Part shown: piece after piece, positions 1 to 64,000 of the stretch
How positions within the stretch are numbered: position 1 is the stretch's first letter
Layout of the letters: every line of letters begins with the position of its first letter
Source of the DNA: Halanaerobiales bacterium
GTDB lineage: Bacteria; Bacillota; Halanaerobiia; Halanaerobiales; M55B127
Direction of reading: 5' to 3'
DNA length: 64,000 nt
Assembly (NCBI GenBank): GCA_046482435.1
Contig: JAWOEZ010000083.1
Location: forward strand, 7,176 to 71,175
Notes under the pieces: generated by a model
What the model saw: only the letters and a program-made list of their open reading frames with translations
What the model was told of the DNA's origin: nothing
The model's database searches: none
Position numbers and translations under genes: made by a program

Positions 1-1
1 C

Positions 2-136
2 ATGGATAAAATAGCTGAAATCATGCTCAATAATAATGAATCTTACTTGTTTGTTACAAATGAAATGGGTTATCTCAGGGGTTATATTTCACGCGGAGAT
101 CTTCTCTTTTACCTGCTCCATACTTCAGATGAGTGA
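2..136 (+). CDS. 3' end of a CDS cut by the window edge (CBS-domain-like C-terminus)
   Basis: Open frame from nt 2 to TGA at 134-136. The tail MDKIAEIMLNNNESYLFVTNEMGYLRGYISRGDLLFYLL resembles the second half of a CBS pair. Confidence 0.5.
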   Translation: MDKIAEIMLNNNESYLFVTNEMGYLRGYISRGDLLFYLLHTSDE

Positions 137-219
137 CCTTCTGTATCTATTGTCTTTTTTCAAGATATTTTAGATCAATTTTTTATAAATTTAAAAATAA
201 TTTAAAAGAAGGTATTGAT

Positions 220-1509
220 ATGGATTCAGAAATAGTAGCTCAACTATATGAAATTGAAAAGTGGTTTGTAGAAAATCAAGTCGGTAATAAGGAACTGTAC
301 CTTGTTGCCTTCTTTATTTTTTCAGCACTTTTGATTGTTTTAATAGCAAAAAAATATAATATACCTATTGTCGTAGGTTACGTCTTTTTGGGAATATTAC
401 TGAGTATTGAAGTGATTAATATCCTACCATTTTTGACTTTAGCACAAAAAGTCTGGTATGCCTATATAATAAACAGTTTCCAATATGTAACTCAACTCGC
501 CTTAGGTTTTATTGCTTTTACGATTGGTAGTGAATTATCTATAAAATTATTTAAAAAACTTGGGAAGAGTATCACTTATATTGTTTTAATTCAGGGTTTA
601 GGAGCTTTTTTGATGGTCTTTTTAGGAGTTTTAATAATCGGGTATGAGCTTTATTTAGCCCTTATCTTAGGAGCAATAGCTTCAGCCACTGCACCGGCTG
701 CTACAGTAATGGTTATTAGAGAATACAATGCAGAAGGTCCAGTTACCTCGATGATTATGGCTGTTGTTGGTCTAGATGATGCTCTTGCTTTAATCCTTTT
801 TAGTTTAATTAAACCGGTTGCTTATAACCAGTACAGCGGTAATATCAATTTCAATATTAATCACATGTTGTTCGCCCCCGTCATAGAAGTCCTAGGTTCA
901 ATCCTGGTAGGAATTGTAATCGGATATTTATCTGTAAAACTAATGGAGGGATCTGAAGATAAAACTAAAAAAATCCTTACACTAATCACTACAATAGTGT
1001 CCGGATTATCAGCAGCTATCTTTTTTGAGCTTTCACCTTTGATTACCAATATGACTATTGGATTTGCATATCGTAACTTTTCAAGAAAAAATTTAAATAT
1101 CGCAGATTACATAGATACCTTAACCATTCCCCTATATGCAATGTTTTTTATCCTCGCCGGTACAGAAATTAGATTTTCTGTTGTTAATCCAAGTTTCATA
1201 TTACTGGCCTTAGTGTATACTGCTATGAGAGTAATAGGAAAAATTGGTGGTACATCAATAGGAGCAATCCTTTCAAATGCTTCTGATAATATCAAAAAAT
1301 ATGTCGGGTTGGGTTTACTCCCACAAAGTGGGGTTGCAATAGCTTTAGCCTATACGGTCCAAAAAGAATTTTCCCGGGAACCTCACATCGGACTTCTCGT
1401 CTTCAATGTTTTATTATTCACAGCTGCTTTAACTGAAATAATTGGGTCATTCGCTACTAAATATGCCCTGACAAAATCTGATGAAATTAATAAGTCCCAA
1501 AATAGTTGA
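220..1509 (+). CDS. cation:proton antiporter (CPA2/Kef-type membrane domain)
   Basis: ORF 133..1509. ATG at 220 follows RBS AAGAAGG. About 12 hydrophobic helices with sodium/hydrogen-exchanger-family-like sequence. The upstream 29 codons overlap the previous gene and look spurious. Confidence 0.75.
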   Translation: MDSEIVAQLYEIEKWFVENQVGNKELYLVAFFIFSALLIVLIAKKYNIPIVVGYVFLGILLSIEVINILPFLTLAQKVWYAYIINSFQYVTQLALGFIAFTIGSELSIKLFKKLGKSITYIVLIQGLGAFLMVFLGVLIIGYELYLALILGAIASATAPAATVMVIREYNAEGPVTSMIMAVVGLDDALALILFSLIKPVAYNQYSGNINFNINHMLFAPVIEVLGSILVGIVIGYLSVKLMEGSEDKTKKILTLITTIVSGLSAAIFFELSPLITNMTIGFAYRNFSRKNLNIADYIDTLTIPLYAMFFILAGTEIRFSVVNPSFILLALVYTAMRVIGKIGGTSIGAILSNASDNIKKYVGLGLLPQSGVAIALAYTVQKEFSREPHIGLLVFNVLLFTAALTEIIGSFATKYALTKSDEINKSQNS

Positions 1510-1523
1510 CCTGTTAAAACCTT

Positions 1524-2339
1524 TTAAGAACCATAATTTAATCTTTCAGTTAGGAAAGCCAACAAGAAATATGCAGAACCTATTAATAAAATAATAGTAG
1601 CACCAGATGGAATATTAAAAAGATACGAAAACCAAAGTCCTGAGATAGAAAATATTATTCCAAAAATAATAGCTAAAAATATTATCTTTTTAAAATCATA
1701 GGTAAATAACCTTGCCATTGCTGGTGGGGCCGTTAAAAGAGCAATTATTAAAATTATGCCTGTAACTCTAATTAAAACAATGACAGTCAATGCAATTAAA
1801 ATAAACAAGAAATACTCGTAGAAGTCTGTATTCAAACCCCTTACATAAGAAAATTCTTCATCAAAAAGATATGCCTTCCACTGGTTAAAAAGAGCAGTGA
1901 TTGCAAAAATTACAAAGGCAACTAAGATAAGCATTATATTAATATCCATATTAGTAACTGTGAGAATATCGCCAAAAAGATAAGAGGACATATCTGGTGG
2001 ATAACCCTCCATAAAAGAAATAAACAAAATACCTAACGACATCCCCATTGCCCACATTATTCCTATTAAAGTATCGGAATCTACTTCTGTTTTTTTTCTT
2101 ATCGTCACAATAACTATTGAAGAAAATAATGCAAAAAATAATGCTCCAAAAATTGGTTCGATATTAAGGTAGTATCCCAAGCCTACTCCTCCAAAAGAGG
2201 TGTGGGCAATTCCACCACTCATCATTACAAGATTTTTCTCAATTATGATAGTACCAATAATACCGCAAACTACACTTGCCATCAGAGCACTATAGACTGC
2301 ATTTTGTAGGAAGTTATATTTTAATATTGCCTCAATCAT
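1524..2339 (-). CDS. metal (Zn/Mn) ABC transporter permease, ABC-3 family
   Basis: Polytopic membrane protein typical of ZnuB/TroD-type permeases. The internal ATG at 2339 gives an 8-nt overlap with the upstream ATPase stop. The ORF track extends to 2363. Confidence 0.8.
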   Translation of the reverse strand: MIEAILKYNFLQNAVYSALMASVVCGIIGTIIIEKNLVMMSGGIAHTSFGGVGLGYYLNIEPIFGALFFALFSSIVIVTIRKKTEVDSDTLIGIMWAMGMSLGILFISFMEGYPPDMSSYLFGDILTVTNMDINIMLILVAFVIFAITALFNQWKAYLFDEEFSYVRGLNTDFYEYFLFILIALTVIVLIRVTGIILIIALLTAPPAMARLFTYDFKKIIFLAIIFGIIFSISGLWFSYLFNIPSGATIILLIGSAYFLLAFLTERLNYGS

Positions 2340-3108
2340 TGCTATCAGCACCTTGATGTTCATCTAAAACACGGTGAGGAACTCCATGAGCGATAAGTTC
2401 AACAGGACATCCATAAATCTGGTCTACATCTTCTTTAGAAACATTTTTATTTCCATGATAATGAAGTTTTCTATTTAGACAGGCTACACTATCAAAAAAT
2501 GATGAAATAGCTGTTAAATCATGGGTTACTACGATGATTGTAATCCTATCATTTATTTCTTTTAGAATATTATATATTTTACTACGTGATTCTGCATCAA
2601 GACTGGCAGTTGGCTCATCGAGAAGTAAAATCTCTGGTTCTGAGGCTAAAGCCCTCCCAATTAATACTCTCTGCAGTTGCCCTCCAGATAATCTACCTAT
2701 TTGTCGGTTTTTTATTTCAAAGATATCCAGTTCTTTCATAATCTCTTCTGCTTTTTTTATATCCTCATTACTATAATTATGGTAAAGTCCTTTCCCATCT
2801 GAAATTCTTCCCATTAAGATGACATCCTTTACATTAATCGGAAACTGTTTATTAAAATCAGATATCTGAGGTACATAACCAATTAACCTGCGGCCTTCTT
2901 TAATACTCTGACCGGCAATTTTAACTTCTCCACTATTAGGTTCTATTAAGCCTAAAATGACTTTTAGAAGAGTCGTCTTCCCTCCCCCATTGGGACCAAT
3001 TATCGCTAAAAACTGCTTCTTATATACATCTAAATTGATGTTTTTTAATACCTGCATTTTATCAAAATATACATTGAGGTTTTTAATTTTTATTATAACA
3101 TCCTCCAT
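2332..3108 (-). CDS. metal ABC transporter ATP-binding protein
   Basis: Walker A GPNGGGKTT, signature LSGGQLQR, Walker B LLLDEPT. Start choice is 3108 versus 3117 or 3123; 3108 has the best-spaced GGGGA. Confidence 0.85.
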   Translation of the reverse strand: MEDVIIKIKNLNVYFDKMQVLKNINLDVYKKQFLAIIGPNGGGKTTLLKVILGLIEPNSGEVKIAGQSIKEGRRLIGYVPQISDFNKQFPINVKDVILMGRISDGKGLYHNYSNEDIKKAEEIMKELDIFEIKNRQIGRLSGGQLQRVLIGRALASEPEILLLDEPTASLDAESRSKIYNILKEINDRITIIVVTHDLTAISSFFDSVACLNRKLHYHGNKNVSKEDVDQIYGCPVELIAHGVPHRVLDEHQGADSND

Positions 3109-3109
3109 T

Positions 3110-3973
3110 TTACTCATCCCCAACTATTTTGTTTGCCATTTTAATCAAATTATCCAGATAATCTTCAGCAAGAGGATCCAATTCTATTAATTCTGCTCCG
3201 ATCTCCTCTGATAATGCCTGGGTTTGACGGCTGTCAATTTCAGCTTGATGAAAAATTTTCTTAATATTATTTTTCTTGGCAAAATCTATTATTTCCTGAA
3301 GATGCTTGGCGGTGGCTTCTTTTCCTCCCTCTTCAATAGCTACCATATTTAAATTATATTGATCTGCAAAATAACCAAAAGAAGGATGGTAAACTAACAA
3401 ATATTTATTTTCTTTTTCACTTATTATTTTTTCAATTTTTTGGTTTACTTCTTTTACTTTTTCAATATATTGTTTAGTATTTTTCTTATACAATTCTTCC
3501 TTTGCGGGATTAAGTTCGATAAGTTCGTCTCTAATTATTTGCACAATATAGATCACTCTTTTTGGAGAAAGCCAAATATGAGGGTCTCTACTTCCGTTGG
3601 GGTAGGTTTTGTCTTCATATTTTTTTGCTACTTTTTCTGCCAACCTCACAATTTTTATATTTTGATTAAACTGTTTAACTTTCGGTAAAATATTTTGTAT
3701 ATCGGCTGGAACACCTATTGAGAAATAGATATCTGCATCAGAGAACTTTGTCAGTTCAGAGGGCCTAGGTGCGTAATTACCAGGGCTATATCCGGGAGGT
3801 ATCATAACAGCAATTTCAGCACTCCCCCCCGTTACCGCCTCTATAAACTGCTTCTGTGGTAAAATTGTTACTGCTGTTGTTACTTCTTCTGCTTTAACTA
3901 TTTTCGGGGTTGTTATAACAGCAAATATTAATAAAATTACTGCAAAAATTAATCTATATTCCCTACTTAACAT
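3110..3973 (-). CDS. metal-binding ABC substrate-binding protein (ZnuA/TroA cluster-9 type)
   Basis: N-terminal signal/anchor sequence, DPHIWLSP motif and SBP fold-like sequence. First gene of the SBP-ATPase-permease string. Confidence 0.8.
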   Translation of the reverse strand: MLSREYRLIFAVILLIFAVITTPKIVKAEEVTTAVTILPQKQFIEAVTGGSAEIAVMIPPGYSPGNYAPRPSELTKFSDADIYFSIGVPADIQNILPKVKQFNQNIKIVRLAEKVAKKYEDKTYPNGSRDPHIWLSPKRVIYIVQIIRDELIELNPAKEELYKKNTKQYIEKVKEVNQKIEKIISEKENKYLLVYHPSFGYFADQYNLNMVAIEEGGKEATAKHLQEIIDFAKKNNIKKIFHQAEIDSRQTQALSEEIGAELIELDPLAEDYLDNLIKMANKIVGDE

Positions 3974-3998
3974 ATTTTAACTCTCCTCAATAATAGTT

Positions 3999-5363
3999 TT
4001 ATTCTTTGTTGTAATGTTCAATCTTATTTTCATACATTCTTTCATCTGCTTTATTAATCAAATCATCAAGGTTTAAGTTATCATTTTTTGTTTTTTGAGC
4101 AAATCCATAGCTCAAGCTAATCTCATAAGATTTTTCAGTGTTCTTATTCCAATTATCAATTGCTCCTGCAATTCTTCTCCAAATCTCTTTGGCTTCTTTA
4201 AGATCACAGTCATTAAAAATGATTAGAAATTCGTCGCCCCCAAACCTTGCCACCGCATCAATCTCTCTTATGTTATCTGCGAGAAGCTGAGCTGTATTTT
4301 TTAGTAAACTATCTCCTTCATTATGACCAAAATTATCATTGACTTTCTTTAAGCCGTTAACATCTATAAAACAGACAGTAAGATCTATTGCTTCTCGTTT
4401 AACTCTACCAATCTGTTTTCGTAAATATGTTGTACCCATTCTTCTATTCATAATATTAGTCAACCTATCGGTAGCAGCTAATTTTCTTAATTTCTTTTCC
4501 TGCTCTTTTTTTGGGGTAATATCGGTAATAACAATCACTAACCCTATCAAACGATTATTCTCAACTTCAATTGGCGATATCGTTAAATCAATAGGAGTCT
4601 CGTAATGATTACTAATCAAGTTGAGGTCTTCTTTTTTAATAGTTCGAGATGTGTGGGTTACTTTATTAATAAAATTCTCTAAGATCTTATTTCCATTTTG
4701 ATTTAATATTTTTATGTTATTATCTGAAAAAAATGTCCCTTTAATATCTTTATTAATATTTAGAATATTACGAGCAGTCTCATTAATAAAAGTAATCTCC
4801 TTATTTTCCCCAAGAGCTATAACTCCTTCACCTATACTACGCAAAGTAGCATAATACCGTTCTTTCTGTCTTTCTAATTCCTTATTTGTTTTAGTTAATT
4901 CTCTTTGTACATTCATTAATTCATTGTTAACCTTTGTTATTTCATTATATAAATCAGCACTTTCATCGCTTAATACTGTATCATTTTCAGTTATAATCTG
5001 ATCTTTTAAAAGACTTCTTATTTTATTAACGTACTTATTATTCATTTTCATGAAATGGTCATATTGATTCAAGATATCTTCTTTTAATTGAGAACCTAAT
5101 ATTAAAAAAGTATCTTTACTTTCTTTTATCCCAGAAAAATTATACAATTTAACTTCTTCTCCAACTGTTATATGTATTTCAAAACCAAATTCAGCTTTCC
5201 CGTTTTTTATATTCTGTGACAAATCTAAAAGCTTACTCCGATCTCGATCTTTTATCAGAGAAGTTAATATTCTTCCTTTTTCTAAAGAAGGTAAAGAGGT
5301 GTCATTATATAGAACCTTTTTAATTTTCAGATGGGACGAGGTTAAAACTACAAATCCCATCAT
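3999..5363 (-). CDS. PAS-domain diguanylate cyclase (GGDEF)
   Basis: C-terminal GGDEF domain (RFGGDEFLIIF), a PAS-like segment after a coiled coil, and an N-terminal ~170 aa of unknown function. The ATG overlaps the upstream TAA (TAATG). Confidence 0.85.
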   Translation of the reverse strand: MMGFVVLTSSHLKIKKVLYNDTSLPSLEKGRILTSLIKDRDRSKLLDLSQNIKNGKAEFGFEIHITVGEEVKLYNFSGIKESKDTFLILGSQLKEDILNQYDHFMKMNNKYVNKIRSLLKDQIITENDTVLSDESADLYNEITKVNNELMNVQRELTKTNKELERQKERYYATLRSIGEGVIALGENKEITFINETARNILNINKDIKGTFFSDNNIKILNQNGNKILENFINKVTHTSRTIKKEDLNLISNHYETPIDLTISPIEVENNRLIGLVIVITDITPKKEQEKKLRKLAATDRLTNIMNRRMGTTYLRKQIGRVKREAIDLTVCFIDVNGLKKVNDNFGHNEGDSLLKNTAQLLADNIREIDAVARFGGDEFLIIFNDCDLKEAKEIWRRIAGAIDNWNKNTEKSYEISLSYGFAQKTKNDNLNLDDLINKADERMYENKIEHYNKE

Positions 5364-6412
5364 TATATACCTCCAGCCAATTGGTTAGCCTTTTTAACTG
5401 CGTCTTGTGCATTCACACTATAGGCATCCACCTCAAAATCTTCTTTTAATTCGGGATTTTGGTTAAAAGCATATCCACCTACTAATATCTTCAATTTAGC
5501 CAATTCAGGGTCACTTCTAGTCATCTCTACAAGTTGGTTTAATTCTTTTAAATGAATCGGTAAAGTTACGGAAACTCCTAGTAAAGTAGTCCTATTCTTT
5601 TTTAGAGTTTCTACTATACTTGAATTAGGAGTATTGGCTCCTAGATGAATCGTATCAAAACCATCTATTTCTAATAGATCAGCAACCATCCTGACTCCAA
5701 TTTCATGTAACTCTGTTCCTACTGCGGTTGTAACTATATTACCCTTTTCACCGCCAGAAGATAAAAAATGGGAATATAATTGTGACATCACTAATTGTGT
5801 AACACTACTTATGTAGTGCTCTTGAGCTACAGATATTTCATTAGAATGCCAGAGTCTACCTACTTCCTTCTGAACCGGTTCTAGTATATTTAAATATATC
5901 TCTGTTACACTCATTTTTGAAAGTGCTTCTTCCACAATTAGATTGCTCGCTGCCATTTTATTATTGTTTCTTAATAACTCAAGATATTTTTTTGCAAAAT
6001 CTTGCTGTGGATTATCTTCAGTAATATATGACTTTCCTCTCTTCTTTTCATACAAAGCTTTTTCTATAGCCTCATCTAGTATATTATTCAAATAATTGCT
6101 TTCTTCAGGTTCAAAGTTTTCCTTAATAACCTCTTGAATACAGTTATATGTGTTTATAAATACATCCTCAGAAAGTCCTATATTTTCAAAAAGAGAATTC
6201 AGCCATATTGAAAAATCATTGAATAAATTAATATTATCGAAGTATACTGCTTCAGCAAGATAATCTAAAATATACTCTAAATCTCTCACACTTTTTATCT
6301 CATCATTATTGAATACAGTGCTCGATTTACCTCTTTTGATACACTTCCGGGTGTTTTCGATTAAATCATCAAACATATTCTCGATTTTAAGACTCAACTC
6401 TTTTTTATTCAT
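5363..6412 (-). CDS. stand-alone cobalamin-binding protein, CarH/AerR-like module without a DNA-binding domain
   Basis: Helical cap with W-x9-E-H (RLWHSNEISVAQEH), then a Rossmann B12 motif ELHEIG, 41 aa, SVT, 28 aa, GG. The N-terminal ~140 aa are unassigned. Confidence 0.75.
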   Translation of the reverse strand: MNKKELSLKIENMFDDLIENTRKCIKRGKSSTVFNNDEIKSVRDLEYILDYLAEAVYFDNINLFNDFSIWLNSLFENIGLSEDVFINTYNCIQEVIKENFEPEESNYLNNILDEAIEKALYEKKRGKSYITEDNPQQDFAKKYLELLRNNNKMAASNLIVEEALSKMSVTEIYLNILEPVQKEVGRLWHSNEISVAQEHYISSVTQLVMSQLYSHFLSSGGEKGNIVTTAVGTELHEIGVRMVADLLEIDGFDTIHLGANTPNSSIVETLKKNRTTLLGVSVTLPIHLKELNQLVEMTRSDPELAKLKILVGGYAFNQNPELKEDFEVDAYSVNAQDAVKKANQLAGGI

Positions 6413-6440
6413 AACTTATCCCTCTTTTCAGTTTATATCC

Positions 6441-6469
6441 ATTATATTTATTATATTTAACCAAAACAA
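6441..6469 (-). promoter_or_regulatory. sigma-A-like promoter for the B12-protein/GGDEF operon
   Basis: Minus strand reads TTGTTT, 17 nt, TATAAT, about 30 nt upstream of the 6412 start. Confidence 0.5.
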
Positions 6470-6483
6470 GGTCATCACCTTTT

Positions 6484-7959
6484 TTAAAGAATATTTTTCT
6501 CCTCTAATTCCTTATCCAGGTATCCTAAAAATTCATCTGCTTTTTTCTTGGGTGCTTCAGTAAATAAGCTGATAAAAATAAATGAGAAAACAGTGATTAA
6601 GAGGGTCCACACTCCGGGAGCAAGCCCAAGTGGTGACAAATTACCGAACTGAAGATATAATGCAGTAAATGCTCCCAATATTATACTTGTTAATGAACCG
6701 GCTGCAGTTGCTCCCCTCCAAAAAAATGCTCCAAATATTGTTGGTACAATAATCATTAGACCAACTGAAGAGGTTACTGATAAAGTTGCAATTAAATCTA
6801 ACTGCTGTGAAGCAAATATTATACCGATTACTGCTATAATAAATATCACAAATTTACCCATCCGGAGCTGCTTTTGATCTGAATATTCATCACGAGACTG
6901 CATTAAATCTCTAACAATAAGAGATGAAAGAGTTAACATAATGGAGTCTACAGTAGAAATAGCAGCAGCTGTAATTCCTATCATCGCAATTAATCCTAGT
7001 ATAAGGGGTACATGTTCAGACCCAAGTAAGGTTGGTGTAGCCAAATCTGCTTGTTGCAGACCAGGGAAAAGAAGTTTTGCACTAAAGCCCCAGAGAACTG
7101 ATACAAGAGTATAGATAAAACCGAATATTAAAAACCCTGTAATCATAGTCTTCATGGCCTTTAATGATTTAGGAATAAATAGTCTTTGGCTTACTTGTGG
7201 ATTTGAAATCGAAAAGAAAAACCACGGTAAAGTTAATCCTAAAAAGGTTTGAAAGTTAAAAAAACCGGGTCCTGGTACAGATAAGAAATTAGAGTACTCA
7301 CTTTCTATTTTTCCAAAAAATGAAATAAATCCTCCTAATTGAGTATAAACAACATAAAATAATATTAAAACACTCACTACAATCATTATTAAAGACTGCA
7401 ATGAATCAGTCCAGGTTACCGAACGCATTCCAGCTATAACTGCCCATGAAATAGCTAAAATTGAAGCTATTATTACTCCAAAAATAAATGGTATTTCTCC
7501 ACCCGACAAACCATTCATTAAATATCCAATTCCCATTAATTGAACCGAAAGATAGGGAATCAAAAACACACAGGCAGTACCGGCTGAAATGATTGCTATC
7601 CATTTATTTTGAAATCTATCACCTAACATTTCATAAGGGGTCACATATCCATATTTTTTACCAACTAACCAAAATCTTGGACCAAAAAAAGCTACTAAAG
7701 ATAACCCTGCTAGATAAATAAGTTCAAAACCAAGTGCACCTACTCCACCCGAGTAAGTAAATCCAGCCAGCCCAATCATCATGAAAGCACTATAGGTAGT
7801 AGCACTATAGGAAAGAGCAGAAACAATCCCACCTGTGGAACGGTTATCTAAAAAATATTCGATAACTCCTTGTTTCATACCTTGTCTCGACTTATAGGCG
7901 ATATAAAAACCTATTAAAACATAAATTGATAACGCTAAATATACATAAAAAGAATTCAT
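6484..7959 (-). CDS. sodium:solute symporter family transporter
   Basis: 491 aa, about 13 TM helices, SSF-like sequence. Substrate unknown. Confidence 0.8.
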   Translation of the reverse strand: MNSFYVYLALSIYVLIGFYIAYKSRQGMKQGVIEYFLDNRSTGGIVSALSYSATTYSAFMMIGLAGFTYSGGVGALGFELIYLAGLSLVAFFGPRFWLVGKKYGYVTPYEMLGDRFQNKWIAIISAGTACVFLIPYLSVQLMGIGYLMNGLSGGEIPFIFGVIIASILAISWAVIAGMRSVTWTDSLQSLIMIVVSVLILFYVVYTQLGGFISFFGKIESEYSNFLSVPGPGFFNFQTFLGLTLPWFFFSISNPQVSQRLFIPKSLKAMKTMITGFLIFGFIYTLVSVLWGFSAKLLFPGLQQADLATPTLLGSEHVPLILGLIAMIGITAAAISTVDSIMLTLSSLIVRDLMQSRDEYSDQKQLRMGKFVIFIIAVIGIIFASQQLDLIATLSVTSSVGLMIIVPTIFGAFFWRGATAAGSLTSIILGAFTALYLQFGNLSPLGLAPGVWTLLITVFSFIFISLFTEAPKKKADEFLGYLDKELEEKNIL

Positions 7960-7962
7960 TAT

Positions 7963-8160
7963 TTAATCACTCCAATAAGATGTAATTTTTATTGTAGATA
8001 AAATTGCTGCAATTGCAAATACAGTCCAGTATAAAAAAGACGCTTCAACTTGATTTGCATTCCTTAATAATACAAAAGGAACAAAATATGCAGAAATAAT
8101 TAATATCACTAACCAAAAAACCCATAAAAATCTTTTTCTTTTGAGTTCATCTTTTTCCAT
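7963..8160 (-). CDS. small 2-TM membrane protein, probable accessory subunit of the symporter
   Basis: 65 aa with two hydrophobic helices. Its stop is 3 nt before the symporter start, the same arrangement as small subunits paired with SSF carriers. Confidence 0.6.
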   Translation of the reverse strand: MEKDELKRKRFLWVFWLVILIISAYFVPFVLLRNANQVEASFLYWTVFAIAAILSTIKITSYWSD

Positions 8161-8181
8161 GTTATCACCCCTTTCCCCTGT

Positions 8182-8226
8182 ATTATAATGATAAACAGCT
8201 GACTAGTCAAATGTATATACACCTGT
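8182..8226 (-). promoter_or_regulatory. consensus promoter plus adjacent palindrome (candidate NiaR operator)
   Basis: Minus strand reads TTGACT (8210-8205), 17 nt, TATAAT (8187-8182). The perfect 10-bp palindrome TGTATATACA (8212-8221) abuts the -35. Confidence 0.55.
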
Positions 8227-8235
8227 ATGAAAAAA

Positions 8236-8760
8236 TTATACACGCTTTTCAAGTAAAAACCCTTTGTTTTTAAGTTCATTTATGATTGTGTCTAGAACAT
8301 CTTCATTAAAAGCTTCAATCGTATGAAGATGAACTCCATCTGTTAAGGAAGCTAATAAAGAAGCTTCCTGTTCTCTGGTGTTTTCCAGAAAATTTTTGAC
8401 ATCTTCAGAGGTTTGCAGCATTAACATTCCGGAGATCTCTCCATATATAGGATGCTCTACTTTTACATCTTTAACTTTAGCACCGTGTCTAACGATGGTC
8501 ATTAACTCTTCTTTTACATCATCTTTATTATGCTTACAAGCAATAGTTCTACTATAGGTTTTTATACCCATGTTGTCTTTTGAAATATATCCCTGGGAAG
8601 TAGCCAAAATATCATATCCTTCGGCTCTTAATAGTGCAATATCTTGCACTATAACCTGTCGGGTTACATCAAAATGTTCTGCTAATTTAGAACCTGTTAT
8701 CGGGTTAACTTCGTTTTTTAAGATATCTTTTAATTCTTCCCTGCGCTTGTTAGCTTTCAT
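8236..8760 (-). CDS. niaR: NiaR (YrxA) family transcriptional repressor, HTH plus 3H domain
   Basis: N-terminal HTH (GSKLAEHFDVTRQVIVQDIALLRAEG) and a C-terminal 3H domain with three conserved His (CKHNKDD, VEHPIYGE, GVHLHTIE). Confidence 0.8.
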   Translation of the reverse strand: MKANKRREELKDILKNEVNPITGSKLAEHFDVTRQVIVQDIALLRAEGYDILATSQGYISKDNMGIKTYSRTIACKHNKDDVKEELMTIVRHGAKVKDVKVEHPIYGEISGMLMLQTSEDVKNFLENTREQEASLLASLTDGVHLHTIEAFNEDVLDTIINELKNKGFLLEKRV

Positions 8761-8780
8761 ATAAATACCACCTTGTTAAA

Positions 8781-8820
8781 TTAGAAGAGGGGCAAATAGT
8801 CCCCTCTTCTAATTCTTTTT
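8781..8820. terminator. 12-bp hairpin between the oxidoreductase beta gene and niaR
   Basis: TTAGAAGAGGGG, 8-nt loop, CCCCTCTTCTAA. The T-run lies on the plus strand and the A-run on the minus strand, so it works best as a plus-strand or bidirectional terminator. Confidence 0.6.
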
Positions 8821-9675
8821 TTATTTAAAGTCATTCATTAATTCTTTAGCATCTTTAGGATTAAAATCCTTTTCTACGAGAGGTTGGTCGTCATCTATTA
8901 ATAATCTGTCCCTAAAGATTTTTTCTTCATTTTTGTAAATTACACCAATCGGAATATTATCTCCCCATTCTCTGGCCTTCTCAAAAGCACTATCTATATT
9001 ATTTGGATCATAATTATCATCTAGTTTATAGACTCTTTTAGAATACCACTGATAAGTGTTAATCTTATTAAAGGAAACACAGGGCTGTAAAATATCTATT
9101 AAAGCATATCCCCTATGCTTCATAGCTGCTTTAACCATTTTCTTGAGATGATCCTGGTCCCCAACAAAACTACGGGCTACAAAGCTAGCTCCCATTCCCA
9201 CTGCAAATTGAACTGGTTGAAACGGTTTGGCGGTAGTACCCTCAATCTGGATACCGGTCTGTATATATTCTTCTGAAGTAGGGGAAGCCTGCCCTTTAGT
9301 CAAACCATAAATTTGATTGTTATGAACAAGATGGATCAGATCAGGATTTCTCCTTATATTATGAAGAATATGGTTCCCACCTTCACCATAACTACAACCA
9401 TCTCCGGATTCAACAATAACCTTTAACTTATGATTTCCTACTCTTGTTCCAATAGCAGGTGGAAAAGATCTCCCGTGTAGGCCATTAAATCCATTTACAT
9501 TTATATAATGAGGCATCTTTGCCGCCTGTCCGATACCGGTAAACATCGCTACCTGGTCAGAATCCAAATCCATTTCTCCTAAAGCCTCTGATAAAGCTTT
9601 TCGAAGAGGAAAGTTACCACAACCGGGACACCAAGCAGTTACATCAGTAATATTAATCTCTTTCTTATTAGACAT
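8821..9675 (-). CDS. 2-oxoacid:ferredoxin oxidoreductase beta subunit (TPP-binding)
   Basis: WCPGCGNF N-terminal motif and TPP motif ESGDGCSYGEGGNH. ATG at 9675 with RBS GAGGTGA, 8-nt overlap with the alpha gene. Confidence 0.85.
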   Translation of the reverse strand: MSNKKEINITDVTAWCPGCGNFPLRKALSEALGEMDLDSDQVAMFTGIGQAAKMPHYINVNGFNGLHGRSFPPAIGTRVGNHKLKVIVESGDGCSYGEGGNHILHNIRRNPDLIHLVHNNQIYGLTKGQASPTSEEYIQTGIQIEGTTAKPFQPVQFAVGMGASFVARSFVGDQDHLKKMVKAAMKHRGYALIDILQPCVSFNKINTYQWYSKRVYKLDDNYDPNNIDSAFEKAREWGDNIPIGVIYKNEEKIFRDRLLIDDDQPLVEKDFNPKDAKELMNDFK

Positions 9676-11359
9676 TATCAATCACCTCATTTAAAAATCT
9701 TTGATAAATTTCTTTACCAGTAAATGGCCTTCCATCGTACTTTAATATACTATTTTCCACATCTAATAGAGTTTCAGAAGCTATCAGCGATTTGAACTGG
9801 GCTGTAGAATTAAGCTCTACAGTTACCAATTCAGTATCTTCTGCTAAATCTTTTAATTTGTTTTTAGGCAAAGGCCATACATCATTAAAACTCAACAGTC
9901 CAACTTTTATATCATCCTCTTTTAAAAGTTGATATGCTTCCCTAGCAGGTCCATAAGAAGAACCCCAGGTCAAGAATAAATAATCAATATCTTCTTCTCC
10001 ATAATATTTCGGTTCCTGAAGGTCTTCCTCTATCAATTTATCTATTTTGTGGGCTCTTTTATCAACCATTTTCGTTCTAGTTTCAGCATCTTCAACAATA
10101 TGTCCTTTTTGATCATGTTCATCACTATCAACTAAAACTGTTTCCCCTTTTAACTGTCCGGGATAAGCCCGGGGAGAAATTCCATCTTCTGTAAATTTAT
10201 ATCTCTTGTAATCCTCGGCTTTTTTGTCATCACTAGAAATTAGATGTCTTTCGATTGTGAGCACATCAAAATCAAATTCCTTGATATTTTTACTTGAATC
10301 AGCGTTGAACTGATCACTTAAAATTATGACAGGAATCTGATATTTATCTGCAAGATTTAATGCTCTGAATCCATTATAGAATAAGTCTTCTTGATCACGA
10401 GGAGCAATTACCATTAAAGGAAAATCATCTTGGGCAGAATTAATTGCAAAAAGCAAGTCGCCCTGCCCCGTTCTGGTTGGTAAACCAGTTGCAGGCCCTG
10501 GTCTTTGGACATCAGCTATAACTACTGGAGTTTCAGTTATTCCGGCCAGGCCGATAGCTTCATTCATTAAAGCTAATCCTCCACCTGAAGTACCAGACAT
10601 TGCTCTTATGCCACTATAGGAGCCCCCTAAAGCCATATTCAGGGCTCCCAACTCATCTTCGGCCTGTTCAACAACCAAACCATAATCTTTTTGTTGGCCT
10701 GCTAAAAACTTCATTATCCCTGTGGAAGGAGACATCGGATATGCTGAATAAAATCTCAATCCCCCGCTTAATGCACCCCATCCTAAGGCGGAATTACCAT
10801 CTATAAAAATTTCATCATTTTTATTAGTTACATTCTCTTTTAAATTATCATAAATGGATTCAACAGAATTATAACCTCTTTCCAATAGTTTGATATTATC
10901 TTTTAACAGGTCTTCTTCAAAATGATTTTCCAGAACTTTCTTAGCGGTTTCTAATTCCAAATCAATCGTTTTTAAAACAGCGCCTATAAATACCGTATTA
11001 ACACCCTTGGGATTAATATCTTCGGCAATAATTGAAGCAGGAACTAGTATAGTACGTCCATCGATTATCTCATTTTCACCTTCTATTAAGACAATCCCAT
11101 CATCCTTTAACTGATCCCTATGGAGTTCAACAGTTTCTTTATTTAATGCAATTAATAAATCAACCTCATTTACTGGTCCATAAAGTGTTTGATCACTAAT
11201 TCTTAACTGCATGAAATTATGACCGCCTCTAATTCTGGACATAAAGTCTTTAGAAGAAAAAATATTAAATCCTTCTTTAAAAAGAATTTTACCTAATATA
11301 TCATCTATAGTTTTAAGTCCTTGACCAGCTTCACCACCAATCAAAATGTTAAAATCCAT
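9668..11359 (-). CDS. 2-oxoacid:ferredoxin oxidoreductase alpha subunit (gamma-like N-domain fused to alpha)
   Basis: 563 aa. The N-terminus MDFNILIGGEAGQGL is typical of the gamma domain, followed by the pyrimidine-binding alpha domain. RBS AGGAGG at 11375-11370. Confidence 0.85.
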   Translation of the reverse strand: MDFNILIGGEAGQGLKTIDDILGKILFKEGFNIFSSKDFMSRIRGGHNFMQLRISDQTLYGPVNEVDLLIALNKETVELHRDQLKDDGIVLIEGENEIIDGRTILVPASIIAEDINPKGVNTVFIGAVLKTIDLELETAKKVLENHFEEDLLKDNIKLLERGYNSVESIYDNLKENVTNKNDEIFIDGNSALGWGALSGGLRFYSAYPMSPSTGIMKFLAGQQKDYGLVVEQAEDELGALNMALGGSYSGIRAMSGTSGGGLALMNEAIGLAGITETPVVIADVQRPGPATGLPTRTGQGDLLFAINSAQDDFPLMVIAPRDQEDLFYNGFRALNLADKYQIPVIILSDQFNADSSKNIKEFDFDVLTIERHLISSDDKKAEDYKRYKFTEDGISPRAYPGQLKGETVLVDSDEHDQKGHIVEDAETRTKMVDKRAHKIDKLIEEDLQEPKYYGEEDIDYLFLTWGSSYGPAREAYQLLKEDDIKVGLLSFNDVWPLPKNKLKDLAEDTELVTVELNSTAQFKSLIASETLLDVENSILKYDGRPFTGKEIYQRFLNEVIDNV

Positions 11360-11420
11360 CTCTTAACTACCTCCTATTGTGCTATTCTTGAGAGGGTAAC
11401 CTTCCCTTCAAGTTGAAAAT

Positions 11421-11449
11421 TTGTTTATGATTCCATCTTTTGATATAAT
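11421..11449 (+). promoter_or_regulatory. plus-strand extended -10 promoter, divergent from the oxidoreductase gene
   Basis: TTGTTT (11421-11426), 17 nt, TG-a-TATAAT (11441-11449). Confidence 0.5.
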
Positions 11450-11455
11450 TATTTA

Positions 11456-11527
11456 CACGAGATGGAATGCACTGCGGTTCTCTTTTTAGAGAATAACGCT
11501 CTTACATTGTGCATTCCATCTCTTTTT
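11456..11527 (+). ncRNA. candidate ~70-nt hairpin RNA or attenuator
   Basis: Arms GAGATGGAATGCAC (11459-11472) and GTGCATTCCATCTC (11509-11522) are perfectly complementary and are followed by TTTTT (11523-11527). The unit sits immediately downstream of the promoter above. Confidence 0.35.
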
Positions 11528-12456
11528 AATTATTGAAAGTTGTCAACATAAGCAGACCGGTTTATCTCGCTCCTTGTAGATCTGAAACTTAAGCCTAACC
11601 TTTCTTTAAAAACTACCAACCCGTTTACCTCATCAGAGAAATTAATAGAATCCTGCGATTCTAACTCTCCTGAAATTGGACTCACCGAATGATAGTTTAT
11701 AAATCTTTAAAGGAGCTGATCTAAAAGAGGATAACCATCAATATTATCTTTTTGTTGGTATTTGCCCCCATAAAACCTAACATAATACAGTCCTCATTAA
11801 CTGTTTCCATCAAAAGTTGGTTTTGCTCAGACTCCCAATAACCATGCTGTTTTTGCTTCCTTTCCCACTAGGTTTAAATCCCTTAACCATAACGATTAAA
11901 AGCTAAACTTCGGTTTTAAAGATACCCAGGATCTAGTCCCTTCTTTAGCACAATAGTAAATAAGAAGGTCTATACTCTAAAAGAAGTTAACCCTGCTCTC
12001 ACTAAACGAAAAGAAAAAAATTGCTGCTCCTGGCTACCATCGGGATAACTTTTGTGATTACTATGATATCTTCTGGCTTTTGAAACAGTATCACTTTAAA
12101 CTTCCCCACGGATTATAACTCAGTTTGACCCAGCAGTTTTGGCGGGGTCTGTTACAAAACCTACTCCGGTCAAGTATTCTATATTAATATCATTTCAATC
12201 CAATTCAAACCTGCAAATCAAGCAGCTCTGCATCTTAGATAAGGTAATGTTGAGTTTCTTCTCACCTTGGCGAATTATTACCTAGAAATACCATCTCTGG
12301 TCCAATTACATTTTGAACTGATAATAGGTCATAGCCTATTTAGATTTAAACTCACGGTGAGCACCCTGTTGTTGGTTTCATTTACCGAACCAGAAATAGC
12401 AAAGTTAGGACTTCCACCTACTTAACTTTAAATATAGAGGGCATATAAGTAGAGAA
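11528..12456. ncRNA. candidate large structured noncoding RNA or giant 5' leader; class unknown, strand unresolved (minus favoured by G>C bias)
   Basis: No ORF of 60 aa or more in any frame across about 1.1 kb. About 37% GC by hand count against about 17% in an ordinary spacer. 121 G versus 187 C on the plus strand. Many local helices, and the block is framed by hairpins. Confidence 0.4.
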
Positions 12457-12481
12457 GCAACTGTCAAGACAGTTGCTTTTT
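12457..12481. terminator. intrinsic terminator hairpin, bidirectional
   Basis: GCAACTGT, loop CAAG, ACAGTTGC, with T5 on the plus strand (12477-12481), an A-run and then a UUCUCUACUU tail on the minus strand. It lies 11 nt after the ferritin-like gene stop. Confidence 0.7.
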
Positions 12482-12491
12482 CCCTCCCTAT

Positions 12492-12977
12492 TTAATAATC
12501 TTCTAGATGGTACCATTCTGGATCCTCAAGCCAGGTGTTAGGCCTGTTTACCAATTCTATAATACTTCTAATAATATTTTCGTGTTTTTTTTCTTCTTTA
12601 AATAATTTTTGTAAAACTTCCTTCGCTTTATCATCTTTAACTTCTTCAGATTTCTCAGAGTAGAAATTTTTACTTTTTTCTTCCATACTTAAGGCTTTCC
12701 TATAAATATCAACTTGCCCGGTAGGCATTTCTTTATCAGGCATCCCCTCTTTGATTTCTGAAAATACTTCATTTACCTTAGGTACAATATCAAATTCTAA
12801 ATTTTCAACATCTTCATTATCTCTTAATTGCTTAACTATTCTTTCATGTTTAGCCTCTTCAGAAGATAATTCTAAAAATACTCTTTTTATGCTCTTATCT
12901 TCCGCATTTTCAGCACATTCTTCATAATATTCGCGATTTTCTCTTTCAAAATTAATAGCAAATTGATAAATATCCAT
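12492..12977 (-). CDS. ferritin-like / rubrerythrin-family diiron protein
   Basis: 161 aa with two E..EE.KHE helices (SSEEAKHE and KEEKKHE) typical of the ferritin-like four-helix bundle. Confidence 0.65.
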   Translation of the reverse strand: MDIYQFAINFERENREYYEECAENAEDKSIKRVFLELSSEEAKHERIVKQLRDNEDVENLEFDIVPKVNEVFSEIKEGMPDKEMPTGQVDIYRKALSMEEKSKNFYSEKSEEVKDDKAKEVLQKLFKEEKKHENIIRSIIELVNRPNTWLEDPEWYHLEDY

Positions 12978-12991
12978 TTTATCAGCCCCTT

Positions 12992-13678
12992 TTAAAGATT
13001 TTTTAATTCTAATTCTTTTAATTTTTCATATAACTTTAATTCTTTTTCCTCCAAGACAATATGGCTGTGTTTTTGAGAACGCTGATCTGTTTTTATCAAA
13101 GAAACATCAATATCTAAATCAATTGTTTTAAAAAGTTTTTTTACCTTAGCTTTATCAGATAATAGGGTTTCATAACTTAATAATATACTATTTTCAATAT
13201 TTTCATGGGCAGCAATTAAGGCGTTATTATTTGTAAACCAATCTGGTTCAAAGCTAGATATCCCTCTCCTTAATAAACTTGCTTTTACATCCGCTGGATT
13301 TCTAAAAATAAATACCGCCTTTAATTTTTTTGCTAGATGTCTATAGAAAAATAGGGCGGGAATTCTAACCAATTTCAGGCCAGAAACGCCATCCGCTGCA
13401 TTCAACTTTTCAATAACTTGATTCATTTTTATCGTATTTTTTATGGTCATTGCTTTTTTTATTAGCTTTTTTGATAGATCTTTACTGATCTCTAGTTCAT
13501 AATAACCTGCTTCATTATACTCATCTCCCTCATAATCAGAAGGGAAATGGACACCAGCACTTTCCACAAGTTGACAGGTAATTGAAGTACCGCTTCGAGG
13601 GTGTCCTCCAATTATCACAGAATCATTTAATATTTTTGCTTTGATATTTTCTGACAAATTTATTTCCTCCTTTACCAA
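12992..13678 (-). CDS. sulfotransferase family protein
   Basis: N-terminal IIGGHPRSGTS P-loop-like 5'-PSB motif and a downstream RNPADV region. 7-nt overlap with pcm. Confidence 0.6.
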   Translation of the reverse strand: MVKEEINLSENIKAKILNDSVIIGGHPRSGTSITCQLVESAGVHFPSDYEGDEYNEAGYYELEISKDLSKKLIKKAMTIKNTIKMNQVIEKLNAADGVSGLKLVRIPALFFYRHLAKKLKAVFIFRNPADVKASLLRRGISSFEPDWFTNNNALIAAHENIENSILLSYETLLSDKAKVKKLFKTIDLDIDVSLIKTDQRSQKHSHIVLEEKELKLYEKLKELELKNL

Positions 13679-14322
13679 CCTTGTTCACCTACTAAAGGTA
13701 CAAACCTTACATGTCCTAAAGTCTGTTTTGACAAAGTAGCTTCTGATTTTTTTCTGGCTTTATACAAATTTTGTAATGCTCTACTACCTACTGGTATTAC
13801 TATATAACCATTTGTTTTAAGCTGATTTTTATAACTCTCTGGAATAGAAGGTGCACCAGCACTTACTATTATTCCATCAAACTTCTTATCCCCTTCAGGC
13901 CAACCTAAGGTACCATCACCAACTGCTATAGTTATATTTTCATAACCTAAATCATCTAAACATTTTTCTGCTTTATCAGCCAAGCTTTGAATTCTTTCTA
14001 CAGAATACACGTGTTTAGCAATCTGGGAAAGAATCGCAGCTTCATAGCCAGAGCCCGTACCTATTTCAAGTACAATATCTTCTTTATCTAACTCTAAGGC
14101 TTCTACCATTTCCGCTACTATATAAGGTTGACTTATGGTTTGATCTTTACCGATAGGAAGGGGACCATCATGGTAGGAATACTCTTTAACATGTTCAGGT
14201 ACAAACTTATCTCTTGGCACTTCCCTAAAAACCTCTAGTACCCTTTCATCTTCGATACCTCTTCTTATAAGTTGTTTTTTGACCATCTGTTCTCTTTTTT
14301 CAGCAAAATTATTCTTCCTCAT
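13672..14322 (-). CDS. pcm: protein-L-isoaspartate O-methyltransferase
   Basis: TISQPYIVA and VLEIGTGSGY SAM-binding motifs. ATG at 14322 sits 1 nt after the wecB stop. The longer track ORF (to 14463) overlaps wecB and is rejected. Confidence 0.85.
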   Translation of the reverse strand: MRKNNFAEKREQMVKKQLIRRGIEDERVLEVFREVPRDKFVPEHVKEYSYHDGPLPIGKDQTISQPYIVAEMVEALELDKEDIVLEIGTGSGYEAAILSQIAKHVYSVERIQSLADKAEKCLDDLGYENITIAVGDGTLGWPEGDKKFDGIIVSAGAPSIPESYKNQLKTNGYIVIPVGSRALQNLYKARKKSEATLSKQTLGHVRFVPLVGEQGW

Positions 14323-14323
14323 T

Positions 14324-15478
14324 CTAAACCACCTCAAAAGGTTCAGGTTTATCCTCCCCCATTTCATAATTATATAATATATAATCAATAATCCTATCAA
14401 CAGCCTTACCATCACCATAAGGATTAGTGGCTTCAGACATTTTTTCATATACCTTTTCATCATTCAGTAATTCCTCGGCCGCTTTAAAAATATTATCCTG
14501 TTTTACCCCTACTTTTTTTACGGTTCCAGCTCTAATTGCTTCCTGTCTTTCAGTAGTATCCCTTAAAACCAGGACTGGTTTCCCTAAACCGGGTGCTTCC
14601 TCTTGAATTCCTCCTGAATCTGTCATAATAAAATAGGCTCTATTCATTAAATTAGCAAATTCTTGATATCCAAGCGGTTCTATTAAATGGACTTTTTTAT
14701 TTCTTTTTAGATATTTTTGGGCGGACTTTCTGACTGCGGGATTTAAATGGACTGGAAAAATTACTTCCGTTTTAGGGTATTGTTTTGTAATTCGGTTTAT
14801 AGTTTGGAAAATTCCAGAGAGACCTTCACCAATATTTTCTCTCCTGTGAGCAGTCAATAATATAATTTTTTTGTCTGCAGAATTTATATCTTTTAAAACT
14901 TTATTTTTGAATTGATAATCATCTTGTACTATTTTTTGAATCGCATCTATTACCGTATTCCCAGTCACAAATATTTTTTCTTTATCCACGTTTTCTTGTA
15001 AAAGATTATTTTTATTGTTGACGGTAGGAGCGAAATTGAGGTCAGTTAATACTCCTGTAAGGTGTCTGTTCATTTCTTCAGGATAAGGAGAATATTTATC
15101 ACCAGTCCTAAGACCGGCTTCAACATGACCGATATCAATCTGGTTATAAAAAGAGGACAAGGCTCCAATAAAAGTAGTGGTAGTGTCACCATGAACCAAA
15201 ATCAAATCGGGTCTTTCTTTTTTTATCACCTTATCAAGTTCTTTTAAAACATTTACAGTAATATCTATAAGACTCTGCTGATCAGACATGATATCAAGAT
15301 CATAATCAGTAACTATATTAAACAAATCTAAAACTTGGTCTAACATCTCACGGTGTTGAGCAGTCACTGTGACTATACAGTTAATTTTTTTATGCTTCTT
15401 TAATTTTATAACTAATGGAGCCATCTTAATTGCTTCGGGCCTAGTACCAAAAATTGTCATTATTTTTAGCTTTTTCAT
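14324..15478 (-). CDS. wecB: UDP-N-acetylglucosamine 2-epimerase (non-hydrolysing)
   Basis: 384 aa with FGTRPEAIKMAP, HVEAGLRT and DSGGIQEEAP motifs. Confidence 0.9.
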   Translation of the reverse strand: MKKLKIMTIFGTRPEAIKMAPLVIKLKKHKKINCIVTVTAQHREMLDQVLDLFNIVTDYDLDIMSDQQSLIDITVNVLKELDKVIKKERPDLILVHGDTTTTFIGALSSFYNQIDIGHVEAGLRTGDKYSPYPEEMNRHLTGVLTDLNFAPTVNNKNNLLQENVDKEKIFVTGNTVIDAIQKIVQDDYQFKNKVLKDINSADKKIILLTAHRRENIGEGLSGIFQTINRITKQYPKTEVIFPVHLNPAVRKSAQKYLKRNKKVHLIEPLGYQEFANLMNRAYFIMTDSGGIQEEAPGLGKPVLVLRDTTERQEAIRAGTVKKVGVKQDNIFKAAEELLNDEKVYEKMSEATNPYGDGKAVDRIIDYILYNYEMGEDKPEPFEVV

Positions 15479-15662
15479 TGAATCATCCTCAATATTTTGA
15501 TATATTTATTATATATACATTTCCCTATGCAAAGAATAAATCCTGCTAACTAAATCTTTTTAATTTGTAGGGGAGTATAATGTTATCTGTTTACTACTTT
15601 AATTATATTTTATAATATATAATTAATAATATAAAGTGTTTAACAAAAAAGGAGGAATTAGA

Positions 15663-15881
15663 ATGGTAGAGAAAAAGTGTAAGGCTTGTGGAGCAACTTA
15701 TCATAAAGGTGAAGAATACTACAAGTGTAATGAATGTGGAGATATCTACTGTCATAACTGTGCTAACAATTATAGTGAAAAAGAAAAGGAAATTTCAGAA
15801 AGTGCAAAACACGGGGATAAAGATAGGTATGTAAGAGCCGTCTGCCCTTCCTGCGAAACAGAAATGTTTAGATTTCAATAA
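15663..15881 (+). CDS. small zinc-ribbon protein (four CxxC)
   Basis: ATG at 15663, 7 nt after AAGGAGG. Motifs CKAC, CNEC, CHNC and CPSC. Confidence 0.6.
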   Translation: MVEKKCKACGATYHKGEEYYKCNECGDIYCHNCANNYSEKEKEISESAKHGDKDRYVRAVCPSCETEMFRFQ

Positions 15882-15942
15882 AATATAGGAGGCCTACTAT
15901 CCAGCTGGAACCACTTGTCAAATTGCAGATACGATTCTAACA

Positions 15943-15988
15943 AATCCCTTCTTCTGCAAAACAACAGAAGCGGGGATTCTTTTGTTTT
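15943..15988 (+). terminator. intrinsic terminator of the zinc-ribbon gene
   Basis: AATCCCTTCTTCTG, 8-nt loop, CAGAAGCGGGGATT, followed by CTTTTGTTTT. Confidence 0.7.
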
Positions 15989-16180
15989 GATTTATCTCTG
16001 CTTACCTCCGGTCTCTATTACCCACTGATTTAGATTAATCTTGGCTAAAAGAGGTTATATTATATCCTATAATCTACCTTCACTGGTCGGGAGCAGATCT
16101 CGAAACGAAAAACAGCATGGTTAGGATTCTAATTTCAACTACTGTATTTTTGAGCTTAGAAGACATTCTAAATGAATATA

Positions 16181-16216
16181 GGCCTCCTCTAGGGGAGGCC
16201 TTTACCTATTTTTTAT
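16181..16216. terminator. bidirectional terminator hairpin downstream of lplA
   Basis: GGCCTCC, 6-nt loop, GGAGGCC, with a U-rich tail on both strands (TTTACCTATTTTTT on plus, TATATTCATTT on minus). Confidence 0.65.
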
Positions 16217-16255
16217 GTTATATTTTTTATCAGTTTAAGTTATCTAATCTCTCTA

Positions 16256-17281
16256 TTATATTCTTTTATCTTTTAACCATTCTATTAAATCTTTAACCAC
16301 AACTTCGTCTTTTTCCTGGTGTTTAACTCCGGTTATAGCAGATACAATAGAATCAATTTTAAACTGGCATCCTTTTAAATTTTTAGCAATATCTTCGATC
16401 AAATCTGCATTCATTGCATCAGAATAGATCTTTGCATTTGTAATTGTTCCTCTGCTTAAGCTCAAACCCAGTTCAATATCTCCCCAGTCAAAACGAGTAT
16501 CATAGATGATATCAAAATCAGGGGCCTGACCGTAACGCCAATCCCAGGAAGAATATTTATCTTTTAATTCGCTTACTTCGTCTATTTGATTAGGAGAAAT
16601 AATTTCTTTTTCTGGAGTAACTTCGTATAGGTCCTTAAAATATTTTTCTAATTCTTTTTTCATCTGATTGATGGATACCTCAGGATTAAGCTCTTTTAAA
16701 TTAACCACTCTTGATTTGATTGATTCTATACCTTTCGACTCTATCTTCTCTTTAGACGGCTGTAAATATCTTAGCATGTCCTTGAAATCTGTATTTATTA
16801 AAATTGTCCCATGATGGTAAGAAGCTTTAGTACTATAATAAAAGGCATTACCTGAAAACTTTCTACCTGAAGCCACCAGATCATTTCTTCCTGAAAATTC
16901 TGCTTCAATATTACTATCTCTAACAGCTCTTAATATAACCTCTAGTTGAGTATGAATATTATACAAGTTTTTATCCATTATGAAAGTGAAATTTAAATTA
17001 CCCAAGTCATGATAAACAGCCCCGCCACCAGATAATCTTCGGGCTAATCTACCTTCATTTTCCTCCAATAATTTACAATCACATTCTTTCCATGCATTTT
17101 GATTGCGACCTATAACAACTGTATTATCATTCTGCCATAAGTATAAGATAACCTCGTTTTCCCTGGTATTATTTAACAAATACTCTTCTAAAGCCAAATT
17201 ATACCAGGGATTATATGAATCCGAATGTATGATTTGGGAATGTTCTATTTCTCTTTTTATTTTATCAATTAACTCGGACAT
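16256..17281 (-). CDS. lplA: lipoate-protein ligase A
   Basis: RRLSGGGAVYHDLGNLNF motif and an LplA C-terminal accessory domain. Confidence 0.85.
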   Translation of the reverse strand: MSELIDKIKREIEHSQIIHSDSYNPWYNLALEEYLLNNTRENEVILYLWQNDNTVVIGRNQNAWKECDCKLLEENEGRLARRLSGGGAVYHDLGNLNFTFIMDKNLYNIHTQLEVILRAVRDSNIEAEFSGRNDLVASGRKFSGNAFYYSTKASYHHGTILINTDFKDMLRYLQPSKEKIESKGIESIKSRVVNLKELNPEVSINQMKKELEKYFKDLYEVTPEKEIISPNQIDEVSELKDKYSSWDWRYGQAPDFDIIYDTRFDWGDIELGLSLSRGTITNAKIYSDAMNADLIEDIAKNLKGCQFKIDSIVSAITGVKHQEKDEVVVKDLIEWLKDKRI

Positions 17282-18665
17282 AATGTAACGCCCTCCCTAA
17301 TGAATCCAAAGCTGCTTCATGAATTACTTCAGAAGTAGTTGGATGTGCATGAATTGTTTCAATTATATCTTCGACTTTCATATTTTTATTTACAGCTAAA
17401 GTTAGTTCATGTATTAAATCAGTTGCGTGTACACCAATTATAGAACAACCTAATATTTCATGATCGTCTTCTTTTACAATAATTTTAATAAACCCTTTTC
17501 TTTTATTCATTGATTTAACTTTACCATTAGCTCGAAAAGGAAATTTACCCACTTTATAATCAATGTTTCCCTCGGCAGCCTCTTCTTCGGTTAAACCAAC
17601 TGTAGCTATTTCTGGTTTAGTGAAAATTGCGGAAGGTACCGCATCATAATCCATTTCTTTTTCTTCTTCCCCGAGGATGTTTTCTACAGCTACAATACCC
17701 TGGTGAGAAGCAACATGTGCCAATAATATTTTGCCGGTAACATCGCCTACAGCATATATATTATCTACACTTGTTTTTAAATGACTATCAATTTTTATAG
17801 AATTATTTTCTTTTTCAATACCTAATTTTTCTAATTCAAGTCCTCCAAAATCAGATTCCCTTCCAGTAGCTACCAGGACTTTATCTGCTCTTAATTCATT
17901 TTGTGCTTCGTCTTTATTATAATTGATATCATATTTTCCATCTTTTTTATAGATTTCTTTGACTACAGCACCAGTAGTTATCTTAATTTTTTCTCTGCGT
18001 GCAATAGAACTGATTTCCGAAACAATTTCTTTGTCTAAACCAGGTAAAATGTCATCTAGATATTCTATCACCTTTACATCCACACCAAAATTAGAAAAGA
18101 TAAAAGCAAATTCCATGCCAATAATCCCACCGCCAATAATAGCCAACGACTCAGGTAATTCAGTTAGTTCTAATATCTTTTTGCTGGTTAAGACCCCAGC
18201 TGATTCTATACCTTTTATGGGGGGGTTTTTAACCTTTGAACCAGTTGCTATTATTATATAATCAGTATCTAATTCTTTAATTCCTTCCACCGTTTTTACA
18301 GAAACTGTATTTTTATCTTGCAAACTAGCAGTTCCTTCAATTACATTTACATCCTGCTTTTTTAATAAAAATTCAACACCACTTACCAATTGTTTTACTA
18401 TTTTTTCTTTATTTTTAATTACTCGTTCCATATTTAATTTTAGATCACTAACTTCAATCCCAAACCTTCTTGCATTCTGTATTTCTGAATATTTTTCTGA
18501 TGAATAGACAAGTGCTTTTGTCGGAATACAACCCCAGTTTAAACAGGTTCCTCCAAGCCTATCCTTTTCAATAAGATTTACTTGGGCACCCAACTGTGCA
18601 GCGCGAATAGCAGCCACATAGCCGCCGGTGCCACCTCCAATAATTGTTATTATTTCATTAGCCAT
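17265..18665 (-). CDS. lpdA: dihydrolipoyl dehydrogenase (E3)
   Basis: FAD GGGTGG motif, redox-active GGTCLNWGCIPTK, C-terminal HAHPT interface motif. Confidence 0.9.
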   Translation of the reverse strand: MANEIITIIGGGTGGYVAAIRAAQLGAQVNLIEKDRLGGTCLNWGCIPTKALVYSSEKYSEIQNARRFGIEVSDLKLNMERVIKNKEKIVKQLVSGVEFLLKKQDVNVIEGTASLQDKNTVSVKTVEGIKELDTDYIIIATGSKVKNPPIKGIESAGVLTSKKILELTELPESLAIIGGGIIGMEFAFIFSNFGVDVKVIEYLDDILPGLDKEIVSEISSIARREKIKITTGAVVKEIYKKDGKYDINYNKDEAQNELRADKVLVATGRESDFGGLELEKLGIEKENNSIKIDSHLKTSVDNIYAVGDVTGKILLAHVASHQGIVAVENILGEEEKEMDYDAVPSAIFTKPEIATVGLTEEEAAEGNIDYKVGKFPFRANGKVKSMNKRKGFIKIIVKEDDHEILGCSIIGVHATDLIHELTLAVNKNMKVEDIIETIHAHPTTSEVIHEAALDSLGRALHYVRVN

Positions 18666-18728
18666 TAATAATTAATCCTCCTTGTGGAAAAAAATATATC
18701 GATTAATTAAATCAAAACTGCTCATTTT

Positions 18729-19487
18729 TTAAGGATCAGTATGCTCTCTATTCCATTGATAATCTTCTACTAATTCCATGAATATATTGATAATTTCATC
18801 AATTGTACTATATATTTCATCATCCTTTAAAGTTCTGTCCTCTTTTTTGCTTTCTATTAAAAATTCTTTTTTTATCACACCCGGTTTATCAGATAAAACA
18901 TAAATACGATCTGACATTAAGGCTGCCTCCTCCGGGTCATGTGTAATCATGAAAATATCAATATTTCTTTCAATGTGAAGCCTTAATAATAAGTCCCTTA
19001 AATTTACTTCCGTCTTTGTATCGACAGATTTTAACGGTTCATCCATGATTAGAAAGTTCGGTTTAATAGAGATCGCTTTTAAGATTTCTATCCTCTGCTT
19101 CATTCCTCCGCTTAACTCAGCTGGGTAATTATCAAGAGTTTGCCCCAGATTAGTTAATTTTAACAAACTATTCCTAACGCTTTTCGCTTTATGGGATTTA
19201 AGGTAATTTTTTTGAACAAATTTAAAGTTGTTTTCGATTGTCCTCCAGGGTAAAAGCCTTGGCTCTTGGAAAACATATCCCTGTCTTAAACTGTTATCAT
19301 AGAATACAGTTCCCTGGTCTGGTTCTAGTAATCCTGCTGCTATTTTAAAAAGTGTGGTCTTACCACTCCCCGAGGGCCCTAAAAGGGTAACTATTTCTCC
19401 CTTATTAATATGTAAGGAAACATCTTTTAAAACTTCTAGGTCATCAAATCCCTTATAAATATTTTTGAACTCCAATATTTTACTCAT
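18729..19487 (-). CDS. ABC transporter ATP-binding protein (NitT/TauT family)
   Basis: Walker A GPSGSGKTT, signature LSGGMKQR, Walker B LIMDEP. Confidence 0.8.
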   Translation of the reverse strand: MSKILEFKNIYKGFDDLEVLKDVSLHINKGEIVTLLGPSGSGKTTLFKIAAGLLEPDQGTVFYDNSLRQGYVFQEPRLLPWRTIENNFKFVQKNYLKSHKAKSVRNSLLKLTNLGQTLDNYPAELSGGMKQRIEILKAISIKPNFLIMDEPLKSVDTKTEVNLRDLLLRLHIERNIDIFMITHDPEEAALMSDRIYVLSDKPGVIKKEFLIESKKEDRTLKDDEIYSTIDEIINIFMELVEDYQWNREHTDP

Positions 19488-20253
19488 TTTTCTTCCACCC
19501 GGTTACTTTTTTTTGGATAGGTTTGATTATTCCATATTCCAAGATTAACATCAAAGCTATTAATACTATTGACCATGCAAATAATCTATCTGTATTAAGG
19601 TTACTATTAGCCCTACTTAAGGCAAAACCAACCCCACTATTCGAACCCAAAAACTCGGCAAAAATTGTTGATTTCCAGGCAAAAGCAAGCCCGATACTCA
19701 GGGCTGAAAAGATATAGGGAACTAAAGAAGGCACATATATGTCAAAGAAAATTTCCTTTCGATCAGCATTGTAAACTTTTGCCATCTCAATCAAATTGAT
19801 ATCAATGTCTTTTAGCCCCTCAAATATATTCACAAATATAATGGGAAGTGTTACTATAAAAATCAAAAATATTGGTGTTAAATTATCCGCTATTCCAAAC
19901 CAAATTACTGCCAAAGCCAACCAAATTACGGGTGGGGTTGTTTGAATTACTGTTATAATAGGTCTAAATACAATATGCAGTATTTCAAACTTGTTTACCA
20001 GAATTGCTAAAACAAAACCAAATATTAAAGAAGAACCATATCCAATAAAAGTCCGTTCAATTGTAATAGCAAGATTGGTAAACAGATTACCGCTTTTATA
20101 GATATCTAAAAAGGCCCAAAATGTGTCTTTTGGAGAAGGTAATATTAAGGGATTCATCTCTTTCGAATAATAAATCCAGATTAAAAGCACCACTATGAAT
20201 CCAGTGGTGCTTAATAAAATTTCTTTTAATTTATTAATAATAAAACTCTTCAT
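19480..20253 (-). CDS. ABC transporter permease (NitT/TauT family)
   Basis: Six-TM BPD-type permease. ATG at 20253; the track ORF starts at a GTG at 20268. Confidence 0.75.
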   Translation of the reverse strand: MKSFIINKLKEILLSTTGFIVVLLIWIYYSKEMNPLILPSPKDTFWAFLDIYKSGNLFTNLAITIERTFIGYGSSLIFGFVLAILVNKFEILHIVFRPIITVIQTTPPVIWLALAVIWFGIADNLTPIFLIFIVTLPIIFVNIFEGLKDIDINLIEMAKVYNADRKEIFFDIYVPSLVPYIFSALSIGLAFAWKSTIFAEFLGSNSGVGFALSRANSNLNTDRLFAWSIVLIALMLILEYGIIKPIQKKVTGWKKNE

Positions 20254-21193
20254 CTGGTAAATTACCACCTATCATTTCAGGGTACATCTCCAAAATTTCG
20301 TTAAAATAGGTATTTACTAATTCTCTACTTTCATTCTCAGAATAAATATTTAAATTCACTCTACTCCAAGCCTTTTCCATAACAGGGGCCGGAACATCAA
20401 AATATTTCGCTGAATCTTTTATAGCTTCTTCCGGATTATTATTATAATATCTAACCCCTTCTATATATTTTCCGGCAAGGATATCAACCAATTCTGGATT
20501 TTCTTCTGCAAAATTATTAGACACGAATAATCCCACAAAAGGAATTCTTTCATCTCCATCATGAAGTTTTCCCCATTCCTCTTGAATGTCAAGTGATAAA
20601 TTAGTGTTTTCACCTTTTGCAAGGCTTGTAGAAACTAAAGGTTCAGGTAATATTATAGAATCAACCTGACCTGACATAAAATATTTGGCTCCATTGGGTA
20701 AAGGTCGATAGACAAGATCAACTTCTTCGGGGTCAACACAGTTTTCTTCTAATAAATATCTAGCCAGAAAGTCTAATGGACCTCCTTGCAGTGGTAAACT
20801 TAATGTTTTGCCCTTTAGATCAGACCAATCTTCAGCTTTAAATCCATTGGTTAAAAGGTAATCGATAGCCCAAGTATTTACATTAACCATATTGACACCG
20901 ATACCTTTATTATATATTTTTGCTCCTACATTTACTCCTGTAACCATAAAATCAATTTCGTTTTCAGAAATTAAGGAAATAGCTCTTTGATGGTCCGGTG
21001 AAATTTTAATATCCAGATTCATAAAGCTTTCAAATTCTCCCCTGTTCTGCATTCTCAAAAGTGGTAAAGCAGCAGGTACTGGCGGGGTCTGGATAACTAC
21101 TTCTTTAGCATTAACAATTCCACCCGAAAATAGTGATAAAACTAATAATAGTGATAATAATAATATAATCTTTTTATAATTTTTTAAAAGCAT
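20234..21193 (-). CDS. ABC substrate-binding protein (NMT1/THI5-like)
   Basis: Signal peptide followed by aliphatic-sulfonate/NMT1-like SBP sequence. Substrate unknown. Confidence 0.7.
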   Translation of the reverse strand: MLLKNYKKIILLLSLLLVLSLFSGGIVNAKEVVIQTPPVPAALPLLRMQNRGEFESFMNLDIKISPDHQRAISLISENEIDFMVTGVNVGAKIYNKGIGVNMVNVNTWAIDYLLTNGFKAEDWSDLKGKTLSLPLQGGPLDFLARYLLEENCVDPEEVDLVYRPLPNGAKYFMSGQVDSIILPEPLVSTSLAKGENTNLSLDIQEEWGKLHDGDERIPFVGLFVSNNFAEENPELVDILAGKYIEGVRYYNNNPEEAIKDSAKYFDVPAPVMEKAWSRVNLNIYSENESRELVNTYFNEILEMYPEMIGGNLPDEEFYY

Positions 21194-21226
21194 TATATTT
21201 CACTCCCTTATAAAGTTATTAATAAA

Positions 21227-22816
21227 TTAATTTTCAATCTCTTCATTAAATTCTCTAACTCTTTCATTGTAATCCTCAACTTCTTTATTATATTTTTCGG
21301 TTTCATTTAATACGTCCACAATCTCAATCACCTTTAATAATCCAAAAACAGTTAATGCAGTACCTCTCCTACCCTCATCTTCAGTACTAAAAGCAGCTAA
21401 TAAGGCACTAACTTCACCTGCCATAAATAATGTCCCCTTTGGCCACCATCTGTTCAACATTAAATGACCTCCGGAAGGAATTACAGCTGCAGTTAAACCT
21501 AGATCTGTTTTGTTTTTAAAATTCAAAAGATCTTTTTTTTCCTTATCTGGTTCCAAATAATTTAATCTCCAATATAAATCAGTATCTCTTAATTTTTTAT
21601 TATTTTCAAGATAGTCTATAACCCTTTTGTCATTATAATCCCTTGCAGTAGGGTTCGCCCCTTTATCAATAAGATATTCAATAACTCGTGTATTATTATA
21701 TTTTTGGATAGCAGCCATTAAAATTGTTTTGCCGGAAAACTTGTCTTCAACCTTTATATTAGCCCCTCTCTCTACTAGGAGGTTAATCATCTCTATCTCT
21801 CTGCTTCTCTCTACCGCTAGATACAAGGGGGTCTTACCGGCTACATTTTCCTGTTGGATAGATCCTCCTCTATCCAAGATATTTTTTACTATATTATAAC
21901 TATTATACTGTACTGCATAAGCTAAAGCATTATTCCCTTTATTATCTGTTATATTTAAATGGGCTCCTTTGTCGATTAAGTAATTTAATACTCGCTGATT
22001 ATTATTATATCTGGCCGCATACATTAAAGCAGTCATGCCATCTTCATCTTTACTATTCATATTTACTTTTTCTAAATTAAATACTTTAAACACCTTTATA
22101 TTCTTGACCTCTTTTGCTGCCATCATTAAAGGTGTGAAACCATCGTAATCGCTGATCCGGACTTCAGCCCCATATATAATAAACCTTCTTATTAAGTCAT
22201 AATCTCCTTTATCTAAAACATAATAAATCGGTGTGCGTCCCTTATTATCTCTAGTGTTTACCTTGGCTCCTGACATAAGTAAAGAATCGATAACATCTGT
22301 TTTGAATTCATTTTTGATTGCTATCATCAAGGGAGTCTTTCCATTATGATTAGCCTTGTTAACATTAGCATCATAAGATAATAATAACCTGACCATCTCA
22401 TTATTCCTATATTTAACAGCAAGTATCAATGGAGTATTGCCCTCCCAGTCTTCAATATTGACCTGGGAATTGATTCGCAATAATATTTTTGTTACATCCC
22501 GATTATCATTATATCGGACTGCATACATTAATGCATTCCACCCTTTATTATCTCTAAGATTAACATGGGCATCATTATTATATAATGTCACTATTGCTTT
22601 ATAATTATTATTATACTGAGCGGCTGTCATTAAAGGGGTAACTCCATCTTCGTTCTTCTGATTCACTTCTGCCCCATTCTCAATAGCTTCAGCTATTTCC
22701 GAAGGGCTCCCTTCTCTACATATCGTGTAAAAATTCTCGGCTGCTGCTGAAAAGCTGAAACTTAAAACTATAAATACAATAACGGTTAGTATTAATAATT
22801 TATATACTCTTTTCAC
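21227..22816 (-). CDS. ankyrin-repeat protein with signal peptide and C-terminal membrane anchor
   Basis: About 11-12 tandem 33-aa repeats of the G-TPLM-A/LL-GA-VN type. N-terminal signal MKRVYKLLILTVIVFIVLSFSFSAAA, two C-terminal hydrophobic segments and an acidic coiled tail. Confidence 0.8.
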   Translation of the reverse strand: MKRVYKLLILTVIVFIVLSFSFSAAAENFYTICREGSPSEIAEAIENGAEVNQKNEDGVTPLMTAAQYNNNYKAIVTLYNNDAHVNLRDNKGWNALMYAVRYNDNRDVTKILLRINSQVNIEDWEGNTPLILAVKYRNNEMVRLLLSYDANVNKANHNGKTPLMIAIKNEFKTDVIDSLLMSGAKVNTRDNKGRTPIYYVLDKGDYDLIRRFIIYGAEVRISDYDGFTPLMMAAKEVKNIKVFKVFNLEKVNMNSKDEDGMTALMYAARYNNNQRVLNYLIDKGAHLNITDNKGNNALAYAVQYNSYNIVKNILDRGGSIQQENVAGKTPLYLAVERSREIEMINLLVERGANIKVEDKFSGKTILMAAIQKYNNTRVIEYLIDKGANPTARDYNDKRVIDYLENNKKLRDTDLYWRLNYLEPDKEKKDLLNFKNKTDLGLTAAVIPSGGHLMLNRWWPKGTLFMAGEVSALLAAFSTEDEGRRGTALTVFGLLKVIEIVDVLNETEKYNKEVEDYNERVREFNEEIEN

Positions 22817-22834
22817 TAGACCTCACCTCAATTT

Positions 22835-23773
22835 TTATCCTTTTAAAAGTCCTTGAATTATCAAATCAGATGCTTCTTCTTCATCAAGGCCTCTGGCCAT
22901 TAAAGTCTGGAGTTGATCACTATCTACACTACCAATGGCTGCCTCATGGGTTACTTTAGCTTCAGGGTGTTTAACCTCTACCACAGGAATTGCCCTGGCA
23001 ATTGCATTATCCTTAATAATTTCTGTACAGTCAACATGCCCCTTTGCTTCAGGAGCGCTTGCGGTTAATTCATTATATACTTCTGCACTAGCATTATCTT
23101 TCATCGCAATTTTAGAATCTAATAACCCCCTTGCATTCTCTCCATTTAAGTGAGCAGCTTCTCTAATTTTAACTTCATCATCTGCATAACCACTTATTCT
23201 TGCCAGCATTTCTACCCGTGTATTAGCATCTAATTCAGCTTCATAATCAAAATCAATCTTACCTACTCTGCCCTTGCGTAGTGTAAATAATGTTAAAAGT
23301 TCACTACCTTTTTCTAGGTTGATATCAGATTTCGCAATAACTTCTACCCCTCCTGTATCTCCATGGAAATGATTTTCTTCATATTCATATTTAGAATTTG
23401 GTCCTAAATGAATATCTGCTTCCATAACATGTTTTATCTGAGAAGCATTTGGGAAAACACAATCCGACATTACTTTTATCTCAGCATCTTTTGCTACAAA
23501 GACATCTAACATGATTTTTTGTAAACCTTCTTTAGGTAGGACGCCAAAACACATATGAAGTGGATTTTTAATCTTATATCCTTCTTTAACTCTCAGTTTA
23601 ACATCTACAACGCTCTCTTCTATCTTTTTTGCAGCCATCTCGATTCCTTCAACTTCGTGTTTACCTAATACTCTATCTTGTTCTAATACCATATGAGCTG
23701 TATCACTATCAGCAAAAACGTCTTCACCACCTGCATCTTTATAGGCGTCTACCATCATTTCATAATCATTCAT
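22835..23773 (-). CDS. Fe-S cluster assembly protein SufB/SufD family
   Basis: C-terminal SufBD beta-helix signature (THEAAIGSVDSDQLQTLMARGLDEEEA). ATG at 23773 overlaps the sufC stop by 8 nt. The track ORF start at 23863 is rejected. Confidence 0.8.
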   Translation of the reverse strand: MNDYEMMVDAYKDAGGEDVFADSDTAHMVLEQDRVLGKHEVEGIEMAAKKIEESVVDVKLRVKEGYKIKNPLHMCFGVLPKEGLQKIMLDVFVAKDAEIKVMSDCVFPNASQIKHVMEADIHLGPNSKYEYEENHFHGDTGGVEVIAKSDINLEKGSELLTLFTLRKGRVGKIDFDYEAELDANTRVEMLARISGYADDEVKIREAAHLNGENARGLLDSKIAMKDNASAEVYNELTASAPEAKGHVDCTEIIKDNAIARAIPVVEVKHPEAKVTHEAAIGSVDSDQLQTLMARGLDEEEASDLIIQGLLKG

Positions 23774-24524
23774 TGAAATACACCTCCTGATGTTCCTCAG
23801 GATTCTCATCTTCACACGGCATACATTCATATTTAAAATAATCACTAACCTCCTGCGGGTCACCTACATTGAAAACCTCGCCCCCGCAAATTAAGGCAGC
23901 TTTATCAGCAACTTCTAGCATCTCATCAGAATGTGTGATCAATAAGACACCTATATTTTCTTCTTTGAAATCTTTAATAACATCTCCAATATTATTTAAA
24001 GCAACTACGTCTACCCCGGAGTCCGGTTCATCTAGAATTACTAAGTCCGGTTTCATCAGTAAAATAGATGCAAGTTCTATTCTTTTTCGTTCTCCACCAC
24101 TTAAAGTATCATCTACATTCCTATCTAAATATTTCTTTGGAACAATAGCTACTTCACTTAAAGCCCAGTTCAGGTCACTTTCATCTATATTTCTTCCTCT
24201 TGCATTTGCCCCTATAGAAAGAAATTTTTTCACAGATACCCCTTCAAATCTGGCCGGTTCTTGCCAAGCAAGTGTCATTCCTCGCCGCGCTCTTTCAGTA
24301 ACCGACAGGTGACTAATTTCTTCACCTTTGAAGTATATTTCACCACTTTTTTGTTTATAACCCTTGAGACCCATTAAAGTATAGGCTAAAGAAGACTTGC
24401 CACAACCATTTGGACCTATGATTGCAAAGACTTCCCCCCGCTTGATGCTTAAATTAATATTTTGTAAAATTCTTTCTTTATCTAAGGTAAGATTTAACTT
24501 ATCTATACTTAATATCTCCTGCAT
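23766..24524 (-). CDS. sufC: Fe-S cluster assembly ATPase SufC
   Basis: GPNGCGKSS, LSGGERKR, ILDEPDSGVD. Confidence 0.9.
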   Translation of the reverse strand: MQEILSIDKLNLTLDKERILQNINLSIKRGEVFAIIGPNGCGKSSLAYTLMGLKGYKQKSGEIYFKGEEISHLSVTERARRGMTLAWQEPARFEGVSVKKFLSIGANARGRNIDESDLNWALSEVAIVPKKYLDRNVDDTLSGGERKRIELASILLMKPDLVILDEPDSGVDVVALNNIGDVIKDFKEENIGVLLITHSDEMLEVADKAALICGGEVFNVGDPQEVSDYFKYECMPCEDENPEEHQEVYFNE

Positions 24525-24556
24525 CCTTACTTTACCTCCCTTGTTTGCTAAATTTA

Positions 24557-24585
24557 ATTATATTACAAAGTAAATAAAAGTGCAA
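24557..24585 (-). promoter_or_regulatory. promoter of the suf operon
   Basis: Minus strand reads TTGCAC, 17 nt, TATAAT. Confidence 0.5.
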
Positions 24586-24587
24586 TA

Positions 24588-24621
24588 AATAACAAAATAG
24601 CCGGCTTAATCCACCGACTAT
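24588..24621 (-). terminator. terminator of the upstream GGDEF gene
   Basis: Minus strand reads TAGTCGG, loop, CCGGCTA, followed by TTTTGTTATTT. Confidence 0.55.
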
Positions 24622-24654
24622 TACAGTTAAATGATTTCCAACTTATTCTATTGC

Positions 24655-26178
24655 TTAATCTTCATTTTTAAACATCTCTAATAAATTATCCATTCTATAA
24701 ACATCTCCTATATCTAACTCATCTTTTTCGATCCTTCTTTTTATCATTTCTATAAGTGGATTATTCTTTTGTTTGTGCATCACGGCTTTATTCTTATACA
24801 TTTTATAATCTGCTTCTTCAATTATTTTCTTGAGTTCTCTTTCATCATCAACTTCCTTTGTAGCTCGGCCCAATGAAATAGTAATAGGCCTTTCATCACT
24901 TCTTGTTTCCTTAAGCTGAGAAACGATTCTTTTTCTAATTTCATCTGCTTCCTCAGCAGAAGTTTCCGGGAGTAATACGATAAATTCATCTCCTCCCCAT
25001 CTACCTAGAATATCTTCAGTTCTAATACTTTCTTTTAAGATATCAGCCGTCTTTTTTAAGTATTTATCCCCTTCCTCATGCCCAAATATATCATTAATTA
25101 ATTTTAAACCGTTAAGATCACCTATAATTACACTGATCGGTACTTTTCTACTCCCCTCCAATCTTTCTAATTCTTCATTTAAAAAATGTCGATTATATAA
25201 CCCGGTTAGATTATCATGAAAGCCAATATATCTAATTTTTTTATTCATCTTTAATCTCTGATAAGCAGAAAGAGTATGAGATATTAATAGTTCCACTAAT
25301 TCCAAATCTTCCCGAGTAAATTCATCTATTTTAGTTGATACCGCCTGAAAAACTCCTAATTCTCCAATCGGTATCGTTAAAGCTGAGTGATATTTATCAT
25401 TAGTCGGACTTGCAACTTCTAAACTCTGAATATCTTTAGCAAGATGGGACTGTTTGTTTTTATATACATAAGTTGCAAGGTTTTTAGAATCGAGTGGTGC
25501 TGAGATAGATTCATCATTTGTTATATTACTAGAGGTGGCTTTTACAACTAAATTCTCCCCTTCAACCATATCTAATGTGCACAGGTCAAAATCAAGTATA
25601 TTTTCAGCTGCTTTTATTGTTAGATTAAATACTTCTTGTTCAGAACTAACCTTCTTCAGTTTTAAAGCAGTTTGATGTAAATCCCTAATCTTACGGCGGC
25701 TTTGCCGAAGCTTTGAAGATAAATTTTCACCATCATGTTCGGTTTTATTTAAGTAAATATGTTTACCTATTAATTCCTTTTCTTTAAATATTGGAAAAAT
25801 TTTAGCCTTGATTTTGAAACTACACTCTCTACTACTCTGTAATTTAGCTTCACCTTTAAATTTAACACAAGATTTTTTATATGTCTTTTTATTCAGAGCA
25901 TTAGTCAATGTATTATCAAAGTGAATAATATTATTCACTTCAGTATTTTTTATTTCCCTTTCTTTAAAATGAAATTCCTTTAAAAATTGTTTATTATAGC
26001 TTATTATTTTGTTTTTTGGACTGACTAATAACAGAGGCTCCGGAAATTGATTAAATAAATATTGATAATCTATAATCTTATCAGCTGTTTTATTTTCCTT
26101 GTTACCTTTATTTCTAAACTTGTAATTAGCATAAACTAAAATAGCTCCCAATATTAAATAAGGTATTATTTTTGTCAT
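24655..26178 (-). CDS. membrane-anchored PAS/GAF diguanylate cyclase (GGDEF)
   Basis: N-terminal TM helix, PAS-like and GAF-like regions, and a GGDEF domain (RWGGDEFIVLL). Confidence 0.85.
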   Translation of the reverse strand: MTKIIPYLILGAILVYANYKFRNKGNKENKTADKIIDYQYLFNQFPEPLLLVSPKNKIISYNKQFLKEFHFKEREIKNTEVNNIIHFDNTLTNALNKKTYKKSCVKFKGEAKLQSSRECSFKIKAKIFPIFKEKELIGKHIYLNKTEHDGENLSSKLRQSRRKIRDLHQTALKLKKVSSEQEVFNLTIKAAENILDFDLCTLDMVEGENLVVKATSSNITNDESISAPLDSKNLATYVYKNKQSHLAKDIQSLEVASPTNDKYHSALTIPIGELGVFQAVSTKIDEFTREDLELVELLISHTLSAYQRLKMNKKIRYIGFHDNLTGLYNRHFLNEELERLEGSRKVPISVIIGDLNGLKLINDIFGHEEGDKYLKKTADILKESIRTEDILGRWGGDEFIVLLPETSAEEADEIRKRIVSQLKETRSDERPITISLGRATKEVDDERELKKIIEEADYKMYKNKAVMHKQKNNPLIEMIKRRIEKDELDIGDVYRMDNLLEMFKNED

Positions 26179-26240
26179 TTTATTAATCCTTTCTACTCTC
26201 CTTTTTATATAAGTACTAATAAGTTAATTCAATAACATTT

Positions 26241-26269
26241 GAAAAAACTCCCTTTTTAAAAAAGGGAGT
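26241..26269 (-). terminator. terminator of the amino-acid ABC operon
   Basis: Minus strand reads ACTCCC, loop, GGGAGT, followed by TTTTTTC. Confidence 0.65.
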
Positions 26270-26303
26270 ATCTCATTCTTGGTATTATGTTTTACATTAC
26301 TTT

Positions 26304-26972
26304 TTATTCTTCAAATTCAAAGCCTGGAATCTTGAACTGTTTTTCGACATAGGAAAATATTTGAGTAAAAAATAATACTATAACCAAATAAAAAACTGCA
26401 ACAATTAAATATACTTTAAAAAATTCATAGTTTCTACTTGCGAAAAATTTAGCCTGAGTCATGAGTTCATGGGTTCCTATCATATATGCTAAAGAAGTAT
26501 ATTTTAGCAGATATATAAACTCATTTGTCCAGGAGGGAACTACACGTCTTAAAGCCTGAGGTAGTATAACATTAAAAATACCCTGCCATTTCCTCATCCC
26601 TAAAGATTGAGCAACCCTAAGTTGATTTGATTCAATAGACATTATCGAACCCCTTAGATACTCTGCCGTATAAGCAGAACAGTTGATTGTAAAACCTATA
26701 AATGCCACTGTAAAGCCCGAGAGATTAATTCCGTATGGCGGAAGGCCAAAATATAATATAAATAGCTGAGCTAAAAGAGGTGTTCCCCTTATAATTTCAA
26801 TAAATACAGTAATCGGCCATTTTACATACGAAGGACCATATGTTTTACCGAGGGATAAAAATATTGCTATTATGGTACCAGAAATAATAGAGATAACAGT
26901 TAATAAGAGGGTGAGCTGAACTCCCTGAAATAAATAGGGCCAGGCCTCAATAAAAAGATTAAAAATATCCAC
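26304..26972 (-). CDS. amino-acid ABC transporter permease
   Basis: HisM/HisQ-type permease of 222 aa. Confidence 0.8.
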   Translation of the reverse strand: MDIFNLFIEAWPYLFQGVQLTLLLTVISIISGTIIAIFLSLGKTYGPSYVKWPITVFIEIIRGTPLLAQLFILYFGLPPYGINLSGFTVAFIGFTINCSAYTAEYLRGSIMSIESNQLRVAQSLGMRKWQGIFNVILPQALRRVVPSWTNEFIYLLKYTSLAYMIGTHELMTQAKFFASRNYEFFKVYLIVAVFYLVIVLFFTQIFSYVEKQFKIPGFEFEE

Positions 26973-27733
26973 TATTCTTCCCCCTCACCATATAATTCGG
27001 TTAATTTGAATAGGAATTCCCTTGTTCTTTCAACTTCTGGGTTATTGAATAACTGTTTTGGAGGTCCCTGTTCTACTATATGCCCGTGTTCCATAAAAAT
27101 TATTTCATCTGATACTGTTCTGGCAAAGCCCATTTCATGTGTGACAACAAGCATTGTCATACCTTCCTGGGCTAAATTTTTCATAACATTTAAAACTTCA
27201 CCGATAAGTTCAGGGTCTAATGCAGAGGTGGGTTCATCAAAAAGAATTAACTTAGGCTGCATAGCCAGTGCTCTAGCAATTCCAACCCGCTGTTTTTGTC
27301 CACCAGAAAGTTCAGCTGGATATTGATCAGCATTTTCTTCTAACCCAACTCTTCGTAATTCTTCCATAGCTAATTCATTTGCGTCTTCTTTATTCATTTT
27401 TTTTACTTTTAATAAGCCAACTCTCACATTGCCTAAGGCTGTTAGATGGTTAAATAAACCAAAATCCTGAAACACAAATCCTATTTGCTGTCTCATTTTA
27501 TTAATATTATCCGGAGTAATTTCTTCACCATCTAAATAAATTCTGCCCTTATCTGGTGGGACAAGCCTATTAACATTATTTAATAAAGTACTTTTACCAG
27601 TTCCACTTGGACCAATGATTACTTTATTTTCTCCTTTATTTAGAGATAATGATACCCCTCTTAACACTTCATTTTCACCAAAACTTTTGTGTAAATCCTC
27701 AATTCTAAGAATTGTCTTTTTTTCTTCACTCAT
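26972..27733 (-). CDS. amino-acid ABC transporter ATP-binding protein
   Basis: GPSGTGKST, LSGGQKQR, ILFDEPTSALD. Confidence 0.9.
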   Translation of the reverse strand: MSEEKKTILRIEDLHKSFGENEVLRGVSLSLNKGENKVIIGPSGTGKSTLLNNVNRLVPPDKGRIYLDGEEITPDNINKMRQQIGFVFQDFGLFNHLTALGNVRVGLLKVKKMNKEDANELAMEELRRVGLEENADQYPAELSGGQKQRVGIARALAMQPKLILFDEPTSALDPELIGEVLNVMKNLAQEGMTMLVVTHEMGFARTVSDEIIFMEHGHIVEQGPPKQLFNNPEVERTREFLFKLTELYGEGEE

Positions 27734-28386
27734 CTTACCCTCTCCTCTATTCCAATCCCTGGAATTTTTAATTTCTTTTCGAATCTACCCAATGTTGTAT
27801 TAATTGTTAAGGTCATTACCAAATATATTGCTGCTACAGTTAAATAGATGGGTAAAGGTCTATAGGTAGTAGAAATGATATATCCACCTTGTCTAAGCAG
27901 TTCTATTACTCCAAGAGCATAAGCTAAAGATGTATCTTTTAGAACTATTGCAGATTCATTAGCCATTGGAGGAATAGCTATTCTTACTGATTGAGGAAGA
28001 ATAACACTTTTAAAACTTTGCAACCTGGTCATTCCTAATGATAAAGCTGCTTTCATCTGAGACCCACTTATTGACTGAATAGCACCTTTAAAAATCTGAG
28101 ATTGATAAGCAGAACTTCTTATCCCAATCCCTACTACTGCAGCTGTAAATGCTGGTAACTTAATGCCAGCACTCGGTAGACCATAATAGATTAAAAATAA
28201 GATAACGAGCAAAGGAATACTTCTAACAACTTTCTCATATACTCCTATGATCTTACGAACAGATTTAGGTCCATAGGCCTGACCAAAAGCAATCGGTATT
28301 GCCAGTACGAGTCCTAATAACAAACTAAAAAAGGTCAATCTTATAGTAACAAGAGCCCCCTCCAACAAATTAGGGAGGGAACTCAT
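27730..28386 (-). CDS. amino-acid ABC transporter permease
   Basis: HisM/HisQ-type permease of 218 aa; 4-nt overlap with the ATPase gene. Confidence 0.8.
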   Translation of the reverse strand: MSSLPNLLEGALVTIRLTFFSLLLGLVLAIPIAFGQAYGPKSVRKIIGVYEKVVRSIPLLVILFLIYYGLPSAGIKLPAFTAAVVGIGIRSSAYQSQIFKGAIQSISGSQMKAALSLGMTRLQSFKSVILPQSVRIAIPPMANESAIVLKDTSLAYALGVIELLRQGGYIISTTYRPLPIYLTVAAIYLVMTLTINTTLGRFEKKLKIPGIGIEERVR

Positions 28387-28444
28387 GATAAGTTCAAAAA
28401 TTCCGATAAGTCATACATCCTCTCTATAATATTTTAGTCAAATA

Positions 28445-29179
28445 TTATTCGAAATGCTTAGCTATAATTTCTTGCATCCTACCTGATTCTCTGATTTTTC
28501 TAAGACCTTCATTTAAAGTATTTAATAGTTCTGTATTACCATCATCAACGGCTAAGCCGTAATTTTCACCTGTTATAATATTACCCACTATCTGTACATC
28601 TCTGGTTTCAGAGTATCTTTCTGCAACAGGACTATCGAGTACTACAGCATCTACATTGCCATTTACAAGATCACTTACACAAAGTACAAAGGTATCATAT
28701 CTTTTAATCTCTCCGGTTAAAATACCTTCGTCAGCTAGATTCTCTGTAATCCATAAATCACCAGTAGTCCCAGTTTGAACACTTATATCATTATCTCCAT
28801 ATAATACACTTATGTTATTATCAGATCCTTCTTGTACAATTATACTTTGGTTAGCTGAATAATAAGATTCGGTAAAATCTACAGCTTCTTCTCTTTCTTC
28901 TGTTATTGTCATGCCGGCTGCCACTATATCGATATTACCAGTTTTAAGAGCAGGAATTAATGAATCAAAAGCAATATCTTCAAAAGTTACTTCAAAGCCC
29001 ATTTCCTCTCCGATAGCTTTCATTAGGTCAATATCAAAACCAACAATCTCCCCATCTTCTACATACTCAAAAGGTGGAAACCCAGCACTTGTACCTACAG
29101 TGTAGGACTGCGCTAGACCAACAGCACTAAAAGCAAAAATTAATGAAAAGGTTAAAACAATTATTAAGAATTTTCTCAA
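28445..29179 (-). CDS. amino-acid ABC substrate-binding protein (family 3)
   Basis: Signal peptide and polar-amino-acid SBP sequence (GFDIDLMKAIGEEMG). Confidence 0.8.
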   Translation of the reverse strand: MRKFLIIVLTFSLIFAFSAVGLAQSYTVGTSAGFPPFEYVEDGEIVGFDIDLMKAIGEEMGFEVTFEDIAFDSLIPALKTGNIDIVAAGMTITEEREEAVDFTESYYSANQSIIVQEGSDNNISVLYGDNDISVQTGTTGDLWITENLADEGILTGEIKRYDTFVLCVSDLVNGNVDAVVLDSPVAERYSETRDVQIVGNIITGENYGLAVDDGNTELLNTLNEGLRKIRESGRMQEIIAKHFE

Positions 29180-29303
29180 TTTAATCTCTCCTCCTTATTT
29201 TTCTTCTCTTTAAATATTAAATTGACTCTTATACATATGTATTCAATGTTGTATACAATGATTCCTGCTAATTAATTAAATTTTCCGACTTGTGTGAAAA
29301 TTT

Positions 29304-29891
29304 TCATTTGCCTTGAGTTTGGAAATCAAATCCCGTTGAGTCCAAATGCCCAAAAATCCTAGGAGTGAATTTTTCTTCTAACCACTCGCTTTCGAACTCT
29401 TTTTTAATAATGACCGGTATACGGTCGTGTATATTTATTAATTCCTGTGGGGCAGCTTTAGTTAATATACAAAAAGCAGTTTTCTCTACCCCCTTAATTC
29501 TAAATGTATCATAAACACCGGCTAGTGATATAATACTATCGTTTTTTAGCTTAATAAAATGCTTTACCTTAGTTCCATCTTTATCTTCCCACTCATAGAA
29601 ACCATTTGCAGGTATTATACATCTTCTTCTATGGAATGATTCTTTAAATAATTCTTTTTTATGAACAGTTTCACTTCTAGCATTTATGACTAGATTATTG
29701 GAATAAGAAGGTTTAAATCCCCAATTCATCAAGCCTATTTTTTTGTTATCCTTTTTGTTATATATTATAGGGGCCTGATTTGAAGGAAATATCTCTCCTT
29801 GATAATCCTTTAATTCCTTAGGTATAGACGAAATACCGTATCTATTTTCTAATTCATCTAGTGCAATGTTTAGAAAATATCTACCACACAT
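29304..29891 (-). CDS. SOS-response-associated peptidase (SRAP/YedK family)
   Basis: N-terminal MCGRY with catalytic Cys2, and a GFYEW motif. Confidence 0.85.
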   Translation of the reverse strand: MCGRYFLNIALDELENRYGISSIPKELKDYQGEIFPSNQAPIIYNKKDNKKIGLMNWGFKPSYSNNLVINARSETVHKKELFKESFHRRRCIIPANGFYEWEDKDGTKVKHFIKLKNDSIISLAGVYDTFRIKGVEKTAFCILTKAAPQELINIHDRIPVIIKKEFESEWLEEKFTPRIFGHLDSTGFDFQTQGK

Positions 29892-29926
29892 TCTTATCCC
29901 CCCAAATAAGCTTTTTTGATCATTTC

Positions 29927-30103
29927 ATCATCTTATAGACTATTACTACTACCACTTTTAACAATATTACCTACTTCTAAAAGGTATCCTCTTTCTGCAT
30001 AGTTTAGAGCTTTCATTGCATTTTGTTCCACCAATAAAACTGTAATCCCTTCTTTATTCAACTTTCCAATTACTTCGAAGACTCTATTTACCAGGATAGA
30101 CAT
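29927..30103 (-). pseudogene. remnant of a branched-chain amino-acid ABC ATPase (LivF-like C-terminal ~58 aa)
   Basis: The minus-strand frame reads MSILVNRVFEVIGKLNKEGITVLLVEQNAMKALNYAERGYLLEVGNIVKSGSSSNSL*. This matches only the last quarter of LivF; no Walker A or signature motif lies upstream. Confidence 0.6.
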
Positions 30104-30264
30104 TAGTCTCAAATTTTAAATACATTGTCCTGGGCCAATAACATAACATTCAAAACTAATAAAAATAGAACAAATATACTTCTCCTCATCTTAACTACTT
30201 ACTCCAATTTATAATTCAAATTTGATTATATATTTATACCACATTTCCATAATTAATTAAATGG

Positions 30265-31245
30265 TTATAGTGGAAAATGGCAAGCTGCTTCTCTTTCTCC
30301 ATATTTGTTTTCTAAAATCGGAGTTATCTCTTTACATTTTTGCTGGCTATATTTACACCGAGGATGGAATGAACACCCTGAAGGGGGATCGATTGGACTT
30401 GGAACCTCTCCCTCTAAAGTTTTCCGCTGAATTTTTTTATTTTTCTGGGAAAAAGAAGGTACTGATTCAATTAAAGCCTCTGAATAAGGGTGGCTCGGAT
30501 TATTAAATAGGGATTTAGATTTACCAATCTCTATGATTCTACCTAAATACATAACACCCACATAATCGCTAATATAACGTACTACGTTTAAATTATGAGA
30601 AATCCATAAATATGTTAAATCAAATTCTTCTCTTAATTTTTTCATAAGATTAATAATGGAGGCACTAATCGATAAATCCAATCCCGAAGTGGGTTCGTCA
30701 CAGACAATAAATTCTGGATTTAACATCAAAGCCCGGGCTACACCTATCCTTCTAGCCTGACCTCCCGAAAATTCATGAGGGAATTTTAATAAGCTCTTTT
30801 CATTTAAACCAACAAGGTTAACAATATTTTTTATCCGTTCTTTTTCATTATCTTTTTTTAGAACGTCAGGATGGATACGGAATGGCTCCGTTAATATCTC
30901 ACCAACTAGTTTCCTTGGATTAAGGGAAGAACGGAAATCTTGTGCTATAAAAGCAGCATTTTCACGATAATCGGTATACTCTTCCTCCCTCATCTCGTCA
31001 AGAGCTTTACCCTTGAAATATATTTTCCCCTCATCTAATTCAATTAAATTTAATATAAGGCGGGCTACAGTGGTCTTACCACACCCCGATTCTCCCACCA
31101 ATGCCATCGTATTACCTCTCTCAATATTAAAAGAAACCTGGTCAACGGCCTGTATTATCTGAGGACCTAATCCAAATATTTTATGTAAAATACCTGATTT
31201 TTTATAAAAATACCTTTGTAAATCTCTAACTTCTATAATATTCAT
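30265..31245 (-). CDS. peptide ABC transporter ATP-binding protein (OppF/DppF type)
   Basis: GESGCGKTT and FSGGQARR, with a C-terminal oligopeptide-ATPase extension carrying SGCSFHPRC...C. Confidence 0.85.
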   Translation of the reverse strand: MNIIEVRDLQRYFYKKSGILHKIFGLGPQIIQAVDQVSFNIERGNTMALVGESGCGKTTVARLILNLIELDEGKIYFKGKALDEMREEEYTDYRENAAFIAQDFRSSLNPRKLVGEILTEPFRIHPDVLKKDNEKERIKNIVNLVGLNEKSLLKFPHEFSGGQARRIGVARALMLNPEFIVCDEPTSGLDLSISASIINLMKKLREEFDLTYLWISHNLNVVRYISDYVGVMYLGRIIEIGKSKSLFNNPSHPYSEALIESVPSFSQKNKKIQRKTLEGEVPSPIDPPSGCSFHPRCKYSQQKCKEITPILENKYGEREAACHFPL

Positions 31246-31247
31246 TA

Positions 31248-32228
31248 TTATCTACCTACTTCCTCATGATAAAAGCAAGCTGATTTACCATTTTCATTTA
31301 TTTGAAATAAATCCGGAATTTTGTTTTTGCATTTTTCTTCTTGATAGCTGCATCGGGGGTGGAAATTACAACCAGAAGGTAATTCTGAAAGATCCGGTAT
31401 TTCACCGGGAATTACAGTTAGTTCTTTCTCTGTTTTATCGCCAGGCAGACATTCGATTAAGGCTTCTGTATAGGGGTGCTTGGGATTGTTAAATATGTTA
31501 TACCTGTTATTAATTTCTATAACCCTTCCAGCATAAAAAACGGCAACTCTATCTGCAATCTCTGAAACGACCCCCAAATCATGTGTGATATAGATAATTG
31601 AAGACTGATACTCTTTTATTAGTTCTGCTAATAAACCTAAAATTTGCGCTTCCACCGTTACATCCAGAGCAGTCGTAGGTTCATCTGCAATTAAAAGAGC
31701 AGGATTAGTAACAAATGCCATAGATAATAATACCCTTTGTTTCATTCCCCCACTGAATTGATGAGGATATTCATCCAATCTTTTTTCGGCATCCGCAATA
31801 CCCATCTCACTCATTATTTGAACTGCTTTTTCATCAATACTATTATTTTTCAAATTATCTTTAGCCCTATAACGAATAATATCTTTTAACTGTCTTCCTA
31901 CTGTGAAGACAGGGTTAAGGGAATTCTGAGGGTTTTGGGGAATATATGTTATTTCTTTACCGCGAAACTTCTTATTGAATTGAGTTTCCTTTATTTTACA
32001 AATATTTTGCCCTTTAAAATATATATCACCATTTTGAATCATAGCTTGGGGAGGTAGCAATCTCATAATAGAAAGTCCAAGAGTTGATTTACCACTTCCA
32101 CTTTCTCCTACAATTCCAAGTACTTCACCTTTTTGTACTTCCAGGTTCACACAATCAAGGGCCAAAAAATCTTTTTTTCGTTTCCTATATATTATCTTTA
32201 GCTTATTTATTTCTAAAATATTATCCAA
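31248..32228 (-). CDS. peptide ABC transporter ATP-binding protein (OppD/DppD type)
   Basis: GESGSGKST and FSGGMKQR. TTG start at 32228 lies 7 nt after AAGGAGGAGGG. The track ORF start at 32267 overlaps the permease. Confidence 0.85.
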   Translation of the reverse strand: MDNILEINKLKIIYRKRKKDFLALDCVNLEVQKGEVLGIVGESGSGKSTLGLSIMRLLPPQAMIQNGDIYFKGQNICKIKETQFNKKFRGKEITYIPQNPQNSLNPVFTVGRQLKDIIRYRAKDNLKNNSIDEKAVQIMSEMGIADAEKRLDEYPHQFSGGMKQRVLLSMAFVTNPALLIADEPTTALDVTVEAQILGLLAELIKEYQSSIIYITHDLGVVSEIADRVAVFYAGRVIEINNRYNIFNNPKHPYTEALIECLPGDKTEKELTVIPGEIPDLSELPSGCNFHPRCSYQEEKCKNKIPDLFQINENGKSACFYHEEVGR

Positions 32229-32229
32229 A

Positions 32230-33099
32230 CTAGCCCTCCTCCTTTTCTGACTTAGGGTTAAGAGCATTTCTTAAACTTTCTGCAAGTAAAGAAAAGCCCA
32301 TCATTGTTAATATAATAGCTACGGCGGGAGCAATCAAGATCATCGGTGCTTTTTCAATATATTGATAACCCTCCTGCAGCATTACACCCCAACTAGTTTT
32401 TGGAGGCTGAACACCTAAACCTAAAAATGACAATCCTGCCTCCCACATTATCATGGACGCAACATCCATACCTGCTAATACGAGCACTGAAGCAAAGATA
32501 TTTGGAATGATGTGAAAAGAAATTATTTTATAACTTGAAGCCCCCATACTTTTGGCTACAGCTACATATTCTTCTTCTTTAACTGATAACGTTTCCGCCC
32601 GAACTACTCTTCCATATCGGGGCATGATTGTTATCCCAAGAATTATAATCAAACTCTGTAAAGAAGGACCGACAATTGCAACTAAAACTAGTATTAATAT
32701 AATAGGCGGGAAGGCCCTAATTACATCAAAGATGAATATAATAATATTATCAAGGATACCGCCCGAATAGGCAGCAATGGAGCCCAGTATCATCCCTATT
32801 ATAATAGAAATAAATAATCCTCCGAAAGCAACATAAAAAGCAGGGCGGGCTGCATAAATTAACCTACTCAAGGTATCTCGACCTATACTGTCAGTACCAG
32901 CCGGGTGTTCAAGAGAAGGTGCTTCTAATCTGTTTCTAACATCTGTTTTATAGGGATCACGAGGTGAAATAAAAGGTCCAAAAATTGCCATCAAAAAGAA
33001 AAGAGAAATTATAAATCCCGCTAAATAGAATCTATAATCACCTCTCATCCTTTCAAATACCCAACTAAATTTTTGTTTTATATAAGTGTATTTATTCAT
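32230..33099 (-). CDS. peptide ABC transporter permease (OppC/DppC type)
   Basis: 289-aa BPD-type permease. Confidence 0.85.
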   Translation of the reverse strand: MNKYTYIKQKFSWVFERMRGDYRFYLAGFIISLFFLMAIFGPFISPRDPYKTDVRNRLEAPSLEHPAGTDSIGRDTLSRLIYAARPAFYVAFGGLFISIIIGMILGSIAAYSGGILDNIIIFIFDVIRAFPPIILILVLVAIVGPSLQSLIIILGITIMPRYGRVVRAETLSVKEEEYVAVAKSMGASSYKIISFHIIPNIFASVLVLAGMDVASMIMWEAGLSFLGLGVQPPKTSWGVMLQEGYQYIEKAPMILIAPAVAIILTMMGFSLLAESLRNALNPKSEKEEG

Positions 33100-33110
33100 T
33101 GTTTTATCTC

Positions 33111-34049
33111 CTACTTATTCCTTATTCTTGGATCTAAATATGCATAAGAAAGATCCGCTATTAAATTTGCTATCACAAATAAAAAGGCAGCAACTAAAAC
33201 TCCACCTCTTACCATAGGCAGATCTCTTTCAAATATTGCATCCACCGTTAATCTCCCAAGGCCTGGCCTCGTAAAAATTACTTCTACGAATAAGGCTCCT
33301 CCTAATAACCTACCTATACCTAAACCAACCACTGCGACTATAGGCTTTATCGCTTTTTTAAGTGCATATCTATAATAAATAAAGGACTTTGGTAGACCAA
33401 AAGAACGAGAAGTAGTTATATAATCTTCATTAATTGTTTCCAGCATAGAACTTCTAGTCAATCTAGCAATATATCCTGTCCAACCTACTGACAAAGCAAT
33501 AGCTGGGCCAATTAGATGATGGAGAGAACTTAAAATACCTCCTTCACCAGCCCCCATTACTGGTAAAATATTGAATTTTATTGAAAAAAACAAAAGTATT
33601 AAAACAGCAGCTACATATGTGGGGGTAGAAGCACAAATAAATGAAAAAACTCCTAATATACCATCCCAGATCGTATTTTCATAGTTTGCTGCCGTTAAAC
33701 CAATCGTGATTCCTACTATCACTGCCAAACCCATCCCAGAAAATGTAAGAAGTAGGGTATAGGGTAATACACCCATTACAGCGTGTAAGACGGGGACTTC
33801 CCTGAAAATTGAAGTCCCCAAATCACCTGATATTATCTGCCTTAAATAGAGATAAAAGCTTATATACCAAGGTTTATCCAAACCTAATTCCCGATTTAAA
33901 TCTTCAGCCATCTGAGGAGTAGCTCTCGGCCCTAGAATAATTTCAGCAGGTTCTCCCGGGAGTAGATAACTTAAACTAAAAAGCAGTAGGAGAACAGCTA
34001 TTAAAGTTGGAATTAATAATATTAACCTTTTTACAGTATAAATTAACAT
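33111..34049 (-). CDS. peptide ABC transporter permease (OppB/DppB type)
   Basis: 312-aa BPD-type permease. Confidence 0.85.
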   Translation of the reverse strand: MLIYTVKRLILLIPTLIAVLLLLFSLSYLLPGEPAEIILGPRATPQMAEDLNRELGLDKPWYISFYLYLRQIISGDLGTSIFREVPVLHAVMGVLPYTLLLTFSGMGLAVIVGITIGLTAANYENTIWDGILGVFSFICASTPTYVAAVLILLFFSIKFNILPVMGAGEGGILSSLHHLIGPAIALSVGWTGYIARLTRSSMLETINEDYITTSRSFGLPKSFIYYRYALKKAIKPIVAVVGLGIGRLLGGALFVEVIFTRPGLGRLTVDAIFERDLPMVRGGVLVAAFLFVIANLIADLSYAYLDPRIRNK

Positions 34050-34060
34050 CTTAAAACTCC

Positions 34061-35599
34061 TTAGTTATCTGCTTTTTGTACTAACCAGGGTAGAATACCT
34101 CCATCAGGTGTTAAAGTTACTTCTAAATCTTTATTCCAGGTTGGAGTTTTTACACCATGTGTAACCCAAATTGCTACATTAGATTCATTAACAATCTCTT
34201 GCATTCTATGATACAACTTGGCTCTTTCTTCTTCATCCATTGTAACTTCAGCCTCTTCCCACAGGTTATCAAATTCTTCATTTGACCAGTGCAGGAGGTT
34301 CCATTTACCAATTTGACTGCTTAAAAACCACTGGCTACAATAACCGGGGTCTACAGTATTACCGAATCTAGAATAGGTTATGTGATAATCTCCTTCTTGC
34401 CAGGTATCAATTTTAGGACCGATTTCCATTGCTTCAATTTCCAGAGTTATATTAAATTCGGCCAATTGAGCTTGAATTAAAGTTGCTATTGTTTTCCTTT
34501 CATCATTGGCGTCCGTTACATATCTTAAGGTAAGATCTTTCCCATTTGGATAACCGGCTTCTTCTAAAAGATCTAATACCTTCTCCCTACCAACTTCATC
34601 CATATTCTTATGGGCCATTTCCTTATATCCTAACATATCTGGTAATAACCAGGAATAAGCAAGATCTGCCTGGTCAGCAAATACTCCGATTAGAATTTCT
34701 TCTGGATCTATAATATATCTTAAAGCTTCTCTAAGTTCAGGATTATCCATTGGTGAATTTTGAACATTAAAAGCTATGAATTGAAAAGCTAAATCTGGGG
34801 CTGTTTCGGTTTTTAGGTCTTCATTGTTTTTTATATCATCATAGTTTTCTAGACTTACTTCTCCAAAATCTATCTCTCCTGATCTTAAAGCCATCTCTTG
34901 AGACATTTGTTCAGTCATCGGCATAAATTCTACTTCTTCCATGTAGGCTTTTTGGCCAAAATAATCATCAAATTTTGAAACTAATATATTATTACTTACC
35001 ATCCACTCTTCGAATTGATAAGGACCGCTCCCGACCGGATTACTTGCAAACTTATCTTTTCCCATTTCCTGAACTGCTTTTTTAGAAACAATCAAACCTG
35101 CATTATATGGTAAAGTGGAAGTAAATAACCTAGCCATTGGTTCGTTTAGATTTAGTTGTACAGTATAATCATCTATTACCTTCACGTCTTCTAATTTAGA
35201 AAACGAATTCTCTTCCGGAGAATTATTATCAGGGTCAATAATTCGCTCGAAACTAAACTCTACATCTTCTGCTGTTACTTCTCCATAACCTTTTTGAAAC
35301 TGAACCCCTTCTTTTAGATAAAATGTTATCTTTGTATTGTCTTCAGAAAACTCCCATTCTTTAGCCAAATCAGGGACCACATCATATGTTCCTGGTTTAT
35401 ATTTAACTAATCCAGAAAAAATACTATTCATGATTGGCCATTCTGAAATTGACCTCTGTAAAAAAGCGGGGTCTAAGGTCTGGGCTTTACCGCTTAAAGC
35501 AACATTTAACTTCTCCGCTCGTACACCTACATTACCAACCGATAAAACAAATAGAGTAACTAACAAAAATATAAATAATACAAATAGATTTCTTTTCAT
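34061..35599 (-). CDS. peptide/nickel ABC substrate-binding protein (family 5)
   Basis: 512 aa, signal peptide, SBP_bac_5-like sequence. Confidence 0.85.
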   Translation of the reverse strand: MKRNLFVLFIFLLVTLFVLSVGNVGVRAEKLNVALSGKAQTLDPAFLQRSISEWPIMNSIFSGLVKYKPGTYDVVPDLAKEWEFSEDNTKITFYLKEGVQFQKGYGEVTAEDVEFSFERIIDPDNNSPEENSFSKLEDVKVIDDYTVQLNLNEPMARLFTSTLPYNAGLIVSKKAVQEMGKDKFASNPVGSGPYQFEEWMVSNNILVSKFDDYFGQKAYMEEVEFMPMTEQMSQEMALRSGEIDFGEVSLENYDDIKNNEDLKTETAPDLAFQFIAFNVQNSPMDNPELREALRYIIDPEEILIGVFADQADLAYSWLLPDMLGYKEMAHKNMDEVGREKVLDLLEEAGYPNGKDLTLRYVTDANDERKTIATLIQAQLAEFNITLEIEAMEIGPKIDTWQEGDYHITYSRFGNTVDPGYCSQWFLSSQIGKWNLLHWSNEEFDNLWEEAEVTMDEEERAKLYHRMQEIVNESNVAIWVTHGVKTPTWNKDLEVTLTPDGGILPWLVQKADN

Positions 35600-35602
35600 T
35601 TT

Positions 35603-36472
35603 TTATCCCCCTTCAAAAAAGCCTTCACCAAAGTGGTCTTCTAATCTTTTCTTAACATCTTTTCTCTCATTTTTACCTTTAAGATAGAGACTTAACACAC
35701 CAATTAAATCTTTACTTATAGAAACAAACTCAGGAAGTAATTTTTCTATCCTATCGAGATCTTTTTGCGTTATAAGATAATAGCTATTTACTTTTGCATA
35801 TAGGTATTGATTTAAATCAATGGAAAGAAAGTTATTAAGAAAGCTTAATATATATGCTTTAATTTTAAATGGACTATATAAAATATTTTGAGCTCTAAGC
35901 ATATCTTGATATGAATTATTGATCACTTCAAAATTTATTTTTTCTTCATATAATTTAGTTATATTGAGATAATATATGTCTTTGATGAGTTCATCAAGTT
36001 CATTACCAATTTTTAGATAAGAATCAGGTTTTAATTTGTAGCACTTTTCATTATAGTAGTTATCTACTAATATACAATCAAGTTCAATTTCAAATCTTTT
36101 ATGTTCCTTGTTATTATTAGTTTTTTCATCAATTATCTCGTGAATTTTTTTATCCAATATTAAATGGGTTATAAATCCTATAAAATATGAAAGTGCTTTG
36201 GGATACTGAACTGAACCCTCCTTTTCTCTTAGTATTTCGAAAACTTCAAGAACGAATTCTGTCTGCCTTTTAGTGTGAATTAGTGCACCAATTGAAGGTC
36301 CTCTTTTTTCCTTTGTCCAGGGCCAAAAATTATTATAAAAAAAGAAATCGGGGCCTTGTGTGCCCAAGTTATAGTGGTTCCTATACTCTAAAATTACACT
36401 ACTAAGCCCCCGGTCATCTAGTTCATTTAACACCATATCTCCACCAATTATATGGGTCCAGAGATCTGGCAT
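35603..36472 (-). CDS. zinc-dependent phospholipase C-like domain protein
   Basis: N-terminal MPDLWTHIIGG and a later ITHLILD His cluster resemble the zinc-dependent PLC family. Function uncertain. It is the first gene of the peptide ABC string. Confidence 0.45.
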   Translation of the reverse strand: MPDLWTHIIGGDMVLNELDDRGLSSVILEYRNHYNLGTQGPDFFFYNNFWPWTKEKRGPSIGALIHTKRQTEFVLEVFEILREKEGSVQYPKALSYFIGFITHLILDKKIHEIIDEKTNNNKEHKRFEIELDCILVDNYYNEKCYKLKPDSYLKIGNELDELIKDIYYLNITKLYEEKINFEVINNSYQDMLRAQNILYSPFKIKAYILSFLNNFLSIDLNQYLYAKVNSYYLITQKDLDRIEKLLPEFVSISKDLIGVLSLYLKGKNERKDVKKRLEDHFGEGFFEGG

Positions 36473-36487
36473 AAAGATTCACCTCTT

Positions 36488-38182
36488 TTATATGGTTATT
36501 TTGTTTTTAATCTTTTCAAATTTTACTTTCCCAATTCCTTTTATATTTTTTAGTTCTGTTTTAGTGCTAAATTTCCCTTTATTATTTCTGTATTTAATTA
36601 TTCTTTCTCCATAAGACTTTCCGATTCCCTTAATTTGGGTTAGTTTTCTTAAATCGGCCTCATTGATGTTTATTTTATTTGGTTTTATAGTACTAGTTTT
36701 TTTGCTTTTTTTAGTTTTGATTGATTTTTTGTCTTTTCTATCTATTACAATCTTATTATAAAGTTCTTCATACTTTTTAGCTGCTTTATTCCAACTGAAA
36801 TCCTGTTCCATCACTCTCTTTACCAGTTTAGACCAGACTTCTTTTTGATGGTAAAAAGAAAGGGCTCTTTTTATGGTATGAAGCATATCATGTGCATTAT
36901 AGTCGCCGAATGAAAAACCATACCCAGTATCCTCGTATTCATTATAGGGAAGGACAGTATCTTTTAACCCCCCAGTTTCTTTTACAATAGGTACTGTACC
37001 ATAACGCATACTTATTAATTGGCCTAAACCACAGGGTTCAAATCTAGAAGGCATTAGAAACATATCACTGCCTGCATAGATTTTCTGTGCTAGTTCGGAA
37101 TCATATGTTATATTAACACTTATTTTATCCGGATACCGTGAACTTACATACCTGAAAAAATCTTCGTACTTGTTTTCACCGGTTCCTAAAACTACGAAAT
37201 GTAAATCTTGTTCCATCATCTCTTCAACAACTGCTGGGAAAAGGTCGATACCCTTTTGCTCTACAAGACGCGAAATAATAGATATTACTGGAATATCTTT
37301 GTTTTGTTCAAGGCCTAGTTCCTTTTGTAAATTTAATTTGTTTTCATATTTAGCTTCAATATTTTCTTTACCAAAATTATGATAAATCCGTTCATCCTTT
37401 TCTGGATTGAATTCATCATAGTCTATACCATTTAATATTCCATATAAGTCATCATCTCTCATCCTTAATATATAATCCAGGCCTTCTCCATAATATTCGG
37501 TTTTTATTTCTTCAGCATATGTTTTACTTACTGTATTAATTATATCTGAATACATAATTCCAGCTTTCATATAATTAACCAGATTGCCATGTCTTATATT
37601 TCCAGAAGACAAATGATAATTTGATACTCCTAAAACATCGCCCACTATCTGAGGATCAAATTTGCCCTGATAGGCAAGATTATGAATTGAAAACACTGTT
37701 TTTATATCTCTGTAAAAATCATAGACCTGATAATTATCTTTCAACATCAAACTTAGAGGACCAGTCTGCCAGTCATTGCAGTGTATTATATCAGGTTGAA
37801 AGTCTATTTTATTTATCATCTCTAAAACGGCCCTTGAAAAGAAGGCATATTGTTCTTCTTTATCACCGTTTTCATATAAGGATTCTCTGAAGAAATAGTA
37901 CTTATTATCTATAAAGTAAGTAGGAACCCCTTTATAATCAAGTTTATTAACCCCTACATACTTCTCTCTCCAGACCATCTTCATCTTAAAATCAGTAACA
38001 TGTTCCAAGTTCTCAACAAAACGATACGGGATTTTTTTATATTCAGGCATAACCACTCTTACATCATGGCCTTTCTTTTTGAGTTCGCTTGGTAAGGCTC
38101 CTGCTACATCAGCCAATCCACCAGTTTTCATGAAGGGTGATATTTCAGGAGAAACGAATAGAATTTTTAATTTTTTTGACAT
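36488..38182 (-). CDS. glgA: glycogen synthase fused to a C-terminal ComEA-type helix-hairpin-helix domain
   Basis: KTGGLADV motif and a GT5 body of about 480 aa. This is followed by a Lys-rich linker and tandem HhH motifs (IKGIGKSYGERII and IKGIGKVKFEKI). Confidence 0.85.
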   Translation of the reverse strand: MSKKLKILFVSPEISPFMKTGGLADVAGALPSELKKKGHDVRVVMPEYKKIPYRFVENLEHVTDFKMKMVWREKYVGVNKLDYKGVPTYFIDNKYYFFRESLYENGDKEEQYAFFSRAVLEMINKIDFQPDIIHCNDWQTGPLSLMLKDNYQVYDFYRDIKTVFSIHNLAYQGKFDPQIVGDVLGVSNYHLSSGNIRHGNLVNYMKAGIMYSDIINTVSKTYAEEIKTEYYGEGLDYILRMRDDDLYGILNGIDYDEFNPEKDERIYHNFGKENIEAKYENKLNLQKELGLEQNKDIPVISIISRLVEQKGIDLFPAVVEEMMEQDLHFVVLGTGENKYEDFFRYVSSRYPDKISVNITYDSELAQKIYAGSDMFLMPSRFEPCGLGQLISMRYGTVPIVKETGGLKDTVLPYNEYEDTGYGFSFGDYNAHDMLHTIKRALSFYHQKEVWSKLVKRVMEQDFSWNKAAKKYEELYNKIVIDRKDKKSIKTKKSKKTSTIKPNKININEADLRKLTQIKGIGKSYGERIIKYRNNKGKFSTKTELKNIKGIGKVKFEKIKNKITI

Positions 38183-38373
38183 GGACTAATTCCTCCTCTA
38201 TACTTCTGTATTTCTTATTATACATTAATTTTAATAAACTTTCACATAAGTGTCAAAAAATTAAAAACAAGTACTCTCAAATAGTATTTTAACCCTATTA
38301 TAATAATTATTAAAAGGATATTAATTGTCCTTCTTGAAATATATAAAAAAGCACATCTTTGGGGGAATACTTA

Positions 38374-40263
38374 ATGTCTAACTTATTTATCAGTGATTAT
38401 GATAGGTATCTTTTTAATAAAGGAGAACACTATCAAATATATCAATTTCTCGGTGCTCACCTTGAAAATGAAAACAATAAACAAGGCGTCAGATTTTCTG
38501 TATGGGCTCCTTCAGCACGTAAAGTTTCAGTAGTAGGAGAATTTAACAACTGGAATAGATTTGCAAATACTATGGAAGATATTGGGGAAAGTGGAATTTG
38601 GACTACATTTATACCAGGAGTAAAAGAAGGGGCTATTTACAAATATTCTATTACTGGCCCCCACGGGGATACTTTTCTGAAATCCGATCCTGTTGCCTTC
38701 TCTTCTGAAGAAAGTCCCAGGACTGCTTCGGTTGTAACTACCTTAGATAAACATGATTGGGACGATAAACTGTGGATGGAAAAGAGGGAAAATAAGAAAC
38801 CCCATATAGAACCCATCAATATTTATGAAGTTCATGCCGGTTCCTGGAAAACTGATCAAGAAGGTGAATCATATAATTACCGCCGTCTGGCTGATGAATT
38901 AATACCTTATGTTAAAGAAATGGGGTTTACCCATCTTGAATTAATGCCCCTTACAGAATTTCCATTCGGTGGATCATGGGGCTATCAAACTACTGGATAT
39001 TTTTCACTAACCAGCAGATATGGTAGCCCGGAAGATTTTATGTACTTTGTCGATAAGGCTCATCATTATGGAATAGGTGTATTAATGGATTGGGTCCCCA
39101 GCCATTTCTGTAAAGATAAACATGGATTAAGGCTATTCGATGGGACCCCACTTTATGAAAGCTCAGACTCTAAAAGAGCTGAAAATATTCAATGGGATAC
39201 ACTCAATTTTGATTACACTCAACCAGAAGTTTGGAGTTTTTTAATTTCCAGTGCCCGTTTTTTTCTAGATATCTACCATATTGATGGAATCAGAGTCGAT
39301 GCAGTAAGTAATATGCTATATCTTGACTATAATAAAGAAGAAGACCAGTGGACTCCTAATAAATATGGTGGTAATGAAAATCTACAAGCTGTCGATTTTA
39401 TAAAAAGGTTAAACCAGGTAGTCTTCAAAGAATTCCCGGGGACCTTGATGGTAGCTGAAGAATCTACGTCCTGGCCTAAGGTCACAGCCCCTATCGATGA
39501 AGGCGGACTCGGATTTAATTTCAAATGGAATATGGGGTGGATGAATGACATATTAAAATATATGGAAGAAGATCCTATAATGAGAAAAGGAAGGCATAAT
39601 TTGCTGACATTTTCAATGATGTATACCTATTCAGAAAATTATATCCTACCACTTTCACATGATGAAGTAGTTCACGGCAAAAAATCATTATTAGACAAAA
39701 TGGCGGGAGACTATTGGCAGAAATTTGCTAACTTAAGATTGCTTTTCGCCTATATGCACGCCCATCCCGGCAAAAACCTCCTTTTTATGGGGGGAGAATT
39801 CGGTCAATTTATAGAATGGAACTACAAACAGGAATTAGACTGGCTGCTCCTCAATTATTTAAAACATCAGGAACTTAAAAAATATGTAAAAGAACTAAAT
39901 GGGTTTTATAAAAACAATAACGCTTTCTGGTTTAAAGATTATAAACATGAAGGCTTTCAATGGATTGAAGCTGATGATAACAAAAATAGTATGCTCAGTT
40001 TTACTCGCTCTGGGAAAACAAAAGATGACTTAAGAATAGTAGTCTGTAATTTCACTCCTGTTCCTAGAGAAAACTATAAAATCGGAGTACCTTTTCCTGG
40101 TCAATATAAAGAAGTGTTTAACAGTGATAATGAAAAATATGGGGGCTCCGGGATTACAAATCATAATAAAATACAAAGTAAAAAAGAGGAGTACAACGGC
40201 TTTCCCTATACCATAGAATTTACCGCTCCTCCCCTAGCAGCTATATATCTAAAAAATATATGA
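38374..40263 (+). CDS. glgB: 1,4-alpha-glucan branching enzyme
   Basis: GH13 motifs DWVPSHF, GIRVDAV, MVAEES, SHDE. ATG at 38374 follows GGGGGAA. Confidence 0.9.
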   Translation: MSNLFISDYDRYLFNKGEHYQIYQFLGAHLENENNKQGVRFSVWAPSARKVSVVGEFNNWNRFANTMEDIGESGIWTTFIPGVKEGAIYKYSITGPHGDTFLKSDPVAFSSEESPRTASVVTTLDKHDWDDKLWMEKRENKKPHIEPINIYEVHAGSWKTDQEGESYNYRRLADELIPYVKEMGFTHLELMPLTEFPFGGSWGYQTTGYFSLTSRYGSPEDFMYFVDKAHHYGIGVLMDWVPSHFCKDKHGLRLFDGTPLYESSDSKRAENIQWDTLNFDYTQPEVWSFLISSARFFLDIYHIDGIRVDAVSNMLYLDYNKEEDQWTPNKYGGNENLQAVDFIKRLNQVVFKEFPGTLMVAEESTSWPKVTAPIDEGGLGFNFKWNMGWMNDILKYMEEDPIMRKGRHNLLTFSMMYTYSENYILPLSHDEVVHGKKSLLDKMAGDYWQKFANLRLLFAYMHAHPGKNLLFMGGEFGQFIEWNYKQELDWLLLNYLKHQELKKYVKELNGFYKNNNAFWFKDYKHEGFQWIEADDNKNSMLSFTRSGKTKDDLRIVVCNFTPVPRENYKIGVPFPGQYKEVFNSDNEKYGGSGITNHNKIQSKKEEYNGFPYTIEFTAPPLAAIYLKNI

Positions 40264-40270
40264 TTTATTT

Positions 40271-42175
40271 TTACCTAATGTAGAGCACCATTGCTGAAAG
40301 TGGTGGCACTTTTATATTATCTGATTCAAAACTATGCAGGGATTCTGTTCCTGCATAGTTTGCATTTACTACTATATTAAACTTTCTTTCTTTACCAAGC
40401 CAGAATCTACTCCAATGATGCTGGGGATTGTATAATACATAAATATCTTTCCACTCATCACCATTTGCATGCTCTTTCAAAATAAATCCGATTGCTGCAT
40501 CTTCACTTTCAATAAAATGTAACTTCCTTCTTATCATTTCAGGATCTTTCATCCTAAATGCAGGGTGTTCTTTCCGTAATTTTATCAACCCTTTATAATA
40601 AAGAAAAGTATCATAATAATACGTTTTTCTTTCCCACTTAATTTGATTGATATGATCCCCTGCATTATAACTGTTGTGATTACCATATTTAGTTCTTAAA
40701 AACTCTTCTCCACCTTGAATAAAGGGAACCCCTTGTGAAGTAAAAACAATTGCCTGGGCAAGTCGGTCCATTTTAATTCTATCATCTTCAGGAGCCTTAC
40801 TTACCGATTTATTAATTTTATCCCAAAGAGTTAGATTATCATGAGCACTCACATAATTAATTGTCTCTTCCGGTTTGGAGGCAAAGTCCTTTAATTCAAA
40901 ACTATAGTCAATACTACCCACAATACCTCTTTTAATATCACTATAGGTTTCATATTTACCATTAACATACCCTTTTGTAAATCCATCTGTGTTTCCTTTC
41001 AATGCATCACGGAAATTATCATTGAAAAAAGCTATGTTATGATCTCTTTGATCTCCCTTCCCAATCTTTTGATGGTCCTCTAAATGGGGGGGTTCAGCAG
41101 CCCAAGGTTCTCCATATAACAAAATATCAGAGTTCATATCATGTAATACATTTTCAATAGTATACATCGTTTCTTTATCCATTAAGCCCATTAAATCAAA
41201 TCTAAAACCATCTATATGATATTCTTTAACCCAGTATTTCAATGAATCTATGATAAATTTCCTTACCATCGGTCTTTCAGTTGCAATTTCATTACCACAA
41301 CCTGAGCCATTAGTCAAATAGCAATCATTGATTAACCGATAAAAATAACCGGGTGCTGTTTTTTGAAAGGCTGATTCCTTTGTATAATAAGTATGATTGT
41401 ATACTACATCCATTATTACTCCAATTCCGTTATCATGCAAACTCTTAATCATTTTTTTAAATTCTTTAATTCGCTGATACCCTTCCGGTTTATTTGCATA
41501 AGAACCTTCAGGTACATTATAGAAATGAGGGTCATAACCCCAATTATACTCATAACGGTTTTCTTCATCTACTGTAGCATAATCAAATACCGGGAGGAGG
41601 TGAACATGAGTTACACCTAATTCCTTAAGATGATCTAACCCGGTACTCAAGCCCTGGTTGTTTACAGTCCCCTGTTCTGTAAAAGCCAAATAATCTCCTC
41701 TGTTTTTAATACCAGAATATGGAGACGTAGAAAAATCTCTTACATGAACCTCATATATAACTGCATCCACTGAACTATCAAGAGATTTACATTTATCACT
41801 TTCCCAATCTTTAGGGTTAGTTTTATCCAGGTTAACAATTAAACCCATCTGACTATTGGGAGCCAATCCTTTTGCATAAGGGTCTATCGTTTTTTCGATT
41901 CTATTTCCGAAATCAACGGCAAATAGATAATACTTACCTGCATAATCACCTTTTAATTTTATCTTCCAGCTCCCACTTATACCTTCAATCAACTCAAAAA
42001 CTTCAAATGGCTCCTCATTTTTATAGTGATTATAAATTTCTAATTTAACATTTTTAGCTGTAGGTGCCCATAACTTTACCATGGTTTCCCTTTTTGAATA
42101 ATTAACACCTAAGTCCTCACTACTATATATAAATTCAGGTCTATAAACACCTTCCTGTAATTCAATAATATCCAT
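40271..42175 (-). CDS. pulA: type I pullulanase / debranching enzyme (GH13)
   Basis: GH13 motifs DVVYNHT, GFRFDLMG, YGEPW, VSAHDN, with an N-terminal CBM48-like region. Confidence 0.85.
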   Translation of the reverse strand: MDIIELQEGVYRPEFIYSSEDLGVNYSKRETMVKLWAPTAKNVKLEIYNHYKNEEPFEVFELIEGISGSWKIKLKGDYAGKYYLFAVDFGNRIEKTIDPYAKGLAPNSQMGLIVNLDKTNPKDWESDKCKSLDSSVDAVIYEVHVRDFSTSPYSGIKNRGDYLAFTEQGTVNNQGLSTGLDHLKELGVTHVHLLPVFDYATVDEENRYEYNWGYDPHFYNVPEGSYANKPEGYQRIKEFKKMIKSLHDNGIGVIMDVVYNHTYYTKESAFQKTAPGYFYRLINDCYLTNGSGCGNEIATERPMVRKFIIDSLKYWVKEYHIDGFRFDLMGLMDKETMYTIENVLHDMNSDILLYGEPWAAEPPHLEDHQKIGKGDQRDHNIAFFNDNFRDALKGNTDGFTKGYVNGKYETYSDIKRGIVGSIDYSFELKDFASKPEETINYVSAHDNLTLWDKINKSVSKAPEDDRIKMDRLAQAIVFTSQGVPFIQGGEEFLRTKYGNHNSYNAGDHINQIKWERKTYYYDTFLYYKGLIKLRKEHPAFRMKDPEMIRRKLHFIESEDAAIGFILKEHANGDEWKDIYVLYNPQHHWSRFWLGKERKFNIVVNANYAGTESLHSFESDNIKVPPLSAMVLYIR

Positions 42176-42207
42176 TATATTATTTCTCCTTATAAAATTA
42201 ATTTTTT

Positions 42208-42663
42208 TTATACCGCTTTATTCATTTCTTTAATAAATTCAATAAATATATCTATAATTTTAGGATCAAACTGTTCACCAGCATTCTTTTTCAATTCACT
42301 AATTGCTTCTTCTCTTGGCAAAGCATCACGATAAGCTCGGTCTGAAGTCATTGCTGAATAAGCATCCGCTACAGTAATTATCCTTGAGATTAAGGGAATT
42401 TCTTCTTCTTTTAAGCCGGCCGGATAACCATTACCATCCCACCTTTCATGGTGGTATAAAACGTATTTGGCTATTTCATTTAATCTTTTGGATTCTGAAA
42501 GGGATTCATAAGCCCAGCGTGGATGCTTTTTTATTAAATCATAGTCTTTCTCTGAAAAATTTTCTTTTTTATTTAAAGTAATTCTTGGTATAATCAATTT
42601 CCCAATATCATGAACTAAACCTGTCCAATAGGCATGTTTAATTTCTTTTTGGCTAAGATTCAT
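42208..42663 (-). CDS. HD-GYP domain protein, N-terminally short (possible remnant)
   Basis: HDIGK and HHERWDGNGYP motifs are present. Only 151 aa, and it lacks the segment that normally carries the first metal-binding His. Confidence 0.6.
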   Translation of the reverse strand: MNLSQKEIKHAYWTGLVHDIGKLIIPRITLNKKENFSEKDYDLIKKHPRWAYESLSESKRLNEIAKYVLYHHERWDGNGYPAGLKEEEIPLISRIITVADAYSAMTSDRAYRDALPREEAISELKKNAGEQFDPKIIDIFIEFIKEMNKAV

Positions 42664-42794
42664 TTCTTAACACCCATTTCAGTTACCTATTTACTCATAT
42701 ATTATACTTCAATAAAACTATACTAACCCCTTCAAGCAGGTAATTAATTTTTTTTATAGAATTACCAATTAATAAGGTTAAAGAGGTGAAAAAA

Positions 42795-43778
42795 ATGTCA
42801 TGTCTTGATTCAAAATATAGATTTTCAAATAGTAGTGATATTGATCTAATTAGTTTCGGAGAACTGCTCGTTGATTTAATCACTAACATGGAAGAAGTAA
42901 TCTTATCAGAAGCTGAACAATTTTCCAGATATTTTGGTGGATCAGCTGGTAATGTAGCAGTGAATGCAAAAAGGCTGGGGGCTGAGATAAGAATCTTATC
43001 CAGAATCGGAGATGATTTTTTCGGTGATTTCCTTTTGAATGTGTTGCACAGAGAAAATATAAATACGGAAAGTATCCAAATAGACAAAAAAAGAAGGACC
43101 CCTTTAGTCTTTGTAAATAAAACAAGTGGCACACCTTCTTGGTTGGCATACCGTGATGCTGACCAATATATAAAATTTGATAATCAAGTAAAAAGAATAG
43201 TAGAAAACACTAAAATAATATATTTAACAACTTATATCCTCTCACAAAAAACTTCTCGAGAAACTGCTTTAAAAGTTCTTGAAATGATTAAAAATGACGA
43301 GGAAAAATTGTTAGCTTTTGATCCTTGTTACCGCCCTATTCTATGGCCTGAAAAAGATAATGGAGAAAAAATTGTTAAAAAAATTATTTCCACAGCAGAA
43401 TTTATCAAACCCTCATTAGATGATGCAGAATATTTATTTGGTCCAGATACTCCAGAAAATTATATCGAAAAATATTTGCAAGTAGGAGCAAACATTGTTA
43501 TATTAACTATGGGTGAGAACGGTGTTTTAGTATCGGATGGCAAAGAAAAATTCAGATTAAAAGTTTATTCTAAAAAAGTTGTAGATGTTACTGGTGCAGG
43601 TGATTCTTTCTGGGCTGGTTTTATCAATGGTATTCTTACCGGTATGAAGGTTAAGGATGCTGTGAAGTTAGGTAATGCTTCAGCGGCGTTTAAAATTAGA
43701 GGAGTTGGTGCGTTATCACCCGTTCCTGATAAAAAATATCTTATTAAATATATTAAAGAACAGGAGGCTTTACAATGA
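42795..43778 (+). CDS. PfkB-family sugar kinase (fructokinase-like)
   Basis: GGSAGNVA and DVTGAGDSF motifs. ATG at 42795 follows AGAGGTG. 4-nt overlap with the sps gene. Confidence 0.8.
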   Translation: MSCLDSKYRFSNSSDIDLISFGELLVDLITNMEEVILSEAEQFSRYFGGSAGNVAVNAKRLGAEIRILSRIGDDFFGDFLLNVLHRENINTESIQIDKKRRTPLVFVNKTSGTPSWLAYRDADQYIKFDNQVKRIVENTKIIYLTTYILSQKTSRETALKVLEMIKNDEEKLLAFDPCYRPILWPEKDNGEKIVKKIISTAEFIKPSLDDAEYLFGPDTPENYIEKYLQVGANIVILTMGENGVLVSDGKEKFRLKVYSKKVVDVTGAGDSFWAGFINGILTGMKVKDAVKLGNASAAFKIRGVGALSPVPDKKYLIKYIKEQEALQ

Positions 43779-45268
43779 AGAGTAATGATATAGAGCATAT
43801 AGCGTTTTTAAATCCACAGGGCAATTTTGATCCAAATGACAGTTACTGGACTGAACACCCCGATTTTGGTGGACAGTTAGTTTATGTCAAAGAAGTTTCG
43901 CTAGCTTTAGCTAAACTTGGTATTGATGTAGATATAATTACCAGACAAATAAAAGATGATGATTGGCCGGAATTTTCTCAATCTATGGAACATTATCCTG
44001 AAAGTGATAAAGTTAGAATTATAAGAATACCCTTTGGAGGAGATGAATTTTTAAGGAAAGAAGAACTTTGGCCATATATTAAAGATTACGTAGCTGGTAT
44101 TATTGATTTTTATAAAGACGAAAGCTCTTTTCCAGATTTTGTAACAACTCATTATGGAGATGGGGGGCTAAGTGGAGTTCTATTAAAAAATAAAAAAGGA
44201 ATTCCATTTACCTTCACAGGTCATTCCCTTGGCGCACAAAAGATGGATAAATTAGAGCTTAATAAGGTGAACTTTACAGAATATAATACTGAATTTAATT
44301 TTCATAGAAGGATTATTGCAGAAAGACTTGCCATGAACCATGCAGATGGTATCGCTGTTAGCACATCTCAGGAAAGAAATGAGCAATATACTCATTCTTT
44401 ATATCGCGATGCTGTAAATCCTGAAAATGATGAAAAATTCAAAGTGATTTCTCCAGGAGTTAATACAGATATTTTTAATAGTAAATATAGTGTTGAAATG
44501 AAACAAAAACTGGAAAACTATATCAGTAGAGATATAAAAGAAGAAAGCACAGATCTTCCTCTAATTATTTCATCGAGCCGTCTAGATCAGAAGAAAAATC
44601 ACATCGCTCTCGTTAAAGCCTTTGCAGAAACTGAAGAATTACAAAACAAAGCTAACCTTGCAATTACTTTAAGAGGAATAGAAAACCCTTTTGAAGATTA
44701 TTCTAATGCTGATAAGGAAGAAAAAAAGATTCTTGACCAAATAATGAAAATTCTTTATAATAATAAATGCTCAGATAAAGTAACTATGTTTTCACTTGAA
44801 AGCCAAAAGCAATTAGCTGAAACCTACTCATATTTTGCAAGTAAAAAATCTATTTTTGCCCTAACTTCATTTTATGAACCTTTCGGACTAGCTCCAGTAG
44901 AAGCTATGGTTTCAGGCTTGCCGGCTGTAGTAACAGAAAATGGAGGTCCTGTAGAAATTATGAAAAATGGTGAATACGGTGTGTTGGTAAATCCAGAGGA
45001 ACCAGAAGAAATTGCCGCTGGTTTATTAGACATTTTATCTGATGAAGATAAATGGAAGCTCTTTCACAAAAAAGGTAAAAAAAGAGTTTTAGAAAAATAT
45101 ACCTGGGAACAGACTGCACAGAGCTATCTTGACTTCATGGAAAAAATTTCTAAAAAAGAACCGCAGGAAGAAAAATTAGATATACCTGCTTATTTCTCAG
45201 AACCAGATTCAAAAAATGATTCAAGATTACTTGATATGTTTTTAAGGCTTTGGAAAGGTAGGAATTAA
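43775..45268 (+). CDS. sps: sucrose-phosphate synthase-like GT4 glycosyltransferase (no phosphatase domain)
   Basis: N-terminal NPQGNFDPNDSYWTEHPDFGGQLVYVKE and C-terminal EPFGLAPVEAM motifs. The architecture matches the fructokinase-SPS pair I recall from Halothermothrix orenii. Confidence 0.75.
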   Translation: MKSNDIEHIAFLNPQGNFDPNDSYWTEHPDFGGQLVYVKEVSLALAKLGIDVDIITRQIKDDDWPEFSQSMEHYPESDKVRIIRIPFGGDEFLRKEELWPYIKDYVAGIIDFYKDESSFPDFVTTHYGDGGLSGVLLKNKKGIPFTFTGHSLGAQKMDKLELNKVNFTEYNTEFNFHRRIIAERLAMNHADGIAVSTSQERNEQYTHSLYRDAVNPENDEKFKVISPGVNTDIFNSKYSVEMKQKLENYISRDIKEESTDLPLIISSSRLDQKKNHIALVKAFAETEELQNKANLAITLRGIENPFEDYSNADKEEKKILDQIMKILYNNKCSDKVTMFSLESQKQLAETYSYFASKKSIFALTSFYEPFGLAPVEAMVSGLPAVVTENGGPVEIMKNGEYGVLVNPEEPEEIAAGLLDILSDEDKWKLFHKKGKKRVLEKYTWEQTAQSYLDFMEKISKKEPQEEKLDIPAYFSEPDSKNDSRLLDMFLRLWKGRN

Positions 45269-45293
45269 ATTTAGTTTAGGAGAGTGATTAATT

Positions 45294-46916
45294 TTGATAG
45301 CCAAAGAAAAAAGGAAGAAGGTTGCATATTTCTGTATGGAATATGGGATCAATAATAATTTTAGAATATATGCCGGAGGATTAGGAATTCTAGCAGGTGA
45401 TATATTAAAAGCAGCCTATGAATATGATTATCCTATTATGGGTATTGGGATGCTATGGTTGGAAGGTTATACAAAACAGTTAATCGATGAAAATGGTCGC
45501 CCCTATGATAAATATCCAAATAATGATTATATCTATAACCACCTTGATGACACTGGTATTACTGTAAAAGTACAAATCCAAAATAAAGATATATATTTAA
45601 AAGTTTGGAAACTTGAGACAGATTATATGAACCCTCTTTACCTATTAGACGCAAATCTAGAAAAAAACGGTAAATATGATTGGATAACTAAAAGATTATA
45701 TGCCTGGGGAGAAGAAGAACGAATTGCTCAAGAAATCGCGCTGGGGATAGGTGGTATTAGAGCTATACGAAAACTTGATTTAGATATAGATGTTTATCAC
45801 TATAATGAAGGGCATGCTGTTTTCGCAGGCACAGAAATGATAAAAGAAAAAATGGAAAACGGACTCGAATTTGAACAGGCTTTTAAAGCTGTTCGCAATA
45901 AGACAGTCTTTACCACCCATACTCCTGTTAAAAAAGGTAATGAAATCCACAAACATTCTACTTTGAAAAAAATGGGGGCTTATAATGGACTTAATGAGGA
46001 GCAGATGAAAAAGATTGGTAATGAACCTTTTAGCAATACAGTTGCGGGATTAAGGTTAGCCAAAATTTCTAATGGGGTAGCTCAACTACATGGAGTTACA
46101 GCCCGGAATATGTGGAAAGACGTTGAAAACAAATCACCTATTAAAGCAATCACAAATGGTGTGCATCGTAAATCATGGGTTGATTCTAGAATTTTTTCAG
46201 CTTTTGAAGATGGAAATGAATTATTCCCCATTCATCAACAACTAAAATCAGAACTAATAAATTATGTTAAAGATAAAGCCAATGTAAAGTTAGATAAAAA
46301 CAAACTATTAATTGGGTTTGCTAGAAGAGCAGCCCCTTATAAAAGAGCAAATTTAATTTTTCAAAAAATGGATATAATAGACCCATATCTTGAAGAAGGT
46401 AAGATTCAGTTGATCTTTTCTGGTAAGGCTCACCCTTTAGATGATAAGGGGAAAGATCTGATAGCCAAAATAATAAAAATGACTAAAAAATATCCTAACA
46501 GTGTTATCTTCTTGGAGGATTATAACATGGAAATTGCGAAGATGATGACCCGTGGTGTTGATGTCTGGCTCAATAATCCCCGTAGACCAAAAGAAGCGAG
46601 CGGTACGTCAGGAATGAAAGCAGCTATGAACGGAGTGTTAAACCTCAGTATTCTTGATGGCTGGTGGCCAGAAGCCTGTCAACATGGAATGAACGGCTGG
46701 CAGTTTGGTGATGGTTATATGGGTGAAAATCAGGATAAGCATGACTTAGAATCTTTATATAGAGTTTTATTTAATGAAGTACTTCCCACATATTATGATC
46801 ATAAAGAACAATGGGAAGAAATGATGAATAATAGTATTGAAAGTACCTATCAAGAATTTTCAGCTCATAAAATGTTAGAAAACTACTACTTAAAAATGTA
46901 TAGAAAGACAAAATGA
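45294..46916 (+). CDS. glgP: alpha-glucan phosphorylase (GT35, short form)
   Basis: PLP-lysine motif EASGTSGMKAAMNG. TTG start 9 nt after GGAGAG. Confidence 0.85.
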   Translation: MIAKEKRKKVAYFCMEYGINNNFRIYAGGLGILAGDILKAAYEYDYPIMGIGMLWLEGYTKQLIDENGRPYDKYPNNDYIYNHLDDTGITVKVQIQNKDIYLKVWKLETDYMNPLYLLDANLEKNGKYDWITKRLYAWGEEERIAQEIALGIGGIRAIRKLDLDIDVYHYNEGHAVFAGTEMIKEKMENGLEFEQAFKAVRNKTVFTTHTPVKKGNEIHKHSTLKKMGAYNGLNEEQMKKIGNEPFSNTVAGLRLAKISNGVAQLHGVTARNMWKDVENKSPIKAITNGVHRKSWVDSRIFSAFEDGNELFPIHQQLKSELINYVKDKANVKLDKNKLLIGFARRAAPYKRANLIFQKMDIIDPYLEEGKIQLIFSGKAHPLDDKGKDLIAKIIKMTKKYPNSVIFLEDYNMEIAKMMTRGVDVWLNNPRRPKEASGTSGMKAAMNGVLNLSILDGWWPEACQHGMNGWQFGDGYMGENQDKHDLESLYRVLFNEVLPTYYDHKEQWEEMMNNSIESTYQEFSAHKMLENYYLKMYRKTK

Positions 46917-46933
46917 TAAAAGTTAAATTATTT

Positions 46934-46969
46934 GTCCCTTCTTTTTTAGATAAAAGAAGGGACTTTTTT
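46934..46969 (+). terminator. intrinsic terminator of the frk-sps-glgP operon
   Basis: GTCCCTTCTTTT, 6-nt loop, AAAAGAAGGGAC, followed by TTTTTT. Confidence 0.85.
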
Positions 46970-47009
46970 ATAACTATTTATTCTTGAATTGATTAATATA
47001 TCAAAATAT

Positions 47010-47168
47010 TTATTCTTCTTTTACCAAATGAATATTATCCCCTTTAGAAAACATTTTTAAAGAATCATTATTATCGATTCCTACCTCTTCTAATACTTCA
47101 CGTGGAAGTGTAACCCCACCCTCTTCATCAATTTCCAAAATAAAACCTGTACTTTTCAAATAAATCAT
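47010..47168 (-). CDS. small SpoVT/AbrB-like domain protein (52 aa, below the ORF-track cutoff)
   Basis: Minus strand has AAGGAAGGGG followed by ATG. The product is MIYLKSTGFILEIDEEGGVTLPREVLEEVGIDNNDSLKMFSKGDNIHLVKEE, with the AbrB/MazE looped-hinge pattern (G-v-lP-e-le--gi--gD-l). Confidence 0.45.
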   Translation of the reverse strand: MIYLKSTGFILEIDEEGGVTLPREVLEEVGIDNNDSLKMFSKGDNIHLVKEE

Positions 47169-47439
47169 CCCCTTCCTTATCTTCTTTATTATAACAGTCT
47201 TAAGAATATAAGCAAGGGTAAATATATAATATTTAAAATTTCGTAAATCTCATAAACTTTCCTGGTTTGATTTGTTTATTGCTTTCAACAAAATATTTAA
47301 AAATAACCCTAAAACATTGATATTAATAATTAATTAACTAATAGATCGTATAATAATTATGAAGGTTAAATATTTTTATTAAAATAGCAAACCAGTGAAA
47401 GATTTGTATTTATAATAAATATTTGTGATTTAAAATATT

Positions 47440-47868
47440 TTAACCCCCTAATAATCCTAAAAAAATTATCAGCGCTACTGCAATGGAGATACTATACAAA
47501 CCATAGCCGACCACTAAACCTAATCCTGCAACACCCCAAAGGTTGGCTGCAGTAGTTAATCCTTCAATTTTATCTTCTTGTTTAATTATTGTACCAACAT
47601 CTAAAAAACCAATACCATTTATTGCTTGTGCTACCAGCCGATCTGGATCAGCAACATTTGTTATACCAAGATCACTCCCAGCCCCTCTTATTGATAAGAT
47701 CATAATAAGACATGATGTTGTAACTACAATCAAATTAGTCTAAACTCCAGCAGCTTTATTTCTCTTTCCCGGTCATAGCCTATTAAAACCATTTCTAATA
47801 GCCCTTTACAAATTATTTGCACAACAAATCCCTTTTACAATAAGATTTTTTCTATATATATTATTCAT
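47440..47868 (-). pseudogene. mgtC: MgtC/SapB family gene disrupted by frameshifts and an in-frame TAG
   Basis: The track ORF 47440..47733 encodes only the distal MgtC core. Upstream, LIGYDRERE is in one frame and NKAAGV*TNLIVV in another, with TAG at the position of the conserved R of AGxRT. A further frame break lies nearer the original ATG at 47868. Confidence 0.7.
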
Positions 47869-47966
47869 TATTATTAATCTTCCACCCCTCTTTTTTGTCT
47901 TTTGACATTCAATATTGTTTATATTATAATTTAGTTGATATATCAACTAATATTGAGGTGGATTAT

Positions 47967-48401
47967 ATGGATACTAGCCCTATCGGTAAATATTTAAGTA
48001 TTACACATAGAGCCCATACTTCACTGGTCGATAAAAATTTTAAAGAAAAATTTAATATAAGTCATGGTCAGGTCTTTATACTTATTAAAATATTTAAAAA
48101 TGAAGGAATAAACCAACACAAATTATGCAAAGAATACAATTTGAATAAAGCTGGTGTTGGAAGAATTATTAAAAAACTTGAAGCTAAAAATTTAGTTAAA
48201 AGAAAACCTGATCCGAAAGACAAACGAAAGAAAATGATATTTTTAACAGAAAAAGCGAAATCTTTAAAACCAGAATTTATTGAACTACTGGAAACAGTGG
48301 AGGCAAAAATAAAAAATAATTTAACAGAAGAAGAAATAGAAATGTTTTTAAAAATATTAAAAAAGATTTATAATAATTTATCTGATAACAAGTTTGATTA
48401 A
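47967..48401 (+). CDS. MarR family transcriptional regulator
   Basis: Winged-HTH region (QHKLCKEYNLNKAGVGRIIKKLEAKNLVKRKPDPKDKRK). ATG at 47967 follows GAGGTGG. Confidence 0.8.
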   Translation: MDTSPIGKYLSITHRAHTSLVDKNFKEKFNISHGQVFILIKIFKNEGINQHKLCKEYNLNKAGVGRIIKKLEAKNLVKRKPDPKDKRKKMIFLTEKAKSLKPEFIELLETVEAKIKNNLTEEEIEMFLKILKKIYNNLSDNKFD

Positions 48402-48414
48402 TTGGAGGGATAAG

Positions 48415-49800
48415 ATGGCATTAAAAACAAAATCAAGCCGAATGGGAGAAGAACCCATTGGAAAATTACTGTTCAAACTATCTGCTCCCGCAATAGTGGG
48501 AATGCTCATTCAGGCTTTATATAATATAGTGGACAGTATTTATGTAGGACGTCTGAGCACAGAAGCACTCTCTGCGTTATCAGTTTCTTTTCCTGTACAA
48601 ATGTTTTTAATTTCAATTGGAGTGGGGACAGGAGTAGGTACTAGTTCTTTAATTTCAAGATTACTAGGTAAAGGCAACAAACATCGTGCTAACAATGTCG
48701 CCGAACATGTATTTTTTATTGCTATCATATATGGAATAGTAGTTGGATTTATTGGAATGTTTTTCGCTTCAAATATAATCAATTTATTTACAAATGATCC
48801 CATATTAATAGATCTTGGACAAAGGTATATAAGAATCATATTAACTGGATCAATCGCAATTTTTATTCCGGCTACCTTTAATTACATTTTGCGGGGAGAA
48901 GGAAATACCTTTATTCCTATGTTGACAATGCTAATTGGAGCAGTTTTAAATATGATACTCGACCCATTTTTGATCTTTGGTATCGGATTTTTCCCTCAAT
49001 TGGGAGTAGCGGGAGCTGCTTATGCAACTGTATTCTCAAGAATAGTAGGTGGTATATTCATAATCTTTATTCTATTTAGTGATAAAAATGAACTCACGCT
49101 TAAACTTAAAAATTTTAAATATGATTTTCAAATCATAAAAGAAATTTACCAGGTCGGATTACCCGCAATGGTAAACCGCCTCCTTTTTAGTACCGCCATG
49201 GTTTTTATAAATCTAATATTAGGAGCTTTTAACTCAACAGCCATTGCAGTAATGGGAATAATATTTAGAATGCAATCATTTTTCTTAATGATGGTCTTTG
49301 GTTTAACACAAGGATATTTACCAATAGTAGGATATAATTACGGTCATAATAATCCTGAAAGAATGAAAAAAACAATCTTTTTGGGTAATTTAACTGTTCT
49401 CTCTTTTGGTATAATTGGTTTTGCTGTTTTTCAGTTATTTCCAGAAGCTATATTAAGACTTTTTAACAGTGATCCCAAGCTATTAAGAATTGGAGTCCCT
49501 GCTTTAAGGAGAGTTAGTGTTTCTTACTTCTTCTTAGTCTTGAATATTATAGGGATAGCCACTTTCCAGGCTATAGGTAGAGGATTACCAAGTTTTATAA
49601 TTTCAGTCTTACGGCAGGCTATATTTTTAGTTCCAGGAATGTATATTTTAGGCCAAATATTTGGTTTAAGAGCAACATGGTTATCATTTCCAATAGCTGA
49701 ATCGATTAGTTTTGTTATTATGCTGACCTGGTTAATATCTACACTCAGAGGGGCAATGTATAACATGCGGGAGCGTACTCCAGAACAAACTACAGTGTAG
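48415..49800 (+). CDS. MATE family efflux transporter
   Basis: 12-TM protein with MATE-like sequence. ATG at 48415 follows GGAGGG. Confidence 0.85.
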   Translation: MALKTKSSRMGEEPIGKLLFKLSAPAIVGMLIQALYNIVDSIYVGRLSTEALSALSVSFPVQMFLISIGVGTGVGTSSLISRLLGKGNKHRANNVAEHVFFIAIIYGIVVGFIGMFFASNIINLFTNDPILIDLGQRYIRIILTGSIAIFIPATFNYILRGEGNTFIPMLTMLIGAVLNMILDPFLIFGIGFFPQLGVAGAAYATVFSRIVGGIFIIFILFSDKNELTLKLKNFKYDFQIIKEIYQVGLPAMVNRLLFSTAMVFINLILGAFNSTAIAVMGIIFRMQSFFLMMVFGLTQGYLPIVGYNYGHNNPERMKKTIFLGNLTVLSFGIIGFAVFQLFPEAILRLFNSDPKLLRIGVPALRRVSVSYFFLVLNIIGIATFQAIGRGLPSFIISVLRQAIFLVPGMYILGQIFGLRATWLSFPIAESISFVIMLTWLISTLRGAMYNMRERTPEQTTV

Positions 49801-49824
49801 AAAACCCTATAGAGCAATATAAAA

Positions 49825-49857
49825 ATTCCCCCCTTAATTATTAGGGAGGGAATTTTT
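49825..49857. terminator. bidirectional terminator between the MATE and DJ-1 genes
   Basis: Imperfect hairpin TTCCCCCCTTAA / TTAGGGAGGGAA flanked by an A-run and a T-run. Confidence 0.6.
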
Positions 49858-49886
49858 AATTTATATGAAATTATTCTTTAGCTTTC

Positions 49887-50435
49887 TTAACTATCGGCTA
49901 TCATATCTTCTTTTAATTTATTTGCAACACTTTCCGAATTTAAATATTCAACTACCTCTAATGCAAATCCTAAAGCAACCCCAGGACCTCGAGCAGTAAT
50001 AATATTACCATCCTTCACAACTCTCTCTTCTAAATATTCACAGGAGGGCATCTCTTCAGAAAAACCGGGGTAACTAGTAGCTTTTTTCCCTTCTAATATT
50101 CCTGCGGCTTCTAATACTATAGGAGCAGCACAGATAGCACCAACCAAACCATCTTTATCCTCAATTTTTCTTACAAAATCAAGAATCTTTTTACTATCTC
50201 TTAAATTAACTGCACCGGGCATCCCCCCTGGTAAAACAATAGCATCAAACTCATCAATATTAATCTGGTCTATCCTCTGGTCAGCAATTACAGGAATCCC
50301 ATGGTCACCTTTTACATCAAGCGAATTCAAGCTAATGGTAGTAACTTCTATGCCAGCCCTTCTCAATACATCAATATTTGTAATAGCTTCAATTTCTTCA
50401 AACCCCTGTGCTAAAGGTATTAGTACTTTACTCAT
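49887..50435 (-). CDS. DJ-1/PfpI family protein
   Basis: Nucleophile-elbow AICAAP motif; 182 aa. Confidence 0.85.
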   Translation of the reverse strand: MSKVLIPLAQGFEEIEAITNIDVLRRAGIEVTTISLNSLDVKGDHGIPVIADQRIDQINIDEFDAIVLPGGMPGAVNLRDSKKILDFVRKIEDKDGLVGAICAAPIVLEAAGILEGKKATSYPGFSEEMPSCEYLEERVVKDGNIITARGPGVALGFALEVVEYLNSESVANKLKEDMIADS

Positions 50436-50447
50436 TCGATCCCTCCT

Positions 50448-51053
50448 TTAATAGTTTTCTATATAATTGGTGATCTCATCTTCTAATTTTATATTATCAT
50501 TAAAATGAATAGTTTTAAATCCTAATTCCGCTGCTACTTGGATATTCTCTAAACTATCATCTATAAATAATATGTTATTAACTGAAATATCAAAACTTTC
50601 TATCAATTTTTCATATATTTCTCGGTCTGGTTTTATAGCTTTTACCTGATAAGAAATTATCATCCCCTCAAAATGTTCAAAAAAATCATTCTTTTTATGA
50701 ACTTCTTCAAAGGCATCTTTATGAAAATTAGAGAGTAAATATATATCTAAAGGCATTTTGGCAAGTTTTTTCAACACTTTTATATTATATTTGATAGGTT
50801 TAAGATAGTATTTCCAGTTCTTCATGATTTTTTTTATTAACTTTTCATTTTTAGGTTGTCTTTTAATAAAAATTTCAGTAGCTTTTGAAGTAGAAATTTC
50901 ACCTTTATCAAGTAATAACCATTCCCGGCTTTCAAAAATGTTCTTAGAAATTTTTTGTTGAAGCTTCTCATCTTCTATATGGTCTGCAATAATTTTATCT
51001 GGATTAAAATCAAGAAGTACATTACCAAGATCAAAGACTACATTTTTAACCAT
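50448..51053 (-). CDS. HAD family hydrolase
   Basis: N-terminal VVFDLGNVLL motif I and a C-terminal FIDDS motif. Confidence 0.75.
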   Translation of the reverse strand: MVKNVVFDLGNVLLDFNPDKIIADHIEDEKLQQKISKNIFESREWLLLDKGEISTSKATEIFIKRQPKNEKLIKKIMKNWKYYLKPIKYNIKVLKKLAKMPLDIYLLSNFHKDAFEEVHKKNDFFEHFEGMIISYQVKAIKPDREIYEKLIESFDISVNNILFIDDSLENIQVAAELGFKTIHFNDNIKLEDEITNYIENY

Positions 51054-51105
51054 CTAAAATACTCCTTTTTTGATATATTTAACGATATTATTTATATAAC
51101 AATTA

Positions 51106-51339
51106 TTAGAAATTTTCATTTCTCTTATCTTTCATTCTTTCTATAATTAAACCAACTAATAATATGATTATACCTAGGATAATACCCAATACTCCTATTT
51201 TTATTAATAAATTTAAACTGTTATCTATTAATAAATCAACAAACAAATGATAAATACCGTTACCAATTAATAAGGAAGCGGCGATTATCAAAATAGTAAG
51301 ACCTATATTTTTGATATTCAATTTATATACCCCCTTCAT
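51106..51339 (-). CDS. small membrane protein (2 TM)
   Basis: 77 aa, two hydrophobic helices, 4-nt overlap with the upstream hydrolase gene. Confidence 0.5.
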   Translation of the reverse strand: MKGVYKLNIKNIGLTILIIAASLLIGNGIYHLFVDLLIDNSLNLLIKIGVLGIILGIIILLVGLIIERMKDKRNENF

Positions 51340-52079
51340 TCATTCTCCTTAATAAAATTGATGATCAAGTCATTAGTGATTTCCCACTGTTTTTCTCGAG
51401 TAATATTCCTTTTGCCATCACCTTGTTGAGGACCGTAATTTCCAAAGCCAGCATGATTACCTCCTTCTATCATATGAAATTTTGTTTCTTCAGGTAAATT
51501 ATTTTTAGCTTCAGTAAACTTTTCTCTATTCATAATCTGATCCTCAGTAGCTGATATAGATAGAACTTTTATATTTTTATTGCTAAAATCAATATCCTCA
51601 GGTGGATAGGAAGCCAAAAAGATAATTCCTGTATAATAATCAACATCTTTTTCAGCAAGATAGCTAGCAGCCATTGCTCCTCCCAAAGAATGCCCAATTA
51701 TATACCAATTATCAACTTTCGTATTATTTTCTTTTATAATTTGAGTTGCTCTGTTTTTATCGAAAACTGCTAAATTAAAAGGCATTTTAACTAAAAATAC
51801 GGGAAAATCAGCCTGATTTAAACTTTTACATAATGGAGCATATGACTCTTCCTCCACTTTAGCCCCCTGATAGAATATTAAACCAGTTTTATTATTTGCT
51901 TCAGATTTAAAATGATAATATTGGTCATCTTCATATATATTTTCTTTTGCTAGATATTCATGATTCCCTTCTAGAGGAGAATAACTTTGATTTAAGTATA
52001 TCAATGATCCAAAAACTATTAATAAAATAATCCCTATAATAATTATAATAATTTTTCTTTTTTTAAACATCATAATCAA
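51336..52079 (-). CDS. alpha/beta hydrolase with N-terminal anchor
   Basis: GHSLGG nucleophile elbow and an N-terminal TM helix. Confidence 0.75.
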   Translation of the reverse strand: MIMMFKKRKIIIIIIGIILLIVFGSLIYLNQSYSPLEGNHEYLAKENIYEDDQYYHFKSEANNKTGLIFYQGAKVEEESYAPLCKSLNQADFPVFLVKMPFNLAVFDKNRATQIIKENNTKVDNWYIIGHSLGGAMAASYLAEKDVDYYTGIIFLASYPPEDIDFSNKNIKVLSISATEDQIMNREKFTEAKNNLPEETKFHMIEGGNHAGFGNYGPQQGDGKRNITREKQWEITNDLIINFIKENE

Positions 52080-52140
52080 TTCCTTAATAAGAATTTTCTT
52101 AATTTAACATTTCTATGTAATTGGAAATATCCCTTTATTT

Positions 52141-52170
52141 AAAAAAATTAAACCCCGCTTTAATACGGGG
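52141..52170 (-). terminator. clpB terminator
   Basis: Minus strand reads CCCCG, loop, CGGGG, followed by TTTAATTTTTTT. Confidence 0.75.
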
Positions 52171-52181
52171 CAAATGATGAA

Positions 52182-54767
52182 TTATTGAGCTTTAAATTTA
52201 AACTGATCATCTTCTTTATTATAGTCTATCAATACCTTCGATCCTTCTCTTATTTTATTTTCCAACATTTTCATAGCTAATGGGTCTTTTAAATATTTTT
52301 GAATTGTTCTATTGATCGGCCTTGCTCCATATGTTGGATCATATCCTAACTCCATGATTTCTTCTTTAGCTTCTTTAGTTACTTCTATATCTAGATTGCG
52401 TTCAGATAACTTGTCTCTTAAGTCGCCAAGTTTAATTTCGACTATATCCAGTAAGTTCTCTTTACTTAAGGCATGGAATATTATTTTTTCATCTACTCTA
52501 TTCAGAAATTCTGGTCTGAAGTTACCTTTTAATGCTTCTGTTACTCTTCTCCTCATTTCTTCTTCATCATCAAGATCTTGGATATAATCAGATCCTATAT
52601 TTGAAGTCATTATAATAACTGTATTTTTGAAGTTAACTTCATTACCTTGACTATCTGTTAATATTCCGTCATCTAGGATCTGTAGTAATATGTTGAAAAC
52701 ATCTTGATGTGCTTTTTCTATTTCATCAAGTAAAATTACTGAATAAGGCTGTCGTCTTATTCTTTCTGTTAATTGCCCTCCCTCTTCAAAGCCTACATAG
52801 CCTGGAGGTGAACCAATTAACTTAGCAACTGCATGTCGTTCCATATATTCAGACATATCAAGCCTTACTAAATTCTTTTCATCATCGAATAAGTAAGCAG
52901 CTAATGTTTTAGCCAGTTCGGTTTTGCCTACACCGGTTGGACCCATGAATATAAAGGAACCTAAAGGGCGGTCAAGATCTTGCAAGCCTGTCCTAGATCT
53001 TCTTATTGCATTACTTACCGCTGTTATTGCCTCATCCTGTCCTACAACTCTTTTAGAAAGTTCTTCTTCGAGATGAACAAGCTTTTCTCTTTCATCTTCC
53101 ATTAATTCCTGAACAGGTATCTCGGTCCAGGAAGAAACTATCTCAGCAATATCCTCAGCTGTAACTTCTTCTTTTAGGACATTAAAATCTTTTTCAAGAT
53201 TTTCTATCTTTTCTTTGGTTGCTTCCAATTTTTTCTGGAGATCATTTAATTCTCCATATCTAAGTCTGGCAGCTTCTTCATAATTAGCTTCTCTTTCTGC
53301 ATTTTCTGCTTTAACTTTGATTTTTTCAATCTCTTCATTTAGGCTCTGCCTTTTTTGAATTAACTCTTTTTCCCTATCCCAACGGGCCAAGAGAGGGTCT
53401 CTTTTTTCTTTCAAATCATTAATCTTCTCCTCTAGTTCTTCCAATCTCTCTTGGGATTCTTCATCTTCTTCTTTTTTTAGAGCCTCCTTTTCAGTTTCAA
53501 GTCTTCTGATTCTTCTATTTAGTTCATCAATTTCAAGTGGCATAGAATCTATATCTATTCGAAGCTTAGAAGCAGCCTCATCTACTAAATCTATAGCTTT
53601 ATCTGGTAAAAACCTTTCGGTTAAATATCTCTCAGATAATTCAGCAGCAGCTACTAATGCATTATCTTGAATCCTTACTCCATGGTGTATTTCATATTTT
53701 TCTTTTAGCCCCCTCAGAATTGAAACTGTATCCTCAACAGTAGGCTCGGATATTTTTACAGGTTGAAATCTTCTTTCTAAAGCAGCATCCTTTTCTATGT
53801 GCTTTTTATATTCATTTAAAGTTGTAGCTCCTACACAATGCAGTTCACCTCGAGCAAGTGCTGGTTTCAATAAGTTAGATGCATCCATTGAACCCTCTGA
53901 TGCACCAGCCCCTACTATAGTATGCATTTCATCTATAAACAGTATAATCTGACCTTGAGCTTTTTTAATTTCTTTTAATACTGATTTTAATCTGTCTTCA
54001 AATTCTCCTCTATATTTTGTCCCGGCAATCAGAGAACCCATATCAAGTTTTATCACTTTTTTATCTTTTAAAGCTTCTGGTACATCTCCATTCACAATCC
54101 TTTGAGCTAAGCCTTCTACTATAGCAGTTTTACCAACCCCCGGTTCACCGATTAAAACGGGGTTATTCTTTCTCCTTCTTGAGAGTACTTGCATGATCCT
54201 GCGGATTCTTTCATCTCGGCCAATTACCGGGTCTAACTCTCCTTCTCTTGCAAGTTCAGTTACATCTATGGTGTACTTCTCAAGAACTTGATACTGTTCT
54301 TCAGCATTCTGGGAAGTTACTTTCGCTCCCTCTCGAATATCTTCAATAGCCTTTTTAGCTTTTTTTAAATCAATATTTTTGGAATTAAAATATTGATAGG
54401 TCCTACTTTTACCAGCTGATAGAAGTCCTAATAAAAAGTGCTCGGTTGAAATATAATCATCATCCATATTTTTTGCTTCTTTACGGGCGGTTCTAAGTAC
54501 ATTGTTTAATTCCTGGGACATATAGAGCTGTCCACCCTCAGAATATACTTTAGGTAGACTTTCAATAATGTTCCTCAACTCTTTTTCAAATACCGACAAA
54601 TTGATGCCGAGTTTTTCTAAAAGTGGTAACATTATTCCCTGATCATCTTCAATTAATGATAAAAACAGGTGAGCGGGATAAATTTCCTGATTACCATTAT
54701 CTTCTGCAATATGCTGTGCTTCAGCTAAACTTTCCTGTGCCTTACGAGTAAAATCTTCCATTCTCAT
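52182..54767 (-). CDS. clpB: ATP-dependent chaperone ClpB
   Basis: Two AAA+ modules (GEPGVGKT and GPTGVGKT), a long coiled-coil M-domain and a Clp N-domain. Confidence 0.95.
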
Positions 54768-54907
54768 CTAGAGATCCCTCCAATCAATATTACTTTATTT
54801 ATTTCTTTTAATATTATACAACATTTCGGGACTAAAGTCAAAGAAGGTCAAACTTTTTATAAAAAAATTACGCTCAAGAAAACCTGGGCGTAATTATAAG
54901 AAGGGGT

Positions 54908-55228
54908 TTAATTTAAAGCAGGAGTTTTAACATTTATAATATTAAAACTTTCTCCCCTATCAGCCATCACCTTCATGGGGGTGTTCGGAGGGCAAGTTAT
55001 AAAATCTTTTTCATTTAACTCATGCTTTTTCTTTCCTATCATAATAGTACCTTTGCCTTCAATTACATGAAAAAATACATTGACAGGGACCTGATGTTCA
55101 GGCACTGCGTCACCTTCTTCTAAAATAAGATTTTTAACCTGAACATTCTCATTTTTTAATACATTTTTGGTCATAATACCTCTCATATTTTCTTCTGCTG
55201 TTAGTTGATCTAAATTAATTACACTCAT
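54908..55228 (-). CDS. cupin domain protein
   Basis: ATG at 55228 lies 8 nt after GGGAGG. 106 aa with a cupin beta-barrel (HQVPVNVFFHVIEGKG). The track ORF runs on upstream, in frame, into the DUF438 remnant. Confidence 0.65.
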   Translation of the reverse strand: MSVINLDQLTAEENMRGIMTKNVLKNENVQVKNLILEEGDAVPEHQVPVNVFFHVIEGKGTIMIGKKKHELNEKDFITCPPNTPMKVMADRGESFNIINVKTPALN

Positions 55229-55771
55229 TATTTTTCCTCCCTTTCCTCTAAACGTTGTAAAAGAACAATATCCTATTTGATCACTTAACTTTTGAAAAGT
55301 TTCCCATTTTTCTTCATCTACTACATCTTTAGCAGTTGGATATAATATATTATTTTCTTTATAGATCTGGTCTCTTAAGGTAAGAATTAGATGTTCAGAT
55401 AGTTCTTTGATTTGCCTTTTGAATTCAGCAAAATCTATTTCACTTACCTTATTAGCTAATTCAGATATTTCTTCTTTGTAGGGCCATAAATCATCATGTT
55501 CTCTAATTAAAACAGCTAAAGGATGCGAATACTCTAAATCCCTTTGAAGTTCATCTAATTCATCTGCCATAACTTCTAAGTGAGCAGCACAGAGGTGCCT
55601 TAATTTGGTTTCTTCCAGTCCTTGATCTATTAGTTCCTGTTCTGCCTCTGAAAGATCTTTAGCAGATATTTCATCGATTAGTTCCCGCGCTTCTTCCTTA
55701 ACACCCTCTATATCTTCATCATTATTTTATCTCTCTAGGATTTCTTTTAAACTTTCTTTTTTATCACTCCT
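55229..55771 (-). pseudogene. DUF438/hemerythrin-like gene with an in-frame TAA near the N-terminus and a missing C-terminal part
   Basis: The frame reads RSDKKESLKEILER*NNDEDIEGVKEEARELIDEISAKDLSEAEQELIDQG...LCAAH...ENNILYP, with TAA at 55729-55727. It has no stop of its own and runs in frame into the cupin gene leader. Confidence 0.55.
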
Positions 55772-55873
55772 AATATTTCCTCCTAATATATATTAAGTCT
55801 ATTAAACTTATCAACTTTAAATACATTATATAGAGAGCTTAACATAATTTCTGTGATATATATCATATAGATA

Positions 55874-55915
55874 CAAAAAACCCTGAAAAGATTTTATATA
55901 AATCTCTCCAGGGTC
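55874..55915 (-). terminator. lysA terminator
   Basis: Minus strand reads ACCCTGGAGAGATTT, loop, AAATCTTTTCAGGGT, followed by TTTTTTG. Confidence 0.8.
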
Positions 55916-55933
55916 CATTCTCTTTACTCTATT

Positions 55934-57193
55934 TTACTCAAAATCTTTTAATTTATCAAAATCCAGGGTTCTAAAATAATCTTCGACAGTTTCAGGTCTT
56001 CTGATTTCAACAACTTGACCGTTTTCTCTTAAAAGAAGTTCCCCACCTCTTAATTTACCATTATAATTAAAGCCCATTGCATGTCCGTGGGCTCCGGTGT
56101 CGTGGATGACTAATGTATCCCCAATATCAATCTTCGGTAAGTCCCTGTCTACTGCAAATCTATCAATAGACTCACAAAGGGAACCTGTTACATCATAAGT
56201 TTCAGTCTTTGGCTTATCTTCTTTTCCTAAAACTGTAATATGATGATAGGCATCATACATTCCCGGCCTCATTAAATCATTCATATTGCCATCTAACCCT
56301 ACATGTTTTTTATATATATCCTTTTTATGAATCACCTCTGAAACTAAATAGCCATAAGGCCCAGTAATCATTCTACCACATTCCATATAAATAGCCATCG
56401 GATCGAGATTGTTTTCTTTAATGATTTCATTATATTTGTTTTTGATTCCATCACCTACTAATTCTAAATCTATTGCTTCTTCTTCCGGCCTATATGGAAC
56501 ACCAATTCCGCCTCCAATATTTAAAAATTCTAGACTAATATCTAATCTTTCTTTAACTTCAACAGCCAGATTAAACATCATTTCAGCGGTATCTATAAAA
56601 TACTGCGGGTCTAGTTGGTTAGAAGCAATAAAAGTATGCAGCCCGAAACGTTCCACTCCTCTATCACGGACTTCTTCTAAAGCTGTAAAAATTTGTTCTC
56701 TAGTCAGACCGTATTTAACTTCAGCCGGATTGCCCATGATAAAGCCGCCAGCTCTTTGATTACCTGGATTATATCTAAAAGAAATCAGATTTGGAATACC
56801 ACCATGCTCAGCCAAAAATGGGATATGGGAGATATCATCTAAATTAATTATTGCATCTAAATCTCTTGCCTTTTCATATTCTTCGGCCGGAGTATTATTT
56901 GAAGTAAACATTATTTCTTCCCCGGTGATCCCTACTTCTTCTGCTAAAATCAACTCGGTTAAAGAACTACAATCTGCTCCAAACCCTATATCTTTTAATA
57001 TTTTTAATATAAAAGGATTGGGGGTTGCTTTAACTGCAAAATATTCTTTAAACCCGTCGTTCCAATTAAAAGCCCTTAAAAATCTTTTGGCATTTTCCTT
57101 GATAGCTTTTTCATCATATAGATGAAAAGGAGTTGGATATTCACTTTTTATTTTTTCTAACTTTTCTTTACTAAAAGGAAGTCCTTTTTCCAT
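55934..57193 (-). CDS. lysA: diaminopimelate decarboxylase family (group IV PLP decarboxylase)
   Basis: PLP-lysine motif FAVKATPNP, GGGIGVPY and CESID. Substrate is assigned by family and by the adjacent aspartokinase only. Confidence 0.7.
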   Translation of the reverse strand: MEKGLPFSKEKLEKIKSEYPTPFHLYDEKAIKENAKRFLRAFNWNDGFKEYFAVKATPNPFILKILKDIGFGADCSSLTELILAEEVGITGEEIMFTSNNTPAEEYEKARDLDAIINLDDISHIPFLAEHGGIPNLISFRYNPGNQRAGGFIMGNPAEVKYGLTREQIFTALEEVRDRGVERFGLHTFIASNQLDPQYFIDTAEMMFNLAVEVKERLDISLEFLNIGGGIGVPYRPEEEAIDLELVGDGIKNKYNEIIKENNLDPMAIYMECGRMITGPYGYLVSEVIHKKDIYKKHVGLDGNMNDLMRPGMYDAYHHITVLGKEDKPKTETYDVTGSLCESIDRFAVDRDLPKIDIGDTLVIHDTGAHGHAMGFNYNGKLRGGELLLRENGQVVEIRRPETVEDYFRTLDFDKLKDFE

Positions 57194-57219
57194 TATTATA
57201 TTTACACCACCATATATTT

Positions 57220-58605
57220 TTAATCAAGCATTAAATTGTTATTCAATAAAACAACTGATTTTTTATAATTATCTCTATCCACTACAAATTGGATATTAAC
57301 CTGGCTTAAAGAAATCGATACACAGTTAATATTAATTTTATTTTCCCCTAATACCTTAGATGCTCTTGCAAGAATATTTGGCTTACTTATATTTGAACCG
57401 ATTAGACATACCATAGCTATTTCTTTAATTTTAATACTTTTATATTTAGATCTAAGTTCTTCGATTAAACTTTCACTTAAATCTTTTTCCCAAATAACCT
57501 GAGAAATACTATTAGCATTAGTAGCCTTCATTACATAACTAATATTATACTTCTTTAAAATTCTCATAATCTCATAGTCAAAGCCAACTTCGCCTACCAT
57601 TGAAGTATCATGAACTTCAATTACTACTAAATCTTTAGAACCCGCAATAATTTCTATTTTCGAATCTTCAACTACATAATCCTTTGTTATTATGGTACCC
57701 GGATGATCAGGCTCAAATGTATTCTTTACTACTAGTTTTATACCACCCATCTCAAGGGGTTTTGAAGCCTTCGGGTGAATAGCTTCCATTCCTATGTCAG
57801 CCAGCTGATCTGCCACATCATAGTTGGTTCTTCCCACTGGAACCGCCTTTTTTTCACCAACGATTTCAGGGTCTGCTGATGAAAGATGGTGTTCCTTATG
57901 GATAAAAGCCTGATCTGCCTGCAAGTAAGTTGCAATTTTAGAAAAAGTAATCTCAGAATAGCCCCTACCAAATTTGGTTACCAGACCACCTTTATCTTTA
58001 GTATACCCCGGAGCAATTATTATACTCTTAGAAAGATCTAGGTCTTGAAAAGATCTTTTAATTCTTTCCTCCATTGAAAGCTGTTTTCTATCATAAAAAC
58101 CGGTTAAATCAATAAACTCAGCATTTATTCCCAGATTAGCTAAAATATTAAATGAATTATAGGCAGCATGAGCTTCACCTAAGGAAGCTAATATCTCGCG
58201 AGCTGCTGAATAAATATTTTCTTCTTTAATATATCCAGAAGACAGTATTTCTTCCATACTATCTAAATAATTTTTAGTATGTTCTATTCTTTTTTTGATA
58301 AACCGATCCGCCTTTTTATTATCCAGGCCTATTTTAGTCAGCGATTTATTTATATCCGTTAGGTCATCAGTAAGTTCATCAAGCTTTCTTTTATATATAT
58401 CATCATTATTAATAAAACTCTTATAAATGCCGGGGTTTGAATTCTTTTTGTCTTCTAAAAGCAAATTAGTAACTCCAGCATAAGCTGAGATCACAAAGAC
58501 CCGGTTATAACTAAAACGATCATCTCCCGGTTTACCTATTATATTTTTCAATACGACTTGAAACTCCGACATGGAAGTTCCACCGATCTTTTCGACAGTT
58601 AACAA
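57220..58605 (-). CDS. lysC: aspartate kinase (LysC-III-like architecture, two ACT domains)
   Basis: VEKIGGTSM nucleotide-binding N-terminus, a helical insertion and tandem ACT domains. TTG start with a GGGAG RBS. Some core motifs diverge (GRGYSE, IHKEHHL). Confidence 0.7.
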   Translation of the reverse strand: MLTVEKIGGTSMSEFQVVLKNIIGKPGDDRFSYNRVFVISAYAGVTNLLLEDKKNSNPGIYKSFINNDDIYKRKLDELTDDLTDINKSLTKIGLDNKKADRFIKKRIEHTKNYLDSMEEILSSGYIKEENIYSAAREILASLGEAHAAYNSFNILANLGINAEFIDLTGFYDRKQLSMEERIKRSFQDLDLSKSIIIAPGYTKDKGGLVTKFGRGYSEITFSKIATYLQADQAFIHKEHHLSSADPEIVGEKKAVPVGRTNYDVADQLADIGMEAIHPKASKPLEMGGIKLVVKNTFEPDHPGTIITKDYVVEDSKIEIIAGSKDLVVIEVHDTSMVGEVGFDYEIMRILKKYNISYVMKATNANSISQVIWEKDLSESLIEELRSKYKSIKIKEIAMVCLIGSNISKPNILARASKVLGENKININCVSISLSQVNIQFVVDRDNYKKSVVLLNNNLMLD

Positions 58606-58644
58606 TATATGATTCTCCCTTCGAAAATCAATATCTGTTATGTT

Positions 58645-58673
58645 ATTATAATACTCACTAGTCCATATTTCAA
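58645..58673 (-). promoter_or_regulatory. promoter upstream of lysC-lysA
   Basis: Minus strand reads TTGAAA, 17 nt, TATAAT. Confidence 0.5.
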
Positions 58674-58697
58674 TTATAATATCAATTTAATTTATGT

Positions 58698-59579
58698 TTA
58701 TAAGTTGAATTCCTCTCCTTCCTTAAGAAATTTAATGTTTTTTCTCTTTACCTCATTTTTAAAATTTGGCCTTAAAATGGAATTTGTATGGTTAAAATGT
58801 GTAAAATATACCTCTGAATCATTAAGTTCTAAGATACCATTATCAATTTTTTTGAGAGTTTCTTTAATAGGAGGATGAGGGACTTCTTCAATCTTTCTAC
58901 CCCTAAACTTCATAAGCTCTTCTTTAGAATAAAAGGTCCCATCTAGGATAAGAAAATCTGTCTTTTGGCTTATCTCATTGAATTTATCGTCAAACCCTTC
59001 CCAACTATCTATATCAGGTAAATAAAAGGCAGATTTACTGCTGCCCTTTATTATAAAAGCTGAGGTGTCACTGAATTCTTGACGGTGTGGAACCTCAACT
59101 GGAATCACTTTCAAGTCAGTTGAAAGGGAAATTTCTTTTTCAAATTCAAAAGTATTTATTTTTATATTTTCATTGTCAACTAACTGTTTCCAGGGTTGAT
59201 TTGAAGTAAGAAAATTTTTCAAACTCTTACTTGTCTGAACCGATAATTTGTCACTATTTATTGCTTCCTTACCAAAATACATAAGCCCTGGATAATGACC
59301 CATATGAGCATGCGTTATTAAAACCCCTTCTAAATGGTCTTTTAAAAAATCATACTTTTTAGCGGTTTCATTTAAAATATTTAATTGCTCAGCTAAATGA
59401 GGAGTGGGATCAATGATATAACTTTTTTTATGTGTAATATCCAAAATACCTAAAGAAGCCGGCAGCCTTTTTAGTTCTTTATTATTTAAAGTTCTTTGAC
59501 AGTTCGGACAGTTACATCCCGGCTGAGGATATCCTCCATCCTGTGCTGTACCAAGCACTTTTAATAAAATGGCTCCCAT
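58698..59579 (-). CDS. PqqB-like MBL-fold metallo-hydrolase
   Basis: N-terminal GTAQDGGYPQPGCNCPNC (CxCxxC) and an MBL motif THAHMGH. The ATG overlaps the transporter TAA (TAATG). Confidence 0.7.
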   Translation of the reverse strand: MGAILLKVLGTAQDGGYPQPGCNCPNCQRTLNNKELKRLPASLGILDITHKKSYIIDPTPHLAEQLNILNETAKKYDFLKDHLEGVLITHAHMGHYPGLMYFGKEAINSDKLSVQTSKSLKNFLTSNQPWKQLVDNENIKINTFEFEKEISLSTDLKVIPVEVPHRQEFSDTSAFIIKGSSKSAFYLPDIDSWEGFDDKFNEISQKTDFLILDGTFYSKEELMKFRGRKIEEVPHPPIKETLKKIDNGILELNDSEVYFTHFNHTNSILRPNFKNEVKRKNIKFLKEGEEFNL

Positions 59580-60988
59580 TATGCTTCTCTCCTTACTTTT
59601 TCTTTCTTCTGTGGTTCTATCCTTGCAATAGAAATCCCGGTCAACCCATATAATAGATTAATCAAGATAACTAACATCGGAAAAAATAAGAATGGTATAA
59701 ATTCAACGGGCTGTGCTCCTAACATATCTGCTGCAAAGATAGCAGGTACACTCCATGGAACCAATGTAATTCCCACTGTTCCCCCTGCTTCTACATTTCT
59801 ACTCAAATTCTTTGTATGTAGTCCCATCTCTTTAAAGCTATTTGAAAACATCTTGGCCGGTATAATAATAGCTAAAACCTGGGCACCAGTACTTAAACCT
59901 ATTAAAAAAGCTGTTATCAGAGATGTTACCAACAATTTTTTACTACTGTTAATCCAGGTCATCATTTTTTCTAAAATAACATCCAAGATACCAACTTTTT
60001 GCATTATACCTCCTAAGGCAGCTGCAGTAATTAAAAGAATTATGGTATCTCCCATAGAAGTAACCCCACCTTTGGAAAGTAAACTATTTATCATACTTAT
60101 TTCACTATCAATGCTGTAACCAGAAGTAAATGAACTTAAGACTTCAACCAGACTGGCACTCTGAAATACCATACCAAAAATCCCACCTAAAAATGACATG
60201 GATAATAAAGTTGGGATAGCCGGTGTCTTGCGGACCGCCAGCACAATAGTAATTAACGGTAATATAAATAACAGTGGTGTTATATTAAACGAACTGTTTA
60301 ACCCCTGCATTAAAATATTGATTTGTTCTGTACCTTCAAATCCTCCTCCAACTTGAGACTGTCCAACTACCCAGTAGATAATTAAGGACAGTCCAAAAGC
60401 AGGAATTGTATCCCAGAGCATATGACCTACGTGCTCAAAAAGCGAACAGTCTGCCATTGCTGCTGCAATATTTGTAGTATCTGATAAAGGTGATAACTTA
60501 TCCCCAAAAAATGCACCTGAAATTATTGCTGCTGCAGTCAAGGGGGTTGCAAAACCCATTGCATTACCCACAGCAATTAAAGCTATCCCTACAGTGGCAA
60601 TCGAAGTAAAAGAAGTTCCCAGAGTTGTCGAAACAATTGCAGTTATCAGAGCTGCTAAAGGTAAAAATAAAGAAGGACTTAAAAACTTTAAACCATAAAA
60701 TATCATGGCCGGAATCGTACCACTTAAAATCCAGGTACCTATAATAGAACCTACTATTAACAAGATAAAAATTGCGGGTAATGCTTTTGCAACCCCTTCT
60801 TTTAGACCTTGCTGTAATTCATCCCAGCTGTAATCAAACAAAAATCCTATGATTCCAGTTGCTACCACACCACTTAATAAAGGAACTATCATTCCGACTT
60901 TCCAGTAAAAAACTGAAAAAGCCCCCATCAAAAGAAGAACTAGAATTGGTAAAATTGCTATTATAAAACTCAGTTTCCTTTTTCTCAT
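59579..60988 (-). CDS. NhaC-family Na+/H+ antiporter-type carrier (candidate amino-acid transporter)
   Basis: 469 aa, about 12 TM helices, NhaC-family-like sequence. Lies downstream of a T-box leader. Confidence 0.75.
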   Translation of the reverse strand: MRKRKLSFIIAILPILVLLLMGAFSVFYWKVGMIVPLLSGVVATGIIGFLFDYSWDELQQGLKEGVAKALPAIFILLIVGSIIGTWILSGTIPAMIFYGLKFLSPSLFLPLAALITAIVSTTLGTSFTSIATVGIALIAVGNAMGFATPLTAAAIISGAFFGDKLSPLSDTTNIAAAMADCSLFEHVGHMLWDTIPAFGLSLIIYWVVGQSQVGGGFEGTEQINILMQGLNSSFNITPLLFILPLITIVLAVRKTPAIPTLLSMSFLGGIFGMVFQSASLVEVLSSFTSGYSIDSEISMINSLLSKGGVTSMGDTIILLITAAALGGIMQKVGILDVILEKMMTWINSSKKLLVTSLITAFLIGLSTGAQVLAIIIPAKMFSNSFKEMGLHTKNLSRNVEAGGTVGITLVPWSVPAIFAADMLGAQPVEFIPFLFFPMLVILINLLYGLTGISIARIEPQKKEKVRREA

Positions 60989-61045
60989 TTACTACTACCT
61001 CCTCAATTATTGATAATTCACAAATGATAAAATGTGTTATAAAAT

Positions 61046-61273
61046 AAAAAAAGCCGTCCCTTATTTCAGGACGACGTATGCGCGGTACCACCTGAATTAA
61101 TTCTGATTATACAAAAAATAATCAGAACAACTCTATTGAAAGCTAACACTCTCTCACCAGATAACGTTGGAAAACGGCCTAGCCTACTATTAATTCAACC
61201 GGCAACTCAAGGGTGTATTTCAGCAATAAGCTTACTTATTCCCACTCATAGTTTTTATCATTTGAAATTATTG
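61046..61273 (-). promoter_or_regulatory. T-box leader, Tyr-type (UAC), with very short Stem I
   Basis: Minus strand carries the T-box sequence AGGUGGUACCGCG (61093-81) and a terminator GUCGUCC / GGGACGGC plus U7 (61076-61046). It also has Stem III UUCUGAUUAU/AUAAUCAGAA and a specifier loop AAUAAGUA / GAAA-UAC-A (UAC at 61217-61215). Confidence 0.8.
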
Positions 61274-61279
61274 TTAATT

Positions 61280-61308
61280 ATTATATATTAACGAAAACAA
61301 GTTGTCAA
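61280..61308 (-). promoter_or_regulatory. consensus promoter of the Tyr T-box operon
   Basis: Minus strand reads TTGACA, 17 nt, TATAAT. Confidence 0.7.
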
Positions 61309-61331
61309 GACCTTGTCTAATAAAAAAATTC

Positions 61332-61360
61332 TTGACATAGATAGTTCTCAGTGTTAAAAT
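61332..61360 (+). promoter_or_regulatory. consensus promoter of the Trp T-box operon
   Basis: TTGACA, 17 nt (ending in TGT), TAAAAT. Confidence 0.7.
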
Positions 61361-61366
61361 TATATT

Positions 61367-61668
61367 CAAATAAATAATATTTATAAATTCTATGAGCAAG
61401 ACGAGTAGCTTTATATCTTCATTTACAGAGAACCGATACCGCTGAGAATTCGGGAATGAAATATTAAAGTGAATGGCCTTGTTAGAAGTAGGGGGAAATA
61501 TCTTTAAAAGGATAGATTATCCTGTACCGGAATTTATCCGTTAAAGTAAATAGAATTCACCTAATATAAGGTGGTTTCTTTTAAGTGAGTTAATCAATGA
61601 TTAACTAATAAGGGTGGCAACACGGAATTAATAGTCTTTCGTCCCTAACCAGGGTGAAAGGTTTTTTT
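61367..61668 (+). promoter_or_regulatory. T-box leader, Trp-type (UGG)
   Basis: Canonical Stem I (GA motif, AGUA, AGAGA bulge, distal loop), specifier GAA-UGG-C (61471-61477) and F-box CCGUUA (61548-61553). T-box sequence GGGUGGCAACACGG (61612-61625) and terminator 61636-61660 plus U7. Confidence 0.85.
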
Positions 61669-61739
61669 AATTTTGTGTTTGCCGCCCTATTTATATTAAT
61701 TAATGGTTTTTTAAAAAATTAAAAGGGGGAATGATTTAA

Positions 61740-62468
61740 TTGTATGACCTAAAAATAGTTGTTGAAACCATTGAAGGTTTTTGTGATTTACCCATGAAAA
61801 AAGGGGATTACTTTACTGTTAAGGGAGGTAAAATTGAAATACCCGAAAACCAACATATTTGTCTTTGGGCTTTACAGAGTTTGATGCCTATAATTCCTGC
61901 TAAACAAAGAGAAGTAAACGAAGAAAATGACTGGATTCCACATACAAAACGGTTAACTTGTCCGGATCCAAAGGGGAGAGTCATATTTAGAATCGATAGA
62001 ATTGACCCTGCTACCGGAGAAATCATCAACTCAGAACAAAAAATACCTTCAAGAATTGATGTGGATTCTGACAAATGTACTGGTTGTCGGGCCTGTGAAA
62101 CTGTCTGTGCATTTATACATACTGGAAGTTTTAATGGGAAAAGAGCAAGAATCAAGATTGAAAAAATTGAAAAAAAAGGAAAGGATATTCCTTATGTCTG
62201 CAGGCAGTGTGGAAACGCCCCCTGTGTTAAAGTCTGCCCTGTAGATGCTCTTAGTAGGGACAAAGAAACAAATGCAATCCTGGTCAATCAAGATAAATGC
62301 ATAGGTTGTAAAAAATGCGAAAAGGCCTGTCCTTTTGATGCAATTACTTTTAACAAAAATAAGATTCCTTTAATCTGTGATTTATGCGGAGGAGAAGTTG
62401 AATGTGTGAAACGCTGTCCTACTGATGCCCTGAAATTTGATAGTTCACCAGGAGGTGATAGAAAATGA
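61740..62468 (+). CDS. TIGR04076-like domain fused to a poly-[4Fe-4S] ferredoxin domain
   Basis: TTG start 9 nt after GGGGGA. The N-terminal ~100 aa (CLWALQSLMPI...LTCPDPKGRVIFRIDRI) resemble TIGR04076. The C-terminus has four Cys clusters (CTGCRACETVC, CRQCGNAPCVKVCP, CIGCKKCEKACP, CDLCGGEVECVKRCP). Confidence 0.7.
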   Translation: MYDLKIVVETIEGFCDLPMKKGDYFTVKGGKIEIPENQHICLWALQSLMPIIPAKQREVNEENDWIPHTKRLTCPDPKGRVIFRIDRIDPATGEIINSEQKIPSRIDVDSDKCTGCRACETVCAFIHTGSFNGKRARIKIEKIEKKGKDIPYVCRQCGNAPCVKVCPVDALSRDKETNAILVNQDKCIGCKKCEKACPFDAITFNKNKIPLICDLCGGEVECVKRCPTDALKFDSSPGGDRK

Positions 62469-64000
62469 ATTTTGGATACTGCGGCCAAGCTCTGCGGATT
62501 AATTTAACAAAAAATTCTATAAAAACTGAAAAACTTGACCCAGATTTTCTAAAAAACTATCTAGGGGGAAGAGGATTAAATATTCGTAGACTATATGATG
62601 AAGTACCTCCCAGTGTAAAACCATTAAGTGAAGAAAATAAATTATATATCGGAGTTGGACCACTTACAGGAACTTTATTCCCGGGAGCAGCAAGAGTAAA
62701 TTTTACTGCCAAATCTCCCCAGACTAATATATTAGGTGATTCAAATACCGGTGGTTTCTTCGGACCCGAATTAAAATTTGCAGGTTTTGATCAGGTAGTA
62801 GTTGAGGGAAAAGCTAAGGAATTATCATATATCTTTATAAAAAACGGAGAAGCCGAGATAAAATCTGCAAAACATCTAGAAGGTTTAGATGTCTTTAAAA
62901 CTCAGGAAAAAATCGTAGAAGAATTAAACGATAAACGAGTTCAGGTGGCTAGTGTTGGACCGGCTGCTGAAAATGGAGTCAAATATTCCGGGATTTTTTG
63001 TAATCAAGTCCGGGCTGCTGCTAGAACAGGAATGGGATTGGTATTAACCTCTAAAAATATAAAGGCAATCGCCGTAAGAGGAACTGAAGATCTTAAAGCT
63101 TCTAATCCAAATAAATTTAAAGCACTAATCGATAAGATGGATCAGGAAATTCGAAATCATTCAGAATATGATATTAGAGTTCGATTAGGAACCACTAAGC
63201 TAGTATCATCTTTAAATGAATTAGGTTGTTTAGCAACCAGGCATTTTCAAACCGGTTATTTCGAAGATGCTGACAAAGTTAGCGGAGAATACCTGGCAAA
63301 AAATTATAAACAAAAAGAAAAGGGCTGTTTTAGCTGTACAATCCCCTGCAGCAGATATTTTGAAATTGATAAGGGTGAACATAAGGGATTAAAAAGTGAA
63401 GGGCCTGAGTTTGAAGGCCTGGCTGGTTTTTCCTCAAGAGTGGGTGTTTCAAATATTGAAGATGCCCTTAAAGCCATTGACCTCTGTAATCGTTATGGGA
63501 TGGATGTAATAACAACCTCAGAGTGTATATCTTTCACGATGGAATTATATGAAAAAGATATATTAACAAGTAATCAAATAGATGGGTTAGAACCCACCTG
63601 GGGGAATAGTAAGGCTATCTTTACATTAATCGAAAAAATTAAAAAACGTGAAGGTTTTGGGGATCTTTTAGCAGATGGTGTAGTGGCCGCTGCTGAAAAA
63701 ATCGGTAAAAACAGTAAAAAGTTAGCAATGCATGTTAAAGGCTTAGAGATTTTTCAGGCAGACCCCAGAGGTATAAAAGGTTATGGGCTGGGAGTCGCTG
63801 TTGCGACCCGCGGTGGTGACCACTTAAGAAGTGAACCCTGGTTTGAATTCATGGAAGATCCTGAGGAAGGTAAAAGGAGATTTGGCCATCCAGAGTCAGC
63901 ATTTAGACTGGAGTATAAAGGAAAAGGGAAAGTTGTTAAATTTTATGAAGAAAGATGTGTGTTGGCTGACTGCCTGGAAGCCTGTAAAAACACTATCGTA
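62465..64000 (+). CDS. aldehyde:ferredoxin oxidoreductase family enzyme (tungsto/molybdopterin), 3' end beyond the window
   Basis: ATG at 62465 overlaps the upstream TGA (ATGA). The frame is open for 512 codons to the window end. AOR-family N-terminal and catalytic-domain sequence (GGRGLN, RTGMG, GCFSCTIPC, ATRGGDHLRSEP). Confidence 0.85.
   Translation, partial: MNFGYCGQALRINLTKNSIKTEKLDPDFLKNYLGGRGLNIRRLYDEVPPSVKPLSEENKLYIGVGPLTGTLFPGAARVNFTAKSPQTNILGDSNTGGFFGPELKFAGFDQVVVEGKAKELSYIFIKNGEAEIKSAKHLEGLDVFKTQEKIVEELNDKRVQVASVGPAAENGVKYSGIFCNQVRAAARTGMGLVLTSKNIKAIAVRGTEDLKASNPNKFKALIDKMDQEIRNHSEYDIRVRLGTTKLVSSLNELGCLATRHFQTGYFEDADKVSGEYLAKNYKQKEKGCFSCTIPCSRYFEIDKGEHKGLKSEGPEFEGLAGFSSRVGVSNIEDALKAIDLCNRYGMDVITTSECISFTMELYEKDILTSNQIDGLEPTWGNSKAIFTLIEKIKKREGFGDLLADGVVAAAEKIGKNSKKLAMHVKGLEIFQADPRGIKGYGLGVAVATRGGDHLRSEPWFEFMEDPEEGKRRFGHPESAFRLEYKGKGKVVKFYEERCVLADCLEACKNTIV

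What the first reader, a model, noticed from the sequence alone, without database searches (positions are those of the whole stretch)
58698..61308. Tyr-type T-box with an ultrashort Stem I driving an NhaC-family carrier translationally coupled to a PqqB-like metallo-hydrolase
A perfect TTGACA-17-TATAAT promoter on the minus strand (61308-61280) sits back-to-back with the Trp T-box promoter. The leader has the T-box sequence AGGUGGUACCGCG, Stem III, and a terminator GUCGUCC/GGGACGGC plus U7. Its Stem I appears reduced to a K-turn (AACU-AUGAGU-GGG / CCC-UUG-AGUU) and a specifier loop (5' AAUAAGUA, 3' GAAA-UAC-A) capped by a 3-bp hairpin, with no distal platform. An S-turn-containing Stem II follows (UUGAA-UUAAUAGUA-GGCUAG...UUAGCU-UUCAA). 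This resembles the short-Stem-I T-boxes I recall from actinobacterial ileS leaders and would be unusual in a Firmicute. UAC followed by A, together with a UGGU bulge (A73), fits tRNA-Tyr. I recall NhaC-family carriers being predicted as T-box-controlled amino-acid transporters, which needs verification. The unexpected part is the PqqB-like MBL protein (CxCxxC plus HxHxxH-type motif), whose ATG overlaps the transporter stop (TAATG). The characterised PqqB acts on a tyrosine-derived ring, and no other PQQ biosynthesis gene is present in this window.
Basis: partly seen in the sequence, partly recalled or inferred. Interest (0 to 1): 0.6.

Follow-up and report, generated by a model that had tools for sequence, protein, structure and literature searches.

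The report
Tyrosine T-box lacking its tRNA-elbow platform
A tRNA-sensing RNA switch for tyrosine has lost the part thought essential for switches that act during transcription, yet it is conserved in a clade of anaerobic Firmicutes, where it controls a transporter and an enzyme of unknown function.

Summary
On the minus strand, a perfect sigma-70 promoter (61308-61280) is followed by a T-box leader (61258-61064). The leader scores 85.3 bits against Rfam RF00230, below the gathering score of 93.

- **Stem I:** 55 model positions, the AG bulge and distal loop that dock the tRNA elbow, are replaced by a 5-nt loop.
- **Other elements:** all are present. These are the K-turn, the S-turn specifier loop with UAC (Tyr) followed by A, Stem II, the IIA/B pseudoknot, Stem III, the UGGU bulge, and an 8-bp terminator with U7.
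- **Conservation:** eight distinct relatives share the short form (MBL proteins 58-77% identical). They show compensatory changes, and the leader is more conserved than the coding DNA. More distant relatives keep a full Stem I, so the short form is derived and under selection.
- **Already known:** Tyr T-box control of NhaC-family carriers was reported by Wels in 2008.
- **NhaC-MBL pair:** it is linked in every Bacillota locus examined, always with a UAC specifier wherever a T-box is present.
- **The MBL protein:** PqqB is its nearest solved relative, but it is not PqqB. Its function is unknown.

Verdict: a new variant of a known kind, of moderate to good interest.

The parts
61280..61308 (-). 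Sigma-70 promoter TTGACA-17-TATAAT of the Tyr T-box operon
   Evidence: 12 of 12 consensus matches. The -35 and -10 boxes are conserved in all short-form relatives.
61064..61258 (-). T-box leader as matched by the covariance model (antiterminator conformation)
   Evidence: RF00230, 85.3 bits, E 3.3e-19, model positions 1-219. On the 10-sequence alignment, 96% of cells are paired, 13 pairs change on both sides, and 0 of 500 shuffles reach the observed values.
61204..61253 (-). Truncated Stem I: base helix AACU/AGUU, K-turn (UGA...UGA), GGG/CCC, specifier loop (AAUAAGUA / GAAAUACA), 3-bp cap AGC/GCU with loop UUAUU. There is no AG bulge or distal loop.
   Evidence: 55 model positions replaced by 5 nt. 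A gap of about 48 columns against L099, L001 and L002. Coordinates.
61215..61217 (-). Specifier codon UAC (Tyr), followed by the conserved purine A at 61214
   Evidence: It lies in the codon columns of the model (compared with UGG in the Trp T-box). It is invariant in all relatives.
61178..61202 (-). Stem II with S-turn loop (GAA...AGUA)
   Evidence: 100% paired, and 4 of 6 pairs change on both sides.
61157..61176 (-). Stem IIA hairpin (CGU/ACG), F-box ACGUUA, and IIB pseudoknot (CCA with UGG)
   Evidence: IIB is 100% paired, with CCA/UGG changing to CCG/CGG.
61138..61153 (-). Lineage-specific extra hairpin GAGAG/CUUUC with conserved loop UGUUAG, lying between IIA/B and Stem III
   Evidence: 100% paired, and 2 pairs change on both sides. 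It appears as an insertion relative to the Rfam model.
61101..61127 (-). Stem III, flanked by AGAG (5') and AA (3') purines
   Evidence: A stable hairpin with a different sequence forms in each of 10 leaders.
61066..61095 (-). Antiterminator: helix A1 UCAGG/CCUGA, T-box bulge UGGUACC (UGGU pairs with ACCA-3', discriminator A73), helix A2 GCG/CGU
   Evidence: Canonical structure -4.7 kcal/mol.
61046..61075 (-). Intrinsic terminator GUCGUCCU/GGGACGGC plus U7, overlapping the 3' strand of the antiterminator
   Evidence: 93.8% paired, with U-A changing to C-G. -11.3 kcal/mol.
60998..61004 (-). Shine-Dalgarno GAGGAGG of the carrier gene, 41 nt beyond the U-tract and outside the switch
59579..60988 (-). 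NhaC-family carrier, 469 aa; predicted tyrosine or tyrosine-related carrier
   Evidence: PF03553, 189 bits. TIGR00931, 410 bits (cutoff 370). ArcD model, 343 bits (below its cutoff). Orthologues at 47-62% identity are preceded by Tyr T-boxes.
58698..59579 (-). MBL-fold metalloprotein of the PqqB/PhnP branch, 293 aa. Its start codon overlaps the carrier stop codon (TAATG).
   Evidence: PF12706. TIGR02108, 105.9 bits (cutoff 245). PDB sequence hit to PqqB, E 5e-25. Fold TM 0.81-0.83 to PqqB. Directly downstream of NhaC in all Bacillota loci.
58645..58673 (-). Secondary promoter TTGAAA-17-TATAAT ahead of aspartate kinase. It marks the likely 3' limit of the conserved T-box unit, although no terminator separates the two.
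   Evidence: Conserved in L088, L090, L091, L092 and L100.

Best explanation
This is a working tRNA-Tyr-sensing T-box that acts by transcription attenuation and has lost the distal half of Stem I. That half is the interdigitated T-loop platform (IDTM), which stacks on the tRNA elbow.

**Proposed mechanism**
1. Transcription starts about 7 nt after the TATAAT box.
2. The nascent leader forms a short Stem I, with a K-turn and a specifier loop presenting UAC-A.
3. Stem II with its S-turn and the IIA/B pseudoknot dock onto Stem I and clamp the anticodon (GUA/QUA) of tRNA-Tyr, as in actinobacterial ileS T-boxes.
4. If the tRNA is uncharged, its ACCA-3' end pairs with UGGU in the bulge. This stabilises the weak antiterminator (-4.7 kcal/mol) over the terminator (-11.3 kcal/mol), and RNA polymerase reads into the operon.
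5. The operon encodes an NhaC-family carrier and a translationally coupled MBL-fold metalloenzyme. Together they most likely raise the tyrosine supply. The carrier would import tyrosine or a tyrosine derivative. The enzyme would be a metal-dependent hydrolase rather than an oxygenase, and would process the imported or a related compound.

**Shown here:** the anatomy, the specifier, the conservation and covariation, and the gene linkage.
**Inferred:** tRNA binding, compensation by Stem II, the transported substrate, and the enzyme reaction.
For: **The leader is a T-box.** Full-length match to RF00230 with all elements except distal Stem I.

**The short form is conserved.** It is shared by 8 distinct leaders: the window, L088, L091, L092, L100, L102, L103 and L106. 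They score 75-85.5 bits. Their MBL proteins are only 58-77% identical to the window's.

**Selection has continued.**
- The six short forms aligned alone are 98.6% paired, with 4 pairs changed on both sides.
- Stem III is compensated in every sequence.
- The terminator covaries.
- Over 28 pairs, leader nucleotide identity is 86%. The spacer from terminator to ATG is 75%, nhaC 77.5% and mbl 73%.

**The short form is derived.** L099, L001 and L002 have the same architecture plus a long Stem I. L099 and L001 score 137-141 bits.

**Control is transcriptional.** There is a terminator with U7, and the Shine-Dalgarno sequence lies 41 nt downstream, outside any switch helix.

**The signal is tyrosine.**
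- UAC is invariant while its flanks vary.
- UGGU fits discriminator A73, an established feature of bacterial tRNA-Tyr.
- In relatives the pair sits in a T-box-tyrS-NhaC-MBL arrangement (L013), is followed by a second Tyr T-box driving DAHP synthase (L001), or is followed by chorismate synthase (L102).
- Wels 2008 (PMC2494555) reports Tyr T-boxes on NhaC carriers.

**The enzyme looks like a hydrolase.** The family keeps His-x-His...His, PDID, His and His, the ligands of a dinuclear MBL hydrolase site. In PqqB these positions are D-S-Q-I-D-H and G-L-G. After PqqB, the next structural neighbours are PhnP-family phosphodiesterases. Relatives carrying the pair are labelled Halanaerobiales, and the window encodes an aldehyde:ferredoxin oxidoreductase. 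Both argue against an O2-dependent reaction.
Against: - No experiment. tRNA binding and antitermination without the elbow platform have never been shown for a transcriptional T-box. A review states that the platform is essential in that class (PMC7583486, section 6.2).
- The leader scores below the Rfam gathering threshold.
- The eight short forms are fairly close to one another (86% mean identity), so covariation counts are small. The shuffle control can be exceeded through relatedness alone.
- In three or four relatives, the basal G.U of helix A2, which is the steric sensor, is G-C.
- The enzyme's substrate is unknown. The catalytic Asp of HxHxDH is Gly in the whole family, which is atypical for MBL hydrolases.
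- Outside Bacillota the family has no conserved neighbour.
- In L097 and L107 the same gene pair lacks a T-box.
Confidence: 0.72

Rival explanations
1. The short leader is a decaying T-box. After an internal deletion it no longer binds tRNA and acts as a constitutive, leaky terminator, or is controlled by something else.
For: - The elbow platform is reported to be essential for transcriptional T-boxes (PMC7583486).
- The score is below the Rfam gathering threshold.
- Related loci have lost T-box control altogether. L107 retains only a terminator-like hairpin, and L097 has hutP instead.
- L002 shows degenerate distal motifs.
Against: - Eight diverged lineages keep the specifier, both S-turns, the pseudoknot, the T-box bulge and the antiterminator intact, with compensatory substitutions.
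- The leader is more conserved than the adjacent coding DNA and spacer: 86% against 73-77%.
- A dead switch would not preserve the UAC and UGGUACC single-stranded positions.
Confidence: 0.15
2. The specifier is read in another frame, AUA (Ile) or ACA (Thr), so the operon responds to a different amino acid.
For: - GAAAUACA contains AUA and ACA.
- The discriminator A73 implied by UGGU also fits tRNA-Ile.
- Short Stem I T-boxes known so far are ileS leaders.
Against: - The covariance model places UAC in the codon columns, directly before the conserved purine.
- L103, L001a and L002 read UUACA, and Bacillales read GUACA or UUACA, so AUA is not conserved.
- L088 reads UACC, so ACA is not conserved.
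- The genes linked in relatives are tyrS, DAHP synthase and chorismate synthase.
Confidence: 0.03
3. The carrier is a genuine Na+/H+ antiporter and the MBL protein is a true PqqB-type oxygenase acting on a tyrosine-derived ring. The operon would not be a tyrosine supply module.
For: - TIGR00931, the NhaC equivalog model, is passed.
- PqqB is the closest solved structure over its full length.
- A review notes that riboswitch-linked NhaC proteins might be real antiporters (PMC11477304).
Against: - TIGR02108 scores 105.9 bits against a cutoff of 245.
- The metal-ligand residues differ from PqqB.
- No radical-SAM, PqqC or PqqD gene appears in any of the neighbourhoods examined.
- The hosts are anaerobes.
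- The NhaC family includes amino-acid antiporters; the ArcD model scores 343 bits.
- The T-box logic implies a benefit under tyrosine starvation.
Confidence: 0.1

Closest known systems
Class I transcriptional T-box (B. subtilis tyrS type; Rfam RF00230)
   Same: K-turn, specifier in an internal loop with an S-turn, UAC specifier, Stem II with S-turn, IIA/B pseudoknot, Stem III, UGGN bulge, antiterminator/terminator switch, Firmicute host. Full-length orthologous leaders exist in L099 and L001.
   Different: The whole distal Stem I is missing: the AG bulge and distal loop that form the interdigitated T-loop platform for the tRNA elbow. It is replaced by a 3-bp cap and a 5-nt loop. The score falls below the Rfam gathering threshold.
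Class IV / Class III translational ileS T-boxes of Actinobacteria (A. odontolyticus, M. tuberculosis, N. farcinica; Sherwood 2015 as cited in PMC7583486 and PMC10482949)
   Same: Stem I has no elbow platform. Stem II with S-turn and the pseudoknot are present and presumably required. As in Class IV, the specifier sits in a side loop below a short helix.
   Different: It uses an intrinsic terminator rather than Shine-Dalgarno sequestration. It is Tyr-specific rather than Ile-specific. It controls a transporter operon rather than ileS. It occurs in Halanaerobiales-like Bacillota. It arose independently by deletion from a Class I ancestor.
Tyr T-box-regulated NhaC-family transporters of Firmicutes (e.g. 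B. anthracis BA4353; Wels et al. 2008, PMC2494555)
   Same: The same transporter family under a Tyr-specific T-box. Bacillales orthologues are 47-51% identical.
   Different: The conserved downstream MBL partner is not mentioned in that paper: the words 'lactamase' and 'PqqB' occur 0 times. The Bacillales leaders have a long Stem I and lack Stem II.
PqqB (TIGR02108; PDB 4Z67, 6E13, 3JXP)
   Same: Full-length homology, including the N-terminal Cys-x-Cys-x-x-Cys zinc motif and the MBL fold (TM about 0.82). PqqB binds a tyrosine-derived ring.
   Different: About 20% identity. The score is far below the family cutoff. The motif is HAHxGH where PqqB has DSQIDH, and PDID where PqqB has PGLG. There are no pqq genes nearby, and the hosts are anaerobes.

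Membership tests
T-box leader (RF00230) | T-box sequence with UGGN bulge inside an antiterminator that competes with a terminator | tested here: met
   AGGUGGUACCGCG is aligned to the model. Helices A1 and A2 are 92-100% paired. The terminator overlaps the 3' strand.
T-box leader (RF00230) | Specifier loop with S-turn (AGUA/GAA), codon and 3' purine, above a K-turn | tested here: met
   AAUAAGUA ... GAAAUACA, with UGA/UGA K-turn residues aligned to the model.
T-box leader (RF00230) | Score at or above the curated gathering threshold (93 bits) | tested here: not met
   85.3 bits. All eight short forms score 75-85.5 bits. The shortfall is explained by the missing 55 positions.
T-box leader (RF00230) | Binds uncharged cognate tRNA and promotes readthrough | not testable with these tools
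   Needs in vitro transcription or reporter assays.
Class I (long Stem I, transcriptional) | Distal Stem I AG bulge and distal loop forming the tRNA-elbow platform | tested here: not met
   55 model positions are replaced by 5 nt. There is a gap of about 48 columns against L099, L001 and L002.
Class I (long Stem I, transcriptional) | Stem II with S-turn plus IIA/B pseudoknot | tested here: met
   Both are 100% paired, with changes on both sides.
Class III/IV (actinobacterial translational ileS T-box) | Short or intermediate Stem I without the elbow platform, with Stem II present | tested here: met
Class III/IV (actinobacterial translational ileS T-box) | Regulation by Shine-Dalgarno sequestration | tested here: not met
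   There is a terminator with U7, and the Shine-Dalgarno sequence lies 41 nt downstream of it, outside the switch.
Class III/IV (actinobacterial translational ileS T-box) | Ile specifier upstream of ileS in Actinobacteria | tested here: not met
   The specifier is UAC, upstream of an NhaC carrier. Relatives are labelled Bacillota, Halanaerobiales or Halothermotrichaceae.
PqqB (TIGR02108) | Score above the equivalog cutoff (245 bits) | tested here: not met
   105.9 bits.
PqqB (TIGR02108) | Located in a pqqABCDE cluster | tested here: not met
   Neighbours here and in 12 related contigs are NhaC, aspartate kinase, a decarboxylase, hemerythrin, LysM proteins and similar. The whole window was not screened for pqq genes.
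PqqB (TIGR02108) | PqqB-type active-site residues | tested here: not met
   HAHxGH against DSQIDH, and PDID against PGLG, in the profile-to-PDB alignment.
PqqB (TIGR02108) | MBL fold with N-terminal Cys3 zinc motif | tested here: met
   AlphaFold2 model with pLDDT 91 and TM 0.81-0.83 to PqqB structures. C22, C24 and C27 are invariant or nearly so.
NhaC family (PF03553 / TIGR00931) | Profile match above the cutoff | tested here: met
   189 bits (PF03553) and 410 bits against a cutoff of 370 (TIGR00931).
NhaC family (PF03553 / TIGR00931) | Na+/H+ antiport, or tyrosine transport, activity | not testable with these tools
   Only the regulatory association with tyrosine is shown.

The most novel reading that the evidence does not exclude
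A natural clade of transcription-terminating T-boxes works without the tRNA-elbow platform and relies on the Stem II/pseudoknot anticodon clamp. The lineage-specific hairpin with its conserved UGUUAG loop may also contribute. This would overturn the view that the platform is essential for co-transcriptional tRNA sensing. The switch controls a conserved two-gene module, an NhaC carrier plus a new PqqB/PhnP-related metalloenzyme family, that would constitute an undescribed tyrosine-acquisition route in Bacillota.
Probability: 0.4. Interest if true: 0.72.

Novelty: new variant of a known kind. Interest (0 to 1): 0.58.

Why it matters
**For the T-box field.** Current accounts tie a short, platform-less Stem I to translational control. 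The reasoning is that only a switch without a time limit can afford slow tRNA capture. Transcriptional T-boxes are said to require the platform (PMC7583486, section 6.2; PMC11297988; PMC7778990). Here, a conserved terminator-type T-box has deleted exactly that platform, and full-length orthologues are available as built-in controls. That makes a ready natural experiment on the kinetics of co-transcriptional tRNA recognition, and on how much Stem II alone can do.

**For annotation.** All eight short forms score below the Rfam gathering threshold, so such leaders are invisible to standard pipelines.

**For the proteins.** The NhaC-MBL pair is conserved under tyrosine control across two orders of Bacillota. 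This marks a widespread MBL family, routinely mis-named PqqB, as a candidate tyrosine-related enzyme. It also gives a concrete starting point for finding its substrate.

Tried and rejected
The outer helix UUGAA/UUCAA is 69% paired with no covariation. The inner helix GGCUAG/UUAGCU is 86.7% paired. However, it competes with two helices that are 100% paired. Rejected.
2. **Function of the MBL from gene neighbourhoods outside Bacillota.** ORFs within 4 kb in 74 loci were clustered. Nothing recurs beyond lineage-level synteny, such as folE-metG-MBL-tsaC in Aminicenantes. No inference was drawn. The idea of a queuosine/tRNA link was considered and dropped for lack of support.
3. **Aspartate kinase and the lysA-like decarboxylase as part of the T-box unit.** They follow the MBL gene only in the close clade, and they have their own conserved promoter. 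They are treated as neighbours, although readthrough is not excluded.
4. **Metagenome scan with the single protein.** It returned only 7 loci, and only one of them (59% identity) was more than about 40% identical. It was of little use.
5. **Literature.** No paper combines PqqB, T-box and tyrosine. Vitreschak 2008 could not be read. No description was found of a terminator-type T-box with a truncated Stem I. [quoted passage not shown]
6. **tRNA-Tyr gene.** No tRNA gene lies in the window, so the cognate tRNA could not be inspected.
Full report
**1. The observation**

The sequence on the minus strand is as described.
- A 12-of-12 sigma-70 promoter lies at 61308-61280. It faces away from the plus-strand promoter at 61332-61360, which serves a Trp T-box at 61383-61649.
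- The default Rfam scan reports only the Trp element. A permissive scan of 60950-61400 finds a full-model match to RF00230 on the minus strand at 61258-61064. It scores 85.3 bits against a gathering score of 93, with E 3.3e-19.
- In that alignment, 55 consensus positions are replaced by five nucleotides. These positions are the upper Stem I, with its AG bulge and distal loop.
- Everything else aligns:
  - the K-turn residues;
  - the specifier loop (AAUAAGUA on the 5' side, GAAAUACA on the 3' side);
  - Stem II with GAA...AGUA;
  - the IIA hairpin with the ACGUUA F-box;
  - Stem III;
  - AGGUGGUACCGCG;
  - the 3' strand of the antiterminator.
- The terminator at 61075-61053 has 8 pairs and is followed by U7.
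- The carrier ORF (60988-59579) and the MBL ORF (59579-58698) share one base, in TAATG.

**2. The codon**

- The same model columns that hold UGG in the neighbouring Trp T-box hold UAC here, followed by A.
- UAC is invariant across twelve Halanaerobiales-type leaders and the Bacillales leaders. The base before it is A, U or G, and the base after it is A or C.
- This rules out the AUA and ACA frames.
- UGGU in the bulge implies discriminator A73, which fits bacterial tRNA-Tyr (established knowledge).

**3. The short Stem I is a conserved, derived state**

I retrieved relatives in two ways.
- The first was a genome scan with an alignment of MBL homologues.
- The second was exact-protein look-ups of closer metagenomic homologues.

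*Short forms.*
- Seven further distinct leaders share the truncation: L088, L091, L092, L100, L102, L103 and L106.
- In these, 51-55 model positions are replaced by 1-5 nt, and they score 75-85.5 bits.
- Their MBL proteins are only 58-77% identical to the window protein.

*Long forms.*
- More distant relatives have the same leader architecture, including an orthologous extra hairpin, but with a full Stem I.
- L099 and L001 score 137-141 bits.
- L002 also has a long Stem I, but its distal motifs look degenerate.

*The deletion.* A MAFFT alignment of six short and four long leaders shows one clean gap of about 48 columns. The helix directly above the specifier loop (AGC/GCU) is kept and simply capped.

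**4. Structure and selection**

*The canonical T-box structure on the ten-sequence alignment.*

| Measure | Result |
|---|---|
| Cells paired | 96.0% |
| Cells paired when the 3' partner is slid by 1-3 columns | 31-49% |
| Pairs changed on both sides | 13 of 35 |
| Shuffles reaching the observed values | 0 of 500 |

Per helix:
- Stem II (CCGGUU/GGCU-A-GG) is 100% paired.
- The IIB pseudoknot is 100% paired, with CCA/UGG changing to CCG/CGG.
- The extra hairpin is 100% paired.

*The six short forms alone.*
- They are 98.6% paired, with four pairs changed on both sides.
- Stem III has a different sequence but a stable hairpin in every leader.
- The terminator shows U-A changing to C-G.

*Nucleotide identity, averaged over 28 pairs of the eight short-form loci.*

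| Region | Identity |
|---|---|
| Leader | 86% |
| Spacer between terminator and start codon | 75% |
| nhaC | 77.5% |
| mbl | 73% |

*Caveat.* The sequences are related and few, so the shuffle control overstates significance. The slid-partner control and the comparison with neighbouring DNA do not depend on that assumption.

Its outer helix is 69% paired with no covariation.

**5. Mode of action**

- The antiterminator in its canonical form is worth -4.7 kcal/mol and the terminator -11.3 kcal/mol. The Shine-Dalgarno sequence lies 41 nt beyond the U-tract.
- This is therefore a transcription-attenuation switch that is off by default.
[quoted passage not shown] That is the mechanism solved for actinobacterial ileS T-boxes (PMC7583486; PMC10482949). 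This step is inferred, not shown.

**6. Comparison with what is known**

- The Zhang-lab scheme has four classes (PMC10482949):
  - Class I has a long Stem I with the platform, plus Stem II, and is transcriptional.
  - Class II is the glyQS type.
  - Class III has the specifier in an apical loop and no platform.
  - Classes III and IV are said to 'mostly regulate translation initiation'.
- The 2020 review says transcriptional T-boxes 'generally require' the platform. It contrasts its 'essentiality' there with its expendability in translational T-boxes, and explains this by the time limit on co-transcriptional binding (PMC7583486, section 6.2).
- The present leader has a Class IV-like decoding module joined to a Class I expression platform. 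It is Tyr-specific, occurs in Bacillota, and derives from a Class I ancestor by deletion.
- I found no description of such a case. However, TBDB mentions class I hits with a predicted truncated Stem I, without elaboration (PMC7778990). I therefore rate it a new variant of a known kind, not a new kind.

**7. The genes**

*The carrier.*
- It passes the NhaC equivalog model, with 410 bits against a cutoff of 370. It also resembles the ArcD arginine/ornithine antiporter model, at 343 bits, below that model's cutoff.
- Tyr T-boxes on NhaC carriers in many Firmicutes were reported in 2008 (PMC2494555). That part is known.

*The MBL protein.*
- It belongs to a very large family: 1051 hits and more than 594 genome loci across many phyla. 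Members are often auto-named PqqB.
- PqqB is the best solved relative by sequence (E 5e-25) and by fold (TM 0.81-0.83). PhnP-family phosphodiesterases come next.
- It is not PqqB:
  - TIGR02108 scores 105.9 bits against a cutoff of 245.
  - The family has invariant HAHxGH, PHR, PDID, HP and HFNHTN motifs, where PqqB has DSQIDH and PGLG.
  - No pqq genes are nearby.
  - The close relatives are labelled Halanaerobiales or Halothermotrichaceae, which are anaerobes, and the window encodes an aldehyde:ferredoxin oxidoreductase.
- A metal-dependent hydrolase is more plausible than an oxygenase. However, the Gly in place of the usual Asp is atypical, and the substrate is unknown.

**8. Linkage**

Among the 80 loci retrieved from the genome collection:
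- The NhaC homologue sits directly upstream of the MBL gene in all nine Bacillota loci that have one.
- It is never there in other phyla.

The same holds in all twelve metagenomic or MAG contigs of closer relatives.

Wherever a T-box precedes the pair, the specifier is UAC.

The surrounding genes in relatives reinforce the link to tyrosine:
- T-box-tyrS-NhaC-MBL in Brevibacillus (L013).
- A second Tyr T-box driving DAHP synthase directly after the MBL gene (L001).
- Chorismate synthase after the MBL gene (L102).

Two relatives have replaced or lost the T-box:
- L097 has hutP and a UAG-repeat leader.
- L107 has only a terminator-like hairpin.

Outside Bacillota the MBL gene has no conserved partner.

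**9. Limits of the unit**

- Aspartate kinase and a lysA-like decarboxylase follow the MBL gene only in the close clade. They lie behind a conserved promoter in a 90-nt spacer that has no terminator.
- I regard carrier plus MBL as the conserved T-box unit. Readthrough into the next genes is possible.

**10. Verdict**

- The carrier association is known.
- The elbow-less terminator-type Tyr T-box clade and the conserved MBL partner are the parts worth pursuing.
- Confidence that the switch is functional and Tyr-responsive is about 0.7.
- Confidence in any specific enzyme reaction is low.

Noticed in passing
window 61383-64000 (+); also L088, L091, L092, L093, L103: The divergent Trp (UGG) T-box, which has a full Stem I, drives a TIGR04076/4Fe-4S ferredoxin fusion (61740-62468). 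An aldehyde:ferredoxin oxidoreductase follows from 62468 onward. The arrangement is conserved in relatives, and in L091 and L093 it is followed by a second Na_H_antiporter/DcuC-like carrier. A Trp T-box on an AFOR operon is unusual.
   Followed up: partly
window 58645-58673 (-) and 55934-58605 (-): A conserved promoter lies in the 90-nt spacer after the MBL gene. It is followed by aspartate kinase (PRK09181 type) and a lysA-like decarboxylase, and ends at a terminator at 55916-55878. No terminator separates this unit from the T-box operon. The pair follows the MBL gene only in the close clade.
   Followed up: partly
L097 2522-3245 and 5604-5749 (also L098): In this relative the NhaC-MBL pair is preceded by a hutP gene, a leader rich in UAG repeats, and a terminator, instead of a T-box. 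This suggests protein-mediated antitermination. Downstream of the MBL gene lies a Trp T-box fragment, with Stem I and Stem II followed by a terminator but no T-box sequence.
   Followed up: partly
L107 2440-2600 (Halanaerobium sp. Z-7514): Here the NhaC-MBL pair has no T-box. A promoter is followed directly by the hairpin ACGUCCU/AGGACGU plus U7, which resembles the T-box terminator. UAG-rich sequence follows. This may be a remnant left after loss of the whole sensor.
   Followed up: no
L002 4925-5152: The Halanaerobium Tyr T-box keeps a long Stem I, but the AG bulge and distal loop consensus are degenerate, with many non-canonical pairs in the covariance-model alignment. This may be an independent erosion of the elbow platform in the same T-box lineage.
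   Followed up: no
L091, L100, L102, L103 (helix A2; window equivalent 61071): The basal G.U wobble of helix A2 is described as the steric sensor of the aminoacyl group. In these leaders it is G-C, and the U-to-C change is compensated in the terminator by A-to-G.
   Followed up: partly
window 61138-61153 (-): An extra hairpin lies between the IIA/B pseudoknot and Stem III. Its stem covaries, and its loop (UGUUAG) is nearly invariant in both short and long forms. The Rfam model does not include it, and its role is unknown. The Trp T-box has a different hairpin at the same place.
   Followed up: partly
L013, L019, L036, L001: Variants of the tyrosine module:
- L013 (Brevibacillus): T-box-tyrS-NhaC-MBL.
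- L019 (Ornithinibacillus): two tandem Tyr T-boxes ahead of NhaC-MBL.
- L036 (Virgibacillus): two NhaC paralogues, each with its own Tyr T-box.
- L001: a second Tyr T-box driving DAHP synthase directly after the MBL gene.
   Followed up: partly
window 58698-59579 (-), residues 90-95: In this family the MBL signature HxHxDH reads HAHxGH. The normally universal Asp is an invariant Gly in all 26 aligned members from several phyla. Some members from Bacteroidota and Acidobacteriota carry N-terminal signal or lipoprotein-like extensions.
   Followed up: partly
L003-L007 (Aminicenantes and 'Eubacteriales' MAGs): Here the MBL gene sits in a folE (GTP cyclohydrolase I) - metG - MBL - tsaC/Sua5 arrangement. 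This is lineage-level synteny only, and no functional inference was drawn.
   Followed up: no
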